A stretch of DNA of 64,000 bases. It comes from Eledone cirrhosa (Eukaryota). A model generated the notes under the pieces. The model saw only the letters and a program-made list of their open reading frames with translations. It searched no databases and had not been told where the DNA came from. The stretch lies in NCBI GenBank assembly GCA_964016885.1, contig CAXHJY010000044.1, positions 1 to 64,000 of the forward strand, given 5' to 3'. A program made the translations under genes and the position numbers. Each line of letters opens with the position of its first letter. Positions within the stretch are counted from its first letter, which is position 1. This document shows positions 1-64,000 of the stretch, piece by piece.

Positions 1-67
1 GATAAAATAAAGTACCAGTAATGTACTGGTTTATTGCTGGCCTTGTGCCAAAAGTAGAATCAATTAT
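1..67 (+). mobile_element. 3' end of octopod tRNA-derived SINE (family S1)
   Basis: gataaaataaagtaccagtaatgtactgg...ggccttgtgccaaaagtagaa matches the 3' end of the full copy at 37621-37806. Confidence 0.85.
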
Positions 68-69
68 TT

Positions 70-530
70 ATGAAGAATGCCGCATACAGTATAATTGCGG
101 GTGTGTACCTGATCGATGTAGACTAAGGCGCCTAGGGGCAATGAAGACGTCGAAGTGATGCCAGCCGTTCAGTATTACAGCTCCTCTCCCACCACAGTAG
201 TAATTCTGATACATGAAGAAATTTTGATTGACAGGTGGAGAACGAGAGGAAGCAAGAGGTGGGCAACCATGAGTGGCTACAAATACCGGTGACGTGTACA
301 ATTCTTGACCACTCATAGAATAACAACAACAGGATCTAAATCAACAAACGAAGAAATTCGATGTTAAAGGACTATAGGAAAATCTGCTTCGTGGAATCGA
401 GACATATCTGACGACCGTGTGGATTTCAGAGCCAGGTGTGATCACCATATCGATCGTGCTTCGAACTGGTCGCCCGAGAAACATTTGTAATATGTCCAAT
501 AAATTCCTTTCATCGCACCACTGATTCTCT
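70..530 (+). mobile_element. Degraded PLE 3' end (GIY-YIG-like relic) followed by HHR and AATAAA
   Basis: Frame-shifted KNAAYSII..RLRRLGAMK..RRSDA..SHHSSNS..NFD resembles a PLE GIY-YIG C-terminus; HHR at 401-496; AATAAA at 498. Confidence 0.5.
401..496 (+). ncRNA. Type I hammerhead ribozyme with long stem II
   Basis: Stem I GACAUAU/AUAUGUC (7 bp), core CUGACGA, about 60-nt stem II, GAAAC-AUUU-GUA. Confidence 0.85.
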
Positions 531-601
531 TTTTTTCTGTGATATAAATAAAGATACATATAGAAAGGTGGAGAGAGAGGGAGGGAGGGGAGAGAAACAC
601 G

Positions 602-635
<34 letters not shown>

Positions 636-652
636 CATACATACATACATAT

Positions 653-813
653 GTTGATTTAAAACTGCACTATCCACAAGTGTTTTTTAGCCTTCATATC
701 ATGTTCTCCTGTTTTATCTGATGAAAACACAAATATTATTGCATGATGATGTTTGTTTTTGAAATGCGCATAATAAAATACATGGAACTCCTTTAACCAT
801 ATTTTGATCTTAT
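653..813 (+). mobile_element. Short HHR-bearing PLE pLTR module in (TA)n; near-identical copy at 63339-63503
   Basis: Both copies start tgttgatttaaaactgcac directly after a TA-rich microsatellite. Confidence 0.8.
710..780 (+). ncRNA. Type I hammerhead ribozyme
   Basis: Stem I UGUUUUAU/AUAAAAUA, CUGAUGA, stem II, GAAAU-GCGC-AUA (palindromic AUGCGCAU). Confidence 0.85.
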
Positions 814-899
814 ATTATATACATACATATAGGCAGCATGACTTTCCCAATGTACAACTATATATATATAAATACACACACACACGCACACACACACAT

Positions 900-948
<49 letters not shown>

Positions 949-1004
949 GGCAGCATGACCTTCCCAATGTACAACTATATACACACACACATATATATAT
1001 ATAT

Positions 1005-1900
1005 ATAATAATACTATTTATAGTTATGTATATACTATAAACAACTATAAACAGGAAAGGTCAGTAATTTATTACTACCTTATTACAAGTAAGAGAAAGA
1101 GTTCAATGTAAGAACATCAGTTGTTTTACAGAGCAGGAAAATAAATTAGACAATTATCAAAGTTGTGTTCAAATAATTTAATAGCTGACAATCGTTTCTT
1201 CTAAACTTTCGTTTGGCGTCATCGGAGCATTATCAATGTTTGTACATATAATTAACTTCCTATTCAACTGAACAATCATATAGATACATATATATTGATG
1301 TTATGAGCAACAGTTTCATATTTACAAGGTGTACTGGATGCGACATATATTAAACGAGAATTGTACAATAAATCAAATTAGAAGCACAGAGTGGAATACA
1401 TGCAACAGATAATACAAGAGAATAGTCTAATAATTAAAGAGACATTGAGAGAGGAATAGTACATTAGCAGTACATATGCAAGCGTGTAGAATGTGCACAT
1501 GCGTTAGTCATATATATGAGAAGGAAATAAGCAAAGGTATTATAGATATATAGATAAATAAATACTGTATGTTAAGCAAATATGTTAATGTATTAAAATC
1601 TATGGCGGATGTAATATGTTGATAGTGTTTGAATGTGTGTGTGTTGAGAAAATCAAGGTTATTGCAGTCCTTTCCATTACATAAGTTGAATTATATTTTA
1701 GTTAATGTTTATATTGAATGTTTTAAGTTAGTTAAAGCAATGCATTGTAAATTAGTCTTATTGTATTCTTATTCATGGATTAGAGTTGTTCAACAGGTAG
1801 AATCTTCCAACGGTTAATTTCCGGAAGTGAGTTAGTGATCCAAGATTAAGGGGAGCTAATGCGTAAGGGGAGGTAACTAGCTAATTAAATTCAATTATTT
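1005..1900 (-). mobile_element. PLE-derived pLTR/3' UTR with variant HHR (1184-1228)
   Basis: Homologous to 4741-5300; minus strand gcu-CCGAUGA...GAAAC-GAUU-GUC-agc. Confidence 0.6.
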
Positions 1901-1955
1901 AAATTCTTTGCTCTAATACACATTATAATGTGATACAAGTGAATCTCTATTACAT

Positions 1956-2141
1956 AATTGTTTCTACTTGTGGCACAAGGCCAACAAATACCCAGTGTAT
2001 TACTGGTACTTTATTTTATCGACCCCATAAGGATGAAAGACAAAGTTAACCTCGGCGGGATTTGAACTCAGAATGGCAAGGGTCGGAACTCTATGCGTCA
2101 AAGCATGGCGTCCGACCCTCTACCGATACTGCCAATCCACC
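1956..2141 (-). mobile_element. tRNA-derived SINE S1
   Basis: A box TGGCAGTATCGG and B box GAGTTCAAATCC on the minus strand; colinear with other copies. Confidence 0.9.
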
Positions 2142-2199
2142 TTACATAATGTTATATATTTATACTTAATTTTAAATACAGTGTATTTTCCTATAATAC

Positions 2200-2770
2200 A
2201 TTAAAGGTCTCATAAGACTCAGAGAACTCCTAGCAGAGAACTCCATAGCCCTCATCATTTACTCTCGTTACGTAGATGATATCAATATCAATATAGTAAT
2301 GATATCAATATAGTAATGAAAACACCCCCACAAGAGGGTACCAATAAACCCGAATTAGAAACTATAACAATGGAGAGCATCCAGCAGATAGCTGATTCCA
2401 TACATCAGAGCATGACAGTAATTATCGACTACCCTTCCAAACACCCAAACAATAGACCACAGTTTTAGACACTGAACTTTGAACTCTGGTTAAACACTAT
2501 GAACGAGAAAACTCAAATTCTCCACTCACATTATGCTAAACCCATGGCCTCCAATTCCTTATACACAAAAACTCAGCGATCTCCAATAGTGCTTAATATT
2601 CTGATTTAACAGACTTGGTAAGAGTGATGAAGAATATGTCCCCCTTGTGCGATCCAACTGAACTGGAAATACACGTACAACACTTCAGCAATCGCATGCA
2701 GTTATCTGGCTACAACCAAAGAGACAGAATCAGGGTGTACAAAGGAGTCATGGAGAAATATAAGACCCTC
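2200..2770 (+). pseudogene. PLE reverse transcriptase relic
   Basis: YSRYVDDINI, MESIQQIADSIHQSMTVIIDYPSKHPNN, HSHYAKPMASN with frameshifts. Confidence 0.75.
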
Positions 2771-3001
2771 ATACTTTCCTAAACTTCCATTTTTCTCTCT
2801 TTCACTATCGATTGTTTCACCTTTTCGGTCTATCTTTTATTCTTTTCCTCGCTTCTTTAGATCTTCCTCTCTTTCACTCTCTCTCAGCTTTTCATTTTCT
2901 CCTTTGTCTCCTCCCCTCTCCCCCTCTCTCTCCCATCACTCCCTCTCTCTGGATTGTTTCTGCACTTCATTTCTCACTTTCCTGTAAATTCTCATTATTC
3001 G

Positions 3002-3084
<83 letters not shown>

Positions 3085-3533
3085 CCCCTCCATCTCCTCC
3101 TCTCTCTATCTCCCCCTCCATCTCCTCCTCTCTCTCCACCCCCTCTCACTCACCTTCTGCACTTCATTTCCCACATTCCTGTAAATTCTCATTATTCGGA
3201 CCCTCCCTTTATCTCTCTCCCTCTCTCTCTCTTTTTTTCTCCATGTCTTTCCATCAATTCCTCTCATAATCTCAATGTTTCTTTCATTTTAGCAGATGTA
3301 ATGTTACTTTTCCGTAAGAATGATTGTTTCAATGTCATTCGTGCCAAAACCACATCAGTACAAGACTATATCTTAGACTTATGCTGCCAATACGATGATC
3401 AATTCTCAACTGTTCTTATTTTTTTCTTTTCAAATGAATTTTTCTGCTGCCATGTATTGAAATGTATAAATAAAAATTAGAAAAAACATTCACACACGCA
3501 CGCACACAGAGACACAGAAACACACACACACAC

Positions 3534-3629
<96 letters not shown>

Positions 3630-3718
3630 CTTGGACTACAACTGTCTTTTATGCACGATACCATTAATCATAGAAATAACCAAAAGACAAATTTCAATGG
3701 ATTACATGTCTACATACA

Positions 3719-3755
<37 letters not shown>

Positions 3756-3851
3756 ATATGTATATATATGTATATATGTATATATATATATGTATATATT
3801 TATATATATATATATGTATATATTTATATATATATATATATATATGTATAT

Positions 3852-4195
3852 ATTGGAATAAATGCTCTGAAATAGCGATATATATGTGAATATAGACATA
3901 GAATATTCGAAAATATTCTGTATGTTTATAATAAACATTTTGAAGACCTAATCGCTATAGAATAGAATACGTCACGTATTACAATTAGATTCTCGATAAA
4001 AGCAAGGGAAGTAATCTACGCGTTTCATTCTTGTTAGAAATCATCAGGACTACATATCCAGTGCTTTTATCGAGAATGACACAGCTAGAGACTTATAGAA
4101 TACTTAGCTGTGTACAGGAACTGGTTTGAAAGAGCGGTTGCCGGTCCGGCAGAAATTAGAAATTGGAATAAATGCTCTGAAATAGCGATATATAT
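3852..4195 (-). mobile_element. HHR module bounded by about 34-bp direct repeats in (TA)n
   Basis: attggaataaatgctctgaaatagcgatatatat at about 3852 and 4162; HHR at 4011-4053. Confidence 0.7.
4011..4053 (-). ncRNA. Minimal type I hammerhead ribozyme
   Basis: GUAGUC-CUGAUGA-uuucuaacaagaau-GAAAC-GC-GUA-GAUUAC; palindromic ACGCGU in stem III. Confidence 0.85.
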
Positions 4196-4652
4196 ATGTA
4201 TATATGTATATATATATGTATATATATATGTATATATTTATGTATATATATGTATATATATATATGTATATATATGAATGTATATATGTATATATATGTA
4301 TATATATATGTATATATATATATGTATATATATATATGTATATATGTATATATGTATATACGTGTATATATGTATATATGTATATATATATATATATGTA
4401 TATATATATGTATATATATATATGTATATATGCATATATGTATATATGTATATATGTGTATATATGTATATATGTGTATATATATATATGTATATATGTA
4501 TATATGTATATATGTATATATGTGTATATATATATGTATATATGTGTATATATATATGTATATGTGTATATATATGTATCTATGTATATATATATATATA
4601 TGTATATATGTATATATATATATGTATATATGTATATATATATGTATATATG

Positions 4653-4740
<88 letters not shown>

Positions 4741-5893
4741 ATATTAAGGATACTATTTATGGTTATGTATATATTAAACTTTCTATAGTTATGTATATTT
4801 TAAACCTTAAACAGTGAAGGTCAGTAATTTATTACTACCTTATTACCAGTAAGATAAATAGCTCAATGTAATAACATCAGTTATATAGAATTCACAAGAA
4901 TCAAAGCTATGTTCAAAGCATTTATTCACTTACAATTGTTTCATCCAAACCTAGGCTTGAAGTCTTCCGAGCATTTTTCAATGTTTGCACATATAATTGA
5001 CCCCCTTTCCGACGCAAGAGACATACAGATACATATATATATATATTGATGTACAGTGGAGTGACATAGATTACACTATACTATTTTTGTACAGCAATTC
5101 AAATTCAAGATCAAAATCAAAATCAAAATTGAAATAAAAATCAAAATTAAAATATATTCGGCAGATAACACAGATAATGCAGGAGGATAGTTTGATAGTC
5201 AGATCTAGTAGGTAGTGTATGCGTTAGTTACACATGGAGCATGCAAGTGTGTCTCATTTTTATACGATTATTGTGTGGCAAGGTGTTACATGTAATGCAA
5301 GCACTTTAAGCGGGTAAGCAAGAGTATTATGGAGGGTGTAGTGGTAGGGTTTTTTATTTTTAGTATTTTTAGTATTTTTAGTATTTTTACCTCGGGGTAG
5401 AGGTGGGCCCTTGGTCCGGTGGTGGAAGTGTGGTCTCCGAGGCGGAGCTGCGTGGATCCCTCGATAAAATCCGCGCCATTGCCCTTAAGCCGAGGCAGAA
5501 ACTAAGTCTGGTGCAGAACGGGAAGCCGTCTCGGTGGCGTCTGGAACCCACCGGCCGACACTCTGCCCGGCGTGCATCGTGGGCGAGCTCGGCCAAGGCG
5601 TGTTCTCCACGGGGAAGACGCCTCGTAACATCTCCATGGTGTGGATGTATTTCAATTTTGATTTTGGTTTTGATCTTGAATTTGAATTGCTGTACACAAA
5701 TAGTATAGTGTAATATATGTCACTCCACTGTACATCAATATATATATGTATCTGTATGTCTCTTGCGTCGGAAAGGAGGTCAATTATAGGTGCAAACATT
5801 GAAAAATGCTCCGAAGACACCAAGCCTAGGTTTGGATGAAACAATTGTAAGTGAATAAATGCTTTGAACATAGCTTTGATTCTTGTGAATTCT
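4741..5893. mobile_element. PLE fold-back element: tail plus 250-bp inverted arms (4888-5135 / 5648-5892), one variant HHR per arm
   Basis: Arms are reverse complements; HHRs at 4928-4972 (-) and 5808-5852 (+, CCGAAGA...GAAAC-AAUU-GUA); flanked by (TA)n arrays. Confidence 0.8.
5388..5640 (+). mobile_element. GC-rich fragment of an R2/NeSL-like non-LTR retrotransposon (RT C-terminal/thumb region)
   Basis: YLGVEVGPW...LRGSLDKIRAIALKPRQKLSLV resembles the YLG...LKPxQxL motif of RLE-type elements. Confidence 0.65.
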
Positions 5894-6330
5894 CTCTATA
5901 TATATATGTATATATATATATATGTTTATATATATATGTGTATATAAATATATATGTATATATATGTGTATATAAATATATATGTATATATATATATATA
6001 AATATGTATATATATATATAAATATGTATATATATATATATAAATATGTATATATATATATATAAATATGTATATATATATATATAAATATGTATATATA
6101 TATATAAATATGTATATATATATATAAATATGTATATATATATATATAAATATGTATATATATATATATAAATATGTATATATATATATAAATATGTAAA
6201 TATATATAAATATGTATATATATATATGTATATATATATAAATATGTATATATATATATGTATATATATATATAAATATGTATATATATATGTGTATATA
6301 TATATACAAATATGTATATATATATATATG

Positions 6331-6379
<49 letters not shown>

Positions 6380-6442
6380 CACTCTCTCTCTTTATCTCTC
6401 TCCCTCTATATATATATATGTGTGTATATATGTATATATATT

Positions 6443-6532
<90 letters not shown>

Positions 6533-6576
6533 TTTATGAATGTATACACATACATACGCATAAATCACACACACAC

Positions 6577-6647
<71 letters not shown>

Positions 6648-7025
6648 TATAGACATATATGTATATATAAATGTATATACAAATGCATGATTAAAGACAA
6701 TAAAATTAAAATTATATTCTTAATTAAACAGAAAAAGAAAAATAATGTTGTCAGGCTTGATGGGAAAAGGAAAATAAAAATAGCATGAGAGTTTCCATTG
6801 AAGTTACAAGATCAACTTCAAGTATTAAATGCGGTTCTTTCGAAGTACTTTGATCATCAACATGACAGGGAGCAGCATATAGCTGATTTATATGTAATCG
6901 TGCGTGGTTGCAAACACACACACACACACACACACACATGTATGTATGTATGTATGTATGTATGTATGTATGTATGTATGTATGTATGTATGTATGTATG
7001 TATGTATGTATGTATGTATGTATAT

Positions 7026-7432
7026 GGGAGAGATGACCCCTTAGCCTTTGTCAAGGCAGAATTCTAGGAGAAGGAAAACTCTGATATAACACCTGCAACC
7101 CTGATGGTATCCAATGATGTTGACTTGTTCTTCTTTTTGGTAAATATCATCTTGGTTAAGAGAGTGGGACTGGCTTTGTGCAGTGCCTTTGATCACTATA
7201 AAAGCTTCACGGCACAGGCATTGCTTTATATCTGGAGATCTCTCTGCACTTGTCACATGGTACCATTGGCCCAGCACTATGTGTCAATAATTGTCACAAG
7301 TGTAGTGTTTGTACCAGAGTTTTCATGTCGCAGGCTGGACTAAAAAGTCACACTCGTTCAGCACATCGGTAGGGGTTCTCCTACATGGATATAAAGTAGT
7401 GGCCGTACTTGAAAACGAGTTGGCAGCCACCA
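7026..7432 (+). mobile_element. Non-autonomous bipartite RTE derivative, 5'-truncated
   Basis: Reverse complement of 29145-29552; 3' part reads CSVCTRVFMSQAGLKSHTRSAH (C2H2). Confidence 0.75.
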
Positions 7433-7671
7433 TGTATATATATAAATATATATATATACAGTATGTATATATATATATGTATATATATATATGTATGTAT
7501 ATATATATATATACATATATATTTATTTACCTACGTTCGGAGGGTATGTGTATAAACACTTACTCACCGTACTGTATTATTGCACTATTGTGTTAGCTCA
7601 ATGTACATAGACAGAGCTGTTATATGCAAAAGAAACCAAAGAACGCTTACATACTCAAACAGTCTTTATTC

Positions 7672-7716
7672 ACTAACAATGTTTCATCCTCACCTTTAGT
7701 CAGGAATCATCAGAGT
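7672..7716 (-). ncRNA. Type I hammerhead ribozyme within a PLE-derived segment (about 7525-8450)
   Basis: acu-CUGAUGA-uuccugacuaaaggugaggau-GAAAC-auu-GUU-agu, followed by AATAAA. Confidence 0.75.
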
Positions 7717-8638
7717 TCAACAAATAACTTAGTGACATGAACAATCAGAAAATATAATATGGGGGTTGGAGATAGCTAACAAAGGGGTTCATGTTTGGGT
7801 TACTAAGCATCACTGCAAAATACCAAGGTACAATTGGATTCAACAAGATGAAGACACAGTAGATGGCACTCAGAAATGTAGAATGTAAAATTAAATAGTG
7901 TGAAAGCATTAAAAAGTACATAGTAAATACATAAAAATGCATAAAAATACATAAGAAATTCATAAAAAATACATAAAGATATGTAAAAATACATAAAGAA
8001 ATACAGGCAAATGTTTTAACATTTGCCTGTATTTAATATAAATTATAAATTATAAATTATAAATTATATTAAAGTAATAAAAAAAAATAATAAAAAATAA
8101 AAAATAAAAATAAAGATAAAAAATAATAATGGAGATAATATAATAAAATGAAATGAAGAAAAATAAAATAAAATAAAATAAAATAAAATAAAATCCATTA
8201 AAGAAAAGTAATTAAATAAAAATATACTAAATTAAATAATAAGATAACATTAAATTAGAAGGATTAAAAATATTTAATAAATTGAGAAAAAGTTATATGT
8301 TATGAGTCCTTAGAGAAGCAAGTAATTACAAGCGCAGTTCCCAGCAACAGTGTTGAACAAATGAGCAACGATGGTTGCTAGACACTGTACGGCTTAATTC
8401 GGGATGTTTGTTTACAAACACACCGAGCATTATAATAAATGTTCGGTGAATCCATACGTACATATATATATGTGTGCATGTATGTATATATATATACATA
8501 CTACTGTACGTCTGTATACATATATGTATGTACGTATACATACTTATATATATATATATATATTTAATATATATATAAATATTTACTATATATAGATATA
8601 TATATATATTTACTATATATATATATATATATATTTAC

Positions 8639-8701
<63 letters not shown>

Positions 8702-8858
8702 TATATTTACTATGTATATATATATATTTACTATATATATATATATATATATTTACTATATATATATATATATATATATATTTATTATATCTATATATAT
8801 ATATATTTACTATATCTATATATATATATTTACTATATATATATATATATACATTTAC

Positions 8859-8889
<31 letters not shown>

Positions 8890-9059
8890 TTATTTACTAT
8901 ACATATATATATGTATATGGTATTAGTATTGGTGCTCTGCAATAACGATGTGTACATGAATGTATGTATAGTATATTTGACAATATACCGTATGTTTAAT
9001 TAAACACATTTAGAAGACCATTCGCTATTAATTTTAAAGTAGTGACTATGTCACTTACT

Positions 9060-10025
9060 TATATCTTCGGCAAAGGCAGGTGATTGTGGTGTCCTGCCCA
9101 AAGCAGTAAACTGTGCAAATTGCAATTTTGGATTCTGTGTGTATGGAAATTATGAAAATTCATGGCGTTGTAGAAAAAGTAATTTTGCCCCTAAATCGAA
9201 AAAAAAAAAGGACGGTATTTTAACTATTTTCTATTCGATTCAAAAGGTTCCTTAATAGACAAGGCGCATATTTCTTCGTGGAAAATCATTATTTTCATCA
9301 ACCATTTTAAGATATTTATGAGACCATAGAACTATGTTGGAATATTTTAAAATGTCTCGAAATCCAACTGTTGAGTGGTGGCCATTCTTTAGTGAAGTTA
9401 CTGACATATGGCTCTGTAATAAGAAACCGATTGGCAGGGAATGTGTTGAGCTGGAGATTGATGAAACCTTCGCTGTAAATATGAGAGAGGTTGGGTTTTG
9501 AACCAAATTTAATTGTTCGGTGGAATAGAACGAATGCGTATATCTCGCTTTACGTTGAATTTAGATGATGAAGCCAAACTTCTTTCTCGCGTCAAGAAAC
9601 GTATTCATACTCGATTATTTATAGTGATTTCTTGACTACCTACAAAAATCTAAAGAGTTTGGGCTACAAGTATTTTCTTATTAACCATTCTGAATATTGT
9701 TTACCTAAAATTTAATATAAATATACACACACAATATTGAAAGGTTTTGGAGATATTTGAAAGTGTCGGTACAAAAATCGGGTACTTTGAGCAGTATCTG
9801 GCCAACTTCCAATGAAAATAAAGACAATTTGTTACACAAATTATTTACTGAGGCAGCCAATCAATACCCTCCTCTTTCAGATCGTTAGCAACTGGGAAGA
9901 TTCAGAATCTGAGGAAGAAAGTCCGATAACTTCATAATGTATTTTCTATTTTTCAATTCCAACATTCCCTTAATTTTCTCCCGTCTTCCCCCCGCCCAAC
10001 CATCCGTAATTTGTCGAGAGATACG
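9060..10025 (+). mobile_element. Merlin (IS1595/IS1016-like) DNA transposon relic
   Basis: IGRECVELEIDETF..YERG..LFGGIER, SIIYSD..YKNLKSLGY..INHSE, NIERFWR; possible degenerate TIRs tatcttcggcaaa / tttgtcgagagata. Confidence 0.8.
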
Positions 10026-10115
10026 ATTAACTAATATCCGAATTATTATACCCGTCTACCTACTCAATAATTAATGAGTAGAAAACTACAAATAGTATAT
10101 ATGGATATCTCTTAC

Positions 10116-10331
10116 GGCGGTGGATTGGCAGTATCTGTTGAGCGTCGGACCACACGCTAGATGACGTACGTCCCCTTATGATCCGAGTTCAAATCGTGCC
10201 GTGGTTAGCTTTGTCTTTCATCCTTACGAGGTCGATAAAATAAAGTAACAGTAATGCACGGGTTGATTTAATTGACTTTCTCCACCCACAAAATCGAAAT
10301 TGTTAGCTTTGTGCTTAAATCAGAAACCAAT
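10116..10331 (+). mobile_element. Older tRNA-derived SINE S1 variant
   Basis: ggcggtggattggcagt...gagttcaaat...tttcatccttacgaggtcgataaaataaagta. Confidence 0.85.
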
Positions 10332-10751
10332 ATATTTGGCCATCTCAATGCTAGATGGGAATAGCATGCTATTTCTAGCGTCACTACGATCCTGATCCTT
10401 GTCTTGATATTCACACATTCATTTAGTAGTAAAATGATGCACATTTTATTCAACGCACCGTGGTGTTTAAAGACGACACACTTCGTATATCATCACTGGA
10501 ATGTTTTTCTATATCTAAAGAATCCCACCAATAAAGAGGTTTCTTCCAATATTGATTGTTGAAATTTATTGGCATAAATAATATTGTTTCTTAATTCCAG
10601 AAGAAGATACGAGCGAAAACTTCTAATATTAGTTTGTCTAGATTGTATTCCCCGATGGGATGTTTGGAAATTAGATAAAATATGTTTTAAATGCTTCTCT
10701 GACTTTTTTTTCATTGCTATCCAAATATATTAGAGACAAATAACTTTCTGC

Positions 10752-10827
<76 letters not shown>

Positions 10828-10877
10828 GCGCATACACACACAACACACACACATACATATATACATATGACATAACA

Positions 10878-11096
10878 TACAAAAACAAGATGGTGTAGGA
10901 CAGAAAAAATGAGAGGCACAAAATAAAAACTCAGTCGCTGAGGAGGTCACAGAATGTGTGACGAAAGAGCTTTGACAATATATAAACAACCATCCGGTTT
11001 TCGAACCAACCAACCAACTGGTAATTTATAATAAATTGAACTGAAAACCAACAGGTTTGTGTGTTTTTATTGGCAGCATGATCCTCCCAAAGTATG
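10878..11096 (+). mobile_element. Single arm of PLE pLTR family A with HHR (10934-10976)
   Basis: Homologous to 62090-62340; CUGAGGA-G-GUCACA/UGUGAC-GAAAG-AG-CUU. Confidence 0.8.
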
Positions 11097-11188
11097 AAAA
11101 TATATATAGATATATATGACAATATATATAAATATATATTCGGATCTAGCTGTCGAAACGACCGGAGCTCGGCCATAGGGGTCCTGAC

Positions 11189-11276
<88 letters not shown>

Positions 11277-11422
11277 GTGTGTGTGTGTGTGTGTATGTGT
11301 GTGTGTGTGTGTGCGTGTGTGCGTGTGTGTGTATGTAAAAGATAAACATAGATAACAACAACATCGGTAGAGTATATGAAAGGAATATGTTAGGTTAGCG
11401 CTTGAAATAGCAGGAAGCGGGT

Positions 11423-11456
11423 CTTAACGTTTCGGACGCTAGTGCTTCATCAGAAG
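11423..11456 (-). ncRNA. Minimal hammerhead ribozyme in an inverted pLTR upstream of PLE RT
   Basis: cuu-CUGAUGA-agcacuagcgucc-GAAACGUU-aag; palindromic AACGUU. Confidence 0.75.
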
Positions 11457-11579
11457 AAAGAATGAGAAATTAGAAATATTGCAGGGACGGGCGGGGCAGA
11501 ATCGGAAACAATGTTTTTAGAGAAAAATAACAGGTCCATTCATGTTGTCATCTCTTGGAAAACTGTTGATGTTGGCGTT

Positions 11580-12575
11580 TAATGTAGACTCTTTAACTCT
11601 TTCTCCTCCCCTCCTGACCCCTCTCACCTTCTCTTCCCCCTGGACATCACCTCTCTCTATACCGTGATCCCTCATAATGACGGCGTCCGTGCTCTCCGAC
11701 ACTTATTGAACTTACGTCCTACCCTTTACTCCAGCACTACCACTCTTCTACGTCTGGCTGAGCTTGTTTTGACCCTCAATGCGTTTTCCTTTTCCAGTGA
11801 GTTCTATCAGCATGTCTCTGGGGGTATCGATGGGAACCAGAATGAACCCAAACTATGCCAACTTGTTTGTTGGCTACGTCGAAACCCAGATCTTATCCCA
11901 GATCTTACGCTAGACCTACTCCTGAGCTATACGGTCGTTATATCGACGTATGTATCAGCGCCACCTCTCTATCACGAGAATAGCTCGACTGTTTCTATCT
12001 TTTGTTCAATCTTTTCATCCCGCTCTCACCTTCATTACATCCAACCCCGATTCTTCTGTCCCCTTTCTTGATATCTCTCTCTCTATCGATCACACTCATC
12101 ACACTCTCTCTACTTTCATCTTCTATAAACATACTGACTCCCACTCTTACCTCCATTTCATCTCCTCCCATCCAACCCACACCAAACCTCCATACAATAC
12201 TACCAATTCCTCCGTCTCCGTCGGCTCTGTAGCCAGGACCACGATTTCGAAACCCATTCCCTTTACATGGCCTCCCGCTTCATCCAGCGTGGATATCCCC
12301 CCAACTCCGATCCAAGCTGCTCTCCTCCGCGCCCGTGAAACCGACCGTATCAGCGCCCTCCCAACACCCACCTTCCTTTCACTCTCACCTATCATCCCAT
12401 CATCCTACCTCTCCGACGACATATTTCACCATTCTTTCCGCACCCTCTCTTCTGACCCCGCCACCTCTCGCTTTTTTCCTAACCAACCTATCACCATTTT
12501 TAAGCGCACCAGTAATCTCCGCCACCTCCTGGTACGCAGTTCCTTCTCGTCCTCTCCTACGCATCCACTCGGCTC
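11580..12575 (+). pseudogene. PLE reverse transcriptase relic, 5'-truncated
   Basis: LRLAELVLTLNAFSFSSEFYQHVSG, FHPALTFIT..VPFLDISL..FYKHTDSHSYLHFISSHP..FKRTSNLRHLLVRS. Confidence 0.85.
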
Positions 12576-12579
12576 TCAT

Positions 12580-12843
<264 letters not shown>

Positions 12844-12899
12844 GATGGTGGCGGGTGGGATGAAGAGAAAACACAAACTGAATACTTCTAAATTGTTAG

Positions 12900-13436
12900 C
12901 AGCAGCAAGGTATAAGCTGACCACTACAACAACAACAGTACCAAAATAATGGTGGAGGTCAAATGTACTGAACAATAGCAGGCATAAACACCACAGGGAG
13001 CCTCACCCCAGAAAGAATTCTATAGACTTCTGACTGAGGAATGCTCTCAGAACTGAACAATGGGAAGTTTGACACATTTTTTGATATTTTGTTCCTTCAA
13101 CACCTTGTCCCTTCTACCATTTTATCAATTTTTAAGCTAACTCCAACAATGACAACACTAATAACTGACCAATGAGAGGAGAAGGGGACCTGTGACACGA
13201 AAATTCGTTTGTTTGAATTCATATGACTCCAGTTCCCCAGTGAATTAACAACCCAGCAAGGAACTGGGCATATCAGAGTATTGACAATATCATACACCTA
13301 AACAACATATGTACTTGTCTATACCATACTAATTCAAACTGCCTGAAGAGGTCACAGCCAAAGATGGCTGTCACTGAAATATATATAGCAGTAATAAACG
13401 AAGCTAAATTTTAATCATTTGACTTTTATTTAACTT

Positions 13437-13443
<7 letters not shown>
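12900..13443 (+). mobile_element. HHR-terminated repeat; copy at 30195-30655
   Basis: High identity over about 440 bp; both end HHR-AATAAA-short tail-(TA)n. Confidence 0.8.
13338..13392 (+). ncRNA. Type I hammerhead ribozyme
   Basis: ACUGC-CUGAAGA-(ACAGCCA/UGGCUGU)-GAAAU-AUAU-AUA-GCAGU. Confidence 0.85.
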
Positions 13444-13491
<48 letters not shown>

Positions 13492-13980
13492 GGTCAGTAC
13501 AACAACGACGCCATACCAGGTACGTACGTTTCGGTATTCATTGACGACCAACTTGTTCAATCTGTGCCGATGAAAAAGGACCGGAAAGTGTTTACTTATA
13601 GGGACGAAAAAAGAAAGACAGGAAAATCATAATCCTGATAGTATAAGGGAGGTAATTTGGCCTAGAAAATTTTTATGCCGAGCAAAAGCTAAAATGATCG
13701 TTAAAAATTATGACTAAAAATTATAGTGCGGGGACTAGAAATAAATCGATAGGTTAAGAAAACATCGATCGGTTAATGAGGAAGTAGATCGATATTAAGG
13801 AGGCCATTTCTTCAAAAGGTACACACATGAGAGCATCTCGAAAAGAACTCGGTACGTGTTTTAAGTGGATTGTTATTGTTGTGTCGATTATTCAATATCC
13901 ACCAGTTTTCATCATTACATAATTTACATGCCTTCAGCTCATTTAAGACATTGCTCTACACCTTGGATTTTTATTTACAA

Positions 13981-14047
<67 letters not shown>

Positions 14048-14273
14048 ATATATACATACATATATATATATCAAGTAAAATAACGGAGCAAAGGACTCGC
14101 GTATAATCCTGTAATTAAATGAGCTCAAAGGAAAGAGTTTTCCTGGGCACTTTAAAATCCAATATATAGAGGAGTGTGGTAAGAAACCAGGTGGACCATA
14201 ACGCCCCAGAATACTCGGTACTTAGGGTAGTAGAGTTGGTATTAGGGAAAGCCGTCGGGGTCCTGATTCTTTT

Positions 14274-14320
<47 letters not shown>

Positions 14321-14322
<2 letters not shown>

Positions 14323-14515
14323 TGTTATACTTTGGGAGGGTCATGTTGCCAATAAAAAGCACACACGCACCTGTTGGTTTACATTTCTATTTATTACAAA
14401 TTTCCGTGAATGGGCTTTTATTTTGTGTCTCTCCTATGTTCTGTCCTACACCACCTTGTGTTTGTGTGTTGCGTCAAAAGAATTCCTGCAAAACAAATTC
14501 AAAAACGAAGTACAC
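14321..14515. mobile_element. Internally deleted family A fold-back (part of left arm plus tail end)
   Basis: Starts tgttatactttgggagggtcatgttgcc as at 61821; ends aaacaaattcaaaaacgaa. Confidence 0.7.
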
Positions 14516-14782
14516 GCCCCCCCCCCCCCCCCAAAAAAAAATCCAATAATGTACACCATTTTACCAGGGGGAAAAAAATACTGGTTCACCCACACACACA
14601 CACACACACACATATATACACAAACACATACACACGCGTACATCAACATACAAAGAGACTTATACACACACACACACACGCACTTCTCCGTATAAGACAA
14701 AAGCTGAAAAATATCTTTTGACATGCTAAAATACCCCCCATTGCTTTCAGACACATTCTTACTGACCATCGAATTACTCTTC

Positions 14783-14875
<93 letters not shown>

Positions 14876-14926
14876 GCGCATACACACACACACAGACATA
14901 TTTGTTGTGAAAGAGTCATTTCTCAA

Positions 14927-15153
14927 TCTTGGCGCAAAACCAATTTTTTATCCACATGACCTCTACCGACCAATCAAAATTGTTTTGACCAAGAATTTTT
15001 GCTGGAGCCACTTTTTTAACATAAAAACACTCTTGGCGCAAAATCAACTTTTTACATTCACATGACCTCTACCGACCAATCAAAATTGTTTTGACCACAA
15101 GCATTTTTGTAACACAAAAATAACGCTGGAGCCACTTTTTTAACATAAAAACA
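14927..15153. repeat. Tandem duplication, two units of about 105-120 bp
   Basis: tcttggcgcaaaa...catgacctctaccgaccaatcaaaattgttttgacca...gctggagccacttttttaacataaaaaca twice. Confidence 0.85.
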
Positions 15154-15362
15154 GGTAGAATTCCCAAAACTAATCAGATCAGAGCAAACAGCACGGACAC
15201 TCTATCTCAAAATTATTTTTGAAAAGCATTTAGAAATGCGCAACCGGTAAAAACTTAAAACCACAACTGAATACTAACCCATACAATCACTAATACTCTT
15301 TTATTCCTAATTAAACCACTTTTCAACTGTGAACAATTTGTCAGCATTTTCTATTCCGTTTA

Positions 15363-15417
<55 letters not shown>

Positions 15418-16251
15418 CTACACACACAATGATTTCATTTTCGCCAATAACACCTGAAAGCAGCACGAACTACCATCAATACCACCATGACAACCACAAC
15501 AACAAGCAGCACCCTCATACCCACTCATCATCTTCACTACTAAAACTACATTCACCGACGTCCGCACCATTTGTTAAGAGCGGAAATATAGAAACCAACG
15601 AGTTTTTCACCTTATTAGTGACCAGAAAGTAATTTTCCACACATTCAGCCTTTATTGACAGAAGAACAAATCTCTACAATGGAACAATAACAGCAACAAC
15701 AACAACATCATCAGCAACAAAAAAGCAAAACAAAAACAAAGCAACAGCAAAAACAACACATCACAAGTTCTCCACAACAAAACAACAATAACAGTAACAT
15801 AAACTTAAAAAATAAAAATTTCCAATGAAGTTATGAAACATTTCATAGCTTATAGGAATTTGAATAAGAGGAATGGCCTCAAAAGAAAAGCTAATACAGA
15901 AGCAATATAAAAGTAGCAGGCGGGGGATAATATCTAACAAAAAAACTATGTAAGAATGCAGAACCCCAAAGAGAAATATTTTTGGGCCTTTGATTTTTAA
16001 TTATTTTCTAATTAAAATTATTGTTCATTTTCTTTTTTGTTAGAACTAAAATACATGAAAAAAAAACCCAAAAAACAAAAAAACAGAAAAAACGAACACA
16101 AAAAAAAATGAGTCGAAAATACATTCATGAATGATGAGTGAATGGTTGAATTATATAGTTTTCTATTGTATTGAGTTGCTTCACATACAGGCATACATGT
16201 ACATAAGCACACACACACAGCTATATATCGCGTACATAAGCATATACAAGA

Positions 16252-16284
<33 letters not shown>

Positions 16285-16369
16285 TAAAAAAAAAATATAT
16301 ATATAGTAATAATGATAAACGTGAAGACTAAAATCCAAAGAGGGTATATATATATATATATATATATAT

Positions 16370-16775
16370 GGGATAACAAATTATCTTTAGAGGTAATCCA
16401 GTTAGAGGTTGTGAGTACTCTGTATTGTGGATAGTTTTAACGTACGGCGTTAGAGGTTTCCTTAGTTAGGTAGCGAGTTCGCGGGAATTCCTATGCAGTC
16501 ATTCTTGGAGTAATAATAGTGACAAGATGGCGTAGGACAGAACAAAGGAGAGGCACAAAAAACAAAGAAAAGAATCCCCAGTCACTAAGAGGTCACAGAA
16601 TGTGTGACGAAAGAACTTTGACAATATATAAACAACCATCTGATTGTGGAACCAACCAACCAACCGGAAATTTATAAATTCCTAAATTTATAAATTTATT
16701 ATAATAAATTGAAGTGAAAGCAACTGGTGCGTGTGTTTCTTATTGGCAACATGACCCTCCCAAAGTATAACAATA
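16370..16775. mobile_element. Chimera: terminal piece of the 42618 PLE (-) fused to a family A arm (+) with HHR 16581-16622 (1-nt core deletion)
   Basis: 16370-16520 matches 42618-42790; 16523-16775 matches 62097-62340. Confidence 0.75.
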
Positions 16776-16779
16776 TATA

Positions 16780-16859
<80 letters not shown>

Positions 16860-16867
16860 TACATATA

Positions 16868-16958
<91 letters not shown>

Positions 16959-17015
16959 TATAATATATATATATAATATATAATATATATATAATATATA
17001 ATATATATATAATAT

Positions 17016-17250
17016 ATACGATATTAATAAATGGAAACTATATTTATAAAACCATATTTATTTCATTATACATATTTGAATAATGTATAAATATTTGAAT
17101 ATGTATAATGAAATAAATATGGTTTTATAAATATAGTTTCCATTTATTAATATCGTATATCTACTCCAAAAATTTGTCGAGTGCTTTATGTCGGTTATAA
17201 ATATATTTACTTGTTGTATCCCAACAACTTTAAATAGAACTTTTGCATAT
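17016..17250. mobile_element. Centre-collapsed version of the 62815-63270 fold-back
   Basis: Same outer ends (atacgatatta / cttttgcatata) and tail; HHR cores missing. Confidence 0.85.
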
Positions 17251-17276
17251 ATATAATATATATATATATATATAAT

Positions 17277-17310
<34 letters not shown>

Positions 17311-17354
17311 ATATATAGAAAGATTTGAATGGATACAGTTTAGTTGAAAGGAAT

Positions 17355-17475
17355 TTATTGACACGTGTTTCTATAACAGTTACATAACCTGAAAACAGCT
17401 GCTATCTACACAGTTTTAGTTATGCAGACATTCAATATTTCAATGTTATTATTTACTGTCATTTCATCAGAATAA
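17355..17475 (-). ncRNA. Type I hammerhead ribozyme with about 90-nt stem II
   Basis: UUAUU-CUGAUGA-a-AUGACAGU...ACUGUUAU-a-GAAAC-ACGU-GUC-AAUAA. Confidence 0.8.
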
Positions 17476-18016
17476 TATTACTGAGGACCTATTTGGTTTT
17501 TATAGAGAATATTAGGAGGGAGGGGTGAAGTTGTTAGAAGAATAGTTGAGGGAGTGGTTTTTTGATAGCAGTGAGAATTTTTGGTGGCAGTGAGTAATTA
17601 GATTCCCATCTGTTGTTTTGACATTTTTATAGAATATATTATTGGTTATTTTTCTAAATCTATAGAAGGATTAGAGATAGTAAAGATATGCGTGGTTGGT
17701 TTTGTGTTTGCACTTAATTAACATTCAGACTTAAATTTTTCTTTCAAGTGTACGTATCCTTTCACCCACGCATTCACACACAAATATATTTGCACACCTC
17801 TACAAAATACATATACTCACATTCACATATTCATACTTACATACATATACACATGCATACATATATATATACACACATGTATTCATGTACATACATACGC
17901 GTTCATGTGTATACATTTTCATACTCAACTTATCTTTATATACACACGTATAGACACACACATATATACATACATACTCTAGTCTATGTGTACACATATA
18001 CATATACATACACATC

Positions 18017-18108
<92 letters not shown>

Positions 18109-18452
18109 CACTTTAATACATGACTACACTTATATCTAACTATACACATCAAACATATATATATATTTACTTATTTATATACATTTTCACATATATATAT
18201 ACATACTTATGGACGTTTTTAGACACATTCATTATCGCATATTTCCACCTATTCTCATCAGCATATCTTTCCATTATTAGTGTGGTAATTTAAGGTTATT
18301 AATATATGTTGAGAAGAGATTGTTTTTATATTTTTCTAACTAGATTGAGGTTTATATAGTTGGGGGGATGTCCCTCTTTTATGTAATATTCGGCTTGTAG
18401 TGGGAAAAAAGGGTTTTAGTTCTGTGACGGCAGAATAATGTTCGTTCAATTT

Positions 18453-18603
18453 AACCAGTGTATTACCGGTACTTTATTTTATCGACCCCGTAAGGATGAA
18501 AGGCAAAGTTAACCTCGGCAGGATTTGAACTGAGAATGGCAAGGGCCGTAACTCTATGCGTCAAAGCATGCGTCCGACCCTCTACCTATACTGCCAATCC
18601 ACC
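18453..18603 (-). mobile_element. tRNA-derived SINE S1
   Basis: Colinear with other copies. Confidence 0.9.
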
Positions 18604-18621
18604 ATCAATAATATTAATACA

Positions 18622-18830
18622 TAAGGGAACAAAGAATCAGTGTTGCATCATATACATATTTACTTACATATTACATACGTCTACATGTTAAAACATATAC
18701 GAGGAGCTTCCCATGCCAGAGTCAGGTTCGATCACTAATAGATCGTTTCTCGAGCTGATCGACATTGAAACATATGTAATATGTAATTAAATATGTATAT
18801 GATGCAACATTGAATCTTTGTTTCCTTACC
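18622..18830. mobile_element. Fold-back module with a degenerate long-stem-II HHR (18693-18784, +)
   Basis: Arms taagggaacaaaga..gttgcatcatatacatattt / aaatatgtatatgatgcaac..tctttgtttcctta; stem I ACAUAU/AUAUGU, GAAAC-AUAU-GUA, core ACGAGGA. Confidence 0.7.
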
Positions 18831-18835
18831 GAGTA

Positions 18836-19023
18836 GTGGATTGGCAGTATCGGTAGAAGGTCGGACGCCATGCTTTGCAACAAAGAGTTACAGCCCTTTA
18901 TGGTCTGAGTTCAAATCCCGCCGAGGTTAACTTTGCCTTTCATCCTTACGGGGTCGATAAAATAAAGTACCAGTAGTAAACTGATGTGATGATTGCTGGC
19001 CTTGTGCCAAAAGTAGAAACAAT
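18836..19023 (+). mobile_element. tRNA-derived SINE S1
   Basis: Colinear with other copies. Confidence 0.9.
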
Positions 19024-19057
<34 letters not shown>

Positions 19058-19250
19058 GGTAAGTTATTCCGGGTTGAATCGAAGGTAACCACAGTAAGTA
19101 AGGTACTCAATACATAGCAGAGTATAAAAGTTTAAATATAGATGAGATTCTACAGGACTAGAACTAGTTCATTCTTTAGAAATCATCAGGAATTCCTGAT
19201 GATTTCTAAAGAATGAAATAGTTCTAGTCCTGTAGAATCTCATCTATATA
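19058..19250. mobile_element. Tail plus about 112-bp palindrome with back-to-back HHR cores
   Basis: Centre atcatcagGAATTCctgatgat-type junction; each arm CUGAUGA-uuucuaaagaau-GAA(A). Confidence 0.8.
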
Positions 19251-19487
19251 TAGTGTTTCCAAATTGAAGGATGAGTATTTAAACTTTATTTTATTCTGAG
19301 TTAAGACTCTATTGGTTTTTTCCCTTGGATTTCACAACATCTGTGGATAAAATCTCTGCCTTGATTTTTTTTAATTGAATTTGAATTATTTTCCCATATC
19401 TTACGTTAAATATTTTCCATTTTGACGTTATAGTCACTTATATATTATGAAATACTGTTGGCTTCTTGCTCACATTAATGTCTCTAC

Positions 19488-19526
<39 letters not shown>

Positions 19527-20052
19527 CATTTGCAACAGCACTGTATCCAATCTCATGTTACTCAGACATGAAATAAAATGAAATGTTTACACGACCCCAC
19601 ACATACACCGCACACATATCCACATCACTACCATCAATGTGTGTGATTTTGTGTATGTATGTTTACATGTGTGTGTGTTTGTATGTGTACCCGTTTATGT
19701 TGTATCATTGGGAACATAACTTGTAGTGAATTAATAACAGGCATCTACAAATTCAAGTAGAAAAAAGGTGGAATCACATTCCAGAAATTGAACCTATATT
19801 TATTTCCTCTCAATAACATAATTAAGTTTAATTATTGATATTTACTAGTCACTATTAACAAATCTATATTTAAGTTTCATGTAAATTGAGTTAATCTCCC
19901 CTTTATTTGACTCTACAAAATCTACTTAGTTCTTTTGGTCCCAAGAGGCTTCTTTATAATTTAGCGCATTCCTCCTATTATCCAATTGATTATCATTTGT
20001 TTACCGTTTTCTTAACTATAATTATATCCTTAATTTAAAATGTACTCAAAGA

Positions 20053-20084
<32 letters not shown>

Positions 20085-20690
20085 TAGTGAGAGAGAGAGA
20101 TAGAGAGAAAGAGAAAGAAGGAGAAAGAGATGGAGAGAGAGACTATCTCTATATTTTCATTTCAGCTCTACCAGGTTTATTTACAATTCCAGTAGTTCAT
20201 TCTATTATCCAATTACGCTGTATCTACCGTTATCTTAATTATAATTTTATCTTTAATTTAAGACCCACTCAAAGAGTGACCGTGTGTATTTATTTATTTT
20301 GATTTCACGAAGTTGGTTTACAAGTAGATTCGCTCTTTTTTTTCCATTTAATTACTCTTTATCTACTTTTGTCTTTAACTATAATGACATAACACCTATA
20401 TATTATATAATTTAACCGCTCACCTGCCATGGTTAAGTCATACTTTCTGCTAACCTTAACACATGATTTCTTTTAAACCGATATTCTTTAATTTATAAAT
20501 GCATGAGGTATTTTTCCTCAACACAACTTAAAATAGAATTTTTCCGAGCTTACTTTTTTAAAATCGTTCCGTTAAACTTTGTGACAGCCGTCTTTAATTT
20601 TTAAAACAAGTATTACCTATACAAGCGATTTTCTCCACATGTATTTGTATTTTTCTGTCCATCTGCCTGTCTCTCATATACATATATGTG

Positions 20691-20788
<98 letters not shown>

Positions 20789-20998
20789 AGCGCACAAGGC
20801 AAAGTCAATGGGGGAAGAAAATCAAAACAACGGAAAAACGGACTGTCCCATCTTCTCACGCAACCTCTGGAAATCACTACGGTTTCGCTACATTAAGGTA
20901 GATGCCGTTTATTCCAATGCACATTGGGATATAACAAAACAGATAGACACAAGTTATACCTTTAGGCAAATTACACAGATATAGAGTGCGCAAGGGCT

Positions 20999-21410
20999 TG
21001 TAGCAAGAGTTGCCTCCCTTGTGACGAAAACATCACCAATAGAGTAACGCTCTCTAGACGGGAAGTAGCTGGAGTTGCTTCCCGTTGGGGTGGCAGCCCT
21101 TTTTGTCACTTCCGTTCCAGCATATATAAAGGGAATAACTTTCAGCTCTCCCTCTCATTTGCCCTTTCGGCTGCTGGCCTTTGGCCAGGCGTCTTCGGCC
21201 AGGCGCGTTCGCCTGGCAACCAAACGGTAACTAATAACTTTGCTTCATTCTTTCATCTATTCACTGACATGTCAACTATACTATTCTATATAACCACAAA
21301 TTGTTTATTAAATATTATACACACAAATCACGTCTCTGTTTATACTTATACAACCCAGTATTTTGCTATAGGCTTAACCAAAGGAGAGAAATAGTAAAAC
21401 AAAAGAATAA
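20999..21410 (+). mobile_element. Possible solo LTR / promoter-like element
   Basis: Starts TGT and ends ACA; CCAAT near 21036, TATATAAA near 21123, ATTAAA near 21307; no TSD recognised. Confidence 0.4.
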
Positions 21411-21559
21411 GGACTGTAGTCCAATAGCATAGATATCACTGCTTGGACCGGTTGCATCTTAGCGTACTCAATAGGTAATGTTAAACAAACTCCCAGACTA
21501 TACACATACATAGTTATTCGCTTCAATACAACACACGTAAACGGGTACCTTCAGTAATT

Positions 21560-21670
21560 CCCGAACTCGAGTTTCGGCCACACTTAATGCAGCAGTAGGG
21601 TGCACTGCATTCTCTGTCCGCATATATTATGCAACAATGCATAATCGGCACATGTGACTTCATCAGCAGG
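21560..21670 (-). ncRNA. Type I hammerhead ribozyme with branched stem II
   Basis: CCUG-CUGAUGA-a-GUCACA...UGUGGC-c-GAAAC-UCGA-GUU-CGGG; internal hairpins UUAUGCA/UGCAUAA and AUGCAG/CUGCAU. Confidence 0.85.
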
Positions 21671-23057
21671 TTTCGCCTAATCAATAACCAATCGATTGAC
21701 AGAATGCGACTCCAGTCCGTGCCGGTTATGACTGCTTCTGACGGCCAACACAGTAAAGCGATTAGAAACTGGAGTCTCTACGCATCACAATGCTGTTCCA
21801 TGATTGGCTACCGATTTATAAATTTACGTGATGGCAGGAGACTAACATTCAAATAGCACATCCTTGGGAGATGAAAGTAATTTGGGAGGTAGTAGATATA
21901 ATGTTTTTAGCGTTGATAATGATGATGTCTTAAGTGATAGTTGATAATGATGATGTCTTAATGGTGATAGTGTCGGATTTTTGTCGTTGCTATATTGTTG
22001 TGTCGTTATTTAACCCACGTCAGTTCTGACTGTCGAGACCTATGGTGAAAGGAATATTCCATCTATGACCAACAGGTCCTTCTTTCTTTTGTTGTATATT
22101 TGGGACGACACCATCTAATATAACACTCGATGTTTAGGAACGTAATAGTGTAATTTAAGAAATAAATTGCTGCTGTTTGTAACAGGTCAATTGCCCATGT
22201 AGATGTTCTCATTTGTTACATCAGCATGTCCGAAGACAGCTTAAAACGCAGTCCTGTCTACCATAATTTTAACTTCGTGATTGAGGAAAGGAATTACAAG
22301 CACAGCTTTATACATACATGTATGGCAATCGTTAGACGAATGTATTGACTATTTTCATATAGGCTAGAAAGTCAACGCCCTTGATGAATGGTCTAATGTA
22401 ATGCCAAGTGTCAACTGAATAGCAATGTCATATAATAATCAAACAAACCAATATTTCAAACAAACGAGAGAAATAACATTTAAATACCGCAAGAAAGAAA
22501 TATCCTGCCTGGTAAATTACAGTAGCAATAAAGCTGTTGTAAAGAGGTTAATATACTGGATGTATACAAAAAAATAGTGATAACCGGTAGATTAGCTACT
22601 GTTATTAGAACAAATTCTTCTTTAGAAGATATATCGCTACATTGAATGCCAAAGATAACCCCATCAATATTAACAAACATTTCGTTGATTTGATAACCGA
22701 CAAGCAACATTTCAGTAAGAAACTTTAAATAATTGAAAAATAGTGATTTTGATGATAGTAGTGCTGAAAATAAAAATTAATTTATACACACACAAAGACA
22801 CAAACTCGCACACATACATGTTTGATTTTCAATCAATGTTTGAATGTGTTAGCGTTTAAGTCTAAGATCACGTAATACAAAAGAGTAACAAAACAATATA
22901 ATAAGGTTATCACTTATTTCTTTTTCTTGCTTTCTTAATAAAGATTTCAAATACTGATATAATAATATAACTGACAGAAATTACTGTAGTAACTAACTGA
23001 CATAATGAAAATCATTTATAGTTGGTTTGTATAGATTATAATTAGAAAGAACAAATG

Positions 23058-23142
<85 letters not shown>

Positions 23143-23654
23143 GTATGTATATATATATATATATATATAAATATGCATCTGTATGTGTATGTATATATAT
23201 GTATATATAAATATGTTGGTGTATGTATATATATATATGTGTATACATACATATATATATACACATATATACATATATATATATGCATACACACATACAT
23301 ATATATATGCCCATATATATATATGTATATATATATGTGCATGTATGTAAGAATTTGTGTGTTGTGTGTGTGTGTGTGTTATTAAAGTCACGACTATGTG
23401 TTTCTACTTTTCAATAGATTTTTATCGTAATGTTTTCTAAGTTATTTGAAACACGTTAGGAATAACAAAGTTCCTAAATCTATAATTTAATTGACGTTTC
23501 TAGACATTAATGGTCTCATTACCAAGTGTTGTTGTTGTTGCTGCTGCTCTTCTTCTTCTTCTTCTTCTTCTTCTTCTTCTTCTTCTTCTTCTTCTTCTTC
23601 TTCTTCTTCTTCTTCTTCTTCTTCTTCTTCTTCTTCTTCTCACCCTCCCCCTCC

Positions 23655-24150
23655 TCTGATCTTCGAGCTACACACTGTATTGAGTAACGTTGCATTAAAA
23701 GATCCTTCGGAGGAACCCCATTGCGACCGTTTCTATTCGTTATCGTATTCTTTTGGTCATTATCCAAGATTCATCACCATAAGTAAGGGTTGGCACGAAT
23801 GCTCCTCTATTGAGTTTGTCTTTTACACTTACATTCCTTCTTCTGATGATTGAACGGTGAAGTTGGTATATTAGTTCACCTACTCCTGCAATTCTTGCAT
23901 TTAATTCAATTCACCCTCTTGTCTTCCATCACTCGTGTAAACGGCTCCGAGATACATGAAATTCTCCACCTATTTCTGTGGAACTCTACTCACATGTAGA
24001 CTGCACTGCGCAGGCTCCCTTGCAAGGACGAGTGTCTCAGTCTTCACAGAACTGATTTTCATTCCATGCAGTACTCGGCAACAAAGCTATCATGTGTATG
24101 TCGGGTATCACCTTCTGACGAGTTAAGAATGAAGAATACCATGTCATCCT
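23655..24150 (-). mobile_element. RTE-clade LINE 3' fragment
   Basis: Reverse-complement homologue of 35430-35848 (VENFMYLGA, YGDES). Confidence 0.7.
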
Positions 24151-24271
24151 CAAATTCTAGCCGACTAGGTGTTGTCGGTTTATTTCTATTGCCTTTTTTA
24201 TAGTAGGAGTATGTATTTTATGATATTTAATGCGCTTTGTTCTTCTTTCTTTGCCAGCATTATGTGACTCG

Positions 24272-24464
24272 GGCAGAGGATTGGCAGTATCGGTAGAAGG
24301 TCGGACGCCATGCTTTGCAGCATAGAGTTACGGCCTTTTACGGTATGAGTTCAAATCCCGCCGAGGTTAAGTTTGTTTTTCATCCTTACAGGGTTGATAA
24401 AATAAATCACCAGTAACGTACTGGGATAATTGCTGGCATTGTAGAAACAAAGTAGAAACAATTA
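24272..24464 (+). mobile_element. tRNA-derived SINE S1
   Basis: A and B boxes; colinear with other copies. Confidence 0.9.
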
Positions 24465-24607
24465 TATGACTCTCTAATCAGAATTTGAATCTTGATGTTT
24501 GACCGTCTGATATCTAAACTATAATAAAGGAAGGTCTGCGGGATTGCGTACGGTTTATATTTTTATTTTTTTATCCCGTTTATAAATAAGTTGGATTACT
24601 TTGAATA

Positions 24608-24786
24608 AATAATTGTTTCTACTTTTGGCACAAGGCCAGCAATTACCAGTACATTACTGGTTCTTTATTTTATCGACCCCGTAAGGATGAAAGGCAAAGT
24701 TAACCTCGGTGGGATTTGAACTCAGATTGTAAAGGGACGTAACTACTCTGGAAAGCATGTCCGACCTTTCTACCAATACTGCCAAT
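24608..24786 (-). mobile_element. tRNA-derived SINE S1, tail-to-tail with the previous copy
   Basis: Colinear with other copies. Confidence 0.9.
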
Positions 24787-25559
24787 AAATAATGAATGAA
24801 TATTACATAATTTATCTACTAAATTTCGTGGTTGTTGATTAAATATATTTTGTTTATTTAAAGATTCACTTCTTTAAAATTTCTGAAATGTCAACATTTC
24901 CGCTTAAATAAACATACTAATTTTCTCCTAATGCAGTATATATATATATCGTCTTTTTTAATGTATCATGGATTACGTTACTGATTAAATAAGACAGTGT
25001 AACGCAGTCTTCGTTCAATTTCTATGTATTATATATTGTCAATTACGATTTTATTTGATGTATCATATCTATGTATAATATCAATATACACACTACACAT
25101 GTTAGCAGAAAACCACCCGAAGGGTGGTTTTTCTGCTAGTATACCTGATAAGTCACGTGTTTATGATGTATGTATGGTGTTTGTGTGGTTAGTATTGTAC
25201 TGTATATTGATCTTGTCATTATATTGCGATATATGTAACCAAGCATTATATGGATTTAAACATAAATACAATATAGCTCACACTTCAGAAACGAGGGCCA
25301 TTAAAACTATACAAATTAAGGCTAACTAAAAAATCCAAATTCGAGGCCTTCACGCTCCTGTTAGAAGAGCCCCTACCTAGGTTAACCTCAACTACTTTCT
25401 ATCTCTGGCTATAGTGGGCCATGTGAGGCTGAGGTATCATGTCAGATCGTCGCGCCATCTTACTCTTGACAACTTTCTAGTACTTTTCCACTACACAATC
25501 TACAGGTAACGTATACTATATGAATCGAAAGCATACAAACTACAAAACGAATACAATAT

Positions 25560-26010
25560 CAAATATCTCACAAAATTGAACACATAGTTATTACACCAAA
25601 CCATAAATTAGCACTAATAATATACAACAACAACTTTAAGATAAAAATTCTCCTAAATAACTACAAACCATAGGCATGAAAACCTGAAATCAGGCTACAC
25701 ATAAACAATGCAATTTACAAGCCTGACTGCAAAAATGAAAGTTGTAAACCTAATGAAACCAATTATTATATCGGACATACAAGTACAATCCTCTCTCGGA
25801 GACTTAGCTTGCATTTACAACAAGGTGTAATTGCAACACATTACACTACACATCACAAAATAAGGGTAGATAGGTGGCCATTAACGGACAGTACATCTAT
25901 ATTATACAGAATTCCGAACAAAAATAGGTGTTTACTCATGGAAGCGATATTTATATCATGATATAATACAAGGATCGAAGATGAATTATACTATGCAATA
26001 CTCTAATCAA
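25560..26010 (+). pseudogene. PLE GIY-YIG endonuclease relic
   Basis: CKPNETNYYIGHTSTILSRRLSLHLQQGVIATHY...LLMEAIFI. Confidence 0.8.
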
Positions 26011-26445
26011 CTCTACTACAGTATATTATACTATACTATACTATACTATACTATACTATACTATACTATACATGTATATCTTGGGAAGACGGTGAGATTG
26101 ATCTAGGATATCGAGACCAGAAATAGGTGGTGGTATAACCAATATCTATTATTCAATATAGCGATCTATCATGATCAATCAACTCCCTGAAACGATCGTA
26201 AAATAATGAACTAATTAAGAACCTCTCTTCGCATTTTTGTTTTATTTATTATAAAGAGTCGCGACCCGAGGGCTGAGCTCTTGCCCTTTCAACAACGTGT
26301 TCCAGACTCTAGAACTAGCTATTGAAACAACAAGAGATCAGCCGTCGGGTCTCGACTCTTTATAATATAACTATACACTTCTACCCCAAGTATCGAGTAC
26401 TCTGTTGAGTAATGGTCTAACTAGTTTCAAATTGAATCCATCCTG

Positions 26446-26537
<92 letters not shown>

Positions 26538-26548
26538 ACATATATATA

Positions 26549-26759
26549 TAGCTATGTATCTATCTAAAAAGACAGACTAAGAAAGACAGAGAAATCGCTA
26601 ACCGGCGCCTAATGCTGTCCCTAGGGCATTGAAAATTTGAAATATTTTTTGTTCAAAACACTCACACGACCATAAGTATTACATGTGTCAAGTTTGGGGT
26701 GGCTCTCGAGTTTTAGAGAGTCAGACAGTCAGATATTTTCTGTCTTAGATATATAGATA
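26549..26759 (-). mobile_element. Helitron-like non-autonomous element; copy at 41213-41421
   Basis: Minus strand starts ATCTATATAT with CTGT-type repeats; GC hairpin gcccta..taggc followed by ..TTAG; an inverted partial 5' end gives pseudo-TIRs. Confidence 0.5.
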
Positions 26760-26834
26760 TTGCTTCTCTGAAACATTTCGTTCATTGAGATGTTTGGGTA
26801 ATAGGGACGAATCGACCTTTAATTAACTAAGATT

Positions 26835-27352
26835 GGGAATACGGAAGATGATGTGATTGAAAGGAAGAACAAAGCCTGGGCGGCGTACCACAGCTTGAGA
26901 TCAGTGTGGAAGTCGGACCTTCGTGAGACCTGAAGATCCGCCTCTTCATTGTTGTAGTGAAGTCTGTGCTGCTGTATGGGTCTGAGACTTGGACACTGAC
27001 CAATAAACTCTCTCAGATGGTGGATGGGTACTACACGAGAAGGCTGAGTATGGCTCTGAACATTAATCAGTATACACTGAGAATAAAAAACTCAGAGCTG
27101 TATGGGAGCCTCCCAAAAATCAGCTCAAAAGTGACACTGAGGAGACTGAGGTTAGCTGGACATGCTCACTGACATCCAGAGTTGACACTGCCCTCAGTGC
27201 TCCTGTGGAAGAGGAAGACCAAGGTTAACGTATGTTGATGCCCTAAGGACAGACACTGGTCTGTTGGAGACGCAGGACATGGCAGCGATAATGAGGGACA
27301 GAGACCGCTGGAGAGAACTCGTCCATGGATCTCGGAAATTTTACCCGCCCTA
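26835..27352 (+). mobile_element. RTE-like LINE 3' fragment
   Basis: SVLLYGSETWTLT..RRLRLAGHAH; same family as 40292-40615; TAGA tail. Confidence 0.85.
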
Positions 27353-27360
27353 GATAGATA

Positions 27361-27409
<49 letters not shown>

Positions 27410-27411
<2 letters not shown>

Positions 27412-27575
27412 CATAACAGTAATAAATGAGAAGACTAAAATCTTATGAGGGCTCGATAAGGATAATATATATATCAAATATATAAAAAAACATAGAGCAA
27501 ATATTTATTAAAATAACAGATTAAAGTTAAGGGTGAAAGCAGCAATACTTTGCTTAAACTTTAATCTGTTATTTT

Positions 27576-27580
<5 letters not shown>
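27410..27580. mobile_element. Collapsed version of the 61547-61772 fold-back
   Basis: Same tail and right end; centre deleted across a gtt(a) microhomology. Confidence 0.75.
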
Positions 27581-27608
<28 letters not shown>

Positions 27609-27642
27609 TAGGAATGTGTGTGTGTGTGTGTTAAGATAACCC

Positions 27643-27710
27643 CTCTATCTGATGAACGAACTAGACGTTTGTTAATATTGTCTAGGGTCCTGAAACCTTT
27701 GGTAATGGAG
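27643..27710 (+). ncRNA. Type I hammerhead ribozyme between microsatellites
   Basis: CUCUAU-CUGAUGA-(CUAGAC/GUCUAG)-GAAACC-uuu-GGUA-AUGGAG. Confidence 0.8.
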
Positions 27711-27744
27711 TAGTTATATATTGTGTTGTTCACTTTCTAATCAT

Positions 27745-28394
<650 letters not shown>

Positions 28395-28965
28395 ACAATA
28401 CATGCGTATATGGTGTTTATATGAAATTACTGGTGACATAAATGTCTGAGTCCTTTCCCAAAACATCATCGATTACGGGAGGCTTTTTGCTGCGCTATTC
28501 TCACTAAAAAATAAAAGAAAAAGGTAAGACGTAGAGATAAGAACATTGTCAATCAGATTTACCAAAGTCGATGCTAAACCACGTTAAATTGATTTGCTTT
28601 CCTAAATCCTGCCATCTCAAACTCCGGGTGCACGAAATGATTTAGCCGTTGTGTTATTGATGGAAATACATTGGTACACGGAATAAATATATCACATGGT
28701 ATTTTGTACTTGCTTCTGTCTATTTGTGTGCGTGTGTGTGTATATCTGTGTGACTGCTTAGTGTGTTCATGTGGTTGAATACATTGTCAGATAGGGTATT
28801 AGATTGAAATAACGGGATATGAGCTACTGTGCTTATGTTTGTGTTTGCTTGTATGCATACACACACACACATATAGAGATAAATATATATAATAGATAAA
28901 AATCGAAGTTGTAGCAGCAATATAGCAGATATCATTCGAATTGTTTGAGGCATATCTATGTATAT

Positions 28966-29126
28966 ATATTGTTATACTTTGGGAGGGTCATGTTGCCAAT
29001 AAGAAACACACGCACCTGGTGCATGTGTTTCTTATTGGCAACATGACCCTCCCAAAGTATAACAATATCGGTTTCAACACACGATTTCAGATAAAGAATC
29101 TTGCTAAACAAATTCAGAAACGAAAT
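28966..29126. mobile_element. Centre-collapsed family A fold-back (about 100-bp hairpin plus coding tail)
   Basis: Same ends as 61817-62398; centre gcacctggtgc. Confidence 0.85.
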
Positions 29127-29144
29127 ATATATATATATATATAT

Positions 29145-29749
29145 GGTGGCTGCCACCTCGTTTTCGAGTACGGCCACTACTTTATATCCATGTAGAAGAA
29201 CCCCTACCAATGCGCTGAACGAGTGTGACTTTTTAGTCCAGCCAGCGACTTGAAAACTCTGGTACAAACACTACACTTGTGACAATTATTGACACAGTGC
29301 TAGGCCCATGGTACCCTGTGACGACAAGTGCAGAGAGATCTCCAGATATAAAGCAATGCCTGTGCCGTGAAGCTTTTATAGTGAGCAAAGGCACTGCACA
29401 AAGCCAGTCCCACTCTCTTAACCAAGATGATATTTACCAAAAAGAAGAACAAGTCAACATCATTGGATACCATCAGGGTTGCAGGTGTTATATCAGAGTC
29501 TTCCTTCTCCTAGAATTCTGCCTTGACAAAGACTAAGGGGTCATCTCTCCCGGTGATTTTGGATGGCCATTGACTCTTAAGAGCTCCTTTGCCCTTTGAC
29601 AGGTTTTGTTTTTAGTCCTGCAGGATGTCCAACTTCACCCTCCTCACCAAGAAACCTCGGTGGGGTTGCCAGTTTAGTCGCCAACGACCCGACCATGAGT
29701 CAGGTTGTACTGGGATACATGTTACCAGTAGCACCAACTGGTGACCTGA
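29145..29749 (-). mobile_element. Longest copy of the bipartite non-autonomous RTE derivative (about 605 bp)
   Basis: Structured 5' end; motif cccttag..ttctaggagaagg shared with the putative RTE 5' UTR near 56420-56480; C2H2-coding 3' end; flanked by (TA)n. Confidence 0.75.
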
Positions 29750-29766
29750 TATATATATATATATAC

Positions 29767-29797
<31 letters not shown>

Positions 29798-29816
29798 CAT
29801 ATACATACATATATAT

Positions 29817-30192
29817 GGTGGCTGCCAACTCGTTTTCGAGTACGGCCACTACTTTATATCCATGTAGGAGAACCCCTACCGATGCGCTGAACGAATGTGA
29901 CTTTAGTCCAGCCAGCGACTTGAAAACTCTGGTACAAAGACTACACTTGTGACCATTATTGACACATAGTGCAGGGCCCATGGTACCATGTGATGACAAG
30001 TGCAGAGAGATCTCCAGATATAAAGCAATGCCTGTGCTGTGAAGCTTTTATAGTGAGCAAAGGCACTGCACAAAGCCAGTCCCACTCTCTTAACCAAGAT
30101 GATATTTACCAAAAAGAAGAACAGGTCAACATCATTGGATACCATCAGGGTTGCAGGTGTTATATCAGAGTTTTCCTTCTCCTAGAATTCTG
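29817..30192 (-). mobile_element. 5'-truncated copy of the bipartite RTE derivative
   Basis: High identity to 29145-29520. Confidence 0.8.
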
Positions 30193-30194
30193 GT

Positions 30195-30655
30195 ATCTCA
30201 CCCCAGAAAGAATTCTATAGACTTCTGACTGAGGAATGCTTTCAGAACTGACCAATGGGAAGTTTGACACTTTTTTTGTTATTTCGTTCCTTTAACACCT
30301 TGTCCCTTCTACTATTTTATCAATTTCTAAGCTAACTCCAACAATAACAACACTTAGAATGAGGAATGTTCTAATAACTGACCAATGAGAGGAGAAGGGG
30401 ACCTTTGACACTGAAATTCGCTTGTTTGAATTCATATGACTCCAGTTCCTCAGTGAATTAACAACCCAACAGGGAACTGGGCATATCAGAGTATTGACAA
30501 TATTATACACCTAAACAACATATGTACTGGTCTATACCATACTAATTCAAACTGCCTGAAGAGGTCACAGCCAAAGATGGCTGTCACTGAAATATATATA
30601 GCAGTAATAAACGAAGCAAAATTTTAATCATTTGACTTTTATTTAACTTTATTTT
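30195..30655 (+). mobile_element. HHR-terminated repeat (HHR 30551-30605)
   Basis: Copy of 13003-13443 with an identical HHR. Confidence 0.8.
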
Positions 30656-30830
30656 ATATATATATATACGTATATATATATATATATATATATACGTATA
30701 TATATATATATATACGTATATATATATATATATACGTATATATATATACGTGTATATATATATATATACGTGTATATATATATATACGTGTATATATATA
30801 TATATACGTGTATATATGTATATATATATA

Positions 30831-31331
30831 TTGATTTTGCAGCAAAATCAATGTTAATGGATGGGTGCAGTGACACCACATCCATGCTGCCTATTGTGCA
30901 GTTGGATAGGTTCCTGTTTTTGTTGCACTCACTGATTCTGCTAAACAAACAAGCAAATAAATAAATATATAGACAGACTGAATAAAAATGGCGTAGACAT
31001 ACAATACAACAGGAGGAAACGATAGCACCACTGACGATGTTGCAGATGTGCAACGAAAGATTTATGATAAACTATATATATGTGTTTGTGTCTATATTGT
31101 ATCTGTATTATGTTTGACCGTCGGTCAGTCAATGGCAACATTGAGGACCGAGTAAGTTAGATTACCGATATAAAAGACACAGAAGCGAGAAGCGAAAACC
31201 AACCAAACAGTGAGTGTGTTCTGTTATTAATTCTGGCAATATTACACAAATATGACCCTCCCCAAGTATAACAATATTTGTTCCGACACACGATTTCATA
31301 TAAAAAACCTCGCAAAACTAATTCATCGCCG

Positions 31332-31335
<4 letters not shown>
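30831..31335. mobile_element. Inverted PLE RT fragment (-) joined to a family A-related pLTR (+) with HHR 31027-31068 and coding tail
   Basis: Minus strand [16 protein letters not shown] (RT motif A); plus strand CUGACGA-U-GUUGCA/UGCAAC-GAAA; tail [28 protein letters not shown]. Confidence 0.8.
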
Positions 31336-31404
<69 letters not shown>

Positions 31405-31587
31405 AAAATAGAACGGGAACAAAACAGAGAGGCAGTACAAAGGTTTATTAGTTTCACGCTTTTGAGGGTGGGGTTGTGCTGGATATATGTAATATATGAT
31501 ATGAACATAAATAATATATTTCTGCTCTCTTCCCAATTGAGCACTGTTTTCTTCTTTCCTTGTCACATCTATGCTACACACACACAC

Positions 31588-31708
<121 letters not shown>

Positions 31709-34700
31709 AATATATATAGTTATGTGTTTCTATGTCCGAGTTTACATTTGTATTTACTGTTTTGTTATATATCGTAATATTGTGGTCCGACGAGCAGAAA
31801 TCGATGAAATAAATACTGGAGTCAATATGATCGATATGTTCCCTTGGCTGATACACAGAATAATAGAATTTATAAAAATAACAGAATAAAAGAAAACCAA
31901 AATATATATATTCTTGGTTTCCAAAATTAATTTGTGTATTTGTAACACAATAATATGTACATATTGAAATATTTAAAGCTATTTATCATTACGGTGAATT
32001 CCAACTACTTTTATAGAAAAATATTGAATATGTTATTTCAAATAACACTATATTTTATTAATGAGAATATGTCATAATTAAAATTTTCCTTAGTTTATTT
32101 ATTTCATTCCACCAAAGCCTATTATGTTTGGATATTTATTAAAATTTGCGTATTTTAATTTTTATTTTTCGTTATGTTTTGATACTGTATTGATAACTCG
32201 TAACGGAGAAATTGCTGAGAATAGTCAATAAGAAACAAAACAAACAAAAATTGTTGAAACGTATAAAACAAAAATATACATATGTTATGTCTTGTGTTAT
32301 TGACCCAATAGTGACATGTTGGTTTATAACAAAACGAGAGATATTGCAAAATGTATATCTGTTTAATTTTAGATTGTTTAACTACGTCGAAACTAGAGCT
32401 TCTATCATAACATTTCAAGTTGAAGGCATATCTTTGAATAAGTTAGCAAAACGTCAGCTTAAAGACTTTTCGATTGTCAGTGTCATTGGAACATCAGATT
32501 AAACGCCCTAGGAATTTGATCTAGATGTCTGAACTCCGAGTTCAAATCTTGCCGAGGTTAAATTTCTTTTCACCCTTTCGGGATCAATAAATGAAGTATC
32601 ACTACAAGGGTGGTGGATTGGGGAAATAGTCAGGTGGAACACTTTGCAGCATCTGATCTGGTTCTGTGCATCCTGAGTTCAAATCCCACTCCGTCTGACA
32701 GGAATTGCAACCGGCACATTGTATCAGGAAATAGAAAGACTAATAGAAATAGTTTCCTTAGTCCAATCAGACGATCGGCCTCCCTTCAGCTCAATTGATT
32801 ATTTTTTTACCAATACAAGCCATTGTCAGTTTCCGTAGATTCCGGAACCTGTGTTTGTAATGGTCTTAAATAGGTAGAGACCAGAAAAAAAGCACAAGAA
32901 CTAGGAAAAGTTTTTAGTTCTAGAACCTGCCAGAAGAGCATTCAAGAAGTTCATGGATGTCCATATCAGATGATACATTTTGATGTCGTCTAACTGAAAT
33001 GGTTTTAATCAGTAGCATTACCTTCAAAGAATGATGTCTGCAATTAATAAGAAAAGTATAAATAGGAGAATAACAAAAATAAAATAAAACCACTTGGTAT
33101 CATTTCATATTAACTCTGTAACATTCAGAAGTACTGACAAGTCATTTTCTACAGACGGCTGTCTCAATTTATCGGTTCAAACAATTCAATGGTAGTATGG
33201 GAAATGTACTTGCAGACATAATTCGGGCAGCATAGTTAGATCAAAGAAATATTCTGTAAGTCGGTAGCAAAATGATATATTCTTTTATCTTTTTATTTGT
33301 CATTGGGTTGCTGCCATGCTGGAGCAATTCATTGAAGGATTTCAGTCGTTTTGCCTGGTATTTAGAGCTTGGATCTCTTAAGAAGGAATGCCAAACTTGA
33401 GCTGGACGAAAAGGGGGTGAGGTTTGTAATGAGAACGTAAAAGGAAGTAAGCAAATACCGCAAGGTATTTTTGTTCGATACTGCTGATTCAACTATCACT
33501 TGTCGATACACAAGTACACTGAGCGAATTTCCTTCTACCCAATGTCACTTCAGACTTTGTTTGGCGCGAGTCAGTAGTAGAAGACAATTGACCAAATGCC
33601 GAGCCATGGGATTGAATCCCAAACTACGATGTCACAAAGCGAACCTCTTTCCCTTTCTGCCATGCACACGCCCATTGTCTCACAAACCCCTACCCAGTAG
33701 GTGTCGGTGAAAGTTTGAGTGACTCTTCCATAGCGAAAGCTACAAATTATTATGGAATGGACATTAAGATTTTGTTGGATTATTCAACAACATAATTTTC
33801 CAATCCACAAATTATGTCGGAGTGGGTTTAAGGACTTGATCTCGGTTGGTTTCTACAATAACGAGATCTTAACACAATTGAAAACAAATAGTTACACTGA
33901 AAGCAACAATTTAGACGAGATGGGAATGAGATTATATGTGAAATTCCTGTTAACCTCATATGCTCTTATTCTAAAGTAGTATGGAAATTAATTAGATTTG
34001 CGAAGTATTGGAAATCCTGAAGCGTTATCCGCACGAAAAACAATATTTATGTTTGTGTTAACATACTTAAGGAAAACAGAATTGTAATACATTTTATAAA
34101 TTGTTTAATGGCATATTCAGGGAAGGAAATGCAATGCCCATTATATTTTTCAGGAACACGATTAAGACGAATGGGGAACGACATCTTAACATCGGACCCC
34201 TGGCTCGAATATTTGAATACTTGCTCGAATATTTTCAAGTATTGCACCAAGAAAACTAAAACGTCGGCGTGAAGAGATTATGAATTTATTTGCTTTGACA
34301 TATGTTTCTGTATCTATTATAAATTTCTACATATGCTGACTACAGTATATATTGTTCAACCATTGGCAATACTTAATTATTTATTACACTTTATCAGAAA
34401 GCCTATAGTAGTGGAATTCAACTGTTCACTACGAGGTAAAATTCAGTAATGAGATTTTCGTTTAAGAAATATAAATAAGTTAAAAATAGCATGAAATTTA
34501 GTCAGTTAGTAGAGAGGAGAGGGAGTGTGGGTAAAGAGTTTCACACTATCAATCCGTGTGTTGTGATGTGGAACAACTATTCTTTGACCATTGTTATAGG
34601 TGAAGGTTTTGATGTTTTCCATATATGGAGGTAGAGAAGGTATAAGAAGAGGGACAGAGAAAGATAAGGTTGAGATTAAGAGTAGGCTAGATTGGGCAGG

Positions 34701-35027
34701 GAGGAGAGGAATTAAGAAAATGGGATTGTTTTGAATACTACTGAATCCAGTGGATGTGAAAAGTTCAAATGCCAGGAAATGTACCAAATAGGATAGAGTA
34801 AAACCTAGGTATGAGGGATCGAAATATATATATATATAGAATGGAAAACGAAAAATCAGTGATGCCTCGTAACTCATACGTACATATATATGTGTGCATG
34901 TATGTATATATATATACATACTATTGTACGTGTGTATATATATATGTATGTACGTATACATACATACTTACATTTAAGTGTCAGCCGTACTAAGAGTGAG
35001 AAATGAAATTTCGTTTCATTCTTTTCC

Positions 35028-35097
<70 letters not shown>

Positions 35098-35429
35098 AAA
35101 AGAATTTGAAAATGATAATCATAAGAAGTGTGTGACTGGTAAAGTAAATAAATATTCTTAAAAGACTCCAGTTGCAATTTCAAATTATATTCTTACCTGT
35201 GTGGGACATTTATAAAAGTAACCTTACTTTCTTATATATTAGATAAATACAGTGAACGAAAGAGAATATTGACCAAAGTCTATTAGTTTTTTCATTTCTT
35301 TTCGGGAAGGGGAATACTTCAGCGAAGCAGTACATGAAAAAGTAGTAATTTGTATGTAACAACATTTATACAGTTTTTGTAATAACTATTGATACGGCTC
35401 TGTTTTAGAAATATAACAAATTGTTGCGA

Positions 35430-35848
35430 AAATCTTAATACTCATCCCCTCAAGGAAGCCTGTGCAGTGCAATCTGGATGTAAGTGCAGTTCCACTGAAG
35501 CAGGTCGAGATGTTCAAGTATCTCGGGGCTGTATTCATGAGTGACAGAATAAGGCAGGAGGCTGAGAAAATGCAATAATTGCAGGAGCTGGAGCAGTAAT
35601 GTGCCAGCTTCAGCATTCGGTCATCAGAAGAAGGGAGGTAGGTGTAAAAGCCAAACACGATTATATTCAATTCCGTATTCGGTCCAACTCATACCTATGG
35701 TAATAAATCTTGGGTAATGACCGAAACAAAACGATCGCGAATACAAGCAGTCGAAATAAGGTTCCTCGGAAGAGTCGTTGGAGTAATGTTACTCGATAGG
35801 GTGCGTAGCTCGAAGATCAGTGATTCGTTCCAGGTAGAGCCACTATTA
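35430..35848 (+). mobile_element. RTE-clade LINE 3' fragment
   Basis: QVEMFKYLGAVF..FNSVFGPTHTYGNKSWVMT..RIQAVEIRFLGRVVGV..DRVRS. Confidence 0.8.
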
Positions 35849-36016
35849 AGAAGAAGACCACCATAACAAAGATAATAGGTTTAGGAAATACTTAGGTAGG
35901 TTGTATATGTAAGTCTTTTTAATTGTGTGACTATGTATTTATGTATGTATGTTATAGTTTTATACTTTTATAAATTTGTGCCAATAGAGAGACGGGGAGT
36001 GAGTGAGAGAGGGAGA

Positions 36017-36064
<48 letters not shown>

Positions 36065-36822
36065 TTCTAACATAGACACAGGTCTCTGTCATTGGAATTT
36101 AAACAACATCAACTAGGTAGATATGTCTGCATGTCTGCATGCATGCGTGTGTGTGTAGTTATGGATGTTATTGTATGTGTGCATGTCTATGTTTTGAGTT
36201 ATAGGTGTGCATGTGCATATCTTACGCCAACAACGTGGTTATTATTGTTAAATCAAACGATGTTATAATATCAGAGAGTCAATGTGTCATTTGAACATCG
36301 CCTAGGAAGACAAGCGTTTCCTTCAGATCAATTTACATTCTTCAGTCATTAACACTATTCAAATATCTCTTTCAACTTTTCTTCGTTTATATTCCTGCGG
36401 TGTTAGTTAATGCATCAGCAAATATATTGGAAACTTGATATTTGAAACCAGGCATACACTACATACATGCTCCTACGATGCTTAACTTCCATATCGATAG
36501 CGCCAGCCTCCACATTCTAATACTTCCAGCAATTTATCTACACCATACACTATCCTCATGAGGAACCATAACGGGTAACTTTCTCCACGATAGTTCAGAA
36601 TGCCCGTCGTTGCCGGGTCAGGCCTTTCGCCACTGTAAATAAAGACCCCTTCTCCTCAATATGATCGTATTTAAATAGTCCCAGAAATCTGCTATTTCAG
36701 GGGAGAGCAAGATTTAAACTATATGTTGAAAGATACATAAGCGAAAACCAACCAAACAGTGAGTGTGTTCTGTTATTATTTCTGGCAATATTATAACAAT
36801 ATGACCCTCCCCAAGTATAACA

Positions 36823-36910
<88 letters not shown>

Positions 36911-36914
<4 letters not shown>

Positions 36915-37130
36915 AGGGAGTGTAACGTGAAGTTACTGTAGGTTCACTCAGGTGAGCACTCGATATATATTCATTCTGTCATTACTACAGCAGAAGGCCG
37001 ACGAGCTTTTGATTCCACAATCGGGCCAGATCGATACAGATCGAACCTTGAGCTGATCAATAACGAAATACGCGTCGCCAATCAATAAACGTAATGAAGG
37101 CTTAACATTGTCCTTGTATTATTATGTGAA
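36911..37130. mobile_element. Collapsed fold-back of the 42310-42600 family with a degenerate HHR (36996-37079)
   Basis: 36911-36964 is the reverse complement of 42546-42601; the HHR region aligns to 42361-42460. Confidence 0.7.
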
Positions 37131-37131
37131 A

Positions 37132-37179
<48 letters not shown>

Positions 37180-37200
37180 AAATAAAGAAATCATTATATG

Positions 37201-37287
<87 letters not shown>

Positions 37288-37620
37288 TTTTCGTTTTTAT
37301 ATATAAAGATAAAGAATTACGTTGGTCATAGTGTGGTAAGAAACTCCCCGGAGAGCTAGACAGAAGGTCTTCAGAGAAGAAACCCCCCCGCAAGCGAGTG
37401 TTTCGGCTATTAACTCTTTACACTCTAAGGGGACGACCAGGCCGGATCCTGGTCATGTCACCTGGGTGTCTTTCTGCTACCCGGATATTCCCATTCGGAA
37501 ATCAGAGACTTGCTGTGTATTTAAGCCGTATGGAGATTTTGTTGATAGGATCTAGCTGTAACTACATTCCGTTGCCTCTGCTTTCAAACTTACAGCTCAC
37601 CTTTATTATTTTGGCTATAG

Positions 37621-37806
37621 GGCGGTGGATTGGCAGTATCGGTAGAGGGCCAGACACCATGCTTTGACGCATAGAGTTTCGGCCCTTTCCATTCTGAGCT
37701 CAAATCCCGCCGAGGTCAACTTTGCCTTTCATCCTTACGGGGTCGATAAAATAAAGTACCAGTAATGTACTGGGTAATTGCTGGCCTTGTGCCAAAAGTA
37801 GAAACA
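37621..37806 (+). mobile_element. Full-length tRNA-derived SINE S1
   Basis: Starts ggcggtggattggcagtatcgg (A box); B box variant gagctcaaatcc; ends agtagaaac. Confidence 0.9.
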
Positions 37807-38244
37807 CTTGACGTCAATTTTCCTTATTCATCCTGTGTTTTGCACCGTATCTAATACGTATTTCATACATACCCTGATTACTGCCACTTTAACAGCATAT
37901 CACATACTTCATGCTATATCTGTTGACTTTCCTTATAACATAGAAGTACATGTTCATGCACACACGATGCACACTTGTATTTATTCATTTGCTGTGTGTG
38001 TGTGTGTGTGTGGTTGTGTGTGTATGTATGTGTGAGTTTCATGAAATATGTATGCGATCATGTATGTGTATGTGTGTTAGTCTTCCTACATATTTTTACT
38101 TATTTAATATGATGGTAATTAATATCTCGCAGCGAAGCCTTGACGTCACTATTGAATTATGAAAGACTAAATCTATTTTAGAGATTCTGTTAGAAAATCG
38201 TAGCGAAATATAGGTAATATACATACATATATACACATATGTTT

Positions 38245-38275
<31 letters not shown>

Positions 38276-38850
38276 CTACACACACACATATATATCTATG
38301 TATGTATCGTGTTAATATTTATATATGCATAAATATATGTGTGTGTGTATATGTGTGTCTGTATATATATATATAAAGAGAGAGAGAGAGATACATACCA
38401 CACACACACACACGTACATACACACATACATCTATGTCTATTCTAGATATTCTTGTGTCCATGTCATATAAAAAAAATGACGACTACATTATTAATTACA
38501 CATAAAGCAAAACGGCCAGACAAAACCGTTCATAAATTTCTGACCTTCACACTTTTTATTTGATTGTTTGATTGTAAAATATTATCATTTTGTCTTAACT
38601 TCCACACAGACATTATATACTTCCATGCATACATATAAACATACAGACACACACACACATAGATATATACACACACAGACACACAGACACACACACGCAT
38701 AGATAGACACACACCACACACAAATACATACATATATACACACACGCATACAGAAAGAGAAGCAATCCGTTAAAATACATTTATAAAAAGCTCTTACACA
38801 TATTTCACGCAATGGGGCTCGTCTGAGGCTTTTAATAAAATAAAGAATTT

Positions 38851-39038
38851 AATAATTGTTTCTACTTTAGACACAAGGCCAGCAATTACCCAGTGCATTA
38901 CTGGTACTTTATTTTATCGACCCGGTAAGGATGAAAGGCAAAGTCAACCTCGGCAGGATTTGAACTCAGATCGTAAAGGGACGTAACTATGCTGGAAAGC
39001 ATGGCGTCCGACCCTCTACCGATACTGCCAATCCACCG
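38851..39038 (-). mobile_element. tRNA-derived SINE S1
   Basis: Colinear with other copies. Confidence 0.9.
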
Positions 39039-39084
39039 AGAATTTAATAATGAAGGCTGCACGGGTATGAGTAGTCTATGGCCG

Positions 39085-39300
39085 CAACTGATGACGGTTT
39101 CGGCCCGACTGTTAATGAGATCTAGGGGTGCTTGCACAATATAGTTCAGTTCCATAAGACAGAGGTTGTAGGGTGTTGCCTGGTTGACAATTTCCCAATA
39201 AGTGGAGAAGCTAATGCTAGAGTCGTTTAATTGGGTGATGTAATTGGCGAGGGACGTAGAGTATCTTAGCTTCCTATTGCTAAATGAATAGTAATAAGAA
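39085..39300 (-). pseudogene. PLE GIY-YIG C-terminal relic followed by the 3' half of an HHR
   Basis: YYSFSNRKLRYSTSLANYITQLNDSSISFSTYWEIVNQATPYNLCLMEL, then ggccGAAACcGUC. Confidence 0.75.
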
Positions 39301-39737
39301 GCTAAGATACTCTACGTTGTTCGGGACAGTAAACATAGATTGGCATGTTTATCCCTCCTTTCTGAAACAGTTTCGTCGTATGTTCATCAATTGATGCAGA
39401 AGTCCTAATAAAAAGTGAAGTCGCCTTGGGTGAATAGGCAAATAATTTTGCATTAAGATTTTTCCAAAGCATGTAATTGCGTTCTCTCTCTATTTTGTTG
39501 TTGTTTTTCCTGCTGTTGGTGTGATAGCAGCCGTTGGTCGTACTACTAACACAGTCTCGCCCTTCTTCAGCCAATCGTGTATATCTCCTTCTGCCTCGTC
39601 AGCAATGAGAACAATATTTACTCTAGGGTTCTTATATATTTGATATATATTTATCCTTATCGAGCCTCGTGAAATAAATACGTTTGTTTATATTTTGTTA
39701 TTGTGTATGCAAAAATATCTGTACACGAATATATAAT

Positions 39738-40283
<546 letters not shown>

Positions 40284-40291
40284 CATATATT

Positions 40292-40614
40292 CTAGGGCGG
40301 GTAAAATTCCCGAGATCCATGGATGAGTTCTCTCCAGCGGTCTCTGTCCTTCATTATCGCTGCCATGTCCTGCGTCTCCAACAGACCAGTGTCCGTCTTT
40401 AGGGCATCAGCATACGTTAACCTTGGTCTTCCTCTTCCAGTGTGTCCATGTAGGGGATCCCACAGGAGCACTGAGTGCAATGTCAACACTGGATGTCGGT
40501 GAGCATGTCCAGCTAACCTCAGTCTCCTCTGTGTCACTTTTGAGCTGACTTTTGGGAGGCTCCCATACAGCTCTGAGTTTTTCATCCTCAGTGAATACTG
40601 ATTAATGTTCAGAG

Positions 40615-40615
<1 letters not shown>
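40292..40615 (-). mobile_element. RTE-like LINE 3' fragment
   Basis: ALNINQYSLRMKNSELYGSLPK..RLRLAGHAHRH..GRGRPRLTY. Confidence 0.85.
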
Positions 40616-40697
<82 letters not shown>

Positions 40698-40818
40698 AAT
40701 CTAATCATGCGATTCGTTTGCAATTTTGCAAACAAGCCTCAATATTATAGCCATGTCAGGCTTTTGAAAATAGCATATATTTTCACTAGCTCTGACAGTT
40801 TGGCAGGTGAACAGTGAG

Positions 40819-40862
40819 CTGTACTGATGAAGGGTGATACCCCGAAACATTAGTGTTTGCAG
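40819..40862 (+). ncRNA. Type I hammerhead ribozyme inside an inverted repeat (about 40710-40962)
   Basis: CUGUA-CUGAUGA-a-GGGU-gau-ACCC-c-GAAACA-uuag-UGUU-UGCAG. Confidence 0.85.
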
Positions 40863-41034
40863 TTCTGTTCGCATGCCAACATAAAAGCAAAAAGGAAGTG
40901 TTCATTCTCCTGGCATGGTTATAAAATTGAAGTTTGTTTGCAAAATTGCAAACGAATCGAATTTTATTATTAACATTCGAAAAACTCAGATTTCATTTAT
41001 TATATTCAGCCATGTAGAGCGAAATTTTCTTTTT

Positions 41035-41105
<71 letters not shown>

Positions 41106-42048
41106 TATACACACACTATATATACATATATACACACACGCACAGATAGTGTCATAATGTCGTAATGCAGACAGCCAGACATACAGACAGATATTATAAG
41201 GGCGCAACGTTGTAGCTATGTATCTATCTAAAAAGACAGACTAAGAAAAATAGAGAGATCGCTAACCGGCGCCCAATGCGGTCCCTAGGGCATTGAACAT
41301 TTGAAATATTTTTTGCTCAAAATACTCACACGACCATAAGTATCACATGTGTAAAGTTTGAAAAATATCGGTTAGGTGGTTCTCAGACAGACAGACATCC
41401 TCTGTTTTAGATACATAGATTATATATATAGACACACACACACACATACATAATACATACATACATACATACACACATATATATATATATATACATATTA
41501 ACTGAACGTTAAGTTCCACTTCAGATAGATGTCACACACACACATATACCCCCCCCCCACACACACAGATATATATATACACACACACACCATACACACA
41601 CACATGTATTATATATTAAACACAAACACACAAACACAGACACACAAACATTAATATATATCTATATATATCTTTATATAGAAATGACATCTACAGGACT
41701 AGAACTATTTCATTCATATGAAGTCATATGAAATTGTTCGGTAACGTTATTTAAAGCTTCTTTGGAATAAATGTTGAGAAGGGTGAGATTTGATATGAGG
41801 GGATTGAGGGGAGGAAGAGGGTAGTGAAGAAGACAATAGAGTGAAATTGAAGTAGATGAGGCAGAAAAAAGGAAGAAGGAGGAGAAGGAGGAGGAGAAAA
41901 AATAACGATAATAATGGAAGAGCTGATCGATAATAGTTCATAATTTCTATATGTGACCCTGAGCCAATACTCTGCGAAACCCGAGTAACATCGATGCACA
42001 ATAAAATCTAAATACATGTTAACAGAACTTCATCGTTTGTATTAATAG

Positions 42049-42300
42049 CTCTTCCAACGTATCTCCTTTACCATACCCCGGGGAAACGCCTTCTCCACTG
42101 TGTCCGCCGGGGCTGAGGGGAGGTCAGCACGTGGGACCCCATTTGCTCACCATACGGTGAGACGGGGAGGACGAGAGAGATGAAGGCAATGACAGTGGGA
42201 GTCCGGCTCTTCCACGTTCGGACTATATCTTTGTGGTTGTGTACACTCTGCCTGTATATCGAGTGTTTGTTTTGGTACCACCTCCAGTAACTCAGTGAAT
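42049..42300 (+). mobile_element. CRE-like non-LTR retrotransposon 3' end
   Basis: LFQRISFTIPRGNAFSTVSAGAE, homologous to 46912-47100. Confidence 0.65.
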
Positions 42301-42360
42301 CACAGTAATTTAGTGAATCACGTACACTATATACATATTTTTTTCATTACCATTATAAGG

Positions 42361-42445
42361 GGTCTGACGAGCCGTGGATTACAGAGTCGGGCTAGATCGA
42401 TACAGATCGAACCTTGTGCTGTTCAGTGGCGAAACGCACGTCACC
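42361..42445 (+). ncRNA. Type I hammerhead ribozyme with long stem II
   Basis: GGU-CUGACGA-GCCG...UGGC-GAAAC-GCAC-GUC-ACC, then AATAAA. Confidence 0.8.
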
Positions 42446-42617
42446 AACCAATAAACGTAATGAAGGAATAACCACTCGTACTTGTTTTATTTTACTATAA
42501 TACACTCTGTCTAGCTCTACACCTCGACACAGAAGTGAACCTAAACATCGAGTGCTCACCCCGATGAACCTACAGTAACTCCAAGTTACACTCCCTGGAT
42601 ATATATATATATATATA

Positions 42618-45370
42618 GGATAACAAATTATCGTTATAGGTAATCCAGTTAGAGGTTGTGAATACTCCGTATTGTGGATAGTTTTAGTGTACGGCGTTGT
42701 GTGACTCATCAAGAGGTTTCTTTAGGTAGCGAGTTTGTGAGTTCTCGGGAATTCCTGTGCAGGTTAATCTTGGCGTATTAATAGTGAAAGAGTGAACAAT
42801 AGCTTGGTCAACAGTACAAAAAGGGTTTTATTTACAGTATTAACAATTGTTTAATTGATTACGTTGTCTAAAATTGCTAATCACTTGAAGTTGTGTTACT
42901 TAATTTTAAATACAATGCATGCTTAACCAAATCATCAGAAAAACTGATTAAAATTATACACGGCGTTTGTAATATACTAAGAAAATTCAAATCACATCAT
43001 CATTAATAAAGAAAGAAAAAGAAAAAAAAAAAGAAAAAGAGGGAGAGAAAAAGAAAGGAGAAAAAAGAAAAGAGAAAAAAGAAAAGAGAAAAAAGAAAAG
43101 AGAAAAAAGAAAAGAGAAAAAAGAAAAAAAGATAAAGAAAAATAATAAATAAATAATAATAAATAAGTTAGAATGAAGATGATAAAAAAATAAAAAAATA
43201 AATTTTTATGTGTGCGAAGAAAAGTGAACATAATATGATTGTTGAAAATAGTTGTGGTGTTGGTGGTTAAAATATTAAGATATGATGGTATAACATGAAC
43301 ATACTAAATATATACATATATGTCATGGTTAAATTAATAAATTAATAAATTGGAAGTTATGTTAGAAGTGAAGAGAATACGAAATGATATAATGTAAGAG
43401 GTGAAATAGATTTAGGGAAAGAGAGTGAAAGAGAGAAAAGTTAGGTGGTTATGATGTTGATTCAGTGATTAGTTGATTTATTGACAGTTAATAATAATAA
43501 TAATGGGTTATTATAATAGATTCAGGGGGTACAGTTTGAATTATGGAATTGTTGGTTTGAATCAAGTTGGTTTGAAATTAGCGAATTTAGTAGCTGCTTT
43601 ATGCCTACAGAAAATTGACCTTTCTATTTTGCTGTTAAGCAGCATTTTATCATATTTTAAAATATGGAGCAACTCCATATTGCAAAGTCTGCAGTGGAAC
43701 ATTCCATTTTTGTAGGCATTTGCCCCTGACAGTTTCGACCAGCTAATCCAGTATTCTTGGTTTGTATCTTTAAGTTGCCAGATTTTATTGGCGAGCGTTG
43801 TTGTGTGCATTAGTCTACGGTTATTTATAGAGTGTCTGTGGACGTACCATCATTTTTTGAACTCTCCCAATGTAGAACCTATGTAGTGCCATGCTAAGTT
43901 GCCTGAATTTATAGTACACAGGTACACTATATTTGACTCCAGGCATCTATTTTGTAGTTGGCACTTATCCGGTAAGTGACAGTTACGTTTTGAGGCCTTC
44001 CTGTGTGCCGGTTTACCGATGCGGTTTTGTATATTGTTATGTATGGGCTGAGATTTGGGTTTGTTGATGTTTTGTTGTGATGCGTTCTGACGTGTGTGTG
44101 GTTGTGACGTTGTTATGTGTTTGTATTTTGTATTTGGTGTTATGGTGTTTGTTTGTAGGTTATTTTCATTAGAGATTCTTTGATAGTAATTTTATGTATG
44201 TGTGATTCTATGTTGGTTGCAGTAGAGTAAGATAGTTTGATAGTATTTCTATTAAAGATTTTATGGTACTTGTGAAGTTTAGGGAAGTGCTTGTCAATTA
44301 ATTTAAAGAATGTAGAAGTTATTTTGGTTTTTATAGAGGAGTTAAATATTAGATTGAACCATAAGTATTTCTTATCTCTGGATTTTCTATAGTTCCTAGG
44401 GATCCTTATATTAGTATTCGGTTCATTTATTTCTGGTGCTCGTTGTCTATTTCTATGTTTAGTCCTATATTTGTTATTTATATAGGTGTGGGTGGTGTTA
44501 TTGCTGTTAAGTGTGTTGTTGTTTGTATGTGGTATGTATTTGAGCCTCTCCTCCTGGCCTGCCTTAAGTAAAGCTATATTGTAGTAGTTCGCGTTTTCAT
44601 TAAAAATCTCTAGGTTAGAAGATAAGCGTGAAATTCTAAGGGATATACTATGGGCTATGGAGTTAATTATGGTGCGAGGGTGATTTGAGTTATAACTAAT
44701 GTAGGCTAGATTTTCGTTATTTTTATGGAAGGGCTCTATTGAGAGATACATCCAAGAAGATAGCTTTTTTAAAGTTGAGTTCGAAGGTGATGCCTAGGAC
44801 TACGTAGTTTATTGAAGAAGGTTCTAATCTTTTTATGTAATCTTTCCATGTTTGATTATTCAAGTTTTTAGCTAAAAGTAGAGTATCGTCTCTATAAATT
44901 CCTCCCTGGCGGTTATCAAATTCCTTATGTAAGTTATGCGCTATATATATTCCAACCATGTCTGTTACTTGAGCTGAGTCGTTAGATCCCATAGTGATAT
45001 TAAAGCTATTCTGTCTGTTTTTTCTTTCCCAGTAACTATTATCGAACCTAATGAAAGTACTTCTAGCAGCTAGTATTATTCTAATTTCATTAGAGGATAG
45101 GTCCGAGATTTTCTGTGCAAAGGTTAGTGCCTTATTTAGGGTGACTGGGTAAATAGAGGAATAGTAGTCATTGATGTCAAACTGTATGAAGTCGGATGTT
45201 TCCTTATTGTCTAATTTGCTAAACCAATCTATTGCTTCGTTAGTGTTACCCCAAAGCTTAATTATTAGTTTGTCTTTAATTTGTGGTATTCTATCTAGTA
45301 TATACTTGTTATTTCTACCTTTATCCGATTTCGATGGACATATTAATCTAATAGTGGGGTCAGTATAATC
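42618..45370 (-). mobile_element. 5'-truncated Penelope-like element (RT, GIY-YIG, 3' UTR, pLTR with HHR 42835-42946)
   Basis: FIQFDINDYYSSI, MGSNDSAQ, GIYRDDTL, FLDVSL; NIVYLC..HYIGST; CRLCNMEL; HHR CUGAUGA...UAAAC-AAUU-GUU (G12 mutated); frameshifted. Confidence 0.9.
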
Positions 45371-45530
45371 ACCCAGAAACATTAGTGTCTGCAGTTCTGT
45401 TTACATGCCAACACACGGGCAAGAATGAGGGCTCATTCTACTGATATGGCTTAAAAAAAGAGGCTGTTTGCATAATTGGAAACGAATCGAATATTATTGT
45501 CAATATTCGAAAAACTCAGATTACATTTAT
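45370..45530 (+). mobile_element. Inverted pLTR half of the 40700-41035 family joined to the PLE 5' truncation point
   Basis: gaaacattagtgtctgcagttctg...attcgaaaaactcagatt matches 40844-41000. Confidence 0.75.
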
Positions 45531-46911
45531 ATATATGTGTGTGTCTGTCTGTGTGTTTGTGTGTCTGTCTGTGCGTGCGTGCGTGCGTGCGTGTGTGTGT
45601 GTATGTGTGTTTTGAATGGTTAAAAATGACTCCGCCACTATGTAACTGCTTTAGTTGCAACACACAGTCTCATATCAAGTCACTTGCCAAACATACACAG
45701 CTATGAATTTTTCGTTTTATTTCTGTTCAATTAGAAGTTTAATAGATTTTTACGACTAATCTTAAAATACCAAAGAAGACATTGGGAAGGAAAATGTTCC
45801 TCAATTTATACCATCAAGCGCCATTTTCATTAATTGAATACATTGAAATATAAATAAAATTGGTCGATCAATAAATATACATCTCAAGAGTCCAACTAGA
45901 AAGTAATTGATCTTTCATCGGTTGTACGATGAGCATTCAGTTATTCATTCAACTGAACATCCTACTAATAAATTAACGTATACGTGGTTGGATATTCTAC
46001 AGATACGTGTGCACTTAATTTAATTGCCAAACTGAATTAGCAAACCCATCCCACCCGACAGGCTTTCACAGTTTCCGTTTATCCAATTCTTATTCACGAT
46101 TTTTACGTCGATCCGAGGCTATAGTAAATAAATTTAGCCAATATTCGGCCCCATAGGATCGAAATCAGGACCACACTGTTGACAAGTGATCTTCACAAAC
46201 AGTCAGCTCTCTCTGCATCTATCTAGAGTGAATAAAAAATTAAATAATATCATGTGTAAACAGAACTACGCTGTTAAAAAATTTCTGTCATTTGTTAGCT
46301 ATTTATATACAACTTTACTACTACTAAGTTTGTATAATTGGCATTTTCGTTTCGATAATTTCATCACAACTTTTCTTCTCCATTGAACCAGCCTTTTCAT
46401 CTATATGTTTAATGCTACAGCAGTTTATTGAACGAGTCAAAATTTGAAATATTTTGAAATAAAATTACAGTAGATGTCGTTGAATAAAATATAGTCGTCA
46501 TAAAAATAATTATGATACTAATTGAAGTTGAAAAATAATAGACTGTAGTTGAAAAATACATCTCCGTAGTTCATGAATGGGGAAAATTAACTATCAGACT
46601 TGAACGGTGCTATTAAACTTCAATCGAGTAAATGAACTCTCAAATCTACATTTTTTTTTAGAAAAAAAAGATTAAATATGTCCAAATAATAATAGTGTCT
46701 TTAAAAATTGGTTTGATCTGGAGGATGGAACTGTATTCATGGCCGTCGCAGATCCTTCAAGACCGTTGAGGTTGATTATGTTAACGTTCCACTTAAAATA
46801 GTTTAAATCGATAGATACAAGAAAAACTTATTGTGCTTGGCTCTTAAATCCTTCAGGAAAAAAATCTGTATATATATATGTGTGTATCTGACTGATAAAA
46901 TGACAAGTCAG

Positions 46912-47100
46912 TCAATCATATCCGTAGCCTCCCACAGCCCCGGCGGACAGAATGTTTCCTCGGAGGACGGCAAGGGAGACGCGCTGGAAAAGCCGTTCCA
47001 GCTCGCGAGGCACACACCTGCAGCTGGCCAGCTCAGCGCCTATGGTGGTGAGTAGGGAGGTAACCCTAGGGCCAAGGACTACAGAAGTCTCCACTGCCAA
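46912..47100 (-). mobile_element. CRE-like retrotransposon RLE endonuclease C-terminus
   Basis: AVETSVVLGP...LFQRVSLAVLRGN. Confidence 0.75.
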
Positions 47101-47448
47101 AGAAAAATATGTGCAAGAAAAATATCTACAAGAAAAATATGTGCATAGAAGAATTTCCAGAGGAACAACGTTTTGTCAAAGAAGGGCTGAACGTAATGGT
47201 TAGTGTGAGCCACGCAGAGTGGGTGGGTAAGCATGGTGATGAGAGGAGGAAAAACATGTGGGTCGGGAATGCCGGAGTGGAGGTGATGTGACCATTTAAA
47301 TTCGAAGAACTAAAGTTACTTTCCTATCGGTAGAAACAACTGGAAATGAATTTGTGAGCGATTTCATCCTACTCAGTCGAGAGGAATTACTATTCTTGTT
47401 AATTAGACATACTGTAACGTGTTTCCAAATGGGGAGATATATACCTCA

Positions 47449-47503
<55 letters not shown>

Positions 47504-47556
47504 GAGGAGGGGAGGGGGAGAGAGAGGAGATAAAGAGGGAATATATATATATATAT

Positions 47557-47682
47557 AGTAATAATAATAAATTTGAAGACTAAAATCCAAAGAGGGCTCG
47601 ATAAGGATAAATATGAGTTTCAGAAGATCCCGTTAAGGGTGAAATCAGCGATTCTTTGCTTAAACTTTAATCTGTTATTTTA

Positions 47683-47690
<8 letters not shown>
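47557..47690. mobile_element. Left-arm-deleted version of the 61547-61772 fold-back
   Basis: Same tail and right arm; CAGAAGA-uccc..aggg-u-GAAAUC-agc-GAUU. Confidence 0.75.
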
Positions 47691-47730
<40 letters not shown>

Positions 47731-49099
47731 CGGAAAGAGAGAGAGGAGAGTTTGTTGACGATTCGGGGTAGATGATATATGTCTCTGATTAATTATTCAA
47801 TCACACTCTGTCCACTCTCATACGCATACACGCTATATATGCATAACTATGACTCTACATGACCAAAAGAAGGCGATGAGATATCTACATATTGAATTAT
47901 AGCAATATACATGTGCATGACAAGCATGCCACTCTATATATCTAGATTTAAATGCTCAGTAATAAGCAGAAGTAAAATGGCTGAAATTATTTTGAAAACA
48001 TTTTATATTGGCAGGATGGATCGAGAGGATTCTCGAGAACCTTTTCAATAAAAGGATACTCCCAAATCAGTATGGTTTGATTTTGAAGTTTACCTTCTGC
48101 AAGGTTTTATTTTATTTTCGTGAGTGTAATCACTTATTTGGGTATATCTACAACCCGGCGCAATTATGTACACGAAAAATTTCACGAACATCAGACTTTC
48201 TTAAAAATAAAAACAAAAATACTCCAGTAATAGGAATGCTGCAGATCTTCCTTGTGATATATATGTAGACAACAATTAATTTATTTTATCCTTCTTTACT
48301 TCGATTTCAACCAATTCATTTATTGGCAACAATAAAAAACAGTAAACAAAGAATAACAATAGAATTACCCAATATATATTAATTTACTAAAGGTTTTTTT
48401 AATTTAGCCATTTAATTTATTTCTAAATAATTCTTTAAAGCACCAGTAAATACTCTGAACGGGAAGTAGCGAAAAAAAAAAAAAAAAGAATATATTGTGA
48501 TATAAATCTATACTTATTATCAAGCAAATTATACATAATATAAAATCCGTTATAAACTGTCTTTTGTTAGATGTTTCAAAGTAAACAACTTGAACAAACA
48601 CAACCATACGTTCATTATATTCTAACTTTTGATAGTGTTTTCATTAGCTGGAATAATTTTAATCGGCTTATCACATAACAGATAACTAATTATTTTGGAT
48701 ATTTGAATGTAAATACTTCATGAAAGATATTAAAAAAATCAATGACTTAAGCAGATTTTGGTGTTATAGTTATTCCTAATCAGCTTCTTTTAAGCAGATC
48801 TAACGGCGCAATGGTAGGTGATGAATATATTCTCCTTACTGAATAGCACGTGTCTTTTATTGGTTATTTTTTAAAGATTGGTTGGGTGGAATGGTTTCTA
48901 CTCAATCGTTTAATCACACTCTATGGCAGTATAATATTGATATGGTTTGTGCTCATCTTGAATAACTGCAAGTCACGGAATTCAGGAAAACATGGACAGG
49001 GAAGGATTTATAGAAGATTGACGTTCGGGGTGGGAGTGGTGGACTTAGGCATAGTTGTTAATGCGTGTTATTGTGGCACCAAATACAATATGGGCGACG

Positions 49100-49600
49100 A
49101 GAGGTGGAGAGACGAGGAGATAATATATGACCCTAAATAAAGATGGCATGAGATTAGCTAATTCCTAGAAGCAGAGGACATTGTTGTGGTGGGCAAAAAA
49201 GCAAGACAAAGTGACTATGCATTTGGGGATCCCAGGCTATAGTGTGTTGGTGAGAGGCATCATGATTTGGGAGCACTCCTCTATTGAGGTTCATATGTGG
49301 CTTCTATAGAGTTAGCAAATGTTGAGAGTTGAAGCATTTTCTAATTGTAAAGAGCTTGGTTAATGTTTGTAATGCAGTTTCCTCTAGGTCGTGATAATAT
49401 CATCACGGGGAGCGGTCATTACTGGTTGGGAAGCCGAACAATAATAACAACATTGAACAATTTTAGATGTCCATGATCAGGCATTTTTCTTTGACTTGTA
49501 CAGCCTTAATATCAAGCCATAAGTCGTATAATGCAATCTATTGTTCAGTGCTTGATTGATTTCAATGCATTGTGGTAATCGAAAAATATTTTACTCTTAG
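49100..49600 (-). pseudogene. Very degraded LINE RT relic
   Basis: IFFDYHNALKSIKH, NRGV..LSP and LLFAH resemble RT motifs; many stops. Confidence 0.35.
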
Positions 49601-52085
49601 GTTTATTCATATATCATCAAACATATTGACTGCTGGGAACCGTAGCAGAAACAGACAGTGTAAAGTCTGTACATGTGAGATCACGTATATTCCTTGAAGA
49701 TTCAATTGATATTGAGGCTAGCATCATAATATTCAATATGATTGGGCAATATTGGCAAGAGATTAAATAGTTCTACACTGAAGACAAGTTATGGGAACTG
49801 TTCAGCAGATTTCAATAATATTTAGGAAATATTTTCCGTTTTTGAAAAGTTATTTAATCCAAAATTCTGGAGAAGAAAATATTTTAAGTCTCCAACAAAC
49901 TTAGCAATGCATAAGGACTATAGATGTTTTTACATCCAAGTGACTGGAGGAATCAAACAGTTAAAGTAGAAGCAGCATAGAGAATAAAGGAGTATGAAAA
50001 TATTGAAGAACTGGAATTAGAGGGAAGAGCCTATAATTTGGAGTTTTCTAAGTGTTTATGCAGATTTAACAATGAGGGAGGAACCTGGATCAAAGTTATA
50101 TTTAGACTCGACTGTGTGGTTCAGAAACCAACGGCATAGTTTCTGATTCAATCTCACAGCGTAGTACTTTGAGCAAGTATCTTCTGCCGTTGCCTCAGGT
50201 GGGTCAAATCATCATTAGGAATTACATTTGAATAACTGCTCCAGCTGAACCTTAGATTTCTTTAGTGAAGCCTACTATGCTGCATGCATTCAGGTCAGGT
50301 ATTCTGAATGAGGTTAACTCCCGCATAATTGCTCAACAGCCCCAGAGGCCCTGGAATAAAGCGTTAAACTTTATCTAAGACATTACAAAAAATGTCTAAG
50401 GCTTTCATATATTTTAGTTATCAAACATGTCTAAGCAAATAAAAATATTTACCATGATGTCTCAATATTTTACATTGATGTGTAAACAGGTAGAACTGCA
50501 AGCTTTAACAATAATAACAACAACAATGACAAGGCAAACTTATATACAACAAAAACGACAACAGCATCAACAACAAAACAACGACAATATCTTTGAACTT
50601 AGGAGAATAAGCCCATGGCAAATCTGTAGGAAAGATATTGACAACAACAAAACAGGAGATAGCATGACATATCTATTAGAAGATACTTTTACAGAATAGA
50701 AATCCTCACTGATGTATGATATAATAGCAAAACTTTGTATCAAGAGATATGGAAAATATTATCTTTTCCATGAGATACGACGAGGAATATATTGTTTAAC
50801 AGAAGCCCTAAATTTCCATATCCCAAGGCCTCTTTCAGCAGCATCACACATGATTTATTAGAAGTTGCATATGAATGGTTACTTAGGTAGGCGTTAACGG
50901 AAGAATTTAATACTTTGTTTTTGCCAGCCGTTTTTTGTTTTTGCAATGATATTAAGGATGTAGTATTTTTAAAACTATATTTCTTTTTGCAAATATCCAA
51001 CACATTCAATGTAGAATGTCCTCTTCGATAGTTCGAGACATGTTGACAGATTTTGCTGTTTTAGGTGTTCGAAAATTTGTATACAAGAAATGTTCCATAT
51101 GATTATGAAGAATTGTGAACATAAAAATATTGTTATCTGTTATATTATAGAAACGTCATAGCGCTTGACTTGTGGCGTTGTATTCGTGTTCATAAAAAAA
51201 AACTATTGGGAAACACTTTATGGCTTAACCGAAAAAAAATAAATAAACATAGAACCAGAAAGACTTAAATGATAACTGATATGTGAAGTTAGAATTCCTT
51301 TACACACTGCTTGTTAAAAAAACCCAACATAACTTTGTACATTTTGAAAGTTTTTACATATCCACCGCCCATAAATTCTGCATTTGATAGAGATAAAAAC
51401 ATACGATCATAATCAGTGAAAGAGCCTCTACGTGGCTGCTGAATATGCTAGAAATAGTAGCCAAATCTATTGCAAATCACATTCTATCATTTTGAAAAAT
51501 GCAGGACACATTCGATAATGTAGTTCTGGACATAATATCTAGAACTTCATTATCTAACACGTCCTCCATTTTTTAAGATGGTAGAATAGGGAGGTTCAGG
51601 CTAACACTACAGATAGAAAAGATCCGTATCCTTCTCGCAAACTAAGTAGAAACAGTGAACATCTCGGATTCAATACACAAAATATGTATATGTCAAATAA
51701 CCGAAATTCAAACTTCACTACGTTTGAAAGTCTATCGCACATAGTGCAAGGAAGCTTCAGGATTTGCTTGTATCACAGAAACGGTGTTTCTGACTATTTA
51801 GACTTGAGACATTGGAGTTTTGACAAACGAGCATACTGACTATTGACCCTCCTGATGTTGCTCTTTCATTTTAAGTCTCCATTCTGTATCATTGAAATTC
51901 GGCAATATCCATCCTTAATCGAGATATTATTCTTACAATTATTTAACTGAAAAAATTCAGTTTACATTCATTTTATTGCCTGATTGTGTACGGGGATTTC
52001 CCGAGATGAAGTTTGGGGATATGTAATGGAGAATTAACACGAAAGAATATTATATAACCCCCCCCCCATCCACACACATAAATAT

Positions 52086-52116
<31 letters not shown>

Positions 52117-52122
52117 GTATTA

Positions 52123-52307
52123 TAATTGTTTCTACTTTTGGCACAAGGCCACCAATTACCCAGTGTATTACTGGTACTTTATTTTATCGACCCCATAAGG
52201 ATGAAAGGCAAAGTTAACCTCGGCGGGATTTGAACTCAGAATGGCAAGGGCCGTAACTCTATGCGTCAAAGCATGGCGTCCGATCCTCTACCGATACTGC
52301 GAATCCA
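52123..52307 (-). mobile_element. tRNA-derived SINE S1
   Basis: Colinear with other copies. Confidence 0.9.
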
Positions 52308-52489
52308 TGAAATTAAGTTGGTTATTTATGTTCTGATTATGTACGGAGATCGCCGATATAATATTAGATGTTAAATTGCTAAAGTCTCCTGTAAGGAAAA
52401 AATAGAGAGAGAAAGTAAGAGGAGGAAGATGAAGGACATAAAGAGAGAATAAAGAGAGAAGAGAGAACGAGAGAAAGAATAGAAATATG

Positions 52490-52650
52490 TATGTGGAAGA
52501 GCTCAAGCCGTTTCGACGGCTATTTCCGTCGAAACGGCTTGAGCTCTGCCGTCGGGATTAAACATTTTCCTATTACCCACTCTACTACCCTAAGTATTGA
52601 GTACACTGGTGCGTTATGGTCGATCTGGTTCCTTACCACATTTCCTATAT
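52490..52650. mobile_element. Short dispersed repeat with a 48-bp hairpin; relatives at 14160-14275, 26250-26450 and 11140-11190
   Basis: gagctcaagccgtttcgacgg/ccgtcgaaacggcttgagctc; 52560-52650 is the reverse complement of 14165-14250. Confidence 0.6.
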
Positions 52651-52791
52651 ATACATGTATATATACATACACATATATTAATAACAATAATAATAATAAC
52701 GACAACAACAACAATAATAATATACAAATACATATATATATACACACACACGCAAACACATAAACATATCTATACACACACACGATAACAA

Positions 52792-55700
52792 CTAACAGCG
52801 CTGCGATCGAATGTGGCTTTTTAGCCCAGCCAATGATCTAAAATGTCTTGCACAGAGTCGGCAACCAAAACATTCAATGGGAATAGCCGGCTGTGGTTGG
52901 AGTTCATGTACTTTTACATGTCGCTTGAGCGCTCCTGCTGATTTACATTCTCTACCACATGCTTGGCATGCATGATGAGTAGCATCTCCAACAGCAGCCT
53001 GGTAGTCAACCACTGGTCTTACTTTATGACTGCGAAGATGACTTTCGTGTCCAGCTTTGTTTAGGCAGAGACTCGCACAGACGCTGCATGTCAGCACTAT
53101 AGGAGGACCCTCGCCGTCTGGAAGTGCAACAGCAATGCCCTTCCTCACATCCTGCTTTACTTTCTCGTATGCGATTCGAGATGCCTCAAAGACAACTTTT
53201 CCCTCATATACAGTCTTTCTCCATTTATTACGATCAGCAGCAATATTTTCTCATGTATCAGCAGAGATGTTAGCGTCTTTCAAAGAGGCTTTCAAAGAAT
53301 CCTTATACCTCTTTTTTGGTTTATGTGGCGGTCGTTTTCCTTTAACTAACGCTCCATAAAAGAGTTGTTTTGGTATTCTAGAATCCTTCATCCTTTCCAA
53401 AATCTCGACATCACTGATGTGGTCCCTTCAGTGAACGCCATGGATCCGTCTGAGACACATCTGATGGAAACGCTCCAATTGCTTAAGGTGGTGTCGATAT
53501 GTGACCCAGGTCTCGCAGGCATAAAGAAGACAAGAGAGCACACAAGCCTTGTACTCCTTTACCTTTGTCCTCTTGCATATGTCTCGCCGACCCCAGAGTC
53601 GCCTTTCTAGCTTTCCGAAAGCATCACTTGCTTTCCTAATCCTAAGTGAGATTTCACTATCAAGGTTGCTGTATCGATTGACAGTGCTTCCCAGGTAGAC
53701 AAACTGATCAACCACTCCAAGTCGTTTACCATACACATAGATATTTGGTTCAGTGTACTGCTTACCAGAGGCAGGTTGGTACATGACGACGGTTTTCTTT
53801 AGACTGACAGTCAATCCTAGGGCAGTGCAAGCGTCAGAAAATGCATTCAAAATGTGCTGCATATCACTCTGTGTGTGCGCTACAAGATCGCAATCATCTG
53901 CATACAAGAGGTCTCTTATGATTGATGTAAATACTTTTGTCTTTGCAGCAAAGCGACTGATGTTAAATATGCTGCCTGAGGTTCGATATCGGATGTAAAC
54001 ACCATGCTCGCAATTCCTGAATGCAATACAGAAAACCATTGCAAAGTATATGGCAAAGTATAAGGGTCGGTGCTGGAATATCCCCCCGTTTCACTTCCTT
54101 TTTTTTACTGAGATAGGCTCCGACATGTTACCTCCGACATTAACCCAAGCCTTCATGTCGTCATGGAAAGACGTAACTAAAGCAAGGAACTTATCAGGGC
54201 AACCAAGTTTCTGGAGAACCTTCCATAATACATCTCTGTTGTCAGATCGACAAAAACCTGATACAGATCCAAACCTTGTTCATGCATTTCTCCTGGAGCT
54301 GTCTAGCTGAGAAGATCATATCAGTAGTGCCGCGTCCAGCACGAAAACCAGATTGACTTTCAGGAAGAACACAATCTGAAATGTGTGTCAGCAGACGGTC
54401 CAGAAGCACCCTACATAAAACTTTCCCAACGACAGAAAGCAAAGATATACCTCTGTAGTTCCCACAATCATTCCTAGAGTGAAGATGTTGCAGGAGTCTC
54501 TCACCACCATATTGTAGGAGCTCAGCATGTATGCCATCCATACCTGGAGACTTTCCACTGTTCAGCTTCGAGATAGCTACTGCAACCTCCACAAGCGTCG
54601 GAGTTTCTGCGAGAGCTACTTTCACAGGACTTTCTGGAATGAGATTGAGGAAATCTTTACTGACGACAGACGGCTGATTCAAAAGATCATCAAAGTGCTC
54701 TCGCCACCTTCGTAGAATTCCTTGTGAGTCACGAAGAAGTTCTTTGCCATCCTTGCTGCGAAGCGGTGTCACCAGAGAAGAAGACGGTCCATAAACCTCA
54801 CGCAAGAGACTGTACAACAGCTTTGTGTTATTGGAATCTGACGCAGTTTGTATCTAACCAGCCTTCTCACTCCACCACTCATCTTTCATCTGAGAAAGAC
54901 TCCGCCTAACACGTAATTTTACATCCTTGAGTTCCTTATGCAACGTATTCCTCTCCTGTGGTTTTGCCGTCAAGTAGCGTGACAGAGCATGCCTCTTATC
55001 AGCCAACAAGTCTTCTATATGTACATCATTCTCATTAAACCAGTCCTGATGTTTTCTCTGCACCAATCCCAGAACACGCCTGCCTACATCATAAACCGAC
55101 TTTTTAAGGATCGGCCAATCCTCACCAAGATCTGCAACCTGCATCTCTTCTTCCAATGTCCTCTTCACATTTTTATCCTTAAGACGAGCAGCATTCAATC
55201 TTTTGGGCAGGGCAACACCAGGAGCCCGGATTTTACGTTTAATGATTAGTTTCACTTTTGCGCGTACCAGGCGGTGGTCCGTCCAGCACTCAGCTCCACG
55301 AAGATCACGAACACACTGAACATCCTGTCTGTCACGCATCCTGACTAGGACGTAGTCCAAAAGATGCCATTCCTTAGATCCATGTGGTCTTGAATTTGTT
55401 CTTTTGTTGGAACATGGTGTTGGTAACACACAGATCCAGCTCCTCACACATCTGCAGCAGGGGCATACCATTGTTGTTACACTTTCCCACCCCATGCCTT
55501 CCGTTTACATTCCACGTATTAAAATCCCTACCCACTCTAGCATTAAAGTCACCAAGCACGATGACTTTGTCTGCCTGAGGGATATTTCTTAAAGCACCTT
55601 TCAAGGCATGGTAAAAGGACACTTTTTCTTTTTCGACAGAATTCATAGTTGGAGCATACACACTCACCAGGGCCGCATATCTTCCTTTGTCCAGCGGAAT

Positions 55701-56090
55701 TCTCATGGACATAAGACGCCCACTAATCCCTACTGGGAATTCTTCTAATTTATTCACAAGTACAGTCTTAACAGCAAATCCTACCCCAGCCTCTCTTCTG
55801 GTTCCTTCATCTCTTCCTTTCCAGAAGAATGTATATTCTCCACAAAATTCTGTAAGATGACCATCTCCAGCTAACCTCGTCTCAGATAAAGCTACGATGT
55901 CAAGATCATAACGTCGAAGCTCCTTTGCAACAAGAGCGGTCCTTCGTTCAGGACACTCCAAGGAATCCCTGTCAAGCAGCGTCCGTACGTTCCAGCAGCC
56001 AAGACTAAATGCCTTGTTTGGCTCTATTACAATGGCACGATGACGAGCGGGCCCAGGCTGTGATAACCTGGGGCCCCTGCCCTTATTGCC
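52792..56090 (-). mobile_element. RTE-clade (BovB-like) LINE, near full-length, frameshifted: APE endonuclease, RT, three C2H2 fingers
   Basis: GCWNVRTL, ALSETRL, VYAPT, GDFNARVG, TDHRLV; NYRGISLLS, ESQSGFRAGRGT, LLYADD, FVYLGS; CxxC-x12-HxxxH repeats at the C-terminus. Confidence 0.92.

Positions 56091-64000: not shown

What the first reader, a model, noticed from the sequence alone, without database searches (positions are those of the whole stretch)
29043..31335. Family A tail is a 28-codon ORF start conserved by synonymous substitution and cut at the same codon
Seen: 29043-29126 reads [28 protein letters not shown], 62315-62398 reads MPLPKYNNIGFNTYFEIKNLAKQIQKRN, and the diverged 31252-31335 reads [28 protein letters not shown]. 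Between 29043 and 31252 I count seven synonymous changes (CCA/CCC, ATC/ATT, AAG/AAA, AAT/AAC, CTT/CTC, GCT/GCA, CGA/CGT). All end at the Asn codon running into (TA)n, and the inverted arm ends near KYNN (also 16775 and 36823). Inference: the tail is the N-terminus of the master PLE ORF, and reverse transcription starts at a fixed AAT(A) site that may pair with the TA target.
Basis: partly seen in the sequence, partly recalled or inferred. Interest (0 to 1): 0.75.

Follow-up and report, generated by a model that had tools for sequence, protein, structure and literature searches.

The report
Penelope tail marks two copying starts
These short repeats are the ends of a Penelope-type jumping gene whose copies stop at one of two fixed points inside the start of its own gene, a known signature, and mirrored insertions carry one end of each kind, which likely means that both sides of the DNA break copy the same RNA.

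Summary
The 28 codons begin intact 1,208-1,318-aa Penelope-like (PLE) ORFs (RT plus C-terminal GIY-YIG) in two families, A and B. Copies end at about +23 or +83 from the ATG: 13,378 and 11,874 exact family-A junctions into TATA, against 471 that read on. ORF codons in the pLTR/tail, a one-sided tail and two internal RT starts are in print. Corrections: seven amino-acid changes were omitted (dN/dS 0.22), family B has Tyr or His rather than Asn at codon 28, and pairing with the target is optional. Beyond the papers read: 27 of 28 inverted insertions have one short and one long end. Target duplications fit 11-12 bp. Either arm can be the longer. In one insertion both arms share 33 A-to-G changes found nowhere else in the assembly, pointing to one RNA primed from both DNA ends. 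The RT has about 70 extra residues at the telomerase insertion-in-fingers position, described as absent from C-terminal-endonuclease PLEs, and the tail is 60 nt rather than 30-40.

The parts
28966..29128 (.). Family A fold-back insertion (163 bp) in a TA tract: short (S) arm on minus, long (L) arm on plus, both reaching about -30 from the ATG
28966..29022 (-). S arm: pLTR end plus ORF codons 1-8/9, ending at about +23 (last match +26)
   Evidence: 96% to intact copy L149
29043..29126 (+). First 28 codons of the family A ORF, identical to intact copy L149; L end at about +83
29066..29125 (+). The 60-nt tail proper, between the two inferred RT starts
30840..30942 (-). Reversed fragment of the family B RT (motif A region) forming the left arm of the 31252 insertion, with a small fold-back at the TA junction
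30942..31335 (+). Family B pLTR plus ORF start and tail (ATG at 31252), L-type end
   Evidence: 88% to intact L135
31025..31068 (+). Minimal hammerhead-ribozyme-like core in the family B pLTR
   Evidence: motif scan; no Rfam hit at the same motif in L134
61817..62400 (.). Family A fold-back insertion: S arm 61817-62071 (minus), L arm 62086-62400 (plus), both reaching -243; ATG at 62315
62151..62197 (+). Minimal hammerhead-like core in the family A pLTR (mirror copy with core at 62000 on minus)
   Evidence: stem II forms in the fold; no Rfam hit in L149
16522..16776 (+). Family A pLTR copy with an S-type end into TA, no partner arm found
36739..36825 (+). Family B pLTR fragment with an S-type end into (CA)n(TA)n
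14319..14509 (.). Old rearranged family A copy: S arm on minus (14319-14393) and a decayed tail end (14477-14509)
10876..11103 (+). Diverged A-like pLTR (71%) with hammerhead-like core at 10938 and S-type end
2215..2773 (+). Decayed RT/thumb fragment of the same lineage (78% to family B)

Best explanation
The repeats are the 3' ends of two families of an endonuclease-bearing Penelope-like retrotransposon whose copies end at about +23 or +83 of its own ORF, and these ends likely mark two internal reverse-transcription starts, one used by each side of a staggered DNA break on what is likely a single RNA. Steps: (1) Shown: a 4.1-4.3-kb unit with one ORF (RT, Cys linker, GIY-YIG) and a hammerhead-like pLTR occurs in partial tandems, so a read-through RNA would carry pLTR plus the start of the next ORF. 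(2) Inferred from 11-12-bp target duplications: the endonuclease nicks both strands of AT-rich DNA, mostly (TA)n, 11-12 nt apart. (3) Inferred: each 3'-OH primes cDNA, one at +23 and the other at +83, at positions set by the protein-RNA complex; 2-4 nt of pairing with (TA)n may help but is not needed. (4) Inferred: both cDNAs run toward the RNA 5' end, stop at variable points and are joined head to head, giving an inverted repeat with the 60-nt tail on one side. The codons are conserved because they begin the protein, and probably also because they form the RNA signal.
For: Intact ORFs begin with the peptide. GIY-YIG Pfam hit above cut-off on the EN fragment of L061. The predicted RT fold is nearest to telomerase (Foldseek E 2.5e-9; Z 14.8, rmsd 3.7, 277 aligned). 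Whole-assembly exact counts for family A: S into TATA 13,378; passing S 11,875; L into TATA 11,874; reading on into the ORF 471. Genome-order sample: 48 S, 50 L, 1 read-through and 2 other, of 101. Divergent pairs: 27 of 28 are one S plus one L (binomial p=1.1e-7 against independent choice); 76 of 85 over all loci held then, a partly selected and redundant set. Informative target duplications in 18 of 73 elements vs 2.1 (max 5) when flanks are shuffled; 16 of the 18 fit 11 or 12 bp. The S arm reaches further upstream in 30 elements, the L arm in 23, and they are equal in 23, of 76; in the first class neither arm contains the other. In L067 all 33 A-to-G changes of the L arm recur in the internal pLTR of the S arm and none in its terminal pLTR; an edited 29-mer occurs at exactly these two places in the assembly. 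Two internal RT starts bounding the tail, and extension of both strands, were shown in vitro for Anolis Poseidon (PMC11167929).
Against: No biochemistry and no RNA data here (no RNA holder listed). The single-RNA step rests on one insertion; a lost or unassembled edited donor locus, or conversion between arms, would give the same pattern. In L067 the two starts lie on different repeat units 4.3 kb apart, so a rigid 60-nt ruler on one junction cannot be the whole rule. Family B is less tidy: 20 S, 4 L and 6 other ends (several near +69, some with indels) among 30. No significant shared RNA structure was found around the two sites (z -0.76 and -0.24). PMC11167929 saw no difference in start site between strands, so it does not by itself predict the one-of-each rule. 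55 of 73 elements gave no readable target duplication.
Confidence: 0.7

Rival explanations
1. One priming site; the other end arises when the cDNA folds back and is copied, and the endonuclease then cuts and joins it (the EN-mediated resolution or self-priming ideas of PMC8557442 and PMC3846280).
For: It explains shared edits in L067 directly and palindromic centres (11-nt overlap in 14 of 76 elements, mostly the selected 163-bp form). Both ends lie in AT-rich words that a GIY-YIG enzyme could cut.
Against: In 30 of 76 insertions the S arm extends further than the L arm while only the L arm has the tail, so neither can be a fold-back copy of the other unless a longer intermediate was trimmed. 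Both sites behave as RT starts in vitro in PAc.
Confidence: 0.15
2. One reading: starts are chosen by base pairing of the nicked (TA)n primer with AUAU words in the RNA.
For: Both family A ends and the family B short end overlap ATAT; the B long end overlaps TAT or AT. L ends continuing ...AAT-[not A]-N-[C/G] number only 31.
Against: ATATA at +47 of family B is unused in 30 of 30 sampled ends and TATA at +16 of family A in 101 of 101. The long end keeps its position across three sequence contexts. Zero-homology junctions with clean duplications exist (L284, L299, L314). Pairing alone gives no one-of-each rule.
Confidence: 0.1
3. The ends are RNA 3' ends (processing or termination at two sites), or the (TA)n is written de novo by telomerase-like repeat copying of AUAU.
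For: The RT is telomerase-like and nearly every end abuts (TA)n.
Against: No poly(A) at the junctions. The hammerhead-like core lies 170-220 nt upstream of the ATG. Insertions such as L050, L053, L268, L271 and L284 have clean duplications and no added TA.
Confidence: 0.05

Closest known systems
EN+ Penelope elements of Adineta vaga (Arkhipova et al. 2013, PMC3846280; passages read)
   Same: The pLTR includes the first ORF codons (12 aa, 22 with the tail); the tail sits on one of the inverted pLTRs; 8-10-bp target duplications; Asn-rich inserts in the ORF.
   Different: Here 8-9 and 28 codons, a 60-nt tail instead of 31, 11-12-bp duplications, about 25,000 (A) and 9,600 (B) exact start-motif matches, and (TA)n targets.
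Poseidon PAc of Anolis carolinensis (Frangieh et al. 2024, PMC11167929; parts 1-2 of 4 read)
   Same: Two internal RT starts inside the ORF 5' end bound the tail; AT-rich cleavage; both strands cut and extended.
   Different: In PAc the main start is at +111-118 in an AC-rich stem-loop said to be non-homologous to the target, and the ribozyme overlaps the ATG. Here the starts are near +23 and +83, overlap AT words, and the ribozyme-like core is far upstream. One start per DNA end, or a single RNA for both arms, is not stated in the parts read.
Neptune and Nematis clades (Craig et al. 2021, PMC8557442; passages, sections 11-12 and supplement parts 1 and 54 read)
   Same: C-terminal GIY-YIG with a CX2-5CxxC linker; hammerhead-like core in the pLTR; microsatellite bias, which the paper links to this linker.
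   Different: Linker spacing (CxxC-X7-C) is Nematis-like rather than Neptune-like, and the RT has 131 aa between motifs A and B vs about 60 in those clades.
Naiad/Chlamys PLEs and telomerase RT (same paper)
   Same: Insertion between RT motifs A and B; (TA)n targeting in cephalopod Naiads.
   Different: Naiad/Chlamys have an N-terminal EN and a 20-40-aa insertion. Here the EN is C-terminal and the insertion is about 70 aa, in the telomerase size range.

Membership tests
EN+ Penelope-like elements | Single ORF with telomerase-related RT | tested here: met
   1,208-1,318-aa ORFs with YVDD; model pLDDT 91; telomerase chains rank 1-5 by Foldseek and 1-16 by VIA-align. Pfam gave no RT hit on the full ORFs.
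EN+ Penelope-like elements | GIY-YIG endonuclease with CCHH motif | tested here: met
   PF01541 23.9 bits vs cut-off 22.6 on the EN fragment of L061; Cys and YIGET..R..xH residues visible; C673, C684, Y696 and G698 invariant in 87 sequences.
EN+ Penelope-like elements | Partial tandems/pLTR, inverted 5'-truncated copy, one-sided tail | tested here: met
   L061, L134-L153; 27 of 28 pairs with a one-sided tail.
EN+ Penelope-like elements | Hammerhead ribozyme in the pLTR | tested here: inconclusive
   Catalytic cores with a 6-bp stem II at -172 (A) and -222 (B); family A spacer 18 nt vs 7-17 in the published descriptor; no Rfam hammerhead hit; cleavage not testable here.
Neptune/Nematis | CX2-5CxxC linker before a C-terminal EN | tested here: met
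   CX4CxxC-X7-C in A and B; spacing matches the Nematis rows of Fig. S2 by eye.
Neptune/Nematis | No insertion in fingers (about 60 aa between motifs A and B) | tested here: not met
   131 aa in A and B; 129-138 in 88 of 92 parsed homologues (103 found, 11 not parsed); 61-71 in the four weakest hits and 61 in the window's other PLE.
Neptune/Nematis | Placement in the clade by RT phylogeny | not testable with these tools
   No labelled reference PLE proteins could be obtained.
Naiad/Chlamys | N-terminal endonuclease | tested here: not met
   The EN is C-terminal.
Hydra clade | CxCX5C linker, loss of CCHH, DKT motif, length under 3 kb | tested here: not met
   CX4CxxC linker, DKSG, 4.1-4.3-kb unit.
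Telomerase IFD | Structural homology of the insertion to the TERT IFD | not tested
   Only position and length were compared; the fold searches give ranges, not residue pairs.

The most novel reading that the evidence does not exclude
An unnamed PLE lineage with a C-terminal endonuclease and a telomerase-sized insertion in the RT fingers integrates by coupled double target-primed reverse transcription: both 3' ends of an 11-12-nt staggered cut copy one RNA molecule, one end from the +23 site and the other from the +83 site, even when the two sites lie on different repeat units of a tandem transcript. This would explain the inverted, one-tailed PLE insertion and give a natural PLE in which to test what the insertion-in-fingers domain does.
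Probability: 0.45. Interest if true: 0.68.

Novelty: new variant of a known kind. Interest (0 to 1): 0.47.

Why it matters
How PLEs build inverted, one-tailed insertions is called unresolved in PMC8557442 and was only partly answered in vitro in PMC11167929. This family supplies tens of thousands of junctions, intact young ORFs and exact predictions (starts at +23 and +83, one per DNA end, 11-12-nt stagger), so the question can be tested directly. The fingers insertion, if homologous to the telomerase IFD, changes the picture of where that domain occurs among PLEs.

Tried and rejected
The repeat finder on the whole window was swamped by microsatellites. Rfam: no hammerhead among the best 150 of 272 weak window matches, or in the pLTRs of L149 and L134. 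Pfam missed the full ORFs. Sequence search of solved structures gave only weak bacterial RT hits. The protein atlas gave no result, so the N-terminal domain is uncharacterised. No RNA holder listed, so expression was not examined. RNA folds of the ORF start are no more stable than shuffles. The twin identical hairpins that earlier notes report for Hydra-type families were not seen: a weak bulged hairpin follows the S site (z -0.75 and +0.61) and a different one overlaps or follows the L site (z -2.6 and -1.5). Private-variant sharing between arms over all elements was uninformative (33 shared, 160 and 107 unshared, the former including the 33 L067 edits). De novo (TA)n synthesis was rejected as obligatory. 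Six literature searches found no report of the one-short-one-long count, of shared edits between arms, or of a fingers insertion in C-terminal-EN PLEs. Repbase and Arkhipova 2006 were not available, and the supplements of PMC11167929 and PMC3846280 were not read; any of these may hold this lineage or these points. PMC13282606, PMC12602865, PMC8969392, PMC4209133 and bioRxiv 10.64898/2026.07.22.740005 were seen as passages only. No RT tree was built, for lack of labelled references.

Full report
Observation. The three peptides and the seven synonymous changes are in the sequence. dN/dS is 0.23 for the window pair and 0.22 for codons 2-28 of intact ORFs, so purifying selection is real but no stronger than in the RT-EN part of the ORF (0.14). 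Synonymous divergence in codons 2-28 (pS 0.44) is lower than in codons 29-245 (0.79, p=0.007) and, not significantly, lower than in RT-EN (0.66, p=0.12). That fits an added constraint on the RNA or DNA sequence.

Master element. Peptide searches of the window's genome led to copies that read on. L149 and L139 (family A, 1,268 and 1,318 aa) and L134-L137 (family B, 1,208-1,210 aa) are uninterrupted ORFs. [quoted passage not shown] A model of residues 420-1209 of family B (pLDDT 91) is closest to telomerase RT. Units of 4.1-4.3 kb lie in partial tandems, with 458-514 nt from stop codon to the next ATG and a minimal hammerhead-like core in between. The nearest named homologue is an Octopus vulgaris predicted protein (68%).

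Two ends, not one. Exact counts in the 3.0-Gb assembly for family A: 25,130 start motifs; 13,378 run into TATA at KYNN; 11,875 pass that point; 11,874 run into TATA at KRN; 471 read on. Family B has 9,625 start motifs. The first 100 family A matches in genome order, plus one more found in the fetched DNA, give 48 short ends, 50 long ends, 1 read-through and 2 other; the first 30 of family B give 20 short, 4 long and 6 other. Codon 28 of family B is Tyr in 5 of 5 long ORFs and His in two read-through loci. The Asn at 31333 is therefore not the master residue; only A83-T84 is common to all contexts.

Target duplications and pairing. Junctions outside pure (TA)n were collected on purpose, so they show what is possible, not how often. 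Of 73 family A inverted elements, 18 had a readable duplication, against 2.1 on average when flanks were shuffled. 11 or 12 bp fits 16 of the 18; the other two are 22-24-nt matches inside degenerate TA arrays. The starts most often compatible are +23 and +83 or +84. L284 and L299 (short end) and L314 (long end) have no homology between RNA and target at one junction, and five insertions have no TA added. An ATATA word at +47 of family B is unused. Pairing with (TA)n is thus optional, and the TA preference is better assigned to the endonuclease; PMC8557442 links microsatellite targeting to the Cys linker.

One of each, likely from one RNA. In the genome-order sample 27 of 28 divergent pairs have one short and one long end (p=1.1e-7). 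Either arm can be the longer (30 short, 23 long, 23 equal, of 76). Where the short-ended arm is longer, neither arm contains the other, which argues against simple fold-back copying and for two primings. Earlier notes on this genome (AI notes, leads only) suggested using A-to-G edits as a barcode. In L067 the long-ended arm shares all 33 of its A-to-G changes with the internal pLTR that the short-ended arm reached after copying a whole ORF, and none with the terminal pLTR. An edited 29-mer is found only in these two arms. The simplest reading is one edited tandem RNA primed at +23 of the downstream unit and at +83 of the upstream unit. This is a single case, and a lost donor or arm conversion is not excluded. 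The twin hairpins that those notes describe for Hydra-type families were not found here.

Comparison with what is known. [quoted passage not shown] PMC11167929 shows two internal RT starts bounding the tail and extension of both strands. PMC8557442 describes 30-40-bp one-sided tails and (TA)n targeting. Not found in six searches: the counted one-of-each rule, shared edits between arms, a 60-nt tail, and the RT insertion. Motifs A and B are 131 aa apart in both families and 129-138 aa apart in 88 of 92 parsed homologues, against 61-71 in canonical relatives. Hand counts from Fig. S1 of PMC8557442 give about 60 for Neptune, about 87 for a Naiad and about 118-152 for telomerases (the TERT counts assume the same offset, as their first block was not in the part read). 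That paper describes C-terminal-EN PLEs as having no IFD. The linker is Nematis-like in spacing. Clade placement and homology to the telomerase IFD were not tested, and Repbase may already hold such families.

Verdict. It works like other EN+ PLEs and is a member of that group, but it fails a defining test for each named clade examined. The added value is a precise, testable double-priming model and an apparently undescribed RT variant. Shown: ORF identity, two fixed ends, one-of-each pairing, duplication length in readable cases, shared edits in one insertion, insertion length. Inferred: staggered nicking, priming from both ends, single RNA, protein-set start positions. Interest 0.47.

Noticed in passing
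L067 (G000:C1:2081904-2091903): 33-34 A-to-G changes on the sense strand, nearly all between -232 and -84 of the pLTR, in both arms of one insertion: an ADAR-like editing footprint fixed in DNA.
   Followed up: yes
family A pLTR, about -230 from the ATG (window 62098, 16526, 10887): 5' ends of arms cluster at an AAGATGGCG/AAAATGGCG motif shared with family B: 11 of the 65 arms that reach it stop within -17..+2; only 1 of 21 in B. From recall it resembles a YY1 initiator, so it may be the transcription start.
   Followed up: partly
window 30826-30942: The family B insertion's left end lies inside the RT and begins with an 11-bp fold-back at the TA junction, an exception to the two-site rule.
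   Followed up: partly
family B ends near +69 (L136, L249, L260): A secondary long end about 14 nt before the main one.
   Followed up: no
window 43853-45400, minus: Broken ORF of a second, canonical PLE family (61 aa between motifs A and B, Asn-rich insert, YIG motif).
   Followed up: partly
window 11583-12618, plus: Frameshifted RT fragment of a third PLE-like family (read by eye; no Pfam hit).
   Followed up: no
window 13002-13441 and 30197-30654; 61549-61770, 47557-47680, 27414-27574; 40824: Other TA-flanked repeat families with hammerhead-like cores; 61549-61770 is itself a fold-back next to the family A copy.
   Followed up: no
window 52792-56342, minus: Decayed LINE with AP endonuclease and RT (Pfam hits) and C-terminal zinc-finger-like motifs.
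   Followed up: no
window 1951-2141, 18447-19023, 24271-24786, 37620-37809, 38851-39038, 52122-52307: Many copies of a roughly 190-bp dispersed repeat, probably a SINE.
   Followed up: no
G000:C1:132947046-132947579: A 46-bp minisatellite (12 listed units) made from the +64 to +91 region of the family A ORF.
   Followed up: no
L002-L019, L029, L030, L051, L054: The same 163-bp fold-back as at 28966 recurs at unrelated loci with either A or T at its centre, as expected if two cDNA ends anneal across a one-base mismatch. These loci were selected by likeness to the window copy.
   Followed up: partly
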